Positions 1 through 64,000 of a DNA stretch of 64,000 nucleotides are shown here, in pieces. Below the pieces are notes generated by a model. It did not search any database. It saw nothing but the letters and a program-made list of their open reading frames with translations, and was not told the DNA's origin. The stretch's first letter is position 1, and the number at the start of each line of letters is the position of its first letter. The stretch spans positions 3,552,001 through 3,616,000 of the forward strand of contig OZ241869.1 in the NCBI GenBank assembly GCA_965202805.1, written 5' to 3'. Source of the DNA: Longimicrobiales bacterium. GTDB lineage: Bacteria; Gemmatimonadota; Gemmatimonadetes; Longimicrobiales; Gaopeijiaceae. A program made the translations under genes and the position numbers.

Positions 1-2
1 AC

Positions 3-299
3 GTCCCCAACGGCTGGATGCCGTCGGTGAAGCTGCTGGTCGAGGAACTCGGCGCCGACGTGAACGCGCGCGACCACAACGGCTACACCCCGCTGCACTT
101 CGCGGCTGCGCGCGGCGACAACGAGCTCATTCTCTACCTGGTGGAGAAGGGCGCCGACGTGATGGTGGTGAGCCGCCGCGGCCAGACCGTGGTCGACATG
201 GCCAACGGCCCGGTGCAGCGAATCCAGCCCTTCCCGGAGACCATCGCGCTGCTCGAGGGCATGGGCGCCATCAACAACCACAACTGCGTTTCCTGCTGA
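3..299 (+). CDS. Ankyrin-repeat protein, C-terminal part (5' end outside window)
   Basis: GADVNARDHNGYTPLHFAAARG and GADV..SRRGQT ankyrin motifs; frame open to the window edge. Confidence 0.85.
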   Translation, partial: VPNGWMPSVKLLVEELGADVNARDHNGYTPLHFAAARGDNELILYLVEKGADVMVVSRRGQTVVDMANGPVQRIQPFPETIALLEGMGAINNHNCVSC

Positions 300-407
300 C
301 CGGAGCCGGGGCTATCGTCGGTAAACGCGTCTGAAGGAACGTGGCTCACCTCCCGAGTTCTTGAAAACTCGGATGCGCACTCCGAGTTTTCTCGTTAGTT
401 TGGGGCC

Positions 408-1562
408 ATGCTTGCACGCCCCGACTATCTCCGGCGGCTGGAGGTCTCGACCGCGCGCGCTCCCGTCACAGCCCTGCTTGGGCCGCGACAGTGCGGCAAG
501 ACCACGCTCGCACGGCAGTTCGCTGCCGGGCGGAAGGCCACCCGCTTCGACTTGGAGTCGGAACCGGATGTCCGCCGGCTGGCCAATCCCGAGCTCGTTC
601 TCGGATCCCTGGATGGACTGGTGGTGCTGGACGAGGTGCAGCGGATGCCGAAGCTCTTCTCGGCCCTCCGGGTGCTGGTGGACCGGCCGGGCTCACGGAC
701 GCGGTTTCTCATCCTGGGCAGCGCGGCGCCGGATCTGGTGCGCGGCGTCTCGGAATCGCTGGCCGGACGGGTGGAACTCATCGAGATGAGCGGCTTCGGC
801 CTGGATGAGACCGGTATGCCGCAGTGGCGCGATCTCTGGATGCGCGGAGGCTTTCCCCGCTCCTATCTGGCAGCGTCGGACGACGACAGCCGGGCTTGGC
901 GGGATTCGTTCGTAAGCACGTTCCTGGAACGGGACGTGCCCCAGCTCGGGATCTCCATTCCCGCTGCGGCAATGCGGCGTTTCTGGACCATGCTGGCGCA
1001 TTCGCACGGCCAGACATGGAACGCATCCAACCTGGGACGCGCGCTGTCGCTGTCCGACAAGACGGTGCGTCGCTACCTGGATCTGCTTACCGGCACCTTC
1101 ATGGTCCGGCAACTGCAGCCGTGGTTTCACAACATCGCCAAACGCCAGATCAAGGCACCCAAGGTCTACGTGCGCGACACGGGCCTGCTGCATACCCTGC
1201 TGGGGATCCCGCACGATGCGGCGCTGCTCTCGCATCCGCGTGTGGGAGCTTCTTGGGAGGGGTTCGTGATCGAGCAACTGCTGCGCGTCCTGCGTCCGGC
1301 GGATGCCTGGTTCTGGGCCGCGCACGGGGGCGGAGAGCTGGATCTGCTGGCTACCGTCGAGGGTCGATGGACGGGATTCGAGATCAAGTTCAGCGAGTCC
1401 CCATCTGTTCCGCGCAGGACTCGCGCCTCGGCGGATGCGCTGGAAGTGGATCACCTGTTCGTAATGTGCCCCGCGCCGCAATCCTATCCGGTCAGCGAGC
1501 GGATCACGGTGGTCCCGCTCTGGGAGATCGGGACGCTTCGCGAGCGGATAGCGGGAGGTTAG
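408..1562 (+). CDS. AAA_14-type ATPase with DUF4143 domain
   Basis: Walker A GPRQCGKTT, Walker B VVLDEVQ, ESLAGR, KAPKVYVRDTG, C-terminal ELD..FEIK nuclease-like motif. Confidence 0.88.
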   Translation: MLARPDYLRRLEVSTARAPVTALLGPRQCGKTTLARQFAAGRKATRFDLESEPDVRRLANPELVLGSLDGLVVLDEVQRMPKLFSALRVLVDRPGSRTRFLILGSAAPDLVRGVSESLAGRVELIEMSGFGLDETGMPQWRDLWMRGGFPRSYLAASDDDSRAWRDSFVSTFLERDVPQLGISIPAAAMRRFWTMLAHSHGQTWNASNLGRALSLSDKTVRRYLDLLTGTFMVRQLQPWFHNIAKRQIKAPKVYVRDTGLLHTLLGIPHDAALLSHPRVGASWEGFVIEQLLRVLRPADAWFWAAHGGGELDLLATVEGRWTGFEIKFSESPSVPRRTRASADALEVDHLFVMCPAPQSYPVSERITVVPLWEIGTLRERIAGG

Positions 1563-1628
1563 AAGCGGGAGAGGAGTCGATGGCCAGGGCCGGCCGCTCG
1601 ACAGATCGGGTGCTCCTGACAGTGCGGA

Positions 1629-4600
1629 TCACCCTCCTCCCCTCCTGAGCCACGCATCCACCGGCAGGTCGTCGGTGGTCTGGGCGTCCTCGTCCACCCA
1701 GTAGTAGGGCCCGAAGGGGCGGGTCTCGGGCCACACTTCGTCGAGGCTATCGGCCTCGTACAGCACGCCGTGCTGCATCACGTACTCGATGTCCATGGTG
1801 TTGCGGATGTCTTCCAGGGGACTGGAGCGCAGCACCAGCAGGTCCGCGAGCTTGCCGGCCTCCAGTGAGCCGATATCCTGTTCGGCGCCCAGGAAATATG
1901 CTCCGCCGTACGACGCAAGGTGCAGAGCCCCGAGGGGACCCAGCCCGGAGGCGGCCATCCAGATCTCCCAGTGCATGCTGGTGCCGTGGTGCTCGCCGTG
2001 TCCGCCGAGCGCGCCGGCTCCGCCCGCCGTCACGATGTCGGCCAGCCCCTGGGCGATGAGCGGGTAGCTGTAGTCGGTCTCCGGGCGCAGCATCCGTCGG
2101 CGCAGGAAGGCGGTCATGCGCCAGGGCATCCAGCGGCGCTGCTTCTCATGCAGCCAGACATCCGATTCCGCGTACCAGTATTCGATATTCGCCGCGGTGG
2201 GGCTGTCGAACATGAAGGGGTTCGAGTAGACGGTTCCCGCCTGCGCGAAGAACTGCACGGCATCCGAGTAGAGAGGAACGACGCTTATCGGATGCTCCCA
2301 GCCGGTGTAGCCGTCCATCGCCTGGCCCAGGTTGTACTCCAGCTCGTAGCCTTCGGCGGTGAGGTTGAGGTTCCTGGAGCGGGCAACGTCGGCGATCCAC
2401 TGACGCCGGTCGCGAAGCGGGTGGGAGTGCTGCTTGAGCGAGACAGCGCCCCATGACTGGAGGCGATCGATGGCGTTTTCGGTGGCCGCGTAGTCGCCGA
2501 GCTCTTCGTAGGGAAGGGGATCACCCGTCGTAAAGCTGCGCGGGCCGATCATGCGCCCGGCGCGGATGAGTTCGGCGGTGGGGAAGGTGTTCTGGTGCCA
2601 GAGGGAGTTGTCGAGCCGCGTGGTTACGCCGTAGGCGAGGTAGATGCCCGCCTCGTAGTCGCGCAGAGGCCGATGGCCCCGGTGCTCGCGATTGCTGTGC
2701 GAATGCATGTCGACGAACCCGGGCACGATGGTGCGGCCGGATGCGTCGATGACGCGGTCGGCGCTCTCCGTGTCGCATTCCCCGACGCATACGATGCGGC
2801 GCCCGTCCACCACCACTGTGCCGCGCTCCAGCACCTCGTCCTGATCGACCCCCGCGAGCGTGACCAGGCGCGCATTGGTGAGCGCGACCCGCCCGGCAAC
2901 CTCACGGCGCGGTACCTCCAGCCGGATGTCGAAGGTGTCGGCGCGCTGGGCGTCCACGTCGTGCCGGTAGTAGCGCGCGGCACTCCCGAACTCGACCGTG
3001 GACGCATCGCGCCAGCGCACGAACAGGCCCCCGGTGTGGCTTAGGCGCTCGATGGGGAGGGAACTGTCGCGGCGGTTGAGCGCCACCGGGCCGCCGGCGC
3101 CTTCGGCGGGCGCGAGCGGGGCCACCCAGATGTCGTTGGCCTCCTGGAAGGCCAGCCAGCGGCCGTCCGGCGAGGGCGCGACCTCCTCGGCGGACTCGAG
3201 AACCATGTGGACCCTGCGGTCCCCGCCGTCCCTGGCGACCGAGGCGACCTCGACCCCCGCGTTCGTGATCTCCGGATAGAAGATACGCCCGTCCGGCCCC
3301 CACGACGGGGCCACGATCGCCGTCCGCTGCACCCGCTCGGGACCGCTGCCGGTGGGAAGCGCGACCCGCACCACGCGTACCCCCTCCCCCCCGTCGGCCG
3401 GGAAGCGCTGCAGGTCCCACCACGGGTTGTGCGTGACCGTGCGCCCGCGCAGGGTGGCCCCCGACCCGCGGGCGACCACGATCTCGCTCCCGTCCGCGCT
3501 CCACGCGGGGTGCACGTACTCCCCGCGCCGTGCACTCACCTGCACGGGATCGCCGCCACCCGCGCGCACCTTCCAGAGGTGACCGCCCCCGGTGTCGTCG
3601 AGCGTCGTGAAGGCGATCCACTCCCCGTCCGGCGACCAGGCCGGCCCGAACTCCTGCACCGGAGCGAAGTCCTCCGGCGTGGCCCGGCGCGGGGTGCCCG
3701 AGGGCAGCTCGGCCACCCATATCCGGCCGATGGCCTGGAAGGCCACGGTGGCAGCATCCGGCGAGGCGGTGTGCCAGCGCAGGAACTCCGCCTCGAAGGG
3801 TCCGTCCTCGATGCGGAACCGGAGCCTGGCGCGCTCCGAGATGGTGCGCCGGACCCGCGCCTCGAACGGAACCCGGCGCACGTCGCCGGACGCCACGTCC
3901 ACCAGCCCGATGGCCCCGCCCCCGGAGATCACGATTGTGCCCCCGTCCGCGGACCAGGCATACCCGGGCAGGACGCGCAGGCTCTTGTCGCCGCTCTCCA
4001 TCGCGATGTTGATCGGGTCGACCAGCTTGCGCTCCGCCCCGGTCTCGAGGTCGAACAGCCACAGCGCGGTGCGGGGGCCGAAGCGGTGGCCCTTGAACGA
4101 CACGGTTGCCGCCGGCAGGTGGCGGGCAAAGGCGAGCCGGCGCCCGTCCGGAGAGGCTTCCGGGGCGAACGCGCCGCCGCTCGAGCGCCGTCCGGACGCG
4201 GTGCTGAAGGAGGTCCCGCTGGTTAGGTCGATGGTGTGCCCGGTCCGCATGTCGAACCGGCGGATCTGGTAGGCGCCGTCGAGGGCGTCGCGGTCCCGGC
4301 CCCCCTCGACGTCGTGGTAGTAGAGGTAGCGCCCGTCCGGGGACACCGACGGCCAGTGCGCCCCCCCGTCGTCCACCAACCGCGCCCCCTCGCCTCCGTC
4401 CCTGTGGTGCATCCACAGCCCCAGGCCGTTTTCCCCCACCCCGCCGCGCCCGATCGGGTCGCGCCGCACCACGATGAACTCGCCGTCGGGTGTCCACGCC
4501 GGGGTGACCGCGCGCGAGTTCAGGTCGTGGAAGACCGGCCGCGCGTTCCCTCCGTTCGCGTCCATGACCCACAGGTTGTCCTGTCCCGCGCGGTCCGAGA

Positions 4601-4973
4601 TGAAGGCGATGCTCGCCCCGTCCGGCGAGATGCGCGGGTGGTAGTTGACCGCTACCCCGCTCTCCTGGGTGAGCGACTCCGCCGCCCCGCCCTCCGCCGG
4701 CACCCGGTAGATGTGACCCAGCAGGTCGAACACGACCCAGGAGCCGTCGGGTGCAAGGTCGACCGACATGCGCGTGCCTTCGGTAGTGGTGAAATCGATC
4801 TCGCGGGTCTGGCCGCGGGGCAGGCGCACGTCCCAGCCGTCCTGCGCGGATGCGGGGCGAGCCGAAGCCGCGAGTGAGAAAGCCAGGAGACCGGAAGCCG
4901 CCATCACGGCGGCGCGGAAGCGTGGCAGCCAGAGGTGTCGATGCCGCAGGGGCAGGGTGGTCGTGACGCGCAT
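1629..4973 (-). CDS. Secreted amidohydrolase with N-terminal PD40/TolB-like beta-propeller repeats
   Basis: Many P-x-W/I-SPDG repeats, PGFVDMHSH metal motif, GSLEAGKLADL; ATG at 4973 has GGAGG upstream and a signal peptide follows; the longer 1500-aa call overlaps the next gene. Confidence 0.85.
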   Translation of the reverse strand: MRVTTTLPLRHRHLWLPRFRAAVMAASGLLAFSLAASARPASAQDGWDVRLPRGQTREIDFTTTEGTRMSVDLAPDGSWVVFDLLGHIYRVPAEGGAAESLTQESGVAVNYHPRISPDGASIAFISDRAGQDNLWVMDANGGNARPVFHDLNSRAVTPAWTPDGEFIVVRRDPIGRGGVGENGLGLWMHHRDGGEGARLVDDGGAHWPSVSPDGRYLYYHDVEGGRDRDALDGAYQIRRFDMRTGHTIDLTSGTSFSTASGRRSSGGAFAPEASPDGRRLAFARHLPAATVSFKGHRFGPRTALWLFDLETGAERKLVDPINIAMESGDKSLRVLPGYAWSADGGTIVISGGGAIGLVDVASGDVRRVPFEARVRRTISERARLRFRIEDGPFEAEFLRWHTASPDAATVAFQAIGRIWVAELPSGTPRRATPEDFAPVQEFGPAWSPDGEWIAFTTLDDTGGGHLWKVRAGGGDPVQVSARRGEYVHPAWSADGSEIVVARGSGATLRGRTVTHNPWWDLQRFPADGGEGVRVVRVALPTGSGPERVQRTAIVAPSWGPDGRIFYPEITNAGVEVASVARDGGDRRVHMVLESAEEVAPSPDGRWLAFQEANDIWVAPLAPAEGAGGPVALNRRDSSLPIERLSHTGGLFVRWRDASTVEFGSAARYYRHDVDAQRADTFDIRLEVPRREVAGRVALTNARLVTLAGVDQDEVLERGTVVVDGRRIVCVGECDTESADRVIDASGRTIVPGFVDMHSHSNREHRGHRPLRDYEAGIYLAYGVTTRLDNSLWHQNTFPTAELIRAGRMIGPRSFTTGDPLPYEELGDYAATENAIDRLQSWGAVSLKQHSHPLRDRRQWIADVARSRNLNLTAEGYELEYNLGQAMDGYTGWEHPISVVPLYSDAVQFFAQAGTVYSNPFMFDSPTAANIEYWYAESDVWLHEKQRRWMPWRMTAFLRRRMLRPETDYSYPLIAQGLADIVTAGGAGALGGHGEHHGTSMHWEIWMAASGLGPLGALHLASYGGAYFLGAEQDIGSLEAGKLADLLVLRSSPLEDIRNTMDIEYVMQHGVLYEADSLDEVWPETRPFGPYYWVDEDAQTTDDLPVDAWLRRGGG

Positions 4974-5168
4974 CGGAGACCTCCGGAACCAGGAGTGGGT
5001 AGACAATCGCCCAGACGTCGATAGTGCCGCTCCGCGTGACCCGCGCGCAACCGGAATCACGCTTGACAGGGCCCCCTCTTCCCCCGCTATTGAAGCTTGT
5101 GCTGGTGCGTCCGATTTCGCGCCGGCGCCGCGCATGACTCGATGCGGTTTCCATCGACGGGAGGCACG

Positions 5169-7628
5169 ATGAGGATATTTGTCGCCGGGCTGATGGCTCT
5201 CGGCGTGACCGTGGCGGGCATGGAGCCCGGCATCTCCGGCTTTGACCGGGGAGCCCGGGGCGTTAACCCGGCGAGCGACATCTCGCTCGCATTCTCGGCG
5301 AACCGTGCGCGCGCCCCGCATCCCGCTCCGGAGAGCCTCACCAACATCGTGCAGACGTACTGCGTCGTTTGTCACAATGACGTCCTCCTGACCGGCAACA
5401 CCACGCTGCAGGGCTTCGAGGTCGAAAACGCGACCGACAACGCCCAGGTCGCCGAGCGCATGATCATGAAGCTGCGCGCCGGCATGATGCCGCCCCCGGG
5501 CTTTCCGCGGCCGGCGGGCGACTCGCTTCTGGCCCTGGTGGAGACGCTCGAGTCGACCCTGGACGAGGCCGCGGCGCGCAACCCCAACCCCGGTACCCGC
5601 ACCTTCCAGCGCCTCAACCGCGCGGAGTACGAAGCCTCCGTCGACGACCTGCTCGGGCTCAGGATCGACGCCGGCCTCTACCTGCCCCTCGACACCAAGA
5701 GCGCCAACTTCGACAACATCGCCGACGTCCAGTTGCTCTCCCCCACGCTCATGGACGCCTACCTGAACGCGGCCGCCGAGGTCAGCCGGCTGGCGGTAGG
5801 CAACCTGGAGGTGCTCCCGAGCGAGACCACCTACTCCAAGTCCGGTTACTTCTCCCAGTGGGAGCGCATCGACGGGGCGCCCTTCGGCACCCGCGGCGGC
5901 ATCTCCGCCCTGCACAACTTCCCCGCCGATGGCGAGTACCGCGTCAAGATGGCCTTCGACCACACCACCACGGGGGAGTTCTTCGGCAACGTCACGCAGG
6001 GCGAACAGATCGAGATCTCCATCGACGGGGAGCGCGTCGCGCTGCTCAACGTCGACCAGTTCATGCACGTGGCCGACCCCAACGGAGCGAACCAGGAGAG
6101 CCGGTCCTTCTTCGTCACCGCCGGGCCGCATCAGATCTCGGCGGTCTTCCTCAAGCAGTTCGAGGGGCCGGTGCCCGACCTGATGTCACGCCACGACTGG
6201 TCGCTGGCCGATCGCCGCATCGGCGCGGACGGGTACGGCATCACCGCCCTCCCGCACATCAAGGACCTGACCATCGCGGGTCCCTTCCAGGTGACCGGCG
6301 TTTCCGAGAACCCGGTTCGGCGCCGCATCTTCTCCTGCCGGCCCACCGCTCCCGAAGAAGCCGAGGCCTGCGCGCGCGACATCGTGACCCGGCTCGGCGC
6401 CCGCGCCTTCCGGCGCTCGCTCACGGAGCTCGATGCCGCGGAACTCATGGAGTTCTATCGGCAGGGCGAGGAGGCGGGCGGCTTCGAGACCGGCGTGCGC
6501 CTCGCGCTGCAGGCGATCCTGGCGAGCCCGGACTTCGTCTTCCGCTTCGAGCCGGTCGCCGGCAGCGAGCGCGACGGCAGCTACCGCATCAGCGAGCTGG
6601 CCCTGGCCAGCCGGCTCTCCTACTTCCTCTGGGGCACGCCTCCCGACGAGGAACTGGTGGCGCTGGCCGAGCGCGGCCGTCTCTCGGGCAACCTTCGGGA
6701 GCAGGTCGAGCGCATGATCGCCGACCCGCGTTCCGGGGCGCTCGGCACGCGCTTCGCCAACCAGTGGCTGCGCCTCCAGGACCTGGACCTGGTGCATCCG
6801 GACCGCCTGATGTTCCCGGACTACCACCAGCAGCTCGCCGATGCCATGACGAGGGAGACGGAGCTCCTCTTCATGAACCTGGTGCGCGAGGACCGCAGTT
6901 TCCTCGAGCTCTACACGGCCGACTACACCTTCGTGAACGAGCGGCTGGCGAGGCACTACGGCATTCCGGGGGTGGTGGGCGAGGAATTCCAGCGGGTCCG
7001 GTATCCCGACGACCGGCGCGCCGGCATCTTCGGCCACGGCAGCGTCCTCACCCTCACGTCGGTGGCCAACCGCACCTCCCCGGTGCTGCGCGGCAAGTGG
7101 GTGATGGAAGTGGTTCTGGGCACCCCGCCGCCGCCCCCTCCGCCGGGCGTCCCCGACCTGGAGGAAACCGAGGCGGTGGAGGGCACCACCATCCTCACGA
7201 CCCGCGAGCGCATGGAGAGGCACCGGGCAAGCCCGGTGTGCAACTCCTGCCATCAGTTCATGGACCCGATCGGGCTGGCGCTCGACAACTTCGACGTGAC
7301 CGGGAAGTGGCGCATCCGCGAGCACGGCATCCCGCTCGACACGCGCGGGACCTTCTACGACGGAAGCGACGTGACCACCCCGCAGGAGCTGCGCGCGGTG
7401 CTGCTGGAGCGCCCCGAACCGCTGATCCGCCACTTCACCGCGAACCTGATGGCGTACGCGCTCGGTCGCCGGATGGAGTACTACGACCAGCCCGAGATCC
7501 GTGAGATCGCGCGCAAGGCGGCGGCCGAGGGCAACCGCATGTCGGCCTTCATCGTGGGCGTCGTCGAGAGCGAGGCCTTCCAGATGAAGAGCGCCGTCAC
7601 GGCAGAGGACGCGCAGAGCGAAAGCTGA
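5169..7628 (+). CDS. DUF1592/DUF1588-family (Planctomycete-type) cytochrome c protein
   Basis: CVVCH and CNSCH heme motifs, RLNRAEY, LASRLSYFLW, RTSPVLRGKWV, PPPPPP. Confidence 0.85.
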   Translation: MRIFVAGLMALGVTVAGMEPGISGFDRGARGVNPASDISLAFSANRARAPHPAPESLTNIVQTYCVVCHNDVLLTGNTTLQGFEVENATDNAQVAERMIMKLRAGMMPPPGFPRPAGDSLLALVETLESTLDEAAARNPNPGTRTFQRLNRAEYEASVDDLLGLRIDAGLYLPLDTKSANFDNIADVQLLSPTLMDAYLNAAAEVSRLAVGNLEVLPSETTYSKSGYFSQWERIDGAPFGTRGGISALHNFPADGEYRVKMAFDHTTTGEFFGNVTQGEQIEISIDGERVALLNVDQFMHVADPNGANQESRSFFVTAGPHQISAVFLKQFEGPVPDLMSRHDWSLADRRIGADGYGITALPHIKDLTIAGPFQVTGVSENPVRRRIFSCRPTAPEEAEACARDIVTRLGARAFRRSLTELDAAELMEFYRQGEEAGGFETGVRLALQAILASPDFVFRFEPVAGSERDGSYRISELALASRLSYFLWGTPPDEELVALAERGRLSGNLREQVERMIADPRSGALGTRFANQWLRLQDLDLVHPDRLMFPDYHQQLADAMTRETELLFMNLVREDRSFLELYTADYTFVNERLARHYGIPGVVGEEFQRVRYPDDRRAGIFGHGSVLTLTSVANRTSPVLRGKWVMEVVLGTPPPPPPPGVPDLEETEAVEGTTILTTRERMERHRASPVCNSCHQFMDPIGLALDNFDVTGKWRIREHGIPLDTRGTFYDGSDVTTPQELRAVLLERPEPLIRHFTANLMAYALGRRMEYYDQPEIREIARKAAAEGNRMSAFIVGVVESEAFQMKSAVTAEDAQSES

Positions 7629-8132
7629 TCAGCCCCCGTCCTCGCCCTGCCGCTGTCCGAGTTCGGTCTCGAGCAGCAGGAGCGCCGACTTGTCGTCGCC
7701 GGCCAGGCGCAGCCGGTCGGCGATGTCGGAGGCCACCTTCTCCTCCTGCACCTGCTCGTTGACGAACCACTGCAGCATCACCTGGGTGGGGTAATCGGCC
7801 TCCTCCACGGCGAGGCGGTAGAGTTCGCCGATGAGCGCGGTCACCTTGCGCTCGTGGGCGAGCGCGGCCTGAAACACCTCAAGCGGCGACCCGAACTCCG
7901 AGGGCGGGGCGTCGATTCGCCCGAGCGCGACCCGACCGTCACGGTCGTTCACGAAGTCGAAGATGCGCAGGGCGTGCTCCCGCTCCTCGTCCGCCTGCAT
8001 GCGCATCCAGTGCGCGAAGCCCGGGTATCCGGTCCGCTCGAAGTACGCGCTCATGGAGAGGTAGTAGTGGCTCGCGTAGAACTCCTGCACGATCTGCTCG
8101 TTCAGCGCTGCCTGAATCCTGTCGCCGATCAT
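7629..8132 (-). CDS. ftnA: Non-heme ferritin
   Basis: LNEQIVQEFYASHYYLSM, QADEEREHA, HERKVT, LQWFVNEQVQEE ferroxidase residues; 167 aa. Confidence 0.9.
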   Translation of the reverse strand: MIGDRIQAALNEQIVQEFYASHYYLSMSAYFERTGYPGFAHWMRMQADEEREHALRIFDFVNDRDGRVALGRIDAPPSEFGSPLEVFQAALAHERKVTALIGELYRLAVEEADYPTQVMLQWFVNEQVQEEKVASDIADRLRLAGDDKSALLLLETELGQRQGEDGG

Positions 8133-8287
8133 CTGTTGTTTCCTGTGGGTGAATGGACGAACTGCCTTTGCGCCGATGCTTCCTCCAAGCCCGGCTTCCG
8201 TGCGGCTGATACCCCGTCCGGGAGACATTCCTTCCGGCCCATCACCGCGATGACAACGAGAGTTGCCGTCCAGGCTTGATTCCGCGC

Positions 8288-8317
8288 TTGCAACATGGTC
8301 AACTATATGGTTATGTT
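8288..8317 (+). promoter_or_regulatory. Putative sigma70 promoter of the TA operon
   Basis: TTGCAA-N18-TATGTT in an AT-rich patch, 7 nt before the antitoxin ATG. Confidence 0.45.
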
Positions 8318-8324
8318 TCTGGTC

Positions 8325-8573
8325 ATGATCAGGATCAACATCGCGGAAGCGAAGGCCGGCCTGTCCGGATACCTGGCGCGGGTCGAGCAAGGTGAGACCA
8401 TCGTTCTCTGCCGCCGCAACGTGCCCATCGCGGAGATACGTCCGATCCCCGCCGCACCCACCCGGAAGCGTCCCATCGGCATCGATCGGGGCATGACCGT
8501 GCCGGACGATTTCTTCGAGCCCTTGCCCGATGAGCTCTTGCGCGCGTTCGGAACGCCGGGCGAAGAACCATGA
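8325..8573 (+). CDS. Phd/YefM-family antitoxin
   Basis: INIAEAKAGLSGYLARVEQGETIVLCRRNVPIA; ATGA overlap with the PIN toxin. Confidence 0.88.
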   Translation: MIRINIAEAKAGLSGYLARVEQGETIVLCRRNVPIAEIRPIPAAPTRKRPIGIDRGMTVPDDFFEPLPDELLRAFGTPGEEP

Positions 8574-8956
8574 AGCTCCTGGTGGACACTTGCACCTTCC
8601 TGTGGCTGGCGGCTGCGGATCCGCAGGTGACGCCGGTGGCGCTGTCGGCCTGCCGAGACCCGGGGAACCCCGTCTACCTGAGCGCGCTGTCCGCATGGGA
8701 AATCGCCATCAAGCACCGGATCGGCCGGTTGCCTCTGCCCGACCCTCCCGTCCGCTACGTCGGGAGCCGGCGCGAATGGCTCGGTCTGGAGCCGCTGCCC
8801 TTCGACGAAGCCGCGGCAGCCCACGAAACCCTCCTGCCGCCGCTGCATTCCGATCCGTTCGACCGCGGGCTGGTCTCGCAGGCCATACTGCACGGACTGA
8901 CCATCGTCACGCCGGACAAGGCGATTGCCGCCTATCCGGCGCCGGTGCTGTGGTGA
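8570..8956 (+). CDS. vapC: VapC/PIN-domain toxin
   Basis: LLVDT, SAWEIAIK, HSDPFDR, IVTPD; 128 aa. Confidence 0.9.
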   Translation: MKLLVDTCTFLWLAAADPQVTPVALSACRDPGNPVYLSALSAWEIAIKHRIGRLPLPDPPVRYVGSRREWLGLEPLPFDEAAAAHETLLPPLHSDPFDRGLVSQAILHGLTIVTPDKAIAAYPAPVLW

Positions 8957-9040
8957 TGCCGTTCAGTTCTTTACTCCGGTGGCCCGCGCCTGTAGGTTTC
9001 TCCCTCCCCGCCTCCGGCGTTTCAGTTGAAACCCCGGAGA

Positions 9041-9415
<375 letters not shown>

Positions 9416-9446
9416 GCGGGGGAGCACGCGGTCATGGCCGCGACCC

Positions 9447-9520
<74 letters not shown>

Positions 9521-9558
9521 TCCTCCCTCCCGGGCCCCGTAGTCGCCGGCCCGGGGGA

Positions 9559-10339
<781 letters not shown>

Positions 10340-10347
<8 letters not shown>

Positions 10348-11140
10348 AACGCCCCTCGATGTAGTCGTGCGTGCGCGGGTCCTTCACGATGCCGCCGAAG
10401 ATGCGCGCGGTGTCGCTGGTCTCGACGTGCTCGCCGGTCAGGAAGAAAGCGGTTCGGTCCGCCAGGCGCCTCGCCTGCTGTACGAGATTGGTCACCAGCA
10501 CGATCGACATCTCGTTCTTCAGCTCCTTGAGAACGTCCTCGATACGCATGGTGGTGACCGGATCCACGGCGATCGAGAATTCGTCCAGGAGCAGAAGATC
10601 GGGTTCCTGCGAAAGCGCGCGCGCGATGGTCAGGCGCTGCTGCTGGCCTCCGGAGAGCAGGCTCCCGAGCGAGTCCAGGCGGTCCTTCACCTCCTCCCAG
10701 AGGGCGGCCCGCCGCAGGCATCGTTCGACAATCGCGTCGAGCTCGCCCGCCTTGCGCACGCCCCGCAGCCGCGGAGCCAGGGCCACGTTCTCGTAGACCG
10801 TCAGCGGGAGCCCCACCGGGAGCGGAAAGACCACGCCGATGCGGCTGCGCAGGGCGTAGACGTTGCGCACGCGGCGGATGTCGCGTCCATCGAAGGTGAT
10901 CCGGCCCTCGACCGCCATCTCCGGGATGAACTCGTCCATGCGGTTCAGGGCGCGCAGGAACGAGGTCTTGCCCGAGCCCGCGGGGCCGATGATCCCCAGG
11001 ATCTCGTTGCGGCGAACGGACAAATCCAGTCCTCGCAGCGCCACGTGGTTCCCGTAGCGAATCGTGAGGTTCTGCACGACCACCTTCGGGGGCGCGTCGG
11101 CCGGGGCGGCGCCTCCCCTCGGAGCCACGCCCTCTACCAC
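10340..11140 (-). CDS. pstB: Second phosphate ABC transporter ATPase (degenerate Q-loop and H-loop)
   Basis: GPAGSGKTS, LSGGQQQRLTIARAL, YIEGRFG; GTG start overlaps the pstA stop. Confidence 0.87.
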
Positions 11141-12024
11141 TTCTTCCTCCCGCGCACGTAGATGCGAAAGCCGATGGAGAGCGCGTTCATCACCAGCACC
11201 ATGGAGATCAGAACCAGCGCCACGCCGAAGGGCAGCGCATCCGGCGCGTCCGGAACCTGCGTGGCGATGACGAACAGGTGCAGCGACATGGCCATGGTCT
11301 GGTCCAGGACGCCCTGGGGCAGGAAGGGAAGGAAGAAGGCCGCGCCCGTGAACATGATGGGAGCGGTCTCTCCCGAGGTGCGCGACACCTCCAGGATGAT
11401 TCCGGTGAGGATGCCGCTCACGGCGTTGGGCAGGACGATGCGGCGGATGGTCTGCCAGCGGGTCGCGCCCATGTTCCAGCAGGCCTCCCGGAAGGCCCGC
11501 GGCACCGCCTGCAGCGACTCGCGGGTGGACACGATGACGACCGGAAGCGTCATCACCGCCAGGGTGAGGCTCGCGGCGAGAATGCTGGTTCCGAAGCGGA
11601 AGAAGAGCACGAACGCGCCCACACCGAAGAGGGCGTGCACGATCGAGGGAACCCCCGCCAGGTTGATGATGGCGAGGTTGATGGTGCGCGTGAGCCAGTT
11701 GTCGGGGGCGTACTCGCTCAGGTAGACCGCCGCCGCCACCCCCACGGGCACGGAAGCGACCAGCGCGACCGCCACCAGCCACACGGTCCCGACCAGGGCG
11801 GGCAGAATGCCCCCGGCGGTCATCCCGTCGACCGGGGGCGTGGTCAGGAACTCCCAGGAGATGGCGGGGCCCCCGCGCACCACCAGCAGGGTGAGGATGA
11901 TCACCACCGGCACGATCAGCAGCGCGGTCATCATCCCCAGCAGCGTGCGCACCAGCCACTCGACCCTGTGGTCGCGCGCGTTGCGCCGGGTGCCTGCAAA
12001 CAGCTCCACGGGTGCGGTCGTCAT
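11134..12024 (-). CDS. pstA: Phosphate ABC transporter permease
   Basis: AAVYLSEYA, NLAGVPSIV, EAA-like loop MGATRWQTI, GETAPIM. Confidence 0.92.
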   Translation of the reverse strand: MTTAPVELFAGTRRNARDHRVEWLVRTLLGMMTALLIVPVVIILTLLVVRGGPAISWEFLTTPPVDGMTAGGILPALVGTVWLVAVALVASVPVGVAAAVYLSEYAPDNWLTRTINLAIINLAGVPSIVHALFGVGAFVLFFRFGTSILAASLTLAVMTLPVVIVSTRESLQAVPRAFREACWNMGATRWQTIRRIVLPNAVSGILTGIILEVSRTSGETAPIMFTGAAFFLPFLPQGVLDQTMAMSLHLFVIATQVPDAPDALPFGVALVLISMVLVMNALSIGFRIYVRGRKKW

Positions 12025-12029
12025 CGCCT

Positions 12030-12959
12030 CTACCGTCCCTTCCTGCGGATCCCGCGCACGATTACGTCCGCGGTGAGGTTGATCGCGAAGGTCACCGCGA
12101 AGAGCAGGATGCCAAGGGTGAACAGCGCCTGGTAGTGGTCGGAGCCCACCGCGGTCTCGCCGAGTTCGGCGGCGATAGTGGCCGTGAGCGCGCGCACGGA
12201 GTCGAAGACGCTGTCGGGCAGGTTGATGGCGTGGCCGCTGGCCATGAGCACGACCATGGTCTCGCCGAACCCGCGCCCGACGCCGAGCAGCACCGCCGCA
12301 ACCAGGCCGTTCCTGGCCGCGGGGATCACCACCTTCCGGATCACCTGCCAGCGGGTGGCGCCCAGGGCCTCCGCCGCTTCACGGTAGCCGTCCGGCACCG
12401 CCTTCAGGGCGTCCTCGGCAATCGTGGTCATGATGGGCGCCGCCATCAGGCCCAGAATCACCCCCGCGTTCAGAACGTTGAGCCCGATCGGGACCCCGAA
12501 GGTGTCGATGATCAGGGGGTTGATGATGCTCAGGCCGATGAAGCCCCACACGACCGAGGGAATGGCGGCGAGCAGCTCCACCAGAACCTTCAGCGTTTCG
12601 CGCGTCCGCCCGCCCGCGAATTCACCGATATAGACGGCGGCCGCGAGCGAGAAGGGAATCGAGACCACCATGGCCAGGCCGGTGATGCTGGCCGTTCCCA
12701 CGATCAGCGCCACGGCCCCGTAGGTGGCTTCGATCGCGGATGTGGGCCGCCAGGCGATGGACCCGAAGAACTCGCCCGCATCGAATTCGGTGAACACGAA
12801 TCCGAAGCCTTCGCGGGCGATGAAGGCGAAGATGCCGACGATGAACAGGATCGCCGATATGCCGCCCACGAACACGAAGAGCGTCACGGCGCGGTCCATG
12901 TACCAGGCCGCACCGCGGCGATCGAAGTCGCGCGAACGCGCCAGGGCGTCCGGGGTCAT
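12030..12959 (-). CDS. pstC: Phosphate ABC transporter permease
   Basis: ELLAAIPSVVWG, EAAEALGATRWQ, GRGFGETM. Confidence 0.92.
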   Translation of the reverse strand: MTPDALARSRDFDRRGAAWYMDRAVTLFVFVGGISAILFIVGIFAFIAREGFGFVFTEFDAGEFFGSIAWRPTSAIEATYGAVALIVGTASITGLAMVVSIPFSLAAAVYIGEFAGGRTRETLKVLVELLAAIPSVVWGFIGLSIINPLIIDTFGVPIGLNVLNAGVILGLMAAPIMTTIAEDALKAVPDGYREAAEALGATRWQVIRKVVIPAARNGLVAAVLLGVGRGFGETMVVLMASGHAINLPDSVFDSVRALTATIAAELGETAVGSDHYQALFTLGILLFAVTFAINLTADVIVRGIRRKGR

Positions 12960-13010
12960 GCGCAGCCAGCCCGCGTTCGGGCCCCCCAGGACTTCACCTG
13001 GTTGCCGTGG

Positions 13011-13904
13011 CTACTGCACGCATTCGACAGGGGCCACCGGCGTGTATCCCGCTTCGAGCATGATGCACTGACCCTCCTCGCCCAATACCCAGTCGAGGTA
13101 CTTCTTCACCTCGCCGACGGGATCGCCGGGGGTGTACATGAGGAGAGGCCTGGAGATCGGGTAGCTGCGGTCCAGCGCGGTTTCCATGGAGGGAGCCACG
13201 CAGGCGGCGCCGTCGCCGTCGACGAGGCAGGGCGTCTTGACCTCCGGGGTCGCGTAGGCGAGCCCGCTGTAGCCGATCGCGCAGGGTGTGTGGGCGACCA
13301 GGTCCACCACGTCCTTCGAGCCGTGCATGTCGTGGGACCCGAGCTTGAAGTCGAAGTTGTCGAGCACGGCCTCGCGGAAATAGGCGAAGGTGCCGGAGTT
13401 GTTCTGCCGGCTGACCCGCACGATTTCATCCGACGGGCAGCCCGGAACCTCGATGCCCAGCTGGCTCCAGCGCTCGATGGTCCCGTCGTCCCCGTAGATG
13501 CCGGCGAGCTGCCGCATGCTCAGGTCGTCGATCGGGTTGTGGGCATGGATGTACACCGCCAGCGCGTCGTAGCCGACCAGATGCTCGACCGGGTCGGTAC
13601 CGTTGGCACGTGCCGCGGCGATCTCGCTGGAGGTCATCCGGCGGCTGGAATTGGCGATGTCGACGGTGCCGTTGATCATCGCCGAGATACCGGTGCCGGA
13701 GCCTCCCCCGGAGACGGCGACCGCAACGGCGGAGTCCACCTCGCTGTACGATTCCGCCCAGGCCTGGGCGACGTTGACGAGCGTATCCGATCCCTTGTTC
13801 TGGATCACCTCGCGGGCCGAGTCCTGGGAAGCCCCACCGCAGGCAAGTGCCAGGATCGGTGCCAGGCTGGACAGGCCGGCAGCCCGCGAACTGCCGGATC
13901 TCAT
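13011..13904 (-). CDS. pstS: Phosphate-binding lipoprotein
   Basis: Lipobox LALAC, KGSDT, GGGSGTGI, SRQNNSGT, YPISRPL. Confidence 0.92.
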   Translation of the reverse strand: MRSGSSRAAGLSSLAPILALACGGASQDSAREVIQNKGSDTLVNVAQAWAESYSEVDSAVAVAVSGGGSGTGISAMINGTVDIANSSRRMTSSEIAAARANGTDPVEHLVGYDALAVYIHAHNPIDDLSMRQLAGIYGDDGTIERWSQLGIEVPGCPSDEIVRVSRQNNSGTFAYFREAVLDNFDFKLGSHDMHGSKDVVDLVAHTPCAIGYSGLAYATPEVKTPCLVDGDGAACVAPSMETALDRSYPISRPLLMYTPGDPVGEVKKYLDWVLGEEGQCIMLEAGYTPVAPVECVQ

Positions 13905-14034
13905 TCTCCGGTCTCCTTGCGCATCATCCCTCGATTCGGGTCGAAAGGCTCCGGGAATCCGGGGCGGAAGCCACAGTAAGCTATCCGCCCGACACACGAG
14001 TCGGAACCACCGGAGCGGGCGGGAACCCCTTCTG

Positions 14035-15174
14035 TTACGAAAGTGTTGCCTGCCCGGGAGGCGGAGGCTGATCCGGCCCGGCGCGCACCAGCCTCCACAC
14101 GCCCACGGTCAGTACCGGCAGCACGTAAACGGCCAGGAAGACCCAGGTCATGGTCCCGTAGCCGCGCGCGATCAGGTCGATCAGCCCGAACTGGGCGATG
14201 AGGGCGCCGCCGGCAAGCAGGCTCACCCCGATTCCGGTGCGCAGGCCCGCGGGCATCTTCGCCTGGCTGCGCGCATAGACCGCCGCGACGCGCTCGTTCA
14301 CCGCGTGGATCATCCCCGCCCCGGTTTCGATCAGGGTTCCGAAGAGCGCCAGCTGGAAGGCGAGCTGAAACCAGCGCATGCCGAGCGTCTCGAGCAGCGC
14401 GTTCGCGGGGACCGTGCGGTCAAGGATCTCCGGATACTGTCCCGCCATGGCGAGATAGAAGAGCAGGCCGGGGATGATGGCGATCGGGCCGGCGAGCAGG
14501 CCCGCGGAAACCGCCTCCCGGCGGGTGCCGACGTGCCGCATCACGAAGAGCAGGCCGGGAATGGTGGCGAGGTTGTAGGCTGCGTAGCGCACTCCGGCGA
14601 GGAACCAGCCTTCGCCCGCCGGGACGGTGGCGAAACGATCCGAGATCTCGCCTCCGAAGGAGACGAAACAGAGGATGAAGAAGAGGATGAACACGGCGTA
14701 GAGCACGAAGGACCAGCCGGCGAAGAACCGCTCGATGGTCCTCGAGCCGCGGAATACCAGGTAGCCGATGGCGGCGATCATGCCGAGCACGCCCGCGGCG
14801 TAGCTGATGCCGAAGGTCTCTTCGAGGATGCTGCCGGCCGCCGCCGCGATGACCGCGAGCACCAGCATCAGGAACGCCAGGTAGGCCGCTTCGTAGGCCA
14901 CCCACCAGCGCCCGCCCAGGAGGCGGCGGAAGAAGGTGCGGTAGTCGTAGCTGGAGAAGCGGCGGGCGAAGTCGAACGTCACCGCGCAGGTCAGGCTCCA
15001 GATCACCGTGGACACCAGCAGCATGGCCATGAGCCCGCCGCGGGGACCCTGTGTCAGGAAGAACTCCACGAGTTCGCGTCCCGTACCGTAGCCTCCCGCG
15101 ATCACCACCGACTGGAAGACGAATCCCGGGAGCAGGTAGCGGCGGAAGAAGGAGTGTCGGGTGGGGGTGCTCAC
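14035..15174 (-). CDS. YkvI-like polytopic membrane protein
   Basis: FQSVVIAGGYGTGRELVEFF motif, about 10 hydrophobic segments; GTG start with GGAGA upstream. Confidence 0.75.
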   Translation of the reverse strand: MSTPTRHSFFRRYLLPGFVFQSVVIAGGYGTGRELVEFFLTQGPRGGLMAMLLVSTVIWSLTCAVTFDFARRFSSYDYRTFFRRLLGGRWWVAYEAAYLAFLMLVLAVIAAAAGSILEETFGISYAAGVLGMIAAIGYLVFRGSRTIERFFAGWSFVLYAVFILFFILCFVSFGGEISDRFATVPAGEGWFLAGVRYAAYNLATIPGLLFVMRHVGTRREAVSAGLLAGPIAIIPGLLFYLAMAGQYPEILDRTVPANALLETLGMRWFQLAFQLALFGTLIETGAGMIHAVNERVAAVYARSQAKMPAGLRTGIGVSLLAGGALIAQFGLIDLIARGYGTMTWVFLAVYVLPVLTVGVWRLVRAGPDQPPPPGQATLS

Positions 15175-15299
15175 GGTCTGGTTCTCCAAGGCGAAGGCCT
15201 GCGGGGCCACGCGGGGGGCGGTGCCAGCCCTGAGCCTACCGGGGCCGGATGCGCATGGCAAACCGGGACGGAGGCGCCGGGCCGGTTCGCCGTCGAACA

Positions 15300-15315
15300 T
15301 GGCACGACTCTTGCA
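15300..15315 (+). promoter_or_regulatory. Sigma54 (-24/-12) promoter
   Basis: TGGCACGACTCTTGCA matches the TGGCACG-N4-TTGCW consensus exactly. Confidence 0.8.
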
Positions 15316-15396
15316 TCACGGATGTGCGGCAAACCGAACCTGGCTGAAACCGGGCATGCGCCCTTCGCGTAGGCCCCGAGAGACAGGGGGAATGGG

Positions 15397-15576
15397 ATGA
15401 GCACGGAAGAACGAATCAGGCACCTGGGAAGGGCGGCATCAAGGGCGGAGGATGAAGGGAGGTACCGGGAAGCCCGCAATCTGCGGCTTCTTGCGCGTGA
15501 CGCTCGACCCATCTCTTCCTTGGAAGACGTTCCGAGCATTCCTCTGGCCGGTTCGAAGGGAATGAGTATCGGCTGA
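15397..15576 (+). CDS. Small hypothetical protein, 59 aa (below the ORF-track cutoff)
   Basis: MSTEERIRHLGRAASRAEDEGRYREARNLRLLARDARPISSLEDVPSIPLAGSKGMSIG; AGGGGG RBS; lies between the sigma54 promoter and a terminator. Confidence 0.65.
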   Translation: MSTEERIRHLGRAASRAEDEGRYREARNLRLLARDARPISSLEDVPSIPLAGSKGMSIG

Positions 15577-15600
15577 GTCGCGATGTGTGGCGGGGTGGTG

Positions 15601-15642
15601 AGCCCCCGGGCCCGTTGACACGGGTTCCGGGGGCTTTGTGTT
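15601..15642 (+). terminator. Intrinsic terminator hairpin
   Basis: AGCCCCCGGGCCCG / CGGGTTCCGGGGGCT stem followed by TTGTGTT. Confidence 0.65.
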
Positions 15643-15679
15643 GCAGGGGGGATCCCTCCAGCGGCCGTCCGCCGTCCGC

Positions 15680-15852
15680 GGACCCGGGCTGCTCGGCCGG
15701 TTTTTCCCTCGGTTCCCTCGAGTCGATGATGGATTTCCGTCGTCGCCTTCATGAGCAGGAACATCCCGCCGGCGACCAGGATCAGGTCGCGCCCGGAAAC
15801 GGTGTGGCCGAGCACCGCGCGATCCAGGCTTCGGGAGAGGCGATCCATTCCA
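15680..15852 (-). pseudogene. TerC-family membrane protein fragment
   Basis: SGRDLILVAGGMFLLMKATTEIHHRLEG resembles an internal TerC segment; the rest of the gene is absent. Confidence 0.65.
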
Positions 15853-15954
15853 TGGGGGCGATCCGGCGAGAGGACGCTTATCTTGGTGTGGGGCGAGGGG
15901 TCGGGGGGAGTCTTGAGCGAGAAGCTGGAAACTGACGTAGCGAGGAGCAAGGCC

Positions 15955-17031
15955 GTGAGATCGGGGACAGGCGATTGGCGTTTGGTCGGAGGGGTGCTGG
16001 CCGGTTTGGCGGTCGGGGCGTGCGCGGGCGACGACGAGGCAACTCAGCCTCTGTCCGGCTCGACCAGGGCCGCGGGGTCGGCCGCGGCGACCATCACCGA
16101 AACCGACTTCCTGGAGCGGGTGGCGATCCTGGCCCACGACTCCATGCGGGGCCGGGCCACGCCCAGCCCGGAGATCGAGGAGGCCGCCCGCTGGATCGCG
16201 GGGGAATTCGCCGCGATGGGGCTCGAACCCGCCGGGGGCGGCGGCGAGTTCATCCAGCGCTACTCCTTTCGGCCCCGGCGGGTCGATATCGTCGTCGCGC
16301 CCATCGACGCGCCCAACGTGGCCGCCGTCCTGACGGGCAGCGATCCGGAACTGCGCGGCGAGTACGTCGTGTTCAGCGCCCACATGGACCACGTGGGGGT
16401 GCGGGAGCCGGACGCGAGCGGCGACAGCATCTACAACGGCGCCGACGACGACGCGTCCGGGACGGCCGCGGTCATGGAGATCGCCGAGGCGTTCGCGGCG
16501 CTCGACGAGCCGCCGCCGCGGTCTGCGGTGTTCCTGCTCGTGAGCGGGGAGGAGCGGGGCCTGCACGGAAGCCGCGCCTATGCCGACGAGCCGCCGGAAC
16601 CGGTCGCGTCGGGGCGCATGGTGGCCAACCTCAACATGGACATGGTGGGCCGCAACTGGCCCGACACCATCGTGGCCATCGGCAAGGAGCACTCGGACCT
16701 GGGGACGACCCTGGAACGCGTGAACGCCGCGCATCCGGAGCTCGGCATGACCGCCATCGACGACCTGTGGCCGGAGGAGAACTTCTACTTCCGCTCGGAC
16801 CACTACAGCTTTGCGCGCAACGGCGTCCCGGTCCTCTTCTTCTTCAACGGAACGCACGCGGACTACCACAGGCCCAGCGACGAGGTGGAGCTGATCGACG
16901 CCGACAAGGGAGCGCGGCTGGCCCGGCTCATCTTCTACCTGGGGCTCGAGATCGCAAGCGCTCCGGAAGCGCCCGAGTGGAATCCCGAGAGCCGGCGGAT
17001 GATCGTCGAGATGATCGAGAGCAGACGATGA
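15955..17031 (+). CDS. M28-family metallopeptidase, lipoprotein-like
   Basis: [49 protein letters not shown] before the GTG. Confidence 0.9.
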
Positions 17032-17696
17032 GCGTCAGGCTGATGCCGCTGGAAGACTATCGGGAGTATCCCGTCCAGGAGATGCGTGCCCGTGCACGCG
17101 CCTTCCGGGAGGAAGTCCGCCGCCGGCGCACCGTGCGCGACTTCTCCCCGCGCCCCGTGCCGCGCGGGATCATCGAGGATTGCCTGCTGGCCGCCGGGTC
17201 CGCCCCCAACGGCGCCAACCACCAGCCATGGCATTTCGTCGTGGTGGGCGACCCGGAGGTGAAGAAGCAGATCCGCGAGGCCGCCGAAGAAGAGGAGCGG
17301 GCCTTCTACCGGGGACGGGCGCCGGATGAATGGCTGCGGGCGCTCGAGCCCCTGGGCACCGACGAGCACAAGCCCTTCCTGGAGGTTGCGCCCTACCTGA
17401 TCGTGATCTTCGCCGAGAGCTACGCGCTGCTGCCCGATGGCACCCGCCGCAAGAACTACTACGTCACCGAGTCGGTCGGGATCGCCACGGGCCTGCTCAT
17501 CGCGGCCCTCCACCACGCAGGACTGGCCTCGCTCACCCACACGCCGAGCCCCATGGGCTTCCTGAACCGCATCCTGGGCCGGCCGAAGAACGAGCGCCCG
17601 TTCCTGCTGCTGGTGGCGGGGTATCCGGCGGACGACGCCAGGGTGCCCGTCATCGGCAAGAAACCGCTGCGGGAGATCGCGACCTTCAGCGAGTAG
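17028..17696 (+). CDS. Nitroreductase family, iodotyrosine deiodinase-like
   Basis: [52 protein letters not shown]. Confidence 0.82.
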
Positions 17697-17815
17697 CGGA
17701 CCCCGTGCCCGACCACTCGCATTGCACGACGGTCTTGGATAAACTCCGGCCCGAGGGCGCCCGCCGGGCGCGGACGTCCGTCAGCGATTCCATCCGTTCA
17801 ACCGGACGAGGCACA

Positions 17816-19735
17816 ATGGGACGCCTGGATGCAGACACAGGACGGGACTCGGCGGAAATCCGCGCCTTCACCAAGGCGATTCTGAGGGACCTCAAGGCGC
17901 TCGAGAGAATGCTCTCCCGGGGCATGATCGAGTCCGGGGTGCGCCGGTTCGGCGTGGAGCAGGAGTTCTTCCTGGTGGACCGCGGCTGGCGCCCGGCCGC
18001 CGTCGCGCTCGACGTGCTCGAGCATCTCCCGGAGGACACCTTCACCACCGAGCTGGCGCTCTTCAACCTGGAGGCCAACCTCCAGCCCAAGCTGCTCACC
18101 GGCCGCTGCTTCTCGGCCATGGAGGTCGAGATCGAGGAGCGGATCGCGCAGGCGCGCGCCGCCGCGCAGCGGGAAGGGGCCGACGTCGTGCTGTGCGGGA
18201 TCCTGCCGACCCTGGGCAAGTCCGACCTGTCCATGGACAGCATCACGCCCATGCCCCGCTACTACGCCCTCAACGATGCGCTCAACCGCATCCGCGGCGG
18301 ATCGTCGTACCGGCTGCGCATCGAGGGTACCGACGAGATCTTCGTCGAGCACGACTCGGTGATGGTGGAGGCGTGCAACACCAGCTACCAGGTACATCTT
18401 CAGGTTTCCGCGGAGGAGTTCCCGAGCTTCTACAACGTGGCCCAGCTGGTGACCCCGCCCGTACTGGCGGCATGCGTCAATTCCCCGCTCCTCTTCGGCA
18501 AGCGGCTCTGGAACGAGACCCGCATCGCGCTCTTCGAGCAGTCGATGGACACGCGCAGCGCGACGCCCCACCTGCGGCAGACCAGCACGCGCGTGCGCTT
18601 CGGCGAGCGCTGGATCAACAAGTCGGTGACCGAGCTCTTCGAGGACGACATCGCCCGCTTCCGGGTGCTCCTCACCGGAGAGGTGACGGAGGATCCCTTC
18701 GAGGTGCTTGCGCGCGGCGGCGTGCCCCGGCTGCCCGCGCTGCAACTGCACAACGGCACGGTGTACCGCTGGAATCGCCCCTGCTACGGGATCAGCGAGG
18801 GCAAACCGCACCTGCGCATCGAGTGTCGGGTGCTGCCCTCCGGTCCGACGATCATGGACGAGGTGGCCAACGCCGCCTTCTGGATCGGCCTGGTGCTCGG
18901 GGGCGCCCGGGAATACGGAGACGTCGCCCGCCGGGTCGACTTCGACTACGCCAAGTCCAACTTCGTGGCCGCCAGCCGCAGGGGCCTGGATGCCGGGTTC
19001 CACTGGCTCACCGGGGAGACCGTGAGCGCGCGCGATCTCCTGCTCGGCGAACTGCTGCCGCTGTCGCGGAGCGGGCTTGAGGAGCTCGCTATCGAGCCGA
19101 CCGAGATCGACCACTATCTGGGGATCGTCCAGGGGCGCGTCGAGTCCGGCATGACGGGTGCGACGTGGCAGCTGAAGTCGCTGCGCGGCATGACCGGAAA
19201 GGGATCGGTCGCAGAGTCCATGACCGCGCTCACATCCGGGATGGCCCATCGGCAGCGGGATCCGCGTCCCGCGCACAACTGGGAGCCGGCCGAGATCTGG
19301 GAGGCGGGCGGCTGGCGCTACAACTACCTGAAGGTCGAGCAGTACATGGTGACCGACCTCTTCACGGTGCACGAGGACGAGCCCATCGAGCTGGCCGCCT
19401 TCCTGATGGACAAGCAGAACATCCGCCATGTGCTGGTGGAGAACGACGACCACACCCTGGTGGGCCTGGTGTCGTACCGGTCGATCCTGCGCATGGTCGC
19501 CGCCTCCGGAGCCCCCGGCACCTCGGAGTCCGATCCGATCCGCACCATCATGGCGTCCGACGTAGTGACCGTCGAGCCCGAGACCTCGACCCTGGAAGCG
19601 ATCAGGATCATGCGCGAGAAGCGCGTCTCCGCCCTCCCGGTGGAGAAGAACGGCAAGCTGATCGGCATCATCAGCGAGCGCGATTTCCTGCCCATCGCCT
19701 ATCAGCTGCTGGAGGAGAAGCTGGAGGAGGTTTAG
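17816..19735 (+). CDS. Glutamate-cysteine ligase family 2 protein with C-terminal CBS pair
   Basis: GVEQEF, TELALFNLE, YQVHLQV, NSPLLFGK, RIECRVLP; CBS pair IRHVLV...LIGIISERD. Confidence 0.82.
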   Translation: MGRLDADTGRDSAEIRAFTKAILRDLKALERMLSRGMIESGVRRFGVEQEFFLVDRGWRPAAVALDVLEHLPEDTFTTELALFNLEANLQPKLLTGRCFSAMEVEIEERIAQARAAAQREGADVVLCGILPTLGKSDLSMDSITPMPRYYALNDALNRIRGGSSYRLRIEGTDEIFVEHDSVMVEACNTSYQVHLQVSAEEFPSFYNVAQLVTPPVLAACVNSPLLFGKRLWNETRIALFEQSMDTRSATPHLRQTSTRVRFGERWINKSVTELFEDDIARFRVLLTGEVTEDPFEVLARGGVPRLPALQLHNGTVYRWNRPCYGISEGKPHLRIECRVLPSGPTIMDEVANAAFWIGLVLGGAREYGDVARRVDFDYAKSNFVAASRRGLDAGFHWLTGETVSARDLLLGELLPLSRSGLEELAIEPTEIDHYLGIVQGRVESGMTGATWQLKSLRGMTGKGSVAESMTALTSGMAHRQRDPRPAHNWEPAEIWEAGGWRYNYLKVEQYMVTDLFTVHEDEPIELAAFLMDKQNIRHVLVENDDHTLVGLVSYRSILRMVAASGAPGTSESDPIRTIMASDVVTVEPETSTLEAIRIMREKRVSALPVEKNGKLIGIISERDFLPIAYQLLEEKLEEV

Positions 19736-19842
19736 CAGCGGCGATTGCCCTTTCCCTGGGCGCGTCCGTGGCGACCCGGAACACAAGGGACTTCGATGGA
19801 ACCGGCATCGCCGTTGTGGATCTCTGGGGGACCGGCGAGTGA
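19736..19842 (+). pseudogene. C-terminal remnant of a PIN/VapC toxin
   Basis: AAIALSLGASVATRNTRDFDGTGIAVVDLW matches PIN-domain C-termini; no start or N-terminus. Confidence 0.65.
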
Positions 19843-19900
19843 TGCGAGCGCGGCACTGCGCGCCAACGCAGTCCCGAAAACCGACGAGTGCCGGGCCGGA

Positions 19901-21019
19901 TCAGATCCTGATGTAGATGCGGCGCCTGTGCAGCAGCCACGCGACGGCGAGCCAGAGGACGACCTGCGCCAGCGCCAGGGCAAGGGAGCCGTTGTAGTCG
20001 CCCGCCCAGGGCTGGAATCCGTTGCGGAAGATCCAGTCGTAGAGAGATGAGCCTTCCGGGCCGCCCACGGGAATCCGGCCCATCGTCTTGGCGAACATCC
20101 CCGAGGCCACGAAGATCGCGATCGAGTTCATGCCGCAGGCGACCAGCGGCCTGCTCCACGCGCCTCGCCATCCCCTGACGTCGATGGCCCAGTACATCGT
20201 GCCCAGCACGAGCAGCGCGGTTCCCGCGGTGAACACCACGTAGGAACTTGTCCACAGGTTCTTGTTGATGGGGAAGACGGTGTCCCAGGCGAGTCCCGCG
20301 AGGACCATGGTTGCGCCCGCCGCCCACATGCCCTTGACGAGATGCCCGCCCGCGCGTGCACGCCGGAGCCGTTCGCCGCAGAAGATGCCGAGGAGGCAGG
20401 TGGCGATCGCGGGGAAGGTGGAGAGGAGGCCTTCGGGGTCCCAGCTTCCCGCCCAGAGCCGGCCGGGCATGAGGACGCGGTCGATGTGGGCCGCGAGGTT
20501 GCCGTCAGGAGAGAGGTCGCCCGCGGTGGAGCCGGGGACGGGCACGAGCGTCATCACGGCCCAGTAGCCCAGCAGGAGCGCGCACGTCGCGACCATCCTC
20601 CCGCGGGCCGACGTCCACAGGTAGAGCCCGGCCGCGGCGAAATACACCAGCCCGATCCGCTGGAGCACCCCGTAGAGCCGCATCTCGCCGAAGTCGAAGT
20701 CCGGGATCGCGCGCATGGCCAGGCCGATGCCGATGAGGATCAGCGACCGGCGGACGACGTGCCGGAACAGGTCCGTGCGCGCGGCTCCCTCGTCGAGCCT
20801 GCGCCGGAACGAGAACGGTAGGGCGACGCCGACGATGAACAGGAAATACGGGAAGATGAGGTCGGTAGGGGTCCAACCGTGCCACTCGGCATGCGCGAGC
20901 GGCGCGTACACGTAGGCCCAGCTGCCCGGGTTGTTGACCAGCACCATGCCCGCGATGGTCAGCCCCCGGAACGCGTCCAGGGAGAGGAGCCGGCCGGAGG
21001 GAGAGGTGGCGTCGGGCAT
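19901..21019 (-). CDS. DUF5009 / HGSNAT-like (NagX-type) membrane acyltransferase
   Basis: RLLSLDAFRG, HAEWHG, DLIFPYFLFIVG, GVLQRI, DPEGLLST, PINKNLWTSS. Confidence 0.88.
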   Translation of the reverse strand: MPDATSPSGRLLSLDAFRGLTIAGMVLVNNPGSWAYVYAPLAHAEWHGWTPTDLIFPYFLFIVGVALPFSFRRRLDEGAARTDLFRHVVRRSLILIGIGLAMRAIPDFDFGEMRLYGVLQRIGLVYFAAAGLYLWTSARGRMVATCALLLGYWAVMTLVPVPGSTAGDLSPDGNLAAHIDRVLMPGRLWAGSWDPEGLLSTFPAIATCLLGIFCGERLRRARAGGHLVKGMWAAGATMVLAGLAWDTVFPINKNLWTSSYVVFTAGTALLVLGTMYWAIDVRGWRGAWSRPLVACGMNSIAIFVASGMFAKTMGRIPVGGPEGSSLYDWIFRNGFQPWAGDYNGSLALALAQVVLWLAVAWLLHRRRIYIRI

Positions 21020-21213
21020 GTCGAGCCTTCAGAAACGGAGATCGGTGATCCACGACCTGGTCTGCATGCTAACTGCTGCAGGAAACAAGCGCAGGGGCGA
21101 CCATCGGACAGCGAGGCAGGCCAAGCCTTGTCCGGGTATCTGAGCTTGCATTGCCAAGATATCCAACATAATATGATCAGTATATCGCATATGGCTCCCG
21201 TTGGAGGTATCGG

Positions 21214-21423
21214 GTGAGGAAGACCAGCGTCGAAGTGGACCACGCCCTGATCGAAAAGGTGCGAGGTCTGCTGGGGACATCCTCGATCAAGGAGACGATC
21301 GACGGTGCCCTGCGCGAAGTCCTGCGCAGCGAGGCTCGGCGTCAGGAGATCGCGGCGCTGAAGAGCATGGAGGGTCTGGACCTCTCGAACGAGGAAGTCA
21401 TGGCTGGGGCCTGGCGCACCTGA
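21214..21423 (+). CDS. vapB: VapB-family antitoxin
   Basis: RKTSVEVDHALIEKVRGLLGTSSIKETIDGALREV; GGAGG RBS; precedes a PIN gene. Confidence 0.82.
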   Translation: MRKTSVEVDHALIEKVRGLLGTSSIKETIDGALREVLRSEARRQEIAALKSMEGLDLSNEEVMAGAWRT

Positions 21424-21434
21424 CCCACCACGCA

Positions 21435-21848
21435 GTGTCCTCCACCTGTCTGATCGACAAGAGCGCGCTCGCACGGATGCAGCATCCGGTGGTCCGGGCC
21501 CGTCTGGCGCCCATCATCGAGTCGGGCCGGGCGGCAACCTGCGCCATCATCGATCTGGAGGTCCTCTACTCGACGCGCAATCATGCCGATCACTCGCGCA
21601 CCCGTACCCGGCGCGCGCTGGCATACCGGCAGATCGAGCTGAGCAACGCGATTTTCCAGCGGGCCATCACGGTGCAGGGAGAACTCGCCCGAGCCGGACA
21701 ACACCGGATACCGATTCCGGACCTCATCATCGCCGCGGCAGCGGAGGCTGCCGGGGCTACAGTCGTTCACTACGACTCCGACTTCGACACGATTGCCGCA
21801 GTGACGGGTCAGGAAGTGCGGTGGGTGGCGCCGCGGGGATCTCTGTAG
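21435..21848 (+). CDS. vapC: VapC/PIN-domain toxin (start uncertain)
   Basis: LIDKSAL, DLEVLYS, PDLIIAAAAE, VVHYDSDFD, WVAPRGSL. Confidence 0.85.
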   Translation: MSSTCLIDKSALARMQHPVVRARLAPIIESGRAATCAIIDLEVLYSTRNHADHSRTRTRRALAYRQIELSNAIFQRAITVQGELARAGQHRIPIPDLIIAAAAEAAGATVVHYDSDFDTIAAVTGQEVRWVAPRGSL

Positions 21849-21951
21849 CTCCCGTCCGCAGGTCCATCTCGCGTCGACATCGTCCGCCTGCCGGCGACAG
21901 GGAGAAGGTCGCGGTGCTCGGCTGGGAATCGGGACGGACGCCGTGCTCTCG

Positions 21952-23067
21952 CTACGCCACCACCTCCGCGAACGCGGCCCCCATCTTCTCCAGCGCCTCC
22001 TGCAGCTCGTGCTCGGGCGGGCCGAATCCGAGCCGGAGGTAGTGGTCCATGCCGAAGTGGTCGCCGGGCACCACCAGCACGGACTTCTCGGCGCGCAGCT
22101 TCTCCGCCAGCTCGCTCGAATTGACGGGGGCGTCGTAGCGGACGTAGCAGATCGCGCCCGCGTCGGGGGGATGGTAGTTGAAGAGGCCGTTGTGCGACTC
22201 CATCCACTCGGTGACCAGCGGCAGGTTGTTGCGCAGGATCGAGCGCGTGCGCGCCAGGATGCGGGAGCGGGCTTCCGGGGCGAGAGCCGCGGTCGCGAGG
22301 ATGTCGGAAAGGGTCGCCGGGGTGATGGTCGTGAAGTCGGTGCGCGCCCAGAGGGTCTCGGTGATGTCGGCCGGGGCGACGATCCAGCCGATGCGCAGCC
22401 CCGGCGTGCCGTACGCCTTCGAGAGCGAGTTGGTCACGATGGTGCGCTCGTATTCGCCCCACATGGAGGGCGTCGGGATGCCGGAAAGCTCCGCGCCCTG
22501 GTAGACCTCGTCGCACAGGATCCATGCGCCCGCCCGTGCGGCGGCTTCGACGATGCCCCGGCGCGACTCGGGGGAAAGGCAGGTCCCGGTCGGGTTGTTG
22601 GGATTGGTGATCAGGATGAAGCGCACGTCGTCGTCGAGGATGGCCCGCAACTGGTCAAGGTCGGGTTGCCAGCCGTCCTCCTCAAGGAGCTCGAAGGGGC
22701 GCACCAGGCCGCCGAAGTTCCGCACCAGCCCGGGCACCTGCATGTAGTTCGGGACCATGACGGCGGCGGGCGCCCCGGGCTCCATGAGCTGCCAGCACGC
22801 GGCCATGTTGGCCTCGGCGCCGCCCGTGGTGACCACCACTTCGTCGGGGGTGACGTTGTCGTAGAGGGCGGCGATGCGCTCCCTCAGCTCGTCCGAGCCG
22901 TTGGACTGGCCATAGCCGAGGCTCGACGCTCCCAGGTTCTCCATCCCGGTGAGTTCGAGCAGTTCATCCAGCGAGAGCGGGTCGACGCCGCTCTCGGAGA
23001 GGTTGTAGCGGACGCGGTGCTCGAAGACGGACTGCCAGCGCTCCATCTCGAATCGGTCGAGTTTCAC
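21952..23067 (-). CDS. PLP-dependent aminotransferase, class I/II
   Basis: NPNNPTG, DEVY, SLSKAYGTPGLRIGW. Confidence 0.9.
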   Translation of the reverse strand: MKLDRFEMERWQSVFEHRVRYNLSESGVDPLSLDELLELTGMENLGASSLGYGQSNGSDELRERIAALYDNVTPDEVVVTTGGAEANMAACWQLMEPGAPAAVMVPNYMQVPGLVRNFGGLVRPFELLEEDGWQPDLDQLRAILDDDVRFILITNPNNPTGTCLSPESRRGIVEAAARAGAWILCDEVYQGAELSGIPTPSMWGEYERTIVTNSLSKAYGTPGLRIGWIVAPADITETLWARTDFTTITPATLSDILATAALAPEARSRILARTRSILRNNLPLVTEWMESHNGLFNYHPPDAGAICYVRYDAPVNSSELAEKLRAEKSVLVVPGDHFGMDHYLRLGFGPPEHELQEALEKMGAAFAEVVA

Positions 23068-23094
23068 GGGCGTGCCTCCGTGGGTTCAGGTTTG

Positions 23095-24597
23095 TCAGCG
23101 GATCCCTATCAGGCCGCGCACGGACTCGATGAGCGCGTCACTGTCCCAGCCGATGCCGTGGCGGAAGACGATGCTCGTGTCCCGGATGTTGCCGTCCGCT
23201 TCCACGTCCCCCTCCACGACCGCGAGATCGGCACGCTTCCCGGCCTCCACGCTGCCCACGTCGTCGAAGATGCCGAGCACGCGCGCCCCGTTGGCGCTCA
23301 TGATCTCCACTACCTCGGGGGCGGTGAAGCCGGCTTCCAGAAGCAGCTCGAAGTTGCGCTGGTCGCCCAGCCCCGGAGGCGCCGCGCCGTATCCGGTGGG
23401 GTCCACACCGGCCGCCAGCAGGCCTCCCGCCTGCACGAAGGCGTACTCGTAGTCCATCGCAACCCGCAGCAGCTCCGGGGAGAGCCCCACGCCCGACCCC
23501 GGGTCGGCGGCGCGGATCTGGTCGAACTGCGCCCGGACGTCGGCGGCCACCTCCGGCGCCAGAACCTCCCAGACCCGGGGGTCGAGGGGGCCCCGGCCGG
23601 GAACGGAGATCTCGTAGACGGCGAGCGTCGAGGTCATCGACACATCGTTGTCGACCATGTCGCGGAAGGTCTGCTGCACCTCCGGGCCGTTGACGTCCAG
23701 GTCCCCATAGGTATTGCGGAATCCGGGCGGGCATTCGTCGGGCTGCTTGGAGGGATCGTACTCGCTGTTGGCGAACAGGCCGTGCTCCAGGTTGTCGATC
23801 CCGAGCGCCACCGCTTCCCTGTAACCCACTGAGCAAAGATGCGCAGTGACGTTTATGCCGTGGGCGTGGGCCTCCTCGATCGCGGCGCCCAGCTCGGCGC
23901 GGCTGATCCAGGTGTAGGCCTTGAACCAGTCCACGCCTTCCTCCGACCAGTAGCGCACCACCCGGCGCGCGGTTTCGGGGCCGTCCAGCTGCGCCATGGT
24001 GCGGCTCCCCCGCTGACCCGTGAGATAGGGCCCGGTCACGAAGATGGTCGGCCCGACCGCGAGCCCCGCCTCGATCTCCTCCTGGAGGTTGATCTCCTCG
24101 TAGGGCGCGCGGGCTCCCGTGGTGCGGATGGTCGTCAGTCCGGAGGCCAGATACAGGCGCGGCGAGCTGAAGGAGAGCTGGGCCGCCCGCCCCCCGGCCG
24201 CCGTGTAGAAGCTGTGGTTGTGCAACCCGATCAACCCGGGCATCACCGTGTGCCCCGAGAGGTCGAGCACCTCCGCGCCATCGGGCACGTCGACCTCGCC
24301 GTCGTTCCCCACCGCCGCGATGCGTCCGTCCGCGATCACCACGGTCTGACCGTCGCGCGCGGGCTCTCCGGTGCCGTCGATCAGCTTCACCCCGGTGAGC
24401 GCGACCGGGTCGGCGTCCACGGCGATCAGGTCGGCGAACTCCTGGGCGGGATCCGCCGCCGGGGCCACGGCGGCCTCCGGCTCGGGGGCGTCCGCTTCCT
24501 GCGATGCGGGCGCTTCGCAGGCAGCGACCCACGCCAGGATGGTGCCCAGCAGCACCGTGGTCGCGAAGGGGGCATGTCGCTCGCGATCATCTCTCAT
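23095..24597 (-). CDS. Amidohydrolase-family protein, lipoprotein-like
   Basis: PGLIGLHNH, WFKAY, VTAH, LEHG, GSVEAGKRADL. Confidence 0.85.
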   Translation of the reverse strand: MRDDRERHAPFATTVLLGTILAWVAACEAPASQEADAPEPEAAVAPAADPAQEFADLIAVDADPVALTGVKLIDGTGEPARDGQTVVIADGRIAAVGNDGEVDVPDGAEVLDLSGHTVMPGLIGLHNHSFYTAAGGRAAQLSFSSPRLYLASGLTTIRTTGARAPYEEINLQEEIEAGLAVGPTIFVTGPYLTGQRGSRTMAQLDGPETARRVVRYWSEEGVDWFKAYTWISRAELGAAIEEAHAHGINVTAHLCSVGYREAVALGIDNLEHGLFANSEYDPSKQPDECPPGFRNTYGDLDVNGPEVQQTFRDMVDNDVSMTSTLAVYEISVPGRGPLDPRVWEVLAPEVAADVRAQFDQIRAADPGSGVGLSPELLRVAMDYEYAFVQAGGLLAAGVDPTGYGAAPPGLGDQRNFELLLEAGFTAPEVVEIMSANGARVLGIFDDVGSVEAGKRADLAVVEGDVEADGNIRDTSIVFRHGIGWDSDALIESVRGLIGIR

Positions 24598-24753
24598 GGG
24601 TCCTCCTCCCACGTGGTTTCGTTCCAGAGGATGAAAAAGGCAGGGCTGGCGGCTTTCGCACAATGGGCTGGCGGCTTCCGCACAATGGCAGGTGTCCGGA
24701 ATGGCGTCTTGCCGGGGTCGGATCCGGCGCGAGCCACGCGCTCCACCAGGCGG

Positions 24754-27075
24754 TCACGGCTCGACCTCGAAGACGAACTTCATCCCGGCCTCCAGGTGCT
24801 CCGCGATGTGGCAGTGGACCATCCAGCGTCCGGGGTTGGAGAGCTCGAGCAGGATGTCGGTGGTGGAGCCGGTCGGCAGCAGCACGGTGTCCTTCCACAC
24901 CAGGTTGTCGTTGGGGACGCCGTTCTGCGAGAGCACCAGGAAGCGCTGTCCGTGGATGTGCAGCGGGTGCTGCATGGCGTGGAAGGCGTTGCGGTCGTTG
25001 TGGAGCCGGACCTTGACCACGTCGCCCACCCGGAAGCTCCAGCGGATGTCCATGTTCTCGCGTCCGCTTCCGGGCTCGCGCAGGATCCAGCGCGCCTGAC
25101 CGCCATCGCTCGCCCAGTTCATGACCGGCATGGTGCCGCTCCACTCCACCGGGTTGAAGTACGCCCAGTCGTAGAGCATCGACTGCTCCACGGGGCGGGG
25201 CAGGTCCTCGACTTCGAGGGTGAGGTCGAGCGCGTGGTCGACGGGGCGGTCGAAGTGCTCGCGGTAGGCGTCGATGTCGCGCGTGACATCCACGTTCTCG
25301 CGCAGGGCCGCGAAGGCGCGCGCGTGATCGAGCGGGGCAGGCTCGGGGTCGACGACGACGCTGCCCATCACCCGCGACTCGCTGAAGAAGACGCCCTCGC
25401 GGTGGCTGATGGCCTGCACCCGGTTGGAGAGCGCGAACTCGCCGGCCTCGTCGAAGCGCACTTCCACGACGTAGCGCTCGGCCGGGGAGATGACCACGCT
25501 CTCGGCCATCACCTCCCGTTCGAACCTGCCGACGTCGGAAGCCACCACCTTGACGGGAAGCGTGCGGGCGGAGCCGTCGGTGGTGGTTCCGGATTCGCCG
25601 GTCGGGATGCCGGACGAGTCGAGCGAGGTGGAACCATCGTCCGCGCGAGCGAACGACAGGTTGAAGGTCCGCGTGTTGGAGACGTTGGTGAGGAAGAAGC
25701 GCACCACCTCTCCGCGCCGGACGCTCAGCGCGTACTCGGGCTCGCCGTTCACGAGAAGGATGTTCCCGAAGCGGCCCATGAGCGCGTAGTTGCTCGAGTC
25801 CTCCCCGAAGGGCACGATGCCGTCCTCGCCCAGCAGAAGGTCGTCCAGCATCAGCACCTGTTCCCGGTTCACCGGGCCGTAGTAGTCGGCGCGCGGCGAG
25901 TCCACCAGCAGGTTCCCGTAGAGACCCATCTCCTGCTGGACGTCCTCCCGGTGGTGGGGATGGTACCAGTAGATGCCGGCGTCCGGGAAATGGATCCGGT
26001 AGCGGAAGGTCTCGCCGGGCTCGACCGGGTCCTGGGTGACCCCGGGGACGCCGTCGAAGCGGTTGTCGAGGCGGATGCCGTGCCAGTGGATGGCCGTCGG
26101 CAGCGGCGTGCGGTTGGTGAAGTTGACGAAGATGGTCGCGCTCTCGGGCACCTGGATGAGGGGGCCGGGCTGCTGCCCGTTGAAGGCCAGCATGGCCACC
26201 GGGCGGCCGCCGACGTCGCGGCGGACGAAGTCGGCTTCGAGGTCCAGGGTGCCGCCGTCGCCGAGCTGCACGAGTTGGCGCGGCCGGACCGGCGGGAGGT
26301 CCTCCGGCACCGGGGCTTCGGGCAGCCAGGCATCCACGCGCGGCCGGAGCGCCATGATGCCCGGCAGCATCGGCAGGCCGGGGTACATGGGGGGCAGGCT
26401 CCATGCGGATCCGTCCATGGCGCCGGCGTGGTCATGGGACATTCCCGGGGGCGCGCGGAGGGCCTCGGGGGCCTGGGCCAGCAGGTCGTGGGCTTCCATC
26501 AGGCTGCTGGGGGAGCGGCCACGCAGGACGAGGCGGCCTTCACGCTCGCCGGCGGTGGCGGAGGCCTCCGCGGTGATCAGGATGAGGAACTTGTTGAACG
26601 AGATGCGGCCGAGGGGGTTGCGGCCGTTGCCCACCGGTCCGAGGCGGATCACGGGATCCAGCGTGGCCGTGGTGGCCCAGGCCACGTACGACTCGTAGGG
26701 CCCGAGGTCGGCGGGATCCGGAAGGCCGCGCAGCCATGCGGTCAGGTTGTGGACGTGATTTCCCCCGGCGGTCACCGTCACCCCGAAGGGCCCAGGCACG
26801 CGGCCCAGCTCGACCACCCCCCAGGCGTCCCGTCCGGCGGCGGTCGCGTGCAGGTCGAAGCAGAAGAGATCCGTCGGTGTCTGCCCCACGGGAGAGGCTG
26901 CGCCGCCGGCCAGCCGGGCGCCCCGGGCCCCCGCGGAACAGAGGGTCGAGAGGTCGGACTGCTGGGGCGCGAGCGCCGCGGCCCCTCCCGGCAGGAAGCC
27001 GGCCAGAGCGACCACGGTCAACGCCGCCCGAATGCCGGGGGGAGTTTGTCCACGGGCTGCCAGGTCGCGCATCAT
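24754..27075 (-). CDS. Multicopper oxidase with fused N-terminal accessory domain
   Basis: HWHG, WYHPH, HPLHIHG, HCHIAEHLEAGM copper ligands; about 200-aa N-terminal extension. Confidence 0.9.
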   Translation of the reverse strand: MMRDLAARGQTPPGIRAALTVVALAGFLPGGAAALAPQQSDLSTLCSAGARGARLAGGAASPVGQTPTDLFCFDLHATAAGRDAWGVVELGRVPGPFGVTVTAGGNHVHNLTAWLRGLPDPADLGPYESYVAWATTATLDPVIRLGPVGNGRNPLGRISFNKFLILITAEASATAGEREGRLVLRGRSPSSLMEAHDLLAQAPEALRAPPGMSHDHAGAMDGSAWSLPPMYPGLPMLPGIMALRPRVDAWLPEAPVPEDLPPVRPRQLVQLGDGGTLDLEADFVRRDVGGRPVAMLAFNGQQPGPLIQVPESATIFVNFTNRTPLPTAIHWHGIRLDNRFDGVPGVTQDPVEPGETFRYRIHFPDAGIYWYHPHHREDVQQEMGLYGNLLVDSPRADYYGPVNREQVLMLDDLLLGEDGIVPFGEDSSNYALMGRFGNILLVNGEPEYALSVRRGEVVRFFLTNVSNTRTFNLSFARADDGSTSLDSSGIPTGESGTTTDGSARTLPVKVVASDVGRFEREVMAESVVISPAERYVVEVRFDEAGEFALSNRVQAISHREGVFFSESRVMGSVVVDPEPAPLDHARAFAALRENVDVTRDIDAYREHFDRPVDHALDLTLEVEDLPRPVEQSMLYDWAYFNPVEWSGTMPVMNWASDGGQARWILREPGSGRENMDIRWSFRVGDVVKVRLHNDRNAFHAMQHPLHIHGQRFLVLSQNGVPNDNLVWKDTVLLPTGSTTDILLELSNPGRWMVHCHIAEHLEAGMKFVFEVEP

Positions 27076-27173
27076 CTCCCGTGCCTGCAGGTGAACTCGA
27101 AGTTCGGGTTTGGTTCCCGGGCGGATGTTCCATAATATGGGCGCGCGGCGCGCACGCGAACCGATGACGACCC

Positions 27174-28772
27174 ATGCCCCGGGAGACGGCCGTGAAGACG
27201 ACGGAAGCGCACTGGTACGACCTGACCGCCGCCCGCATGTCGCGGCGCGATTTCGTGAGGATCGGCCGCGATGTGGCCGGCATTGTCGCGCTGGGCTCGC
27301 TGGGCGCCTGCCGGAGCGACCGCACGGCACAACTGGCTGTCTCTCCGTTCCCGTCGGGGGTCGCGTCCGGCGATCCGGACGCCGAAGGGATGGTTCTGTG
27401 GACGCGCCTGTCGGGGGAAGGGATGCGCGACGCGGGTCTGGCGACCGAACCGGTCGCGGTGCGCTGGGAGGTGGCGGCCGACGAGAGCTTCTCGCGCGTC
27501 GTTCGGCAGGGCACCCAGCTGGCGGTCCCCGAACTGGGCCACTCGGTCCATGTTGAAGTGGAAGGACTCGAGCCCGACCGGCCGTACTGGTATCGCTTCA
27601 TGACGGGAGGCGACCAGAGCCCGGTCGGCCGCACCCGCACCCTGCCCGCGCCCGGTACGCCCGCCGACCGGCTGCGCTTCGCCTTCGCATCGTGCCAGAA
27701 CTACGAGCACGGCTACTACACCGCCTTCCGGCACATGGCGGAGGAGGAACTGGACCTGGTCTTCCACCTCGGCGACTACATCTACGAGGTGGGATACGGC
27801 GACAACCTGGTGCGCGCGCACGAGGCGGGCGAGGTGTTCACCCTCGACGACTACCGCGCCCGCTATTCCCTCTACCGGTCCGACCCCGACCTGCAGGCCG
27901 CCCACGCGGCATTCCCCTGGGCGATCACCTTCGACGACCACGAGGTGGACAACAACTGGGCGTCGGACGTGGCCGAGGACGACCAGTCTCCCGCGCAACT
28001 GCTGCTGCGCCGCACGGCCGCCTTCCAGGCCTTCTACGAGTTCATGCCGGTGCGGCGTTCGTCTTTGCCCAGCGGGCCGGACATCCAGGTCTACCGCCGG
28101 CTGCACTTCGGCGGCCTGGCCGACTTCCACGTGCTGGACAGCCGCCAGTACCGCTCCGACCAGGCGTGTGGCGACACCAACGGGCCGCTGTGCGCGGAGG
28201 CGCTCGAGCCCGGCCGCACCATGCTGGGGCCGGAGCAGGAGGATTGGCTGTTCGCGGGTCTGGCCGAGTCGGAGAGCAGCTGGAACGTGCTCGCCAACCA
28301 GGTCATGATCGCCCGGCTGGAGGGCTCCCGGGACGGGGAACCCACCGTCTCGATGGACCGCTGGGACGGATACCCGGAAGCTCAGGACCGGCTGCTCTCC
28401 TTCCTGGACCGGACCCGGCCGGCGAACCCGGTGGTGCTCACCGGCGACATCCACAGCAACTGGGCAGCGGATCTGAAGGCGGACCCGCGCGACCCGTCGT
28501 CCGGCATCGTGGGTGCCGAACTGGTGGGCACGTCCATCAGCTCCGGGGGAGACGGGCAGGACACGCGCCCGGGTACCGCCGACTCGCTTGCCCGCAACCC
28601 GCACATCCACTTCTTCAACGGCCAGCGGGGCTACGTTCGCTGTGCCGCAACCCCGGATCGCCTCGTCGCGGACTACCGCATCGTCCCATACGTCACGCGC
28701 CCCGGGGCCCCCGTGGAGACGCGCGCCTCCTTCGTCGTCGAGGCCGGCCGGCCGGGGCTGCTGCCGGCGTAA
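27174..28772 (+). CDS. phoD: Alkaline phosphatase D, Tat signal
   Basis: SRRDF Tat motif, GVASGDP, ASCQNY, HLGDYIYE, DDHEVDNN, WDGY, LTGDIH. Confidence 0.92.
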   Translation: MPRETAVKTTEAHWYDLTAARMSRRDFVRIGRDVAGIVALGSLGACRSDRTAQLAVSPFPSGVASGDPDAEGMVLWTRLSGEGMRDAGLATEPVAVRWEVAADESFSRVVRQGTQLAVPELGHSVHVEVEGLEPDRPYWYRFMTGGDQSPVGRTRTLPAPGTPADRLRFAFASCQNYEHGYYTAFRHMAEEELDLVFHLGDYIYEVGYGDNLVRAHEAGEVFTLDDYRARYSLYRSDPDLQAAHAAFPWAITFDDHEVDNNWASDVAEDDQSPAQLLLRRTAAFQAFYEFMPVRRSSLPSGPDIQVYRRLHFGGLADFHVLDSRQYRSDQACGDTNGPLCAEALEPGRTMLGPEQEDWLFAGLAESESSWNVLANQVMIARLEGSRDGEPTVSMDRWDGYPEAQDRLLSFLDRTRPANPVVLTGDIHSNWAADLKADPRDPSSGIVGAELVGTSISSGGDGQDTRPGTADSLARNPHIHFFNGQRGYVRCAATPDRLVADYRIVPYVTRPGAPVETRASFVVEAGRPGLLPA

Positions 28773-28884
28773 ACGCGGCCGATGCCGGTTGCCCTTGCCC
28801 GCGTCTTCCGGAAGTCGGTCGGTGGGTTCTTAGGGGCATACGGGATTGCATCACTTGGCGCGCTCTTGTTAAGCAAGTGACGGA

Positions 28885-28959
28885 CAAGTAAGAAATTTAC
28901 TGCCGCACAATATCTTACGTAGTTTTCCACACCGAATCGGGCCGGTTTGTAAAGTAAGA
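28885..28959 (+). repeat. 75-bp AT-rich imperfect direct repeat, copy 1
   Basis: Ungapped alignment to 30537-30611, 54/75 identical by hand count. Confidence 0.8.
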
Positions 28960-28977
28960 ACAGGGCTCTGGCGGAAC

Positions 28978-30444
28978 TCACACCGCCCAGAACGGCACGT
29001 ATTTCATGTACTTCGGCGACGCATTCCGGTCGAACGGCGCGATCGCTCCTTCCTGCACCGAATCCCTGATGATTCTCGACACCCAAACGCGGTTGTTATC
29101 GCCAAGCCCGAGCCGTTCCCGCAAAGAGGTGTTGGTCAGGAAGTCGCCGTCCACGTAACGCAAGCTGGCGTGATGGTACACGGCGCGAATGCGCTCCCGC
29201 CGGTCCATCTCCTTCGGATTCTTTCCGGCGAAGAGTACGACCTGCGTTGCTTCCGGTGGGGTCCGGAAGTCGGGTGGGGGCAGGTGAGACGATTCCACGG
29301 CGAAGATCACCTTGTCGATTCCGGTCCCCCGCTCCTCGCAGAGCCCGAACCGGCGCATCAGCGAAGCCAGCGACTCGTTCCGCGATTTCGGGGCGCCGTC
29401 GATGAAGCGCACGGTCTCCACGAGCGGCTCTCCGGGATTCGTCACTTCGAGACGGCGATCGAAGATCTCGACCATGGGCCCGGCACCGCGCACCGAGAAA
29501 TCCTGATGTATGAGGGCGTTCGCGACCAACTCTCGAACTGCTTCTTCGGGAAACATGCGGACGGTCCGGCGCACGCCCCCGTCGAACGTTTCACTCGCGG
29601 GCAGGATGCCGTTCAAATAGGCCATCATCCCGTCAAATCCGACGGCGTAGCCCGCATGCAACTCGTGCTCTCTGCTGGCATGGTACCGGCCCTTGCCCTG
29701 GTACTGGACGATACGCAAGGCTTTCCGCCCGATCCGCCCGAAATCTCGCAGATCTCGCGCCAACGCGATGGCGCCGAGATTCGTGATGTCGTACAGGCCA
29801 TCGTTTCTGTTGCGGATCAAGTCTTCCGAGCGAAGCCTCTCCATCTGTCGCTCGTGGTCCGGCACCACTGGCAGTTTCATGAGATCGAAGTAAGCCACGC
29901 AGTCGAGCTTGGAGACCACTTCCTCCGCGGTGACGCCCTCAGCCGCGATATCTTTTTCGAAGATCAGGCGCTCGAGGGACCTCCAAAGGGCACGTTCCTT
30001 GGCCGGATAATCGCGGAGTCTTCGCTTGCTGCTTCCCACGCGGATGTACTCGGTACCCTTGAAAGCCACGGGCTGGCCGCTCGCTGGTTCGATTTCCAAC
30101 AGCACGATGGCCTTCCCCGTCACCGTAGCTTCATGGAATCGGAAATCGACTTGGGGTCGGAGCCCGCGGAGCAGCCACGCCTCCAAAGGCTCGTTGCCCT
30201 TCTTTGCCACCGAAGGCGAAAACGTGGTCCCAACGAAGGCGTGAGTTTCGTCCTCAACGCCCCAGATCATGTGGGCGCGCGTCGTGCCCAATAGTGCTGC
30301 GGCGTTGGCCAGGGCGGAGATGTACTCGCCGATTCCGTTCGGGTCCTGGTAGTTGCGCTTGAACTCGGTGGACTCGGTTTCCTGTGGGAGCCCGACGAGT
30401 CGTTGAACCGCTTGCGCGATTCGTGTCGCGTCTGGCTCTGGCAT
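28978..30444 (-). CDS. Schlafen/AlbA_2 domain plus HATPase_c_4-like domain and winged-helix protein
   Basis: ETESTEFK, ISALANA, WGVED, YIRVGS, RELVANALIHQD, EVTNPG, CEERGTGIDK. Confidence 0.85.
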   Translation of the reverse strand: MPEPDATRIAQAVQRLVGLPQETESTEFKRNYQDPNGIGEYISALANAAALLGTTRAHMIWGVEDETHAFVGTTFSPSVAKKGNEPLEAWLLRGLRPQVDFRFHEATVTGKAIVLLEIEPASGQPVAFKGTEYIRVGSSKRRLRDYPAKERALWRSLERLIFEKDIAAEGVTAEEVVSKLDCVAYFDLMKLPVVPDHERQMERLRSEDLIRNRNDGLYDITNLGAIALARDLRDFGRIGRKALRIVQYQGKGRYHASREHELHAGYAVGFDGMMAYLNGILPASETFDGGVRRTVRMFPEEAVRELVANALIHQDFSVRGAGPMVEIFDRRLEVTNPGEPLVETVRFIDGAPKSRNESLASLMRRFGLCEERGTGIDKVIFAVESSHLPPPDFRTPPEATQVVLFAGKNPKEMDRRERIRAVYHHASLRYVDGDFLTNTSLRERLGLGDNNRVWVSRIIRDSVQEGAIAPFDRNASPKYMKYVPFWAV

Positions 30445-30536
30445 GGCTGCTCCCCGCCGTTCCCCGAAAGCCATCGTCCGTCGCCAGCTAACGGATTCGG
30501 GCTTGCGGAGTGGACCCCATCTTTGCAAGTTGCAGG

Positions 30537-30611
30537 CAAGTAAGAAAATCAAATGATTACAACATCTTATGAAGTTTTCAACAAAAAAGCAACGCGGTTT
30601 GTAAAGTAAGA
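30537..30611 (+). repeat. 75-bp AT-rich imperfect direct repeat, copy 2
   Basis: Shares CAAGTAAGAAA..ATCTTA..AGTTTTC..CGGTTTGTAAAGTAAGA with copy 1. Confidence 0.8.
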
Positions 30612-30852
30612 TGGACGGTTTTCCTGGCACTTGGAGCAGTTGGCGGTCGACTGCCGCGTTGTGCCCTGTCTCACTTCAAGGCTTGGAAGAAGCCTCGGCG
30701 GAATCTGCGGCCCCGGGACCACGGCGAACCACATCCCCATCCGTACTCGTGCTCGCGGGCCCCGTGCGCGCGAGGTCCGAATCACGTTACTATGACCGGT
30801 CGGACCCGAGCGGGTCCGGAAACCTGTTGCCATCCTGCCGAAGGAGTTCGCC

Positions 30853-32217
30853 ATGCGAACCAGCGCCGTCCATTCGACCATCGTGAAGACCGGTGCCGCC
30901 GCTCTGGCGCTCGCTCTGGCGGTCGCGCCCGCGGCCGGCCAGTGGACGCCGATGAAGCCGGGCAGCGACAACATGGACGTGCTCGGCCACGTCCCGCTCG
31001 GCCCGCAGCTCAGCATCGCGGACATCGAACTCGAGCAGGAAATGCACCGTCCCTACGCGTACGTCGCGCGCATGGTGTACGGCGAGGTGGGCCCCAAGGG
31101 CACCGACATCATCAACCTGGAGGATCCCGAGAAGCCGGAGGTGATCTACCGCTGGCGCATCGAGAACCAGGACCTGCACCAGCGCACCGGCGGCATGGAC
31201 GTCAAGTACTTCAAGCTCGACGGCCGCTACTACGTGGTGCAGTCCCTCCAGTTCGGCCAGGGCGGCCCCAACCCCGACCTGGGCGCGGTCATCCTGGACG
31301 TCACCGGGCTTCCCGATCCCACAACCGTGCGCGAGGTCGCCCGCATCCGGGAGCCTGAAATGCCGGGGGGCTTCCACAACATCTTCATCTACAAGCACTC
31401 CGACGGACGCGTGCTGCTGATCACCACGATCAGGGGACCCTTCGCCCACGTGTACGACATGGCCAAGGCCGTCGACGGAGATCCCTCCGACGCTCTCGCG
31501 GGGCGAATCCCGGTCCCCGAGTCGCCGCTCGGGCAGGGGAGCGGGCGCGGATACCACGACTTCTACGCCGCGTATCATCCGGACACCGGGCAGGACCGCT
31601 TCTACGGCGGAGGAACCGGGGGTTACTACGTCTACAACATCAGCGACCTGGACAACCCGGAGCTCGTGGTCACCATGACCGGCATCAGCGGCGTCCGCTC
31701 GGGCCATACCTTCACGCCCAGCCCGGACGGGCGCTACGTGATTGCCGAGACCGAATACCAGTACGCGCCGCTGCGCATCTTCGACCTCCAGCCCGCCCTC
31801 GAGGGCACGCAGACGAACATCAACCGGCCCATCTCCGCCTGGACCGCCGACTGGCAGAACCTGGTGCACAACCACGAGGTGCGCTGGCCCTACGTCTTCG
31901 TCTCCGGGTACCTCGACGGCCTCCAGATCTTCAGCCTGATGGACCCGGCGAACCCGGTCACCGTGGGCTACTACGACACCTACAGCGGCCCGCCCAACGC
32001 TCGTGATTTCCGCAATCCGGTGTTCAACGGCGCGTTCGGCGTGGACGTGCGCAACGAGGACGGCCTCATCGTGGTGAGCGACATGAGCACCGGGTTCTGG
32101 ACCTTCCGCATGGAGGGATTCCAGGGCTGGAACGGCGAGGACTGGGGGATGCCCGACATCTCGAGCGTGCAGAAGTGGGACGAGACCCGCCCGCGCCCGG
32201 TGAGCCAGGAGCGGTGA
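30853..32217 (+). CDS. Secreted LVIVD-like beta-propeller protein
   Basis: Signal peptide; repeats such as VILDVTGLPDP, YNISDLDNPE, IFSLMDPANP; GAFGVD; AAGGAG RBS. Confidence 0.75.
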   Translation: MRTSAVHSTIVKTGAAALALALAVAPAAGQWTPMKPGSDNMDVLGHVPLGPQLSIADIELEQEMHRPYAYVARMVYGEVGPKGTDIINLEDPEKPEVIYRWRIENQDLHQRTGGMDVKYFKLDGRYYVVQSLQFGQGGPNPDLGAVILDVTGLPDPTTVREVARIREPEMPGGFHNIFIYKHSDGRVLLITTIRGPFAHVYDMAKAVDGDPSDALAGRIPVPESPLGQGSGRGYHDFYAAYHPDTGQDRFYGGGTGGYYVYNISDLDNPELVVTMTGISGVRSGHTFTPSPDGRYVIAETEYQYAPLRIFDLQPALEGTQTNINRPISAWTADWQNLVHNHEVRWPYVFVSGYLDGLQIFSLMDPANPVTVGYYDTYSGPPNARDFRNPVFNGAFGVDVRNEDGLIVVSDMSTGFWTFRMEGFQGWNGEDWGMPDISSVQKWDETRPRPVSQER

Positions 32218-32221
32218 GCCG

Positions 32222-32830
32222 ATGATGGGCAAGACGCTGCTCCTCGCACTGCTGGCCGCGCTGGCCCCGGCCGCCGCGGATTCCGCTCCCGGGATTCCTC
32301 CGGGGACGTGCGCGCTTCCGGAGGCCCTCGTGCCGGGCGAAGCGGTCCACCTGCCGCTGCCCGAATCCGCGGCCCCGGTCGACGCGCCCGCGTACTACGC
32401 CTTCCCGGTGGTGAGCACCCGCAGGCTCCCGGGCACCGGGCTCGCGGCGGGACTGGGCGAGGTGACCTTCGCCGACTCCCCCTTCGGCGTGACCCTGGCG
32501 GAGGACGGCAGCTACGTGCTCGACGTGTGGCTCTCGGTGGAGCGCCTGATGGCGCCCCGCGAAGGCGTCTATGTGGGATGGCTGACCACGCCGGACCTGG
32601 ACCAGGTGCAGCGCATCGGTGCGCTTGCGGACGGAGGGCCGCTTCGCGGCCGGGCCCGGTGGAACAAGTTCCTGCTCGTGGTCACGCTCGAGCCCGGCGA
32701 CGACCCCGAGGCCGCGATGTGGACCGGTCCGGTGGTGATGCGCGGCATGTCCCGCAGCGGCCAGATGCACACCATGGCGGGGCACGGCGCCTTCGAACAG
32801 GAGAACTGCGCCGTCTACGGCTACGATTGA
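32222..32830 (+). CDS. Secreted hypothetical protein homologous to the N-terminal domain of the 24754-27075 oxidase
   Basis: Signal peptide; PFGVT, YVGW, NKFLL, MRGMSRS match PFGVT, YVAW, NKFLI, LRGRSPS. Confidence 0.75.
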   Translation: MMGKTLLLALLAALAPAAADSAPGIPPGTCALPEALVPGEAVHLPLPESAAPVDAPAYYAFPVVSTRRLPGTGLAAGLGEVTFADSPFGVTLAEDGSYVLDVWLSVERLMAPREGVYVGWLTTPDLDQVQRIGALADGGPLRGRARWNKFLLVVTLEPGDDPEAAMWTGPVVMRGMSRSGQMHTMAGHGAFEQENCAVYGYD

Positions 32831-32844
32831 GGCAGCCGACGCCG

Positions 32845-34527
32845 GTGCGCCTCCTTCACGGACTGCCCATCCTTCTCATCGCCGCCCTGCCGGGTGCGCT
32901 CGCTGCCCAGGAACACCGGATGATGGGCCACGGAGAGCACGGCGAGGCCGATGGCTGGCGCATGCCCCCGATGTCCATGACCATGCCCATGGTGCCCGGG
33001 CTCGAGAACGCGCTCCCGCCCGTGCGTCCCTTCCTGATCGGCGATGGCATGGATCCGGCGATGTTCCCGGCGGCCCAACCCGGCCGGCGTGTCGTGGTGG
33101 CCGACGGGGATACCCTCGACATGGACGTGTCCGTGGTCCGGCGCACGATCGGCGGGCGCGACTACGCCATGCTCGGGTACGACGGCCAGTATCCGGGTCC
33201 CCTCATCCAGGCGGACCGGGGCTCGCGCATCATGGTGCGGGTGACCAACCGCATTCAGTTGCCCACGACCGTCCACTGGCACGGGATCCGGCTGGAGAAC
33301 CGCTTCGACGGCGTCGCCGGGCTCACCCAGGACCCCATCGCCGAAGGCGAGACCTTCACCTACGAGATCGACGTTCCCGACGCCGGCATGTTCTGGTACC
33401 ACCCGCACATGCGCGAGGATGTCCAGCAGGACCTGGGCCTCTACGGGAACCTGCTGGTCATGCCCTCGACCCCGGACTTCTACGGCCCCTCCCATCGCGA
33501 AGAGGTGCTCGTCCTCGACGACATCCTGATCGACGACCAGGGGCTCATCCCCTGGGGCGAGGAAGCGCCGACGCACGCGCTCATGGGACGCTTCGGCACG
33601 GTGATGCTGACCAACGGGGTCGACGACCACCGCATCGCGGCGCGCGCCGGCGAGGTGGTGCGCTTCTACCTGACCAACGTCGCCAACACCCGCACCTTCA
33701 ACGTCCGCTTCGGGAACGCGCGGGTGAAGCTGGTCGCGTCCGATATCGGCAAGTTCGAACGCGAAACCTGGGTGGAGAGCGTGGTCATCGCGCCCGCCGA
33801 GCGCTACGTGGTGGACGTGCGCTTCCCGGAGGCCGGGGAAGTCGGCATCACCAACACGATCCAGGCGGTGAACCACTTCCGCGGCACCTTCTACCCGCAC
33901 GAGGACACGCTCGCGGTCGTCGGCGTGAACGGTCCCGCGGTCGACGATGCCGTCACGCAGGCCTTCGACGAACTGCGCGAAAACCGCGACGTGGCCGAGG
34001 ACATCGAGCCCTTCCGCGCCCTGCTGGGCAAGCCGGTGGACTACGAGCTGGTGACGACGGTCCGGGTACGGGATCTTCCGGTGCCCATCGTGGCGTCGAT
34101 GGAAGCCGACACCTTTTACGTGCCGCCGGTCGAGTGGAACGACGGCATGCCGATGATGAACTGGCTCTCGACGGGCAACCAGGTGACCTGGATCCTGCGG
34201 GAACCGGCCAGCGGGCGGGAGAACGGCGACATCGACTGGCGCTTTCGCGTGGGCGATGTGGTCAAGATCCGGGTGTTCAACGACCCCGAGTCGTTTCATC
34301 CCATGAACCATCCCATCCACATTCACGGCCAGCGGTTCCTGGTGACCGAGCGCGACGGCATCCCCAACACGAACCTGGTGTGGAAGGACACCACCATCCT
34401 TCCGGTCGGCTCGACCATGGATCTGCTGGTGGAGATGTCAAATCCGGGATCATGGATGCTTCATTGTCACATCGCGGAGCACCTGCACGCGGGAATGATG
34501 TTCGTATTCGAGGTTACGGAGGAGTAG
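32845..34527 (+). CDS. Multicopper oxidase with Met/His-rich N-terminus
   Basis: HWHG, WYHPH, HPIHIHG, HCHIAEHLHAGM; EHRMMGHGEHG and MPPMSMTMPM. Confidence 0.9.
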   Translation: MRLLHGLPILLIAALPGALAAQEHRMMGHGEHGEADGWRMPPMSMTMPMVPGLENALPPVRPFLIGDGMDPAMFPAAQPGRRVVVADGDTLDMDVSVVRRTIGGRDYAMLGYDGQYPGPLIQADRGSRIMVRVTNRIQLPTTVHWHGIRLENRFDGVAGLTQDPIAEGETFTYEIDVPDAGMFWYHPHMREDVQQDLGLYGNLLVMPSTPDFYGPSHREEVLVLDDILIDDQGLIPWGEEAPTHALMGRFGTVMLTNGVDDHRIAARAGEVVRFYLTNVANTRTFNVRFGNARVKLVASDIGKFERETWVESVVIAPAERYVVDVRFPEAGEVGITNTIQAVNHFRGTFYPHEDTLAVVGVNGPAVDDAVTQAFDELRENRDVAEDIEPFRALLGKPVDYELVTTVRVRDLPVPIVASMEADTFYVPPVEWNDGMPMMNWLSTGNQVTWILREPASGRENGDIDWRFRVGDVVKIRVFNDPESFHPMNHPIHIHGQRFLVTERDGIPNTNLVWKDTTILPVGSTMDLLVEMSNPGSWMLHCHIAEHLHAGMMFVFEVTEE

Positions 34528-34535
34528 TGCCGCCG

Positions 34536-35072
34536 ATGTCATCACGCATGTCGTTCGCCGTTGTCGCATTGCTGATCGCGGGGTGTGGGGGACCGCCCGC
34601 AGCGCCGCCCGCATCTCCGGCTCCCGGGTCAGCGCCGCCCGGGACGCCGGCGCCGGGCGATGCGCCTCTCGCCGCGGCAGGCGCTCCGCCGGCGGAGGCT
34701 CCTGCTGACGACGCGACGGGGCCGGAAGGGGGACCGTCCGGCGAGGCATCTCCGGCTCCGGCCGCCTTCTACACGGAACCGCAGGCGCGCCGCGGCCAGC
34801 GCGCGTTTCGCCAGGTCTGTTCGGACTGCCACTACACGAGCGAGTTCAAGGGGCCGGTGTTCACGGACGTGTGGGCGCGCCGCACCGCCCGCGACCTGTA
34901 CCGGGAGCTGCGCCGCACGATGCCCGACGACAACCCGGGAGGGCTGCCGCGCCAGACCTACGTGGACGTCATGGCGTACATCCTCGAGTTGAACGGCTAT
35001 CCCGCCGGTGCCGACGAGCTTCCTCCGGATGATGATGTCCTGGGCAGCTTCAGGCTGACCCCGCCGGAGTGA
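34536..35072 (+). CDS. Monoheme cytochrome c lipoprotein with Pro/Ala linker
   Basis: Lipobox LIAGC, CSDCH, TMP axial Met. Confidence 0.85.
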   Translation: MSSRMSFAVVALLIAGCGGPPAAPPASPAPGSAPPGTPAPGDAPLAAAGAPPAEAPADDATGPEGGPSGEASPAPAAFYTEPQARRGQRAFRQVCSDCHYTSEFKGPVFTDVWARRTARDLYRELRRTMPDDNPGGLPRQTYVDVMAYILELNGYPAGADELPPDDDVLGSFRLTPPE

Positions 35073-35086
35073 CCGGGTCCGGGGCG

Positions 35087-35116
35087 TTGACCCGTCGTCC
35101 CCTGTTTCGGTAGACT
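35087..35116 (+). promoter_or_regulatory. Putative sigma70 promoter upstream of rpmE2
   Basis: TTGACC-N18-TAGACT. Confidence 0.5.
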
Positions 35117-35185
35117 TGTCGGCTGTTGGCCCTCCGCCCGGCAACGGCGGCGGCGCACCGCACCAGAGTTTTCGGAGCCCAGGGG

Positions 35186-35470
35186 ATGAAAGAAGGTATT
35201 CACCCGGAGTATCACCCGGTGGTGTTTCAGGACGCGTCCAACGGCTACGCGTTCCTGACCCGATCGACCGTCAAGAGCGACAAGACCATCAAGTGGGAAG
35301 ACGGAAACGAGTATCCCCTGGTCAGCCTGGAGATCTCGAGTTCGTCGCACCCGTTCTACACGGGCACCCAGCGCATGGTGGACACGGCGGGCCGCGTCGA
35401 GCGTTTCCAGCAGCGCTATGCGCGTCAGATGCGCAAGAAGTCCGGCGCCGGCGAGTCGGACGCGAAGTAA
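35186..35470 (+). CDS. rpmE2: 50S ribosomal protein L31 type B (no Zn cysteines)
   Basis: [43 protein letters not shown]. Confidence 0.95.
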
Positions 35471-35480
35471 CCGGCCGGCG

Positions 35481-35852
35481 ATGGCAGGAGACACGATCTT
35501 CTCCCGGATCGTCCGACGGGAGATTCCGGCCGACATCGTCTATCAGGACGACCTGGTGACGGCGTTTCGCGATATCGCGCCGGCCGCGCCCACGCATGTG
35601 CTGGTGGTGCCCAACCACGTCATCGCCAGCGCGCGCGACCTCACCGGCGAGGACGAGCCGGTGCTGGGCCGCATGTTCGCGGTGGCGGCGCGCATCGCCC
35701 GGGAGCAGGGTATTGCGGAAACCGGCTACCGGTTGATCGTCAACTGCGGCGAGGACGGGTGTCAGGAGGTCTACCACCTCCACATGCACCTGGTCGGTGG
35801 GCGTCCGCTGGGGCCGATGCTCGGGGGTGCCCGGGGCTCGTCGGCCCAATAG
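35481..35852 (+). CDS. hinT: HIT-family nucleoside phosphoramidase
   Basis: [30 protein letters not shown]. Confidence 0.9.
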
Positions 35853-35930
35853 CACTGGAGAACGACCCGAAGGGCGTGTAGCTTTCTCACCTCTCGCGCG
35901 AAGGAGAGGCGACCCAAGGAAGGCGGCAAG

Positions 35931-36236
35931 GTGGCAAAAAGAGGAAAGATCGAACAGAACCTGAAGCGCGCGAAGCTGATCGAGCGCTACGCGGAGCGCC
36001 GTCGCGAGCTTCGGCGGATCATTGCCGACCCCGACAGGTCGACGGAGGAGAAGCGCGAGGCCCAGTGGGCGCTGCGCAAGCTGCCGCGCGATTCCAGCGC
36101 GACCCGGTATCGCAACCGCTGCGGCACCACGGGGCGGCCGCGCGGCCACATCAAGAAGTTCGGCCTTTCCCGCATCGCGTTCCGCGAGTGGTCCCTGGAG
36201 GGGAAGATCCCCGGGGTCCGCAAGTCCAGCTGGTAA
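35931..36236 (+). CDS. rpsN: 30S ribosomal protein S14, long Zn-independent type
   Basis: 101 aa, [37 protein letters not shown]. Confidence 0.95.
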
Positions 36237-36261
36237 CGCCCGGCCCGCGCAGCCCGCGGCG

Positions 36262-37131
36262 GTGTCCTCTCCCGCCGTCATCGCCGACGAACTCGGCGCG
36301 CACGTCTCGGTAGCCGGCGGCGTCGAGCACGCGCCTGCACGTGCGCGGGACATCACCGCGCTCAACCTGCAGCTCTTCACCAAGCAACCGAACCGCTGGG
36401 CCGAGCCCACGCTCGACGGCGAGCGGATCCGCGCCTTCAGGAGGGCGCGCGCGACCGCCGGCATCCGGTGTGCCGTCGCCCACGACTCCTATCTCATCAA
36501 CCTGGCGTCCCCGGATCCGGGCCTCTGGCGCCGGTCCCTGGACAGCTTCCGGGCGGAGTTGGCGCGCGGTCGTGAGCTGGACCTGGATTTTCTTGTCACG
36601 CACCCGGGGAACGCCACCGACGGCGACATCGCGAGCGGCATCGCCCGCAACGCCGCGGCTCTGACGGAGGCGCTCGAGGGCTGTCCGGACGGGCCAAGGG
36701 TTCTGCTCGAGCTTACTGCGGGGGCGGGCACCTCGGTCGGGGGCCGGTTCGAACACCTCGCCGCGATCCGGGAGGGCACGGGCGCGCCGCTGGACCGGCG
36801 CGTGGGCGTATGCGTCGATACCTGTCACGCGTTTTCCGCCGGGTACGATCTGGTCGGCGACTACGAGGGCGTCTGGCGGGCCTTCGACGGCGAACTGGGC
36901 ATGGAGCTGCTGGAACTCTTTCATCTGAACGACTCGAAGCACCCCTTTGCGTCGCACCGCGACCAGCACGAGATGATCGGCGAGGGTACGCTGGGCGAGG
37001 CCCCCTTCCGCCGCATCATGAGGGACGCTCGTTTCCGGGACATCCCCAAGCTGCTGGAGACGCCCAAGGGCGACGACGTGGTCTCGAACGACCGGCGCAA
37101 CCTGGCGCTCCTCCGTTCATACCGCACGTGA
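36262..37131 (+). CDS. nfo: Endonuclease IV (start uncertain)
   Basis: GAHVSVAGG, HDSYLINLAS, THPG, DTCH, FHLNDSK, LETP. Confidence 0.92.
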   Translation: MSSPAVIADELGAHVSVAGGVEHAPARARDITALNLQLFTKQPNRWAEPTLDGERIRAFRRARATAGIRCAVAHDSYLINLASPDPGLWRRSLDSFRAELARGRELDLDFLVTHPGNATDGDIASGIARNAAALTEALEGCPDGPRVLLELTAGAGTSVGGRFEHLAAIREGTGAPLDRRVGVCVDTCHAFSAGYDLVGDYEGVWRAFDGELGMELLELFHLNDSKHPFASHRDQHEMIGEGTLGEAPFRRIMRDARFRDIPKLLETPKGDDVVSNDRRNLALLRSYRT

Positions 37132-37805
37132 AGGGAGTGGACGTGAAGGGAGCGCGCGTGAAGGACCTGGCTGGCGGGGCGGTGTATGCCGGGCTTCTCC
37201 ACCTGCTGCTGACGGCGCCGCCGGCGCCGGCCGTGGCGCAGATTCCGCTTGCCGTGGAGGTGCGGGCGGGCGGGGTGTATTCGACGCCGTTCGCCCGCGG
37301 GACGGCCGTGGTGCCGGCCGAGCTCGAGGCGGTGGCGCGCGACCTGGAGGTGGGCCCCCGCCCCGCCCCGGTCGTGGAGCTGGCCCTGGTGGGCCGGCCC
37401 CGCCCCTCGCTGCTGCTCGAGTTTCGTTCCGGTGTGAGCCTCGCCGATGTCGCCGGGGAGGGTGGCGGGCACTCCTGGCCGGCAGGCCGGATGACCGCCG
37501 TCCACATTGTGGGCGGGGTTCGGTTGCCGCATCCGCAGCTGCCGGGGGTGGATGTGCGTGCCGCCGCGGGAAAGGTCCTCTACCTCAGCGGCGACGTGAA
37601 CCTGTTGGAGGGCAGCGAAAGGACCGGCCTGCTGCTGTCCGGCGGATTCGGGATTCGCCTTCCCGGCCCCATTCCCGCGACCGGGGTGGCCGAGGCACAG
37701 TGGCACGAGTTCGATCCTGCCTTGCCGGCGGAGGCGGGCGCGGCGGCCGGCGCGGTAACCCGATTTCTCGCCTGGCTGGCCGTGCCGGTGTGGGGGACGT
37801 CATGA
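37128..37805 (+). CDS. Hypothetical exported protein, possibly a beta-barrel
   Basis: Signal-like N-terminus, alternating beta-strand pattern, 4-bp overlaps with both neighbours. Confidence 0.55.
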   Translation: MKGVDVKGARVKDLAGGAVYAGLLHLLLTAPPAPAVAQIPLAVEVRAGGVYSTPFARGTAVVPAELEAVARDLEVGPRPAPVVELALVGRPRPSLLLEFRSGVSLADVAGEGGGHSWPAGRMTAVHIVGGVRLPHPQLPGVDVRAAAGKVLYLSGDVNLLEGSERTGLLLSGGFGIRLPGPIPATGVAEAQWHEFDPALPAEAGAAAGAVTRFLAWLAVPVWGTS

Positions 37806-38515
37806 GTCGGGGGCGGGGAACCGGAGCGATTTGGCGGATGGCCGTGGTCGGCGCGGCGCTCGCCACAGCGTGCGACAGCGCCACCATCCCGGCCCTTCCC
37901 GTCCCCTACGACTTCCGCCTGGCGATCTACGGCGCCGACGGGAGCGCGCGCCAACGAACCTTCCACTGGCACCGCGGCGCCGTGGTGCCGGTATACGTGG
38001 ACGACGAACCTGCGGGCGCCGGGGCACTGCGGCAGGCCTTCCGGCGGGCGGTGCGGGCCTGGCGGTCGGCCGCGGTGTTCGGCGAGGTGCGATTGCGGGA
38101 GACCAACGATCTGGGCGAGGCGCGCGCGGTGTTGCGCTGGCACGATGCGGTGGGTGTTCTCTCGACGCCCATGACGTGCGTGGGGCCCGTGACGGGCGCC
38201 GCGTCCACTCTCGGCTGCCTGAACGACCCCCGCGACGCGCTGCGCACCTGGCCCCGCCGCGACGGCGAACCCTCGCAGGTCATCTACCGCGTGGTCATCC
38301 GCCGAACCGACGACCAGGAGCTGCTCGATCGGCTGGTGATCCACGAGATGGGACACGTGTTGGGCATCCTGAGCCATTCACCGGACCCGTCCGACATCAT
38401 GTGGGCGGGCCCGGATCTGCCCCCGGCGCCCACCGCGCGGGATCGCAGCACCCTTCGCTCCCTGTACATGACACCCGTGGATCTTCCGATCGAGAGCCCG
38501 CTTCCCGGGGGATGA
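37802..38515 (+). CDS. Matrixin/M10-like zinc metalloprotease lipoprotein
   Basis: Lipobox LATAC, HEMGHVLGILSH, Met-turn DIM. Confidence 0.82.
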   Translation: MSRGRGTGAIWRMAVVGAALATACDSATIPALPVPYDFRLAIYGADGSARQRTFHWHRGAVVPVYVDDEPAGAGALRQAFRRAVRAWRSAAVFGEVRLRETNDLGEARAVLRWHDAVGVLSTPMTCVGPVTGAASTLGCLNDPRDALRTWPRRDGEPSQVIYRVVIRRTDDQELLDRLVIHEMGHVLGILSHSPDPSDIMWAGPDLPPAPTARDRSTLRSLYMTPVDLPIESPLPGG

Positions 38516-38583
38516 GCTTTCCCTCGGTTGACGCGGCCAATCGATTCCTGTACCCTCCGCGAACTCATCGAGACCGGTCTGAA

Positions 38584-39666
38584 GTGAGCGCTCAAACATC
38601 GAATTTCGGTTCGTCCATCCCGTCCTCCCGCCTGCCGGTGGCCGTGCTGGGGGCCACGGGAATCGTCGGCCAGCGCCTGGTTCGCATGCTCGCGGGCCAT
38701 CCCTCGCTGCGTCTGGCCGAAGTCGTCGCTTCGTCACGGAGTACGGGTCGGCGCTATGCGGACGTGGTCCCCTGGGGCCTGACCGGGGACATTCCGGAGG
38801 CGGCCGCACGGCTGCCCGTGCGCGCCACTCGCGACCGCCTGCGCAGCCGGCTGGTGCTCTCGGCGCTGCCGCGCGCCGTCGCAACCGACCTGGAACTCGA
38901 TCTCGCCCGCGGCGGCCACGTCGTCTGCAGCAACGCCTCCGCGCACCGTCAGCGCGCGGATGTGCCCCTGATCGTGCCGGAAATCAACGCCGGGGACCTG
39001 GCACGGACCCGGTCCCAGCCGTGGTTCGACGGGGGAGGCGCGCTGGTGACCAACCCGAACTGCGTCGTCGTCGGAGTCGCACTGGCGCTCGCTCCGATCG
39101 AAGGGAGCTTCGGGATCGAGGAGGCGACGGTGGTCACCCTGCAGGCGCTCACCGGCGCCGGGCTGCAGGGCACGGCGGCGGTGCAGATGTCCGGAAACGT
39201 CGTTCCCTGGATCTCCGGCGAAGAGGAAAAGATCGGGCCCGAACTCAACAAGATCCTCGGTACCCGGATCCGGGTCGCCGCCAGCACGAATCGGGTGCCC
39301 GTGCTCGATGGGCACATGACACATGTCTTCCTGAAGCTGCGGACGCCGGCTCGGCCGGAGGAGGTCGAGCGCAGCCTGCTCGACTACCGCCCCTGCCCAT
39401 CCCTGCCCGAGTTGCCGACGCTTCCGGAACGGCCCCTCGCGGTGCGCTCCGAGCCCGACCGGCCCCAGCCCCGCCTCGACATCGGCGCCTCGCGCGGCAT
39501 GGCGGTCAGCATCGGCCGCATACGCTCAGCGCCCCCGCACGATCTGGCCCTCGTCACCGTGGTGCACAACGGGATACGCGGCGCCGCCGGGGCGTGCCTG
39601 GCCAACGCCGAGCTGTGTGTCGCCCGCGGGCTGCTCGAACCCGGCGAATCGAGGGCCGGAGGCTGA
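38584..39666 (+). CDS. asd: Aspartate-semialdehyde dehydrogenase (archaeal/fungal-like form)
   Basis: GATGIVGQR, SNASAHR, VTNPNC, NRVPVLDGH, RPQPRLD, HNGIRGAAG. Confidence 0.9.
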   Translation: MSAQTSNFGSSIPSSRLPVAVLGATGIVGQRLVRMLAGHPSLRLAEVVASSRSTGRRYADVVPWGLTGDIPEAAARLPVRATRDRLRSRLVLSALPRAVATDLELDLARGGHVVCSNASAHRQRADVPLIVPEINAGDLARTRSQPWFDGGGALVTNPNCVVVGVALALAPIEGSFGIEEATVVTLQALTGAGLQGTAAVQMSGNVVPWISGEEEKIGPELNKILGTRIRVAASTNRVPVLDGHMTHVFLKLRTPARPEEVERSLLDYRPCPSLPELPTLPERPLAVRSEPDRPQPRLDIGASRGMAVSIGRIRSAPPHDLALVTVVHNGIRGAAGACLANAELCVARGLLEPGESRAGG

Positions 39667-39724
39667 GGGTTCGCGGCTGAGCGTCTCCGCGACCGCGGGC
39701 GCGATGGTGCCGTTCGCCGGCTGT

Positions 39725-39753
39725 TGGACAAACATGATCGGCATCGCTACTTT
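39725..39753 (+). promoter_or_regulatory. Putative sigma70 promoter for the ncRNA
   Basis: TGGACA-N17-TACTTT directly before the closing stem. Confidence 0.5.
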
Positions 39754-39755
39754 TG

Positions 39756-39917
39756 CCCTGCGTTTCGGAGGCCCATCGATAATTGAGCCAACACAATGAG
39801 GCCGGGACTGGCTCTCGCGCCGGACGCAACGCCCCGGAACCGGGGACTGCGGAACTCGCGGGGAGGTCGCCAAGGATTCGTACCCGGGCTTCAAATATCT
39901 CCTCCGAAACGTCGGGA
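39756..39917 (+). ncRNA. ssrS: Probable 6S RNA
   Basis: About 160-nt rod: CGTTTCGGAGG pairs with CCTCCGAAACG, TTGAGCC pairs with GGCTTCAA, A-rich bubble AACACAATGA. Confidence 0.6.
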
Positions 39918-39991
39918 GGCTGGCGTCCGACGGGGCGCCGGTCTCCTGTTTTTCTGATGGCCGTCCTCGCGTCCGAAGCGGGAAGGGAGAG

Positions 39992-40408
39992 ATGCCGCGG
40001 GTAAGGATCACGCGGAGGGTGCACTTCTGCGCCGCCCACCGGCTGCACCGGGCCGACTGGTCCGACGAGCGCAACCGCGAGGTGTTCCGCAACTGCGCCA
40101 ATCGCAACTGGCACGGGCACAACTACGAGCTGGACGTGACCGTGGAGGGACCGGTCGACCCGGAGACGGGTTACGTCATGGACCTCAAGCAGTTGCGCGA
40201 TCTGGTGCAGGAGGGGGTGGTCGACGAGGTGGACCACGCCAACCTGAACCTGGATGTCGATTGGCTGGAGGGGACGATTCCCACCACGGAGAACGTGGTG
40301 GTGGCGATGTGGCACAGGCTGCGCGAGCGGATGCCCCCGCAGGTCGAGTTGGTGAAGCTGGTCCTGTGGGAGACGCCGAGGAACCGGGCGGAGTACTCGG
40401 GTGGGTAG
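39992..40408 (+). CDS. 6-pyruvoyl-tetrahydropterin synthase (C-X5-HGH, PTPS-II-like)
   Basis: FCAAHRL, CANRNWHGHNY, GYVMDL, DHANLN, PTTEN, WETPRN. Confidence 0.88.
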   Translation: MPRVRITRRVHFCAAHRLHRADWSDERNREVFRNCANRNWHGHNYELDVTVEGPVDPETGYVMDLKQLRDLVQEGVVDEVDHANLNLDVDWLEGTIPTTENVVVAMWHRLRERMPPQVELVKLVLWETPRNRAEYSGG

Positions 40409-40532
40409 CCGCGGAACGGCGATGCGGGGGTCGTGTCCGGAGGATCCACGGACCCGGGAGGAGTTTCTCGCCCTGGCGCCGAAGTCGGGGAAACCGGACT
40501 AGCAGCCGGTGACTGCCGGGAGCGGGTCGCCG

Positions 40533-41264
40533 ATGGGAGAACCCCGCGGACGATCGGTCGACCTGGCCGGCCGGTCCGCACTGGTGACGGGCGCGACCAG
40601 CGGGATCGGCGCCGCATGCGCGCGGCTGCTGGCGTCCGCCGGGGCGGATGTTTTTCTGGTGGCGCGGCGGCGCGACCTGCTCGCGCGCACCGCGGGCGAG
40701 ATCGGCGCACACGACCTGCCGGCGGATCTCGCCGACGATCGCCAGGTGGAAGCCATGTCGGCGGAGGTGTCGGCGCGCCTGGGCGGCTCCCCCGATATCC
40801 TCGTCCACTCGGCGGGCGTGTTTTCCCTCGCCCCCCTTCACCAGACCGATCCGGAGGATCTGGACCGCAGCCTGAGCGTCAACCTGCGCAGCGCCTTTCT
40901 CCTGGCACGGGCCTTCCTCCCCGGGATGCTGCGCCGCAATCGGGGGCAGATCGTGCTGGTGGGATCGGTGGCGGGACGTACCGCGTTTCCCGACAACGGC
41001 GCCTACTCCGCCTCCAAGTTCGGGCTGCGCGGCATGCACGAAGTGCTCCGGGAGGAGACCCGCGGGACGGGCGTGCGGACCTCGCTGGTCGAGCCGGGAG
41101 CGTGCGACACCCCGATCTGGGATGCCATCGACCCGGAACGCCACCCCGGGCTTCCGCCGCGCGACGCCATGCTCGAAGCACGGCAGGTCGCCGAGGCGAT
41201 CCTGTTTCTGGCCACCCGCCCCGCCACCGTCCAGATCCCCCTTCTGCAGATCGAGCGCGCGTGA
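40533..41264 (+). CDS. SDR oxidoreductase, possibly sepiapterin reductase-like
   Basis: TGATSGIG, YSASK, PGACDTPIW. Confidence 0.85.
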   Translation: MGEPRGRSVDLAGRSALVTGATSGIGAACARLLASAGADVFLVARRRDLLARTAGEIGAHDLPADLADDRQVEAMSAEVSARLGGSPDILVHSAGVFSLAPLHQTDPEDLDRSLSVNLRSAFLLARAFLPGMLRRNRGQIVLVGSVAGRTAFPDNGAYSASKFGLRGMHEVLREETRGTGVRTSLVEPGACDTPIWDAIDPERHPGLPPRDAMLEARQVAEAILFLATRPATVQIPLLQIERA

Positions 41265-41301
41265 CGCGGGCGAATCTCGTCGGCCTGCGTTGCCGAGATT
41301 C

Positions 41302-41937
41302 ATGAACCCGCAGCTCACCGAGCGCCTGATCTGTCCGCGTTGCGGTCCCGGCTTCGGCCTGGTGCTGCGTGCGGACCAGGTAGAGGAGGGAAGCGTGATC
41401 GACGGCTTTCTGGGCTGCTCCAACTGCCGGGTGCTCTATCCGGTAGCGCGAGGCGTCGCCGATCTTCGTCATCCCCCGCGCTCCCGGACCCATGGACGCG
41501 TGCGCGGCGTCCGTCCGCCGCCGCCGGACGCCTCCGCTGCCGAGACGCTGCGCCTTGCCGCGCTGATCGGCGTGGCCCGGGGTCCCGCGTCGATCGCGGT
41601 CGCCGGGAACCTGGCCGGCCGCGCGTCCGGGCTTGCGTCCCTGCTTCCCGATGTGGAGGTGGTGGCGCTGGCCCCGCGGTTCGACTTCCGTCCTCCTCCC
41701 GGGGCGAGCCATCTCATGGCGTCAGAACGGCTGCCGCTGCGCGACGGGTCGCTGGCTGGCATCGCGCTCACCGGGTCCTGGGCCGAACTTCTGCTCGACG
41801 ACGCAGCGCGATGCCTGGCGCGCCCGGGGCGGATCGTCCTTATGGGTGCGTCTCCCGAGGGCGAGCAGGCGTTTCGCAGCCTGGGCCTCGAGGTGCTGGC
41901 GAGCGAGGAGGGCGTGCTGGTGGGACGCCTCGACTAG
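41302..41937 (+). CDS. Trm112-like zinc-ribbon domain plus degenerate methyltransferase-like domain
   Basis: LICPRC..GFLGCSNC..YPVARGVADL; LPLRDGS and RCLARPGRIV. Confidence 0.65.
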   Translation: MNPQLTERLICPRCGPGFGLVLRADQVEEGSVIDGFLGCSNCRVLYPVARGVADLRHPPRSRTHGRVRGVRPPPPDASAAETLRLAALIGVARGPASIAVAGNLAGRASGLASLLPDVEVVALAPRFDFRPPPGASHLMASERLPLRDGSLAGIALTGSWAELLLDDAARCLARPGRIVLMGASPEGEQAFRSLGLEVLASEEGVLVGRLD

Positions 41938-42036
41938 CGGCGGACGGTGTTTGCTTCCCACCTCGACTGCGGGTAGTTTTCGCAGCCACTCGCACTTCCC
42001 GATCCCCGTCCTCCATCCCCCGCACCGACGTACGAA

Positions 42037-42477
42037 ATGGGTTGGATCAAAGGTCTTTTCCGGGGCTCCGGCCCGGACAAGACAGACTACCATGACGATG
42101 CGCGCGCTCTCGTCGAGGAGGGCAGGTATCAGGACGCGCTGAACTCCTTCAACCTCGCCCTGAAGGAGTCTCCCGGCGACCCGATCATCCTGCAGGAAAT
42201 CGCCATGGTCTACACCCGGATCGGGATGTCGGACGAGGCGGCGAAGACCTATCGCCACGTGTTGCGCAAGCATCCGGATACGGCCGGGGCTCACTACGGG
42301 CTCGGCTTTCTGCTGCGGCGTGCCGGACAGAAGAGGGCCGCCGTCGATCACCTCAGCACGTTCCTCGCCAACCCTCCCCGGGGACCCGAGTACGAGCAGC
42401 ACATCTCTCATGCGCGCAGCACACTGGCGACGCTGAAGCGTGAACTGGAGCAGGGGGTTGCCGATGGGGATGGATAG
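42037..42477 (+). CDS. TPR-repeat protein
   Basis: GRYQDAL, EAAKTYRHVL..PDTAGAHYGLG. Confidence 0.8.
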   Translation: MGWIKGLFRGSGPDKTDYHDDARALVEEGRYQDALNSFNLALKESPGDPIILQEIAMVYTRIGMSDEAAKTYRHVLRKHPDTAGAHYGLGFLLRRAGQKRAAVDHLSTFLANPPRGPEYEQHISHARSTLATLKRELEQGVADGDG

Positions 42478-42907
42478 GGAAGTTCGCCTCTCCTGGCTGG
42501 GCACGGGCCGGGCCTACGAGGGGCGGTCCGGGGTTGGCGATCCGGCCGTCACCATCGATGGGGACGGCGCCCGCGGGCCTTCTCCCATGGACACGCTGCT
42601 GCTGGGCGTCGCGGCGTGCATGGGGATCGACATCCAGGAGATTCTGCGCAAGTCGCGGGTGCCGCTCGGGGAACTGGACTTCGTCGTCCGGGGCTCTCGC
42701 GCGGAAGATCATCCCCGCCGCTACACCCGCATCGACCTGGACGTCGCCGTCTCCGGACCCCGACCCGGGGACGCCGCGCGGGTCGAGCGCGCGGTCGAGC
42801 TGTCGCGCGACAAGTATTGCAGCGCCCTCAACTCGCTGCGCACCGACATCCGGGTCACGACCCGCATCCGGAACCGGACGCCGGCTGCCGTGCCGGGGGT
42901 GTCGTGA
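42470..42907 (+). CDS. OsmC-family protein
   Basis: GPSPMDTLLLGVAACMGID, AVELSRDKYCS. Confidence 0.88.
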   Translation: MDREVRLSWLGTGRAYEGRSGVGDPAVTIDGDGARGPSPMDTLLLGVAACMGIDIQEILRKSRVPLGELDFVVRGSRAEDHPRRYTRIDLDVAVSGPRPGDAARVERAVELSRDKYCSALNSLRTDIRVTTRIRNRTPAAVPGVS

Positions 42908-44709
42908 GTTCCGCCACGCTCACCAGCCTGTTTCTCGAGGCGGTCGAGCGATTCGGCGGCGCAACCGCGCTGAGGGCTCCGAATGCCGACCTGACCTGGT
43001 CGCGGATCTCGTATGACGAGGTGTTCCGAACCACCAGGGCGGCGGCCAGCGGGCTGCGGGCCCTCGGGATCGGGCGGGGCGAGGCTGCGGCCATCCTTTC
43101 CGCCAACCGCCCCGAGTGGGCGGTCGCCGACTACGCCTGCCTGTGCGTTGGCGTCCGCGACGTCCCCATCTATCCCAGCCTCACCGCGCCCCAGATCGCC
43201 TACATCCTGCAGGATTCGGGCGCCCGGGCCGTCTTCGCCGAGGACGATGTCCAGCTCGCGAAGCTCCTGGAGATTCGGGACCAGTGCCCCGAACTCCGCC
43301 ATATCATCGTCTTCGATGCCCCCGCCGAAATGCCCGCAGGCACCGTGGCATGGCGGGATTTCGTGCAGCTCGATCCCCTCGGCCTGAGCGACGAGGCGTT
43401 TCGGGAGGAAGCGCTCGCCGCGCGGCCCGAGTCGGTCGCCACGATCCTCTATACGTCGGGCACGACCGGGAACCCGAAGGGCGTGCTGCTCACGCATGCC
43501 AACGTCGGGTCCAACGTGCAGGTCTGCCGCACGCTGCTCGATGTCTCCGACACCGACAGCACGCTCAGCTTCCTGCCCCTGTCGCACGTCTTCCAGCGCA
43601 CGGTGGACTACGTCTTCTTCAACGTCGGGTGCACCATCGCGTATGCGCGCGACATGACGACCGTGGCCGAGGATCTGAAGATCGTCCGCCCGACCGTGGC
43701 CGTCTCGGTTCCCCGGCTGTACGAACGGGTGTACAACGCGGTGACCGGGGCGACGGGCGTGAAGGGGCTGCTGGTGGGCTGGGCTACGTCGGTGGGGCTC
43801 GCGTACGCCGACGCGGTGCTGGAAGGGGGCGATCCGGGGTGGTGGACGCGAACCCGCAAGGCCGTGGCCGACAGGCTGGTGTTCAGCAAGCTGCGCGCGG
43901 CGGTCGGCGGACGGCTGCGTTTCTTCGTAAGCGGCGGCGCGCCCCTTGCGCCCGGAATCAACAGGTTCTTCTTCGCCGCGGGGCTTCAGATCCTCGAGGG
44001 ATACGGGCTGACGGAGACCAGCCCGGTCACCAACGTGAACACCTTCGAGAACTTCCGCATCGGCACGGTCGGCAAGGCGGTGCCGGGGACGGAGATCCGC
44101 ATCGCCTCCGACGGCGAGATCTGCATTCGCGGGCCGCAGGTCATGAAGGGATACCTCAACCGGCCCGAGGAGACCGCCGAGGTCATCGACGAGGAGGGGT
44201 GGTTCAAGACCGGCGACATCGGCGAGCTCGACGACGACGGCTTCCTCCGCATCACCGACCGCAAGAAGGACATCATCGTGACCGCGGGCGGCAAGAACAT
44301 CGCGCCGCAGCCGATCGAGAATGATGTCAAGCTCGATCCGTACATCGAGCAGGCGGTCATGGTGGGCGACCGGCGCCCCTTCCCGTCGCTCCTGGTGGTG
44401 CCCGACTTCGAGCAGCTGAACCAGTGGGCCGCCGCGAGCGAGATCGACGCGTCGGACCCCGGGGCGCTGCTCCGCGACGGGAGATGCCAGGAGTTCCTGG
44501 GGGGCAGGGTCAAGGCATCGCTGGCGAGTCTGGCCAGCTTCGAGACGCCCAAGAAGACAGCCTTCCTGGCGACGACGTTCACGATCGAGGACGGGACGCT
44601 GACCCCGACCCAGAAGGTCCGGCGGCGGAACGTGGAGGAGCGCTACGGCGCGCTCATCGAGTCGCTGTACGACAAAGCGAACGTCGACCGCGACTGGTTC
44701 GCGGGCTGA
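42904..44709 (+). CDS. Long-chain fatty acid-CoA ligase
   Basis: YTSGTTGNPKG, EGYGLTE, GWFKTGDIG, ITDRKKD, LTPTQK. Confidence 0.92.
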   Translation: MSSATLTSLFLEAVERFGGATALRAPNADLTWSRISYDEVFRTTRAAASGLRALGIGRGEAAAILSANRPEWAVADYACLCVGVRDVPIYPSLTAPQIAYILQDSGARAVFAEDDVQLAKLLEIRDQCPELRHIIVFDAPAEMPAGTVAWRDFVQLDPLGLSDEAFREEALAARPESVATILYTSGTTGNPKGVLLTHANVGSNVQVCRTLLDVSDTDSTLSFLPLSHVFQRTVDYVFFNVGCTIAYARDMTTVAEDLKIVRPTVAVSVPRLYERVYNAVTGATGVKGLLVGWATSVGLAYADAVLEGGDPGWWTRTRKAVADRLVFSKLRAAVGGRLRFFVSGGAPLAPGINRFFFAAGLQILEGYGLTETSPVTNVNTFENFRIGTVGKAVPGTEIRIASDGEICIRGPQVMKGYLNRPEETAEVIDEEGWFKTGDIGELDDDGFLRITDRKKDIIVTAGGKNIAPQPIENDVKLDPYIEQAVMVGDRRPFPSLLVVPDFEQLNQWAAASEIDASDPGALLRDGRCQEFLGGRVKASLASLASFETPKKTAFLATTFTIEDGTLTPTQKVRRRNVEERYGALIESLYDKANVDRDWFAG

Positions 44710-44740
44710 GCGGGCGCTCCGCGAGTCACGGGAGCTTCGG

Positions 44741-45094
44741 GTGTCGGATGCGCACAGGGTGGTGCTGGTTTCCACGCCGGGAGCCGAAGCCGGACGGCAG
44801 CTGGCCCGCGTCCTCGTCGAGGAACGGCTGGCGGCCTGCGGGAGCGTGGTGCCGGCGGTGACGTCGGTGTACCGCTGGCAGGGCGCGGTGGAGGAGGAGG
44901 AAGAGGCGCTGGTGGTGCTCAAGACGGCGGCCGACCGGGTCGCGGCGCTGACGCGGCGGACGCGCGAGCTCCACCCCCACGAAGTCCCCGAGATCCTCGC
45001 TCTTCCCGTCTCGGCCGGCAATCCCGGATATCTGGAATGGGTGATCGAGGAGACGCGCGCCGCGCCCTCCGGGGGCGCCGAAGCGCAGACCTGA
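44741..45094 (+). CDS. cutA: Divalent-cation tolerance protein CutA
   Basis: LVEERLAAC, SVYRWQG, HPHEVPEI, YLEW. Confidence 0.92.
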   Translation: MSDAHRVVLVSTPGAEAGRQLARVLVEERLAACGSVVPAVTSVYRWQGAVEEEEEALVVLKTAADRVAALTRRTRELHPHEVPEILALPVSAGNPGYLEWVIEETRAAPSGGAEAQT

Positions 45095-45188
45095 TGGACA
45101 GGCTTCCCCGCGTGGCCCATATTGGTGCCTGCGTCGGGGGGTTCACCTCCCGCTTCACGAACTTCAAACCGCTCGCGCGAGGGGCAAC

Positions 45189-45335
45189 ATGAGCTGGGTG
45201 CCTGGCGGCTACATCTTCACCCACGTGGTCTTCTGGGGCGTGGTGGCGCTGGTCGCAGTGGGGACCAACGCGGTCGCGATCATGATGGTCACCGGTCTGA
45301 TGCTCCTTCTGGTGCCGGAGTCGCTCAGGCGCTGA
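45189..45335 (+). CDS. Small hydrophobic protein, 48 aa (not in the ORF track)
   Basis: MSWVPGGYIFTHVVFWGVVALVAVGTNAVAIMMVTGLMLLLVPESLRR; GAGGGG RBS. Confidence 0.5.
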   Translation: MSWVPGGYIFTHVVFWGVVALVAVGTNAVAIMMVTGLMLLLVPESLRR

Positions 45336-45357
45336 GTACGCCCCGGAGGAGAGACGA

Positions 45358-45591
45358 ATGCTGCTGAAGATACTGGGCGGCGTGCTCGCGCTCGCACTCG
45401 GGATCTTTCTGGGGCTCTCCTTCGGCAGCGGTCCCACGGTGGAAGAGGTCGAAGAGCGAATGGGGAAGAACCTTCCCCGGGAGCGGGCCACCCGCCACTT
45501 CACCTTCCTCGGCCTGATGCAGAAGAAGCAGCAGCGGGGGTCGCACCGGCGCCGTCAGAGGACCCGCGGGCCGTTCGACCTGTCCAGGTAG
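45358..45591 (+). CDS. Small single-pass membrane protein, 77 aa
   Basis: GGAGGAG RBS, N-terminal TM helix, basic tail. Confidence 0.6.
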   Translation: MLLKILGGVLALALGIFLGLSFGSGPTVEEVEERMGKNLPRERATRHFTFLGLMQKKQQRGSHRRRQRTRGPFDLSR

Positions 45592-45640
45592 GCCGAAACA
45601 TCCGCCGCCTGCGCGCGGCCTCTCCGTCGCGGCCCACCCC

Positions 45641-45730
45641 GTCGTACCGCGAGCTTCCCGGGCGCCGCGCGTCGTACCGCGAGCTTCCCGGGCGCCGCGC
45701 GTCGCACCGCGAGACTTCCCGGGCGCCGCC
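45641..45730. repeat. 30-bp tandem repeat, 3 copies, intergenic
   Basis: GTCGTACCGCGAGCTTCCCGGGCGCCGCGC twice exactly, plus one variant copy. Confidence 0.9.
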
Positions 45731-47298
45731 TATCCCACCAGCCGGGTGACGAGCACCAGCACGGTGCCGATGATGCCCCCGAGCACGTAGCCCAGGCGCA
45801 CGATCAGCTTCAGTTCCCGCTCGGTCACGCGGCGCACGATCTGTTCCATGCGCGCGGCGGGAAACGCCAGCACCTTCTCCTCGACGCGCCGCGCCACGTC
45901 GATCTGCCGAACCACCGCGGGCACCTGGGCCTGCAGCCACTCCCAGACCGGCGCGCTCAATCCCTGCTTGAGGCGATCGGCCGCACCGTCGGGGAGCCAG
46001 CGCGCGGGCACTCCGATGGGGCGGTCGAGGACGGTGTCGACGAGTTGGCGGGCCGTGCCGTCGATCAGCCGGGCGGCGCCGTCGCTGCGGGCGAGCGAGA
46101 CCAGCCCGCCCGCGATCGAAGCGGGAGGCACGCGCTCCAGCACCTCGCCCCAGCTGCGCGCTCCGGCTTCGTGCAGGGCGGCCTCGAGCTTTCCCACCAG
46201 GAAGCTGCGTGTGGCGGGATCGCGCGCGGTCGAGGCCACCCAGTCGGCCACCGTCCGGCGCGCCGCCACCACGCTCTCGCTGTCGGCCTCGCCCAGCACC
46301 ATGTGGACGGGACGGCGCAGGAAGTCGACGACCGCGTCGTTGATGCCGCGCGACATGGCCGCCTGGACCGCGGGATCCTTCAGCATGCGCGCGATCTGTT
46401 CCGCCCCCTCCTCACGGATCGCGTCCAGCACCCGTTCGACGGTGTCCTCGGTGATCACCAGGCGCGCCACCACCCGCTGGTGGAAGCGCAGGTCGCGCAG
46501 GAAGCGCTGCAACAGGTCGTTGATGCCCCGTTCGAAGCGGGCCCGCGCCCGATCGTCCTCGAGCAGGGAGCCGAGTCGGGCGATCGCCAGCGGCAGGTAG
46601 TTTGCGAGCCCCCGTTCGAACGCGGCCACCATTCCGGGCGGAATCGTCTGCTCGAAGGTCTTTTCGGGAGAGAGCAGCGAGCGGGCCGCCGAGGACAGGT
46701 AGTCGTCCACCGCCCGGTAGAAGCCGTCGCTACCTAGCGTGCCCTCCATCCATCCGTCGAGCGCGGACGCCAGCGCGGCGCTGCGGGCGGGCGTGAGCGC
46801 CCCGCCGATGGGCACGTCCGAGAGGGCTTCCACGATCGATCCGGCGCGGTCCGCGACCGCCCGTTCGAACTCCTCCGAGTCGAGCCAGGCCGCGATCTGC
46901 TCGCGTGCCCTGTCCGCCGAATGGTGCAGCGCCGATTCCACCTCGGGCAGGATCGACTCCGGCAGCATCTCGCGGATGGAACCGCGCTCCTCCAGGAGCA
47001 GCACGTCCACGAACTCGCCCAGGCGCCGGTCGAAGGCGCGCCGGAACTCTTCGTCGGCGAACGTCCGCTCCAGGTCGGATTCGGTGAGCAGACGGTTTCC
47101 GACCGTTCGGCCGACGGCCGCCGCCAGGCGCGGCTGGTTCTTGGGGATGGCGCCCTGCAGGAAACCGATCTTCCGGCCTCGGACGCGCAACGGCTCGTAC
47201 GGGTGGAAGAGCATCCAGATCGCGACCGAGTTGGTCAGCCCGCCCGCCAGCGCACCGAAGGCGATGGTGAGCAGCGGGGCGATCAGGTTCTCGAGCAA
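45730..47298 (-). CDS. DUF445-family membrane protein
   Basis: GGLTNSVAIWMLFHP, GAIPKNQ, ELKLIVRLGYVLGGIIG. Confidence 0.85.
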   Translation of the reverse strand: MLENLIAPLLTIAFGALAGGLTNSVAIWMLFHPYEPLRVRGRKIGFLQGAIPKNQPRLAAAVGRTVGNRLLTESDLERTFADEEFRRAFDRRLGEFVDVLLLEERGSIREMLPESILPEVESALHHSADRAREQIAAWLDSEEFERAVADRAGSIVEALSDVPIGGALTPARSAALASALDGWMEGTLGSDGFYRAVDDYLSSAARSLLSPEKTFEQTIPPGMVAAFERGLANYLPLAIARLGSLLEDDRARARFERGINDLLQRFLRDLRFHQRVVARLVITEDTVERVLDAIREEGAEQIARMLKDPAVQAAMSRGINDAVVDFLRRPVHMVLGEADSESVVAARRTVADWVASTARDPATRSFLVGKLEAALHEAGARSWGEVLERVPPASIAGGLVSLARSDGAARLIDGTARQLVDTVLDRPIGVPARWLPDGAADRLKQGLSAPVWEWLQAQVPAVVRQIDVARRVEEKVLAFPAARMEQIVRRVTERELKLIVRLGYVLGGIIGTVLVLVTRLVG

Positions 47299-47311
47299 GG
47301 GGTAATGCGCC

Positions 47312-48256
47312 TCAGGGTGCGCGATGGTAGAGGACGCCGCGCACGCGATAGGGGATGGTCTCGATCGTCATCGAGCCTTCCACTTCGGAGATGGCGATCA
47401 GGGGCAGCTGCGGACCCGGCCCCTCCCCGGCCTCCACGTGCGTGCTCATGGCCTCGATTCTACCCGTTATTTCGGCGTCGGGCGACTGGAAGCGCCACGC
47501 GACCGGCACGTCGCGGCGGGCGGGCTCGAACGCCCTCGAGCGGGTTGCCGTCACGACCAGGTCCGGCCAGTCGAAGTTGCGCGCGCGCAGCGTACCCCAT
47601 CCCTGGAAGGTGGAGTCGGCGGCCGCGTCGAAGGGGCCTCGCAGAAACACATGGATGTCCTCGGAGATGAGGAACGCCCAGTTTCCGGGTGTCGCGTCCG
47701 AGGCCTGCCGGGCGAAGGAGATGTCGACCAGCGTCCCCGCCACGGCGGTCTCGGAGAGAAGGGTCGAGGCTTCCCTCACCTGGACCAGTTCGCCGGGACG
47801 ACTGCTCCATCCCGCCAGCGCGTCCCCGAGCCACATCTCAAGCTCCCGCCCGGCGCTGCGGTAGAGAAGCGCGGTCAGAGCGTCCCGTTCCGCCACGATG
47901 ATGCGGATGCCCTCGTGCGGGATGATGCGCCACGGAGCCCGGGTCGCGGGGGTCTCCCAGGAGGACCGGAAGAAGGCGTCCCACACCCCTCCGCGCGCCA
48001 GCGAGATGCGCGCCTCCCTGTCGACGGCGTCCTCGCGCGTGTCCGCGGAGAACGACCAGGCAACCACCAGCGGGGTTTCGTCCTCTAACGCGAAGAAGGC
48101 CAGGTGGCGCTCGTAGCGGTTTCCCGCGAGCGAATCCGGCGGGGCGAGAGCGGGATCCTCGACCCGGTCGCTGGCGGGGCTCCCGGGCTCGCCGGCGCAC
48201 GCCACGGTCAGCATGAGCGCCACGGCCGGCAGAACCGTCGGAGGAAGGCGATTCAT
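47312..48256 (-). CDS. Hypothetical lipoprotein
   Basis: Lipobox LTVAC, beta-rich body; fills the intergenic space. Confidence 0.6.
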   Translation of the reverse strand: MNRLPPTVLPAVALMLTVACAGEPGSPASDRVEDPALAPPDSLAGNRYERHLAFFALEDETPLVVAWSFSADTREDAVDREARISLARGGVWDAFFRSSWETPATRAPWRIIPHEGIRIIVAERDALTALLYRSAGRELEMWLGDALAGWSSRPGELVQVREASTLLSETAVAGTLVDISFARQASDATPGNWAFLISEDIHVFLRGPFDAAADSTFQGWGTLRARNFDWPDLVVTATRSRAFEPARRDVPVAWRFQSPDAEITGRIEAMSTHVEAGEGPGPQLPLIAISEVEGSMTIETIPYRVRGVLYHRAP

Positions 48257-48377
48257 GTTCCGGCGACCCCGGGACCCGAGCTTGACGTAACGCGGTCTCG
48301 ACCACCACGTTGCCGCCCGGGACGAGCCCGATCTCCCTTCAGGACGCCCATCCATCCCCTCCTCAGAGTAGATACCC

Positions 48378-49658
48378 ATGGAATACAATCCCGACCTTCC
48401 CTTCTACAAGCGGCTGCACTGGCAGGTCCTTGCGGCGATGATCCTGGGTTCGGTCGTCGGAGTCACCTTCGGCGAAGCCGGCGCCGAGGCGATCGGCTGG
48501 ATCGGCGAACTGTTCATGCGCCTGCTGAGGATGATCATCGTCCCGCTCGTGCTCACGTCGATCGTATCCGGAGTCGCGTCGGTGGGCGGAGGCCGGGCCG
48601 TCGGCCGCCTGTTCGGCAAAACGCTGGGATACTACGTGGTGTCCAGTTTCCTGGCGGCCTCGGTGGGGCTCCTGATGGTCAACCTCATCCGGCCGGGTGT
48701 GGGGTCCAACATCGTCGAGGCCTCCAACGATCCGATGCTGGTCGACACGCCGGACTCGTTCATCCAGCTGATCCTCGACATCGTGCCGATCAACTTCGTC
48801 GGTGCAGCCGGAACCGGGGACATGCTGGCGATCATCTTCTTCTGCATCGTCTTCGGCGCCGCCATCACGACCCTGCCGGAACGCCCCCGCGTCATCGTCA
48901 CCGACATCTTCGACGCCTTCTTCAAGGCGATGATGGCGCTCACGTCCGGCATCATCAAGCTGCTGCCGATCGGCGTCCTGGCGCTCATCACGAGGATGGT
49001 GGGCACGACCGGTTTCGACGCGTTCGGCACCCTGGCCAAGTACATCGCGACGCTCGCCTCGGGGTTGACGATTCACCTCTTCATCACGCTGCCGCTGCTG
49101 CTGTACTTCGGAGGACGTCTGGCGTCCGGGCGCCCCATCTCTCCGATCGTGCACTTTCGCAACATGCTCGAGCCGCTCCTGGTCGCCTTCTCGACCAGCT
49201 CGTCGGGCGCGACGCTTCCGGTCACGATCAAGACCGTCCGCGAGAAGGTGGGCGTATCGAACAAGGTGTCGTCCTTCGTGCTGCCCATGGGCGCCACGGT
49301 GAACATGGACGGAACGGCGGTCTTCGAATGCGTCGGGGCCCTTTTCATCGCCCAGGCTCTGGGCGCCGACCTCAGCTTCATGACGCAGGCCACGGTCGTA
49401 CTGACCGCGCTTCTCGCCTCCATCGGAGCGGCTGCGGTGCCCTCGGCCGGCCTCGTGGTCATCTTCATCGTGCTCGAGGCCATCGGGCTCGGCGGGAACG
49501 CGGATGCCGCCCTGATCGTCGGGGCCATGCTCGCGATCGACCGCCCGCTGGACATGGCGCGTACGGCGGTCAACGTCTACAGCGATTCGTGCGGCGCCGC
49601 CATCATCGCGCGCTCGGAGGGTGAAGAACACGTAGATGCCCAGGTCGCCGTCGGATGA
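48378..49658 (+). CDS. Dicarboxylate/amino acid:cation symporter (DAACS, GltP-like)
   Basis: AFSTSSSGATLP, GATVNMDGT, DRPLDMARTAVN. Confidence 0.93.
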   Translation: MEYNPDLPFYKRLHWQVLAAMILGSVVGVTFGEAGAEAIGWIGELFMRLLRMIIVPLVLTSIVSGVASVGGGRAVGRLFGKTLGYYVVSSFLAASVGLLMVNLIRPGVGSNIVEASNDPMLVDTPDSFIQLILDIVPINFVGAAGTGDMLAIIFFCIVFGAAITTLPERPRVIVTDIFDAFFKAMMALTSGIIKLLPIGVLALITRMVGTTGFDAFGTLAKYIATLASGLTIHLFITLPLLLYFGGRLASGRPISPIVHFRNMLEPLLVAFSTSSSGATLPVTIKTVREKVGVSNKVSSFVLPMGATVNMDGTAVFECVGALFIAQALGADLSFMTQATVVLTALLASIGAAAVPSAGLVVIFIVLEAIGLGGNADAALIVGAMLAIDRPLDMARTAVNVYSDSCGAAIIARSEGEEHVDAQVAVG

Positions 49659-49683
49659 TGCCGACCGGCCGCCGCCGACCCGG

Positions 49684-50499
49684 CTAGCGCCGCTTCCCCC
49701 GACTTCCGGCGCGTCGGACCCGGGAGCGGGATCCCCGTCCCCGTCCGCGGCGGGCGGATGCCCGGTTGCCGTCGGCGGCGCGGGGCTCGGCGTCGGGCGC
49801 GGTGACTGCGGCGGCGGGCGGCCTGAGGGCCGATCCGTCCCTTCCGCGGTAGCCGGCACGACGGCTCGGACCGCGGCCTCGCCGGCGGGCATGGGCGCGT
49901 CGAGAACGGGGTCCTCGCCCGCGGCCGTGTCGCCTGGGCTCCCGGGAACCCGGTCGGCTGATCCCCGGCCCATCGCCATCGCTTTCGACAACGGATCCGG
50001 CGACTTCCACGGATGCGGAATCATCCGCCGGGGGCTCGGCGTCCCCGCCGGCGTCCGCGGGGAAGGACTCCTCGCGAACCGGAGCCGGAGGCGTCCGGGA
50101 CCTGGTGACCTTCCGGTCCAGCGCGGCGACGAACGCGCCGATCAGCCGCGTGTTGCTGCCGAAGTCACCCAGCCGCCTGGAGCGCGAAGTCGAATGGAGG
50201 TCCACCCGCGTCTGCGCCTGCGCGTCGAGTGCGATGCGGATCGTCACGTCGCTCGCGCGGCGGGAGACGTACCCCCGCGCAAGGGCCTGGATGACGCCTT
50301 CCTCCTCGTCCCACCAGCGGGCATGCCAGCGCGGCAGGTCGCCTCGAACGAGGTCGAGAGCCGCATCCCATACACGAGAGAAGGGGATGGCATAGGTGCG
50401 GCCCACGAGACGCCGGTCGGCGGCGTCGGCCGATGTTCGGGCGGTAGTCGCCGAAAGCGCGCGCCTGAGACGACCTGTGATAGAGAGTTCCTGGCTCAG
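49684..50499 (-). CDS. DUF1499-like protein with disordered tail; probable CTG start
   Basis: GRTYAIPFSRVWDAA, SDVTIRI, RVDLHSTSR..GDFGSNTRLI; GGAGG 6 nt before CTG at 50499. Confidence 0.6.
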   Translation of the reverse strand: MSQELSITGRLRRALSATTARTSADAADRRLVGRTYAIPFSRVWDAALDLVRGDLPRWHARWWDEEEGVIQALARGYVSRRASDVTIRIALDAQAQTRVDLHSTSRSRRLGDFGSNTRLIGAFVAALDRKVTRSRTPPAPVREESFPADAGGDAEPPADDSASVEVAGSVVESDGDGPGISRPGSREPRRHGRGRGPRSRRAHARRRGRGPSRRAGYRGRDGSALRPPAAAVTAPDAEPRAADGNRASARRGRGRGSRSRVRRAGSRGKRR

Positions 50500-50633
50500 C
50501 CTGTCCCTCCTGGGAGGCCCGGTTCACGAAACAGATGCACCCCGCAACGCATAATCTTAAGTTGGCGCGCGCATGATTTCCATTCAACCATCCGGTTCCA
50601 CGGAATTCGGCAACCCCTTCACCGGATTACTGC

Positions 50634-51650
50634 ATGAAAGCCGTCATCCCGCTTGCGGGCAAGGGAACGCGGTTACGCCCCCACACCCATCACCTGCCCA
50701 AGCCGCTGGTGCGCGTGGCCGGGAGACCGGTGCTGGCCCATCTGCTCGACGAACTGTTGCGCTTCGGGGTCACGGAGATGGTCTTCATCGTCGGCCATCT
50801 CGATGAAGTCATCCGGCGCTACATGGCGGAGGCGTATCCGGACCTGCCCGTCCACTACGTCGTCCAGGCCGTTCAGGACGGGACCGCGGGAGCGGTCAAG
50901 CTGGCGGAGCCGTTTGCGGACGGCGAGCTGCTGATCCTGTTCGCCGACACCCTGTTCGAAGCCGACCTGTCGCTGGCGCGAACGCTCTCCGGGGAATGGA
51001 GCGCGGTCATCTGGACGAAGGAGGTCGAAGACTACTGGAAGTACGGCGTCGTCGTAAGCGACCCGGATGGCGCCATGACGCGCATCGTGGAGAAGCCGAA
51101 GCAGCCCGTCTCCCGTCTCGCCAACATCGGCCTCTACTACATCCGCGACTCCGCCCTGCTCTTCGAGGGCATCGACCACGTGCTGGCTTCGGGTCCGGGC
51201 TCATCGGGGGAGTACTACCTGACGGACGCCTTCCAGTACATGGTGGACCGCGGCGCGCGCATCCGCACGGCCCCGGTGGACTCCTGGCACGACTGCGGCA
51301 GTCCCGAGGGGTTGCTGGGCACCAACCGCCGTCTGCTGGAGGGCGGGGGGGCGGCGGTGTCGCCCGGCGCGCGGCTGAGCGACTGCTCGCTCATCGAGCC
51401 GGTGCTGGTGGGTGAGGATGTGGTCGCCGAGGGGAGCATTCTCGGTCCCAACGTCACGCTGGAGCGGGGTGCGAGAGTGGTCGACAGCCGACTGGCGGAC
51501 ACCATCGTGGGCGCGGGGGCGCGCGTGGGGGGAGCGCGCCTGGACGGGTCGCTGGTCGGCGCTGGAGCGGTCGTGCGGGGTGTGGAGGGAAGGGTCAACG
51601 TCTCGGACCACTCCGTGGTCGAGGCGACGGGGGCGAGCGAAGTGCGCTGA
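50634..51650 (+). CDS. Sugar-phosphate nucleotidyltransferase with hexapeptide repeats
   Basis: AGKGTRLRPHT..PKPL, EKP, EYYLTDA, WHDCG. Confidence 0.9.
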   Translation: MKAVIPLAGKGTRLRPHTHHLPKPLVRVAGRPVLAHLLDELLRFGVTEMVFIVGHLDEVIRRYMAEAYPDLPVHYVVQAVQDGTAGAVKLAEPFADGELLILFADTLFEADLSLARTLSGEWSAVIWTKEVEDYWKYGVVVSDPDGAMTRIVEKPKQPVSRLANIGLYYIRDSALLFEGIDHVLASGPGSSGEYYLTDAFQYMVDRGARIRTAPVDSWHDCGSPEGLLGTNRRLLEGGGAAVSPGARLSDCSLIEPVLVGEDVVAEGSILGPNVTLERGARVVDSRLADTIVGAGARVGGARLDGSLVGAGAVVRGVEGRVNVSDHSVVEATGASEVR

Positions 51651-51692
51651 CGCCCGGCAGATACCCTGCAGAGTGCCCCGTCGACGGTAACG

Positions 51693-52901
51693 CTACCGGT
51701 CCGGGCCGATCCTCCTCACCACCATCTTCCCGACGGGGTCCTGCGCCACCACCAGGTCGGCGGCTACGCCCGGACCGATCCGCGCGCTTCCGTCCGCGGC
51801 GCGATGCCCCTCGCCGGCGACGACGAACAGTCCGTCGGCTGCAATCACTTCATGGGCTTCCTCGTCCGCCAGGTCGCCCACCTCCACGATGGTCGGGCCC
51901 GACCGCGTCAGGGGGTCGTCGTACTCGATGAGCACGTCGGCCACCGTCGGCGGAAGGCCCGGCGCGATGAGCGTCCCCCCGGCGAGCAGGAGGTCGCTCA
52001 CCATGCGCCCGTTCGGAGGCAGGCCGTCGTAGAGGGCGAGGTCGACCTCCGCGTAGCTGCCGTCGGCGATCGCGGCGAGCGCCGAGAGGATGCCGACGAA
52101 GTTCGCCATGCGCAGATGCTGCTTCTGCGGATCGCCCGGCCATCCTCCGGATTCGATCAGGATCGTGCTCGCGCCCCATGCCCCCATGAGGTCGCCGAAG
52201 GCCCGCCGGTTGAAGGCGTCGTCGTAGCGCGTGACGTGGCCGCCGACCAGTGGCTCGACCGCCCTGCTCACCACCGCGCAAACGCGCATGGCCGCGCGCC
52301 GCCTCTCGCTGATCTCGCCGTCGTCACTGTGGGCCGGCGCCAGGAGCGCGATGGCCGCCATGCGGTCAGAGTCCCGGACGCGAAAACGCGGGCTCTGGTC
52401 GTGCAGGTTGAAGCCGAACTCGGGCCGTACCCGGTCGTGCACCGCCTTCAGCGCGCGCCCTTCGGGCGTGGCGAGGCGTCGGGCATCCCGGTTCACGTCG
52501 ATCCCGGCCGCGTTGTGGCGCTGAAACCGGGCTGCGCCGTCGGGGTTGAGCATGGGAACGAAATGCAGGCTCAGGCGGCGGGAAAGCGCCCGAACCAGAG
52601 CGTGCTCCGGGTGCCGGGCCAGAAACGAGAAGATGTCCGCCAGCGCCATGGTCGCGGTGCTTTCGTCCCCGTGCATCTGGGACCACGCCAGCACCCCCAC
52701 CTCACCCTCGCCGAACGACACCATGCGGAGCGGCCGTCCCTCGGCGCTCTCGCCCACTCTCTCGCACGCCAGCGCCGCGCTGCCGTCGAGGATGGGGTCG
52801 AGGACGTTCCAGTAGGCATCGGGACCGAAGCGTCGCCGGTCGAGCCCGCTCACGCGCGCGATGTCATGGAGTGCGCGCAGCTCCGTGGTGAGTTTCGGCA
52901 C
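51693..52901 (-). CDS. M14 zinc carboxypeptidase-like protein
   Basis: MHGDE, MLNPDG, DVNRD, FNLHDQ, LIESGG. Confidence 0.85.
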   Translation of the reverse strand: MPKLTTELRALHDIARVSGLDRRRFGPDAYWNVLDPILDGSAALACERVGESAEGRPLRMVSFGEGEVGVLAWSQMHGDESTATMALADIFSFLARHPEHALVRALSRRLSLHFVPMLNPDGAARFQRHNAAGIDVNRDARRLATPEGRALKAVHDRVRPEFGFNLHDQSPRFRVRDSDRMAAIALLAPAHSDDGEISERRRAAMRVCAVVSRAVEPLVGGHVTRYDDAFNRRAFGDLMGAWGASTILIESGGWPGDPQKQHLRMANFVGILSALAAIADGSYAEVDLALYDGLPPNGRMVSDLLLAGGTLIAPGLPPTVADVLIEYDDPLTRSGPTIVEVGDLADEEAHEVIAADGLFVVAGEGHRAADGSARIGPGVAADLVVAQDPVGKMVVRRIGPDR

Positions 52902-54040
52902 CGGCTGGGCTCTTCGAAATCGGTTCTCGATAGGGGATGCCGGGGCTGACCCGTAGGTTGTCGAACGGCAGGCGCTGAATAATGGCGGCATCTTCGCCGC
53001 GCTGTCCAGGCGCCGACGCGGGCCCGGCGCGTGCCCCGCTCTTGGTTCTCTCCGACCGCCCGACCCGAGCGTTGACCCGAGGTCCATTACCCCGGGGACT
53101 CGCTGACCGGCACCATTCGCGGCCCTGCCGCTGTCAGGATTCGGGGTGCTCAAACGTTGTAGGTGAGTGGAGAACGCACCTTGAACGCAAACGGGAGTGG
53201 GAGGATGACCGGGATGTTATGGACGACTGATTCGACAGGAAGGGTCTCAAGGACCATCAGCCCCGTGGGCGGCTGATGATCGCGGTGCTCGCCTCCGAGA
53301 GCGCGTGGGCGGAGATACAGGCGGTTGCCGGTGACCGCCGGTGTATCCTGGCGGGGGATCAGGACGAGCTCTTGCGGCTAGCCGGTGACGCCGACGCAGT
53401 CGTAATCGAAGCCGAGAATCTCCTGCCAGTTCTTTCCGCCGTTCGACACATCAATCGGGCACATCCGCTCCTGCCCGTCATTCTCATCACCGGCCAGGAC
53501 TCAGCCGACTTTCGGCACCTCGCCTCAGTCTCCGTCGAGGCCGTTCTCCTTCGGCACCAGATCGCCGCACGTCTCCCAGTCGCGCTGAGGAGCTCGGCCG
53601 GAATCGTCTTCCGGCTTCGAGCGCTCGGAGAGGGATGCATGAGGAATGAGTCGATCCCGTCACCACTTCGTCGCTTGCTGAATTGTGCCCTGACCAGCGT
53701 GCCGCCACCCCTTACGGTCCAGCACTTGGCTCGTCTCCTGCATTCCGATCCATCCACGATCCGTCGGCACTGGCGTCGCGGTGTCAATTCTCACGGGATC
53801 CAGCGGGTCAAGGACCTGTTGGATTGGATCACTCTACTGCACGCGCTCTCGGCGCAGCACCCGAACCTAAGCTGGCGGTGTGTGGCCAGGAGCATCGGTA
53901 CACACGAGAGGACGCTGAGACGCCTAGCCAACCGTTGCGCTGGCGGCACGCTCGGTTCTCTCGGCGCCAACGGTGTCGAACAGCTGCTTGAGTGCTTCGC
54001 GACGGCCCTTGCGGACTCATTCTGCACGAAATTGCGCTGA
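52468..54040. repeat. 1.6-kb direct duplication, copy 1
   Basis: Colinear with 58865-60443 (M14 5' end, intergenic region, regulator). Confidence 0.92.
53276..54040 (+). CDS. Transcriptional regulator: receiver-like N-terminus plus two HTH motifs (AraC-like), copy 1
   Basis: PLLPVILIT receiver-like strand; TVQHLARLLHSDPSTIRRHW and SWRCVARSIGTHERTLRR. Confidence 0.7.
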   Translation: MIAVLASESAWAEIQAVAGDRRCILAGDQDELLRLAGDADAVVIEAENLLPVLSAVRHINRAHPLLPVILITGQDSADFRHLASVSVEAVLLRHQIAARLPVALRSSAGIVFRLRALGEGCMRNESIPSPLRRLLNCALTSVPPPLTVQHLARLLHSDPSTIRRHWRRGVNSHGIQRVKDLLDWITLLHALSAQHPNLSWRCVARSIGTHERTLRRLANRCAGGTLGSLGANGVEQLLECFATALADSFCTKLR

Positions 54041-54164
54041 GGTGTCGCGCCTTGGTTACTTGCTGCCCGGTGCAACGGGCCCGACCGCGCGCTCTACGTC
54101 GCTCGGCCATGGTCCCCACAGTCACGGTCCTTCTCTCTCGCTGGCTTAGGTGCCTCGTCGGATC

Positions 54165-54584
54165 CGGTGGGCAGGTCAAGGACCGGATGATTTCCTTTTT
54201 GGCGGCCTTACGGGTGCGGTGGGTCGGGGACATTCTTTGGTTGGCCGACCTCAAACGGATCCAGCGTATCGTCACGGACGAGCGTGTTCAGGACCAGGTC
54301 ATCCAGGGCCGCTCATAGGCCAGGCGGTCCGGCAACCGCCTGAGCCCCCGCGGATCGTGCGACAACCGCTTCACCAGCGTCGACTCCCGCACGCCCTCCG
54401 GAAGCACCGCCATCATCACGCTGTCCTTGTGGACATCCATCCCGACGTACACCTTGGCCCTGTTCTTCATGGGGCCGGTCTCCTGTTCCGGTTGCGACCT
54501 CAAGCGTCGCATGTGGCTTTGGCACCTCCGCTCACCGCAGGCGCTAACCCACGGTAAGTCGGCAGGCCGGCCCTTTCCATGTTT
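54165..54584 (-). mobile_element. Internally deleted IS110-family element
   Basis: MKNRAKVYVGMDVHKDS recombinase N-terminus (ATG at 54470) ends after about 60 codons; structured leader upstream; TTGACC near the other end. Confidence 0.75.
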
Positions 54585-55934
54585 CTAGTCGGGCGAAGGC
54601 CACTCGACCTCGAATCTTGCTATGTACTGGACGTCAAACTCGTCCCTGACCACGGCCCAGATTGTATCACCCCTGAAGTAGGGATCGGTTCTCCCAGGGT
54701 AGGGGTTTGCGTCCCAGGTCTCAGGTGTATTGACGTGACCGATCCAGCGACCGTGTGTGTCAAAAACATCGAAGCCGTCCGTTGGATTCCAGTAGGTCCA
54801 GAACCGCCGCGACAGTATGCGCTCACCCCCGGGCTGCTGCCGCAGATAACGCTGTTCCTCGTCGGTCCAAGGGCGGCTCCAGCCCGGAACTCCTGGCCAG
54901 GCCCACAATCGGCCCTCGTCGGTGATCCAGAGTCGAAGGAACGCGGGACGCCCCCGCGGAAGGATCGTAGTCGGAGGAATCGGTCTGGATTGGCCTGCGC
55001 GTCCAAGCTGCGCGAGAGTTTCGTTATCACTGCGCCGACCTAGGTTCTGAATCCGGAACCCGTCAGACCAATACTCATGCTCGTCCTCCGTTCTCATCGG
55101 CGGCTCCCACGCTCTCGCGAGCCGGGTCATTCCGGCATCCGGCCGGATGAGGTTGATCGCGTAGCTGGCAGAGCACCCGAAGGCCAATGCGCCCGGTCGA
55201 TTCCGCGACCATTGCGCGAAGGGCATGTGGGGGAGCCGGTTATCCTCCATGAACCCTCCGGAGTATTGCGGAAGTCGCCGCTCGCAACCGTCCCAGGCTC
55301 GAGTTGGCAGAAACACAGTGTCCGTCACCTCTTCGTGGCCGATCAGCCTGCCGAACAATGGTCTCTGCAGAGTGCCCGCGGAGCCGCTCCGCGGGGGGTT
55401 GAGCGCGATCCAGAGTTGACCGTCATCGTCCCATCGGATGGCGTCCCGTCCGTATCCGGGTCTTCCTGCCGACGGACTCAGTCTGATCTCCCGGACTAGG
55501 GTGCCATCGGGCGAAAAGGCATTGACGCGCCGATTGCCCAAGTCCAGCACGGCCAGCAGTCCGTCGGCGGAGAGGTCCATGCCGATCACGGACCTCACCT
55601 CGCCGGGTCCTTGGCCCCGGCGAGCGATCGTCCTGACGTATGTGCCGTTCGCATCGAAGTGTCGAAGATTACCACGATCGGCGACAAAGACACTTCCGTC
55701 CGGGCCGACAGTAAACATCGGCGCCCCGCTTATCAGGTACTCAGGCGGACCCTCCACCATGCCAATTCGCGATACCTCACGAAGGGACGCCGTGCCTCGA
55801 AGGGGCGAGGACGAGAATACGAACGTGGTGTCACCCAGCTGGCGCGACCAGCCCAGCGGTGACGAGCTCGGGGTTCCGGCGTCACATCCGACTGCCACAA
55901 GCGTCGTGAGAACCATTGCCGATGCGCGACTCAT
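54585..55934 (-). CDS. 6-bladed beta-propeller (NHL/TolB-like) lipoprotein
   Basis: Lipobox VAVGC, RRGQGPGEV, FDVFDTHGRWIG, VRDEFDVQYI. Confidence 0.8.
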   Translation of the reverse strand: MSRASAMVLTTLVAVGCDAGTPSSSPLGWSRQLGDTTFVFSSSPLRGTASLREVSRIGMVEGPPEYLISGAPMFTVGPDGSVFVADRGNLRHFDANGTYVRTIARRGQGPGEVRSVIGMDLSADGLLAVLDLGNRRVNAFSPDGTLVREIRLSPSAGRPGYGRDAIRWDDDGQLWIALNPPRSGSAGTLQRPLFGRLIGHEEVTDTVFLPTRAWDGCERRLPQYSGGFMEDNRLPHMPFAQWSRNRPGALAFGCSASYAINLIRPDAGMTRLARAWEPPMRTEDEHEYWSDGFRIQNLGRRSDNETLAQLGRAGQSRPIPPTTILPRGRPAFLRLWITDEGRLWAWPGVPGWSRPWTDEEQRYLRQQPGGERILSRRFWTYWNPTDGFDVFDTHGRWIGHVNTPETWDANPYPGRTDPYFRGDTIWAVVRDEFDVQYIARFEVEWPSPD

Positions 55935-56062
55935 AGCTCCTCCTGCATTTGTCCAGGGACTCCTTTAGCACGATGCGAAGCGGCAGAGCGGCTTGTCAAA
56001 CCGAGACGCGTCGCAAGGAGAAAGATCCGGGCACATTGCTAGCCGGAGCGCAGCAGACCCCT

Positions 56063-57253
56063 TCAAGAAACCGGCAATGCCGCACTGTGACAACTGGATT
56101 GCTCCGCGGCATCACGGGAAAACGGACTCTTATACGCGAACACAACGGTGTCCCGTTCACCGGGCAGCACGACAGATGCGAAGAGATGGTCGAGTGTGGC
56201 AGCCAGCGCGCGAATCTGGGCAACACCTAGATCGAACGCACGGTATGCCGTCCCATCCGAAGCCATGGTTCCGAGGATCGGTGTCCGGTCCTCCCGAAAC
56301 TGTTCAACAAAGAAGTTGCCCTCCGGGTCCATCGTAAAGCTGTCCGCGTGCCGTGCCGCCGCAACCGCCGTCTCTCCTGCAATACCGTCTCGCAAGACGA
56401 TGCTCGGAGGATCCATCTCGAAGAAGAGCGGCAACGCGTGGGAGGCAACTGCCGACGACTCGGCCTCCGAGAGATCGTACGCGAAGAGGCGCCCATCGAC
56501 GCGTCGCAGCGTCCACAAAGTCTTGCCCCGAACGAGAAAGTCACCTAGGCTGAGGGCCCCCACATACTCGGGTCCTCCAGACCTGACTACCTCACCCAGG
56601 TAGCGCTTGAGCCGCCCGTCGCTTCCCCACACTCGTACGATGCCTGGATAGTCGGCTAGGGTCCCCCTCCACAGTGGTTGCTCGATCAACGCGCCACTCG
56701 AGTCGAGGGCAATGCGATTCGCGGCAATCAGGTTGCTCCCCTCACGTTGGATAGGGATCTCCATCATCGAGAGCAGGCGGCCTTCGGTGTCGACGCGAAC
56801 CACCCTACCTTGGCCTCGATCGCTCACGGCGACGATATCTGGGGTCACGGCCTCCAAGTCGCTCAGATCCGTAACGAGCGGTGTCTCACGACCGCCCAGA
56901 AAAACGCTCTGTGCGTACGCCGCACGGGAACCGCGGAACCAGTGAATTGCGATGTCCGAGGCGTCCCCAATCACGACCGTGCAAGCCGGAACGCCGAACA
57001 CCGCCAGAGCAACCGCACTCCGCATCCGGAAGGCCTCGTGCCCGGGTAGCTTCAGCTGAAAGATAGGCTCAAGATCTTCTACATCCGCAGCCGACATCGG
57101 CGTTCGGTTTCGATCGATCTCGGCAAGGACATCCTCACTCAACTGTGCGACTACGGATGGCGGAAGCTGGTCCGCACATCCTCCGACAGATGCTAGCGCC
57201 AATAGTATTGCGGTCCGTGCCGAGAGTCCATCTAGGAAGCAAGGCTTCTTCAT
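56063..57253 (-). CDS. Beta-propeller-like lipoprotein
   Basis: Lipobox VGGC; blade-like repeats VSDRGQGRVVRVDTEG, ALDSSG, TMDPEGN; ATGA overlap with the upstream gene. Confidence 0.65.
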   Translation of the reverse strand: MKKPCFLDGLSARTAILLALASVGGCADQLPPSVVAQLSEDVLAEIDRNRTPMSAADVEDLEPIFQLKLPGHEAFRMRSAVALAVFGVPACTVVIGDASDIAIHWFRGSRAAYAQSVFLGGRETPLVTDLSDLEAVTPDIVAVSDRGQGRVVRVDTEGRLLSMMEIPIQREGSNLIAANRIALDSSGALIEQPLWRGTLADYPGIVRVWGSDGRLKRYLGEVVRSGGPEYVGALSLGDFLVRGKTLWTLRRVDGRLFAYDLSEAESSAVASHALPLFFEMDPPSIVLRDGIAGETAVAAARHADSFTMDPEGNFFVEQFREDRTPILGTMASDGTAYRAFDLGVAQIRALAATLDHLFASVVLPGERDTVVFAYKSPFSRDAAEQSSCHSAALPVS

Positions 57254-57888
57254 GTTCCGGTTGGGTTAACGGACGTAACCGCGCCCACCACCGACAGCGC
57301 GGGGTCAGCAGCAATCGTACAGTCATCAAGAAACGCGGACGCAGGCAACAGCCTACGTTCACTGCCTGCGTCAACCACAACGCCGCGACGGTCCATCACG
57401 AGATGAAGAGGTGAATGAGATAAGCCGGCGCTGCCGATGAAATCGACTTTGTCACGAACGTAGAAGGTCGGAGACGGGAAGGCCGGATCGAAGAGGTCAT
57501 CCCGTCCCGTAACCTCCTCCGCGGCAACCCAGAAAGCCTGCCATCCGTCCGGCATGCTGTCACCGGCCGGATCGTTGAGGGCAGTGGACATCCAGCGATA
57601 CGCTGCCGTCCTGGCGTAGGGGCAGGTGCGAGTCCCGATGACTATATAGCGGCACTTGCCGGCCCCAACATCGCTCAGACTCTGAACCGTCCCGTTCTCG
57701 TCCGATACAACCAGCGCGTCCACAGGTCGACCCACCGCAGGCGTTGCGGTTGACATTGCCTCCTGTATCTGCCGTGCCTCTCGGCCTTCCGCCCATGCCT
57801 CTACACCGTAACTTGCGATGCCGGCGACGAGAAGTACCGCAATGGCATCCAATATTCGCGCCTTTGACAACCTACTGATCTGTGTCAT
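57250..57888 (-). CDS. Membrane-anchored thioredoxin/TlpA-like protein (CxxA)
   Basis: N-terminal TM helix, DENGTVQSL, TCPYA, cis-Pro-like SPLHLVMDRRGVV. Confidence 0.55.
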   Translation of the reverse strand: MTQISRLSKARILDAIAVLLVAGIASYGVEAWAEGREARQIQEAMSTATPAVGRPVDALVVSDENGTVQSLSDVGAGKCRYIVIGTRTCPYARTAAYRWMSTALNDPAGDSMPDGWQAFWVAAEEVTGRDDLFDPAFPSPTFYVRDKVDFIGSAGLSHSPLHLVMDRRGVVVDAGSERRLLPASAFLDDCTIAADPALSVVGAVTSVNPTGT

Positions 57889-58118
57889 GAATGATGGTCC
57901 CCCATTCAGGGTCGCACTCGTTTGTGTTGATTGACGGACGACACTGGACCCTCGACACCGCCGCCCTTGGGCAAGACATCAAGTCCGTGCCGAGGCGATG
58001 TGTACGACAGCCGACCTTTGACCGGCAGCACCGCCCGACTTCTTGAAGCCCTAGGAACTCCCCCGCGGGCCATTTGAGGGACGCTAGCGTTCTAGACGAC
58101 TACACGAACGCAGGCGCC

Positions 58119-58331
58119 TCATTCGTCGCAATCGGCATCATTCCCGTCCTCGCAGCACGCATACGACATCGCGGTGCAGGCGAGACCCGTACAATACCAG
58201 CCGCTGCTCGAAATCCCGCATGAGTACACGGGGGGGATTGCTGCGGTCGCTAGCCTTGGTACCCAAAGCGCGAGATTCCCGGCGAGGAGCGCCAGGACGA
58301 CAGGAAGCCGAAGCAGTAGTGCGCGAGACAT
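58119..58331 (-). CDS. Small secreted six-cysteine peptide, 70 aa
   Basis: AAGGAGG RBS; MSRALLLRLPVVLALLAGNLALWVPRLATA|AIPPVYSCGISSSGWYCTGLACTAMSYACCEDGNDADCDE. Confidence 0.75.
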   Translation of the reverse strand: MSRALLLRLPVVLALLAGNLALWVPRLATAAIPPVYSCGISSSGWYCTGLACTAMSYACCEDGNDADCDE

Positions 58332-58448
58332 GATCCCTCCTTGGAGTGAACGCAGTAGTTTGTGTGAAGGCGGACGCCCAGTACATCCAGCAGGAGTTCC
58401 CGCCACCAGTACCTGTAAATCTATCTGAGCGAGCCGCGAGGATACAGT

Positions 58449-58482
58449 GACAATTTCGCGCATTTTAGGACAAATCCGCGCA
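58449..58482 (-). promoter_or_regulatory. Tandem 14-bp direct repeat (20-bp period), putative activator site
   Basis: GACAATTTCGCGCA-N6-GACAAATCCGCGCA upstream of the peptide gene. Confidence 0.5.
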
Positions 58483-58529
58483 CAATGAGTTCCGAAGAGA
58501 CTCAACGAAGCACTCGAGTAGTCGCTCGG

Positions 58530-58863
58530 CACCGGCGGTGCAGCGCCGCCTCCAGCCGCGCGTCGTCCAGGTCGTCCGGCAGCGGCCAGGACACTCCCGC
58601 CTTCCGCGCCTGCCGGACATAGCTGCCGACCGTGCTGTGGGAGATCCGGAGGATGGCCCCGATCTCCCGGTGGCTCCGGCCGAGTCCGTACTTCAGCCGG
58701 AGAACATCTCGAATCTTGCACATGGACAACTTCTTCCGGGCCACCGTCTTCCTCCTCGCTCAAGGATCTCTCGCGAGGTTGGAAGAGACGAGTGGACGAA
58801 ATGAATCGGAATCAGTGGACAGCTTCCGTCGGAATGGATGGACGAAATGCGTCGGAATCAGCA
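58530..58863 (-). mobile_element. istA: IS21-family left-end remnant (truncated istA)
   Basis: LSMCKIRDVLRLK..SHREI..ISHSTV..GVSWPLP..DDARLEAAL; TG terminus with three ~23-bp TGGAC..TCGGAAT repeats at 58791-58863. Confidence 0.85.
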
Positions 58864-58864
58864 G

Positions 58865-59298
58865 GTGGCGAGGCGTCGGGCATCGCGGTTCACGTCGATC
58901 CCGGCCGCATTATGGCGCTGAAAGCGGGCCGCGCCGTCGGGGTTGAGCAAGGGAACGATATGCAGGCTCAGGCGGCGGGACAGCGCCCGGACCAGGCCGT
59001 GCTCCGGGTGCCGGGCCAGAAACGCGAAGAGTCCGCCAGCGCCATGGTCGCCGTGTTCTCGTCCCCGTGCATCTGGGACCAGGCGAGCACTCCCACATCA
59101 CCCTCGCCGACCGACACCATGCGGAGCGGCCGTCCCTTGGCGCTCTCTCCCACTCTCTCGCACGCCAGCGCGGCGCTGCCGCTCAGGGATGGGGTCGAGG
59201 GCGTTCGAGTAGGCCCCTGGCCCGAAGCGTCGTTAGTCGAGCCTTCTCACGCGCGCGACGTCATGGAGTGCGCTCAGCTCCGTGGTGAGTTTCGGCAC
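58865..59298 (-). pseudogene. Frameshifted, truncated second copy of the M14 peptidase 5' end
   Basis: GRPLRMVS..VLAWSQMHGDE retained but frames are broken; cut at the IS21 end. Confidence 0.85.
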
Positions 59299-59678
59299 CG
59301 GCTGGGCTCTTCAAAATCGGTTCTCGATGGGGGGAGATGCCGGGGCTGACCCGTAGGTTGTCGAACGGCAGGCGCTGAAAAAATGGCGGCATCTTCGCCG
59401 CGCCGTCCAGGCGCCGATGCGGTCGCGGGGGCAGGCCCTTCTCTCGGTCCTCTCCGACCGCCCGGCCCGATCGTTGACCCGAGGTCCATTACCTCGGCGG
59501 CTCGCTGACCGGCACCATTCGCGGCCGTGCGGCTGTCAGCTTTCGGGGTGCTCAAACGTTGTAGGTGAGTGGGAGAATGCACCTTGAACGCGAACTGGAG
59601 GAGGAGGATGACCGGGATGTTATGGATGCCTGATCCGCCGGGACGGGTCTCAAGAACTCTCAGCCCCGTCGTCGGCTG

Positions 59679-60443
59679 ATGATCGCGGTACTCGCGTCCG
59701 CGAGCGCGTGGGTGGATATACAGGCGGCTGCCGGTGACCACCGGTGTATCCTGGCGGGGGATCAGGACGAGCTCTTGCGGCTAGCCGGTGACGCCGACGC
59801 AGTCGTAATCGAAGCCGAGAATCTCCTGCCAGTTCTTTCCGCCGTTCGACACATCAATCGGGCACATCCGCTCCTGCCCGTCATTCTCATCACCGGCCAG
59901 GACTCAGCCGACTTTCGGTACCTCGCCTCAGTCTCCGTCGAGGCTGTTCTCCTTCGGCACCAGATCGCCGCACGTCTCCCAGTCGCGCTGAGGAGCTCGG
60001 CCGGAATCGTCTTCCGGCTTCGAGCGCTCGGAGAGGGATGCATGAGGAATGAGTCGATCCCGTCACCACTTCGTCGCTTGCTGAATTGTGCCCTGACCAG
60101 CGTGCCGCCACCCCTTACGGTCCAGCACTTGGCTCGTCTCCTGCATTCCGATCCATCCACGATCCGTCGGCACTGGCGTCGCGGTGTCAATTCTCACGGG
60201 ATCCATCGGGTCAAGGATTTGTTGGATTGGATCATCCTGCTGCATGCGCTCTCGGCGAAGCATCCAAGCCTAAGCTGGCGGTGTGTGGCCAAGAGCATCG
60301 GAACACACGAGAGTACGCTGAGACGCCTAGCCGACCGTTGCGCTGGCGACACGCTTGGTTCTCTGGGGTCCAACGGTGTCGAGCAGCTGTTTGAGCGCTT
60401 CGCGACGGCGCTTGGGGACTCATTCTGTCCGATTTTGCGTTGA
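59679..60443 (+). CDS. Transcriptional regulator, copy 2
   Basis: 20 of 254 aa differ from copy 1 by hand count. Confidence 0.7.
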   Translation: MIAVLASASAWVDIQAAAGDHRCILAGDQDELLRLAGDADAVVIEAENLLPVLSAVRHINRAHPLLPVILITGQDSADFRYLASVSVEAVLLRHQIAARLPVALRSSAGIVFRLRALGEGCMRNESIPSPLRRLLNCALTSVPPPLTVQHLARLLHSDPSTIRRHWRRGVNSHGIHRVKDLLDWIILLHALSAKHPSLSWRCVAKSIGTHESTLRRLADRCAGDTLGSLGSNGVEQLFERFATALGDSFCPILR

Positions 60444-60563
60444 GTTGCGCGTTCTTGCGCCAGGACAATCTCGAGGCGAGTACAGATGGTTCGACCCGTA
60501 ACCCGCCTTGCCGCGACGGCGTAGCTGTCTCAGGGGAGGACTGACTTGTACAGACTATACCCC

Positions 60564-61649
60564 CTACCGCGTACCAAAGACGCGCACCTGAGGGAACGGT
60601 TCTTCGCCATAAGTGAAGATGAGCCCATCCCTCACGGAGCCGACCACTCCAACTGTGGGGTGCCGATCAATCACTCGCCCCGATGACACATCCAGGACGA
60701 TGAGCTCATGACGCCGGTTCTCCGCAGAGCGGGGGCCTTCGATTTGAAGCCCAAGCACCACGTTACCGCCACGATCCACAACGACCGACCGGCCTGAGTG
60801 CGAGAAGCCCTCTTCCGGGTCCGGACGATACCGGCAGCACACGCCGGGTCTGCTTGCCGTGAGCTGCCAGGGAACGTAGCCTTCGAGCGTCGTCTCCCAG
60901 AGTATCTCTCCCTCGGGGTCGAAGGCTCGAACCACCGGTAACATCCAATTGAACTTCACGATCGTTCCAGTAGCTTCATCGCACGCGAGGTAGCCGTAGT
61001 TGAGCATATGCGGTGTCTGCCCCAGCTCACGACGTTGGGCAGCCTCTCGCGGCTCCTCGGGGCTCGCAAAGCCCCGAATCACCTGACCGTCACTGTCGAT
61101 CTCGCTGATCGTGGGATCAGTTGGCCCTCCGGGCTGGCGCAGAACGTACCGTCGTCCTCCGAGTACACAAACGTCCGTTGGAGGGAACCTCAAAGTTGTC
61201 ACCGTCCTGAAGGCGAGAGTGTCTCCATCGAGTTCGAAGGTGCTGATCCGCCCGTTGGCGACATCCGCGACGTGAAGAACCCCTTCCGAATCGAGATCAG
61301 AGCCACGAATGCCCAGGAGCTCGCGAGGGCCCTGCCCTCGCCGCCGGTATGAAGTGATGTGACCGCCGTCTCGATCGAATACGTGAATATCGGAAGTCTG
61401 CTCCCCCAGAACGTAGACGTTGCCGGCGGCGTCTACCTCGATCGTGCGGAGAAGACCGAACACCTCAGCGTCGTCGCCGTCCAACCGTCCGATGGTCATC
61501 TGCAGATCCGCCGGCTCCCACAGCTGGGCCGTCACGGGCTCGACCAGCGGGGTGGACGCAATAGACCCGACGACGCCAAGCAGCGTGAGGGCATGACGCT
61601 CCAAGCGGAACAGGTGGGTACTACGCATACCACGCAATTGAGCACTCAT
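60564..61649 (-). CDS. 6-bladed beta-propeller secreted protein
   Basis: Signal-like N-terminus, EVDAAGNVYV, HVFDRDG, RRGQGPREL, EEPFPQVRVF. Confidence 0.8.
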   Translation of the reverse strand: MSAQLRGMRSTHLFRLERHALTLLGVVGSIASTPLVEPVTAQLWEPADLQMTIGRLDGDDAEVFGLLRTIEVDAAGNVYVLGEQTSDIHVFDRDGGHITSYRRRGQGPRELLGIRGSDLDSEGVLHVADVANGRISTFELDGDTLAFRTVTTLRFPPTDVCVLGGRRYVLRQPGGPTDPTISEIDSDGQVIRGFASPEEPREAAQRRELGQTPHMLNYGYLACDEATGTIVKFNWMLPVVRAFDPEGEILWETTLEGYVPWQLTASRPGVCCRYRPDPEEGFSHSGRSVVVDRGGNVVLGLQIEGPRSAENRRHELIVLDVSSGRVIDRHPTVGVVGSVRDGLIFTYGEEPFPQVRVFGTR

Positions 61650-61848
61650 GGGGTTACCCTCCGGATCGCGGTCTCAAGTTCCAGCGAGTCTACGACGCCA
61701 TAAGCCATTACGCCGTTTACCAGAATCGTCGGTGTCCCCTGTGCACCGAGTTCCGTGGCAGCAGCAACGTCATTTTCGATGAAAGATACCGGTGACTCGT
61801 CCGCCAGGCAAACATCGAAGGTGGCCATGTCCTGAATCCCGGCCGTCA
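61646..61848 (-). pseudogene. DsbA-family C-terminal fragment
   Basis: FDVCL..IENDVAAATELGAQGTPTILVNG; no CxxC-bearing N-terminus; ATGA-coupled to the propeller gene. Confidence 0.7.
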
Positions 61849-62074
61849 GGCGGCCCCCATCTTCGACGGTCTTGCCGGCGACCCATCCACCGGCGAGTGC
61901 TCGGCACGACTCCCGACGGCCGGGCCATCCTCCAACGCACCAAGACGAGCGCAGTGGATCTAGTCCGGAGACCGCGGAGTCCGGGTCGGGTACCTTAGAG
62001 CAACACTATGCTGGTCGGTTGTACATGGATGCCCGTGTGGAACGGTTGGAGTCACGTGCCTGTCAAGACGCCCA

Positions 62075-62870
62075 TTGGGTCCCAAAGTGAGCCGGATTGA
62101 GGAGAGCAAGGGTTCGAGCTTGGCGCGTCGTGTTGCGGGGTTTTCGGGTCTGGTTCTCGGTAGCCTCTTCGCAAGCTGTTCGTCCGGCGACGATCTCGTC
62201 GAACTCCGCCCTCCGCCTCCGGACACGACTCCTCGCAATATCGGAGACACGGTTCAGCGAGGGAGCTTGACGGTCACGGTGACGGCGGCTGGGGAGACAA
62301 GCCAGGCGGTTGGGGCTCTGGCGACTCCAGCCGACGGCGTGCCCCGGGCGCACGTCAGAATCCGCCGCGTCGGCGAGTCGCCGGTCGAGGTGGGGACGAC
62401 GGACTTCCTCGGGCGAGTCACCTTCACCCAGCTTCTGCCCGGCCGATATGACATTACGTCTCTTCGCCTCCTTAACGCAGAAGAAACGGCCAGGATCACC
62501 GAGGCAAACTCGGCGCTGGCGGGCATCAACGCCTTCGGGGGTGGCGGCCGCGTCCAGGTTCAGCCGCCGTCAAGCACTACGGAAGTCGCAGCGGTGGCCG
62601 GTCGCCGGGGCTCCCTGGTAATCAGCGAGATTCATGACTGGTGGCCGCGCGTCACAAGTGGCCCCACTGCACAATACACCCAGGTAACGTACGTCGAGGT
62701 GTACAACAATTCGGACACGACCGTATACCTGGACGGAAAGATCCTTGGCGAGGGGTTCTGGTTGGGAGAGCGAGCTGAGCGAGTCCTCGTTGAACAACTG
62801 CACCGATTATGAGTCCTGGCGGATCGATCTGGAGGGCGTCTGGTCGGAGAAGCACCTGCGCTTTCCACTC
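62075..62870 (+). pseudogene. DUF4876-like lipoprotein, frameshifted near 62770 and truncated
   Basis: Lipobox FASC, Ig-like domain (GTTDFLGRVTFTQLLPGRY), GSLVISEI..YVEVYNNSDTTVYLDG; continues briefly in another frame. Confidence 0.55.
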
Positions 62871-63020
62871 TTCGGCGTGGTCCTCAGCAAGATCTCCATC
62901 GTCGCTCTCGACGCCCTCGTCGCCCGGGTGATGGCCTTGGCACCCTATCGTTCGGCCCGGCGCGTCTTCTGGGTCTCCGGGGAACGGTTCCGCGCGATAT
63001 CGTCCTGAAATGCCCTGCTC

Positions 63021-63944
63021 TTATCGGTGACCTCGGCCAGCAGTCCTCGGCACACCTTCGATCGGCGGCAGTTCAACACTCGGGTCAGGCCGGACGACGA
63101 TCCGCACAGGGTCGGAGGGTGCGGCGGCGGCAAAGTACCCGTAAGCGCCTTCCAGCCCGAAGGAAGGCCATGGCTGCCGCACCGGGTATTTGCCCGACGC
63201 TTCGACGAAACTCGCGTAGTTCCGTCCCAATCCGAGCACCCGAACTGAAAGGTGCACGGGTCGGCCCAGAAAAATCCTCTTGTAGAGTGACGGGCTGGCC
63301 CGGCTCAGAGTGAGATCGGCGTTGCCTGCTTCCAGATCCAGCACGAACGGTTGGCAGGAGACCGGACCTACGGGTTCCCGGGAACCATCGGGCTGAATCT
63401 CAATCGCATCGATCACCTCCGAGTGCAGCATCGCGACATCGGAAGGGATTTCGAAGCGGATTGGCACGATGAGGTCGTCTCCATCACTCTGGGGCGGTAG
63501 CAGATGTCCGTCGGCCGGCTCGATAATCACAGGTGCGGAAGGCACAATAGTGGCGCCGCTGAAGGAACCTGACGGACCGGTGCCCGCAATTCTGTACAAG
63601 GTTCGTTCGCGGATTGGTTCCGGAAGTTGTGCCCGGAGGCACACCAGAGTGCCGGGCCATGTTGTCACGTCGGTAATCGCGCAATCGGCCAAATCCGTCT
63701 CTTCGGAGAACGCGGCCTCCCAGCCGGGTCCCATCAGGCGCACGTCGACCGCCGGAGGCGCGCCGGACTGGGCACGGTGCGGATGCGCGGCCAACAGCTG
63801 TACATCGCTCCGGCCTGCCACCAGCATCGCTGTGACAGCCAGCGCGTCCGATTCCGGAGCGAGTGGGTCTGCTGAACGAATACAACCGGCACACGCAATA
63901 GCCGCCAACGCGGTACATGGAAGCAACCCGGTCCGCAGTCTCAA
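63021..63944 (-). CDS. DUF4249-like lipoprotein
   Basis: Lipobox CAGC, AVTAMLVAG, C-terminal LEGAYGYFAA; coupled to the upstream gene. Confidence 0.55.
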   Translation of the reverse strand: MRLRTGLLPCTALAAIACAGCIRSADPLAPESDALAVTAMLVAGRSDVQLLAAHPHRAQSGAPPAVDVRLMGPGWEAAFSEETDLADCAITDVTTWPGTLVCLRAQLPEPIRERTLYRIAGTGPSGSFSGATIVPSAPVIIEPADGHLLPPQSDGDDLIVPIRFEIPSDVAMLHSEVIDAIEIQPDGSREPVGPVSCQPFVLDLEAGNADLTLSRASPSLYKRIFLGRPVHLSVRVLGLGRNYASFVEASGKYPVRQPWPSFGLEGAYGYFAAAAPSDPVRIVVRPDPSVELPPIEGVPRTAGRGHR

Positions 63945-64000
63945 AACCGGAACTCCACGCCGAAGAAGGGTAGCATCGGCATTTGGGGCAGGTACACCTG
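63941..64000 (-). CDS. C-terminus of a probable TonB-dependent receptor (partial)
   Basis: QVYLPQMPMLPFFGVEFRF-stop: terminal Phe beta-strand; overlaps the DUF4249-like gene. Confidence 0.5.
   Translation of the reverse strand, partial: QVYLPQMPMLPFFGVEFRF

Follow-up and report, generated by a model that had tools for sequence, protein, structure and literature searches.

The window, which is the whole analyzed stretch of 64,000 nucleotides from a Longimicrobiales bacterium, contains a four-gene cassette that recurs in many related bacteria. The small six-Cys protein of this cassette is fast-changing and predicted to be exported. With slightly more confidence than doubt, we propose that a dedicated monothiol redoxin folds this Sec-exported, acidic 40-residue peptide into a three-disulfide miniprotein and that the adjacent propeller, propA, serves as the substrate holder. 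The intact and likely mobile cassette would then be a folding line for disulfide miniproteins. The literature search returned no description of the cassette type, in agreement with the initial annotation, which had recognized no described system. The annotation had also reported no radical SAM, YcaO, lanthipeptide, or ABC exporter gene, and none of these families matched any of the 13 neighboring proteins scanned. The features of the region are as follows.

53276..54040, plus strand: intact HTH regulator, 254 aa, convergent with the cassette and a paralog of the upstream remnant
54288..54470, minus strand: fragment of an IS110 transposase, between this regulator and the 3′ end of propB
54585..55934, minus strand: propB, DUF5128-like propeller lipoprotein with a lipobox-like Cys
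56063..57253, minus strand: propA, six-bladed NHL-type propeller with a lipobox-like Cys and invariant Cys91 and Cys388
57250..57888, minus strand: membrane-anchored redoxin of predicted TlpA/DsbE fold, 212 aa, with C89-P-Y-A, presumed cis-Pro160, and extra Cys 79 and 190
58119..58331, minus strand: precursor, 70 aa, with a predicted Sec signal peptide (residues 1–30) and a 40-aa acidic six-Cys core
58336..58341, minus strand: ribosome-binding site AGGAGG of the precursor gene, kept in genome G003
58465..58533, minus strand: 3′ remnant, about 21 codons long, of the co-oriented regulator gene belonging to the cassette
58502..58861, minus strand: insertion-sequence remnant that cuts this regulator, with a 5′ piece of a presumably IS21-like transposase and terminal repeats
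59679..60443, plus strand: second regulator copy, 92% identical, duplicated along with a piece of an M14 peptidase gene
60564..61828, minus strand: second, decayed cassette with a C-terminal DsbA-like fragment (61646–61828) and a DUF5128 propeller (60564–61649)

The features originally ascribed to the 70-aa ORF were each found again on re-reading: the strong ribosome-binding site, with the ATG 4 nt after AGGAGG; the spacing C-x8-C-x4-C-x6-CC-x7-C; and an acidic segment past residue 30 with a net charge of −6 and no Lys or Arg. The signal peptide carries an Asn within its hydrophobic stretch. Its proposed end at ATA, with predicted cleavage after A-x-A at residue 30, is supported in that two orthologs would otherwise show Pro at +1. 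The 214-aa ORF previously called spurious starts at TTG; its tail is the precursor and its front overlaps the transposase remnant, from which the long frame arises. Judged from its sequence, the precursor is a real gene and more than a chance ORF, because the leader has a dN/dS of 0.27 against the G003 ortholog and 11 orthologous precursors were found. The Cys frame and the acidic core were kept in all 11, with Cys residues gained or lost in pairs, and the orthologous cores stop 2–3 residues past a DxC-like motif. Among nine cassettes of close relatives, the mean identity was 75% for the leader and 41% for the core. A public contig is identical to 54428–58596 throughout; it possibly comes from the source sample itself and is hence not independent.

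The suggestion that relatives should be searched for Cys-rich ORFs was borne out: the homologous clusters encode signal-bearing peptides whose leaders and Cys frame are conserved and whose cores are hypervariable. A signal-bearing Cys-rich ORF was located within 3 kb of redoxin relatives at 29 of 37 loci and then at 14 of 17 additional loci; genome-wide, ORFs of this kind were about 350-fold rarer. The 69 loci examined yielded 87 peptide-like ORFs (a few of which are false calls) in 63 sequence clusters, 49 of them net acidic, and the Cys number was even in 39 of 42 cases. The close redoxin family comprises 117 protein clusters matching at E 1e-10. Propellers were detected at 18 of the 37 distant redoxin-peptide loci, a lower bound; about half of these loci are without a detected propeller, and therefore the propeller is not always needed. 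Redoxin-propeller fusions occur in two relatives, each in a single assembly, and that of L092 is possibly a read-through error. Across loci, the presence of Asn in the signal peptide goes with Gln, His, or Asn in the redoxin anchor, and the 58119–58331 locus is an exception.

The membrane-anchored, thioredoxin-like protein with CPYA in place of CxxC was present as described. The redoxin gave no Pfam or NCBIfam match. Its assignment to the TlpA/DsbE type is made from a profile match to the DsbE-like 3gl3 (E 0.0015), with the active-site motif in register; its atlas neighbors were all redoxins (0.94–0.95), and its AlphaFold model was poor and uninformative (pLDDT 43). The N-terminal anchor has a 19-residue hydropathy of 1.7, Pro160 is present in 103 of 104 family members, and the extra Cys pair 79/190 is conserved. 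The first active-site Cys is invariant in the family and the second was lost in 63 of 104 members, which makes an isomerase or chaperone role likelier than that of an oxidase. A full CxxC is present in the other 41, and the family is therefore not uniformly monothiol. The redoxin family is tied to Cys-rich peptides, in line with the earlier idea that the peptide would be folded by its own redoxin.

Both propeller lipoproteins were also found as annotated. The propA gene starts before the redoxin gene ends, with 4 nt in common. PropB scored 21.8 bits against DUF5128, for which the Pfam gathering score is 22.9 and a similar propeller of G001 scores 31.7. The genome has about 52 propeller genes, propB among them, and a peptide lies within 1 kb at only two of these loci, so that propellers mostly do something else. 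PAL-type amidating propellers, a class considered for propA, are characterized by three Zn-binding His residues and a catalytic Tyr and Arg.

In the proposed mechanism, the precursor would cross the membrane and remain tethered through its signal peptide, and a general DsbA-type oxidase would supply the disulfides. Cys89 of the redoxin would attack wrong pairs to form a mixed disulfide, which would be resolved by the substrate's own thiols. PropA, whose synthesis would be coupled to that of the redoxin through the overlap, would cradle the substrate beside the active site, an arrangement modeled on the facing Trx and NHL domains of NHLRC2 and SOQ1. Signal peptidase would free the product after Ala30, and propB would probably be an accessory surface binder. 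Once released, the miniprotein would most likely act on an outside target, either a host or a competitor, as a diversifying ligand or inhibitor, and not as a cationic, membrane-lytic peptide. A bolder version, which we regard as a tentative possibility, is that the Sec signal peptide acts as a RiPP-style leader, with its buried Asn pairing with the Gln, His, or Asn of the redoxin anchor and the NHL propeller cradling the core, in a widespread, as yet undescribed assembly line. If this is true, one machine would fold unrelated scaffolds (C-C-C-CC-C, eight-Cys, and defensin-like); the Asn/Gln pattern provides a sharp two-residue test.

The propellers had been suggested to be receptors, immunity proteins, or maturation factors. 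In one alternative, that of a ligand with a cognate partner, the redoxin would fold the peptide and the propellers would be its specific receptors or confer immunity to it, as in a pheromone-receptor or a bacteriocin-immunity pair. Consistent with this are the hypervariable cores behind fixed leaders, the replacement of different cassettes by one another around a single chromosomal site within the genus, the regulator immediately upstream in G015 and G004, and the defensin-like nature of some distant partner peptides (for example L077, which scored 20.4 bits and so reached the cut-off of Pfam Defensin_2). However, propA is conserved like the redoxin (74% vs. 75%) while the cores diverge, which argues against a peptide-specific receptor or immunity protein and for a folding partner. 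PropA has a dN/dS of 0.23 and no hypervariable segment; propB shows 73% identity (one pair only) and a dN/dS of 0.17. A few variable contact residues in propA may be compatible with its overall conservation. Seven defensin-like loci (L066, L067, L077, L079, L087, L088, and L096) have no propeller near the redoxin, the cassette is without a sensor kinase, and the cores of the cassette family are acidic. We therefore consider the receptor or immunity roles doubtful, and the maturation role stands as the favored one. It is quite improbable that the miniprotein is instead a stably bound small subunit of a propeller complex, possibly via an acidic, Ca2+-binding tail resembling an LDL-receptor class A module. 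MauA stays on MauB after folding by MauD, a propeller, a redoxin of the MauD kind, and a small disulfide-rich protein make up a matching gene set, three distant redoxins match MauD (TIGR02661) weakly (E 8e-8 to 9e-5), and the only PDB match of the peptide-profile core is an LDL-receptor module (2kri_B). This match is weak (E 4.3), however, and the SDE motif and following last Cys that mark the module are missing from the orthologous cores. Moreover, none of 79 close-family redoxins matched MauD at E 0.001, no MauE or MauG neighbor was found, and a fixed subunit would be expected to change no faster than the protein it binds.

A metal-chelating function, in which the Cys- and Asp/Glu-rich peptide binds periplasmic metals and the redoxin keeps it reduced, is very unlikely. 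Bufferins and metallothioneins are the relevant comparison, and the six Cys residues, the negative charge, the prevalence of acidic clusters, and the frequent reductase function of TlpA-type folds are consistent with it; the even Cys counts and paired Cys changes, however, fit disulfides, and rapid core change has no evident reason in a metal sponge. In regards to expression, a "dedicated regulator" had been noted next to the cluster. An intact regulator is indeed present (53276–54040), but it is convergent and one copy of a duplication spaced at 6.4 kb, and upstream of the peptide the regulator belonging to the cassette is reduced to about 21 codons; for this reason the 54585–58331 copy may be silent. 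A 53-codon regulator remnant occupies the same place upstream of the peptide in G003. The remnant at 58502..58861 matched an IS21 profile weakly (E 8e-4) and an IS66 accessory profile at E 4e-11. The copy could accordingly be a passenger stranded between the insertion-sequence remnants on both sides and decaying like the cassette at 60564–61828, for which no peptide gene was found and to which a remnant in G018 is similar. Decayed cassettes at the site in G001 and G018 and the patchy distribution of the close family (2 of 19 genomes of the genus, single-protein query) agree with this explanation. We nevertheless judge it rather unlikely, given that the four genes are intact with dN/dS values of 0.17–0.4, that the DNA from the remnant to the ribosome-binding site is conserved with G003, and that two intact regulator paralogs within 6 kb could act in trans.

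To our knowledge, disulfide-rich miniproteins are thought to be rare in bacteria, and they escape genome-mining tools because their loci carry no tailoring enzyme as a marker. The redoxin family is a usable marker for such loci, as the yield of peptide-like ORFs indicates. Should the redoxin and the propeller recognize the leader and in this way fold diverse cores, they would serve as a tool in the production of disulfide-rich peptides and as a tractable model of the Trx-NHL pair.

The cassette resembles several known systems in part. The mauBEDA genes of methylamine dehydrogenase encode a propeller subunit, MauE, the MauD redoxin, and a disulfide-rich small subunit, and there too an exported redoxin is devoted to a single small, disulfide-rich protein whose gene lies next to that of a propeller. 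In contrast, the cassette has no MauD equivalog and no MauE or MauG neighbor, its propeller has six blades, and its 40-aa product is hypervariable and not a conserved enzyme subunit. The Bacteroidota clusters of NVEALA (PF14055) and DUF5128 six-bladed propellers place small exported Cys-bearing proteins near propellers and redoxins, and propB is DUF5128-like; none of 11 precursors matched NVEALA at E up to 1, no paper on these clusters was found, and the clusters themselves are uncharacterized. Some peptides of distant redoxin loci are similar to actinodefensins and CS-alpha-beta defensins (NF038042, PF01097; L077 at the cut-off, L080 weakly), whereas the cassette peptide is acidic, is without CxxxC...CxC, and matches neither family. 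The redoxin resembles the exported thioredoxins TlpA, DsbE, and ResA in its fold, its membrane anchor, the N-terminal Cys of its active site, and a presumed cis-Pro, but it is without their second active-site Cys, has an extra, invariant Cys pair, and is tied to peptide genes. Clusters of bufferins and MNIO-modified peptides include a DUF692 enzyme; neither DUF692/MNIO nor DoxX was found among the 13 window proteins or the 84 of 189 neighbor proteins scanned. A similar architecture is that of human NHLRC2 and Arabidopsis SOQ1, in which, like in the cassette, an NHL propeller (six-bladed) lies alongside a Trx domain that is TlpA-like and has an atypical active site. The available portions of the reports place the redox motif at the Trx-propeller interface in both proteins (PMC6107167; 10.1101/2021.03.16.435614), give it as CC(I/V)NC (PMC6107167), and mention no known substrate for human NHLRC2. 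The redoxin has CPYA, and CC(I/V)NC is absent from the commonest 40 motifs listed for the 104 family members. NHLRC2 and SOQ1 are each one chain, whereas the cassette uses two overlapping genes and fusions occur only in relatives. If the leader-reading version of our proposal is true, the cassette peptides would be the first natural substrate class for this Trx-plus-NHL architecture.

The four genes claimed by the initial annotation were all present, all on the minus strand. The cassette and the regulators near it are as follows.

58119–58331, minus strand, precursor peptide (70 aa)
57250–57888, minus strand, redoxin (212 aa)
56063–57253, minus strand, propeller lipoprotein propA
54585–55934, minus strand, propeller lipoprotein propB
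53276–54040, convergent with the cassette, intact regulator
59679–60443, second regulator copy, duplicated with a piece of an M14 peptidase gene

The strong RBS of the precursor is AGGAGG, four bases ahead of the ATG. As described initially, the product contains six Cys with a spacing of 8-4-6-0-7 and no Lys or Arg beyond residue 30; its net charge is −6. The gene is indeed concealed by a 214-aa ORF, part of which coincides with a transposase remnant. The redoxin and propA genes share four bases, the end of the first and the start of the second. One public contig, possibly from the source sample, matched 54428–58596 letter for letter. None of the 13 neighbouring proteins matched radical SAM, YcaO, lanthipeptide or ABC families, in agreement with the earlier reading. 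All four genes were found in the same order in G003, a genome of the same genus.

The precursor is a real, diversifying gene. A profile built from two precursors (window and G003) retrieved ten proteins, including the window's own. Mining of relatives for short Cys-rich ORFs, the check proposed at the outset, gave 11 aligned precursors with an almost fixed leader, a retained Cys frame and fast-changing cores; five Cys were invariant, the sixth lay near the same place, and one additional Cys pair occurred in 3 of the 11. Acidic cores were seen in all 11 precursors checked (net charge −4 to −9). The mean pairwise identities in nine cassettes, in seven of which the genes were assigned to one cassette solely through contigs of equal size, were 75% for leaders and 41% for cores (36 pairs each), 75% for redoxins (21 pairs) and 74% for propA (28 pairs). 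The genes are under purifying selection, with dN/dS values against G003 of 0.27 (leader), 0.26 (redoxin), 0.23 (propA) and 0.17 (propB); the value for the core was 0.38 with dS near saturation, which indicates fast change only and makes no case for positive selection. The predicted signal cleavage after Ala30 is supported by two orthologs in which a cut after residue 31 would place Pro at +1.

Peptide and redoxin form the constant core of the loci, which often, though not always, include a propeller. In the seven closest loci (own, G003, G234, G241, G165, G206 and L004), a propA-like gene directly followed the redoxin (7/7), and each contained one or two signal-bearing Cys-rich ORFs. Of 401 genomes from the order, 45 matched a wider redoxin profile. 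Forty of 44 weaker matches in new regions were taken as a second set; of the other four, three were already among the collected loci and one was omitted. A script called the redoxin in 37 of the 40, and the three dropped loci also carry peptides. Among these 37, a peptide lay within 3 kb of the redoxin in 29 and within 1 kb in 27, a propeller was detected in 18, and both occurred in 16. The third set comprised 17 loci, two of them near-identical and 14 belonging to other families of the class; peptides lay within 3 kb at 14 loci and within 1 kb at 13, propellers were detected at 11, and two of the three peptide misses sit at contig ends. These counts come from kin genomes, and peptides were called by our simple filter (hydropathy and a Cys rule), by which ORF density per 10 kb was 5.4 up to 1 kb from the redoxin versus 0.015 across the own genome. 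The Cys count was even in 39 of 42 peptide ORFs. Six other thioredoxin-fold matches in the own genome all lacked peptides and propellers up to 3 kb away.

At distant loci in genomes of family f2 (L066, L067, L077, L079, L080, L087, L088 and L096), the redoxin stands beside one to several defensin-like or eight-Cys precursors, as many as three of them in tandem; the L077 peptide reaches the Pfam Defensin_2 cut-off, L080 weakly matches actinodefensin, and no propeller was detected near the redoxin at the defensin-like loci. Fusions occur directly downstream of a Cys-rich peptide gene: DsbA-propeller at L097:4827–6596 (G015) and redoxin-propeller at L092:5345–7048 (G224).

Other arrangements were also observed. 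The own genome contains about 52 such propeller genes, including five tandem lipoprotein paralogs without peptide or redoxin (C1 3904817–3911028). A second peptide locus outside the window (C1 3126929–3130455) has two signal-bearing precursors, one with 4 Cys and one with 6, alongside a propeller, a permease and an ABC ATPase, and lacks a redoxin. A conserved 12-member peptide family with 7–8 Cys, transcribed divergently from the redoxin (L024, L025, L057, L059, L060, L062, L068, L070, L074, L075, L089 and L091), appears to share an operon with genes for a membrane protein, for an ECF sigma factor (Pfam match in L024) and for a likely anti-sigma factor, and may be a signalling module. L061 and L083 combine the redoxin with an ABC transporter and a C39 peptidase domain that stands alone, and both precursors at L083 carry paired CxxC-like motifs.

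The redoxin had no match in Pfam or NCBIfam. Its atlas neighbours were redoxins without exception, and its family profile aligned to a DsbE-like structure (E 0.0015) with CPYA in register at the CxxC position, which bears out the replacement noted before. Across 104 full-length family sequences, chiefly 50%-cluster representatives, the first active-site Cys was invariant, the cis-Pro position was conserved in 103, and 100 had an extra Cys pair; the second active-site position was Ser in 52, Cys in 41, Ala in 6 and Gly in 5. Some clusters contain DsbA-like genes (L004, L089; a fragment at 61646–61828 in the window). Further along the window, a lamin-tail/carboxypeptidase-regulatory-domain gene (62075–63008), apparently split into two frames near 62800, adjoins further exported-protein genes.

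Asn occurred within the signal-peptide hydrophobic stretch in 29 of 63 peptide clusters versus 5 of 553 secreted-like proteins encoded by the own genome, and Gln, His or Asn in the redoxin anchor (the N-terminal membrane helix) in 72 of 95 family members versus 75 of 597 controls. With both patterns defined post hoc on known sequences, 25 loci had both, 13 neither and 7 were discordant (14, 6 and 4 by 40% clusters). On a tree of soluble domains (42/45), explaining the double-negative state took four changes, of which strong branches force two or more, and two sufficed for the Asn-only state; the link therefore rests on few independent events. The window lineage is an exception, retaining leader Asn19 with Tyr27 in the anchor; anchor position 14 is Asp or Glu in 10 of 10 close orthologs. 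This association is a lead, not a result.

The regulator had been called dedicated. Its family is linked to such cassettes, whereas the adjacent intact copy is convergent and duplicated, and the cassette's own upstream regulator has been lost. The duplicated segments, containing the M14 piece and the regulator (52468–53468 and 58865–59871 onward), lie 6.4 kb from each other and share about 90% identity. A co-oriented remnant of the family lies immediately upstream of the peptide in the window and G003. Among 14 regions fetched within the genus, the regulator was upstream of a peptide-propeller set in G015 and G004 and convergent with a different peptide-redoxin set in G017, decayed propeller remnants lay at the M14 site in G001 and G018, and nine distant paralogs had no peptides. 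In G001, G017 and G018, the stretch between M14 and GH3 is occupied by IS remnants together with cassettes that differ from this one or have decayed. Cassette genes had a GC3 of 0.63–0.70 and dS to G003 of 0.7–1.0, versus 0.88–0.95 and 0.2–0.27 for three nearby housekeeping genes, which points to horizontal exchange.

In thioredoxin chemistry, a lone N-terminal Cys allows disulfide shuffling and mixed-disulfide substrate holding, not disulfide donation. We lean slightly towards a joint reading in which the peptide would be exported with three disulfides, the redoxin would act as an isomerase or chaperone, propA would serve as a substrate cradle, and the product would have an outside target. 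That the propellers are instead cognate receptors or immunity proteins of the peptide appears unlikely. The peptide is very unlikely to stay bound as a small subunit in the manner of mauBEDA, or to be an acidic module resembling that of the LDL receptor, for which the PDB match reached only E 4.3, and a metal-binding role is highly improbable. On a separate axis, the window cassette could be a silent copy, which we regard as quite unlikely; its genes are intact.

Full-text literature searches gave no description of such a cassette among the matches listed. By membership tests, the cassette falls outside NHLRC2/SOQ1, mau, NVEALA, the defensins and the bufferins. The leader-anchor and cradle model, which we advance tentatively, would if true make this a peptide assembly line of a new class. 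Among known systems, the cassette resembles a dedicated-oxidoreductase system, of which MauD is an example, combined with a Trx-NHL pair.
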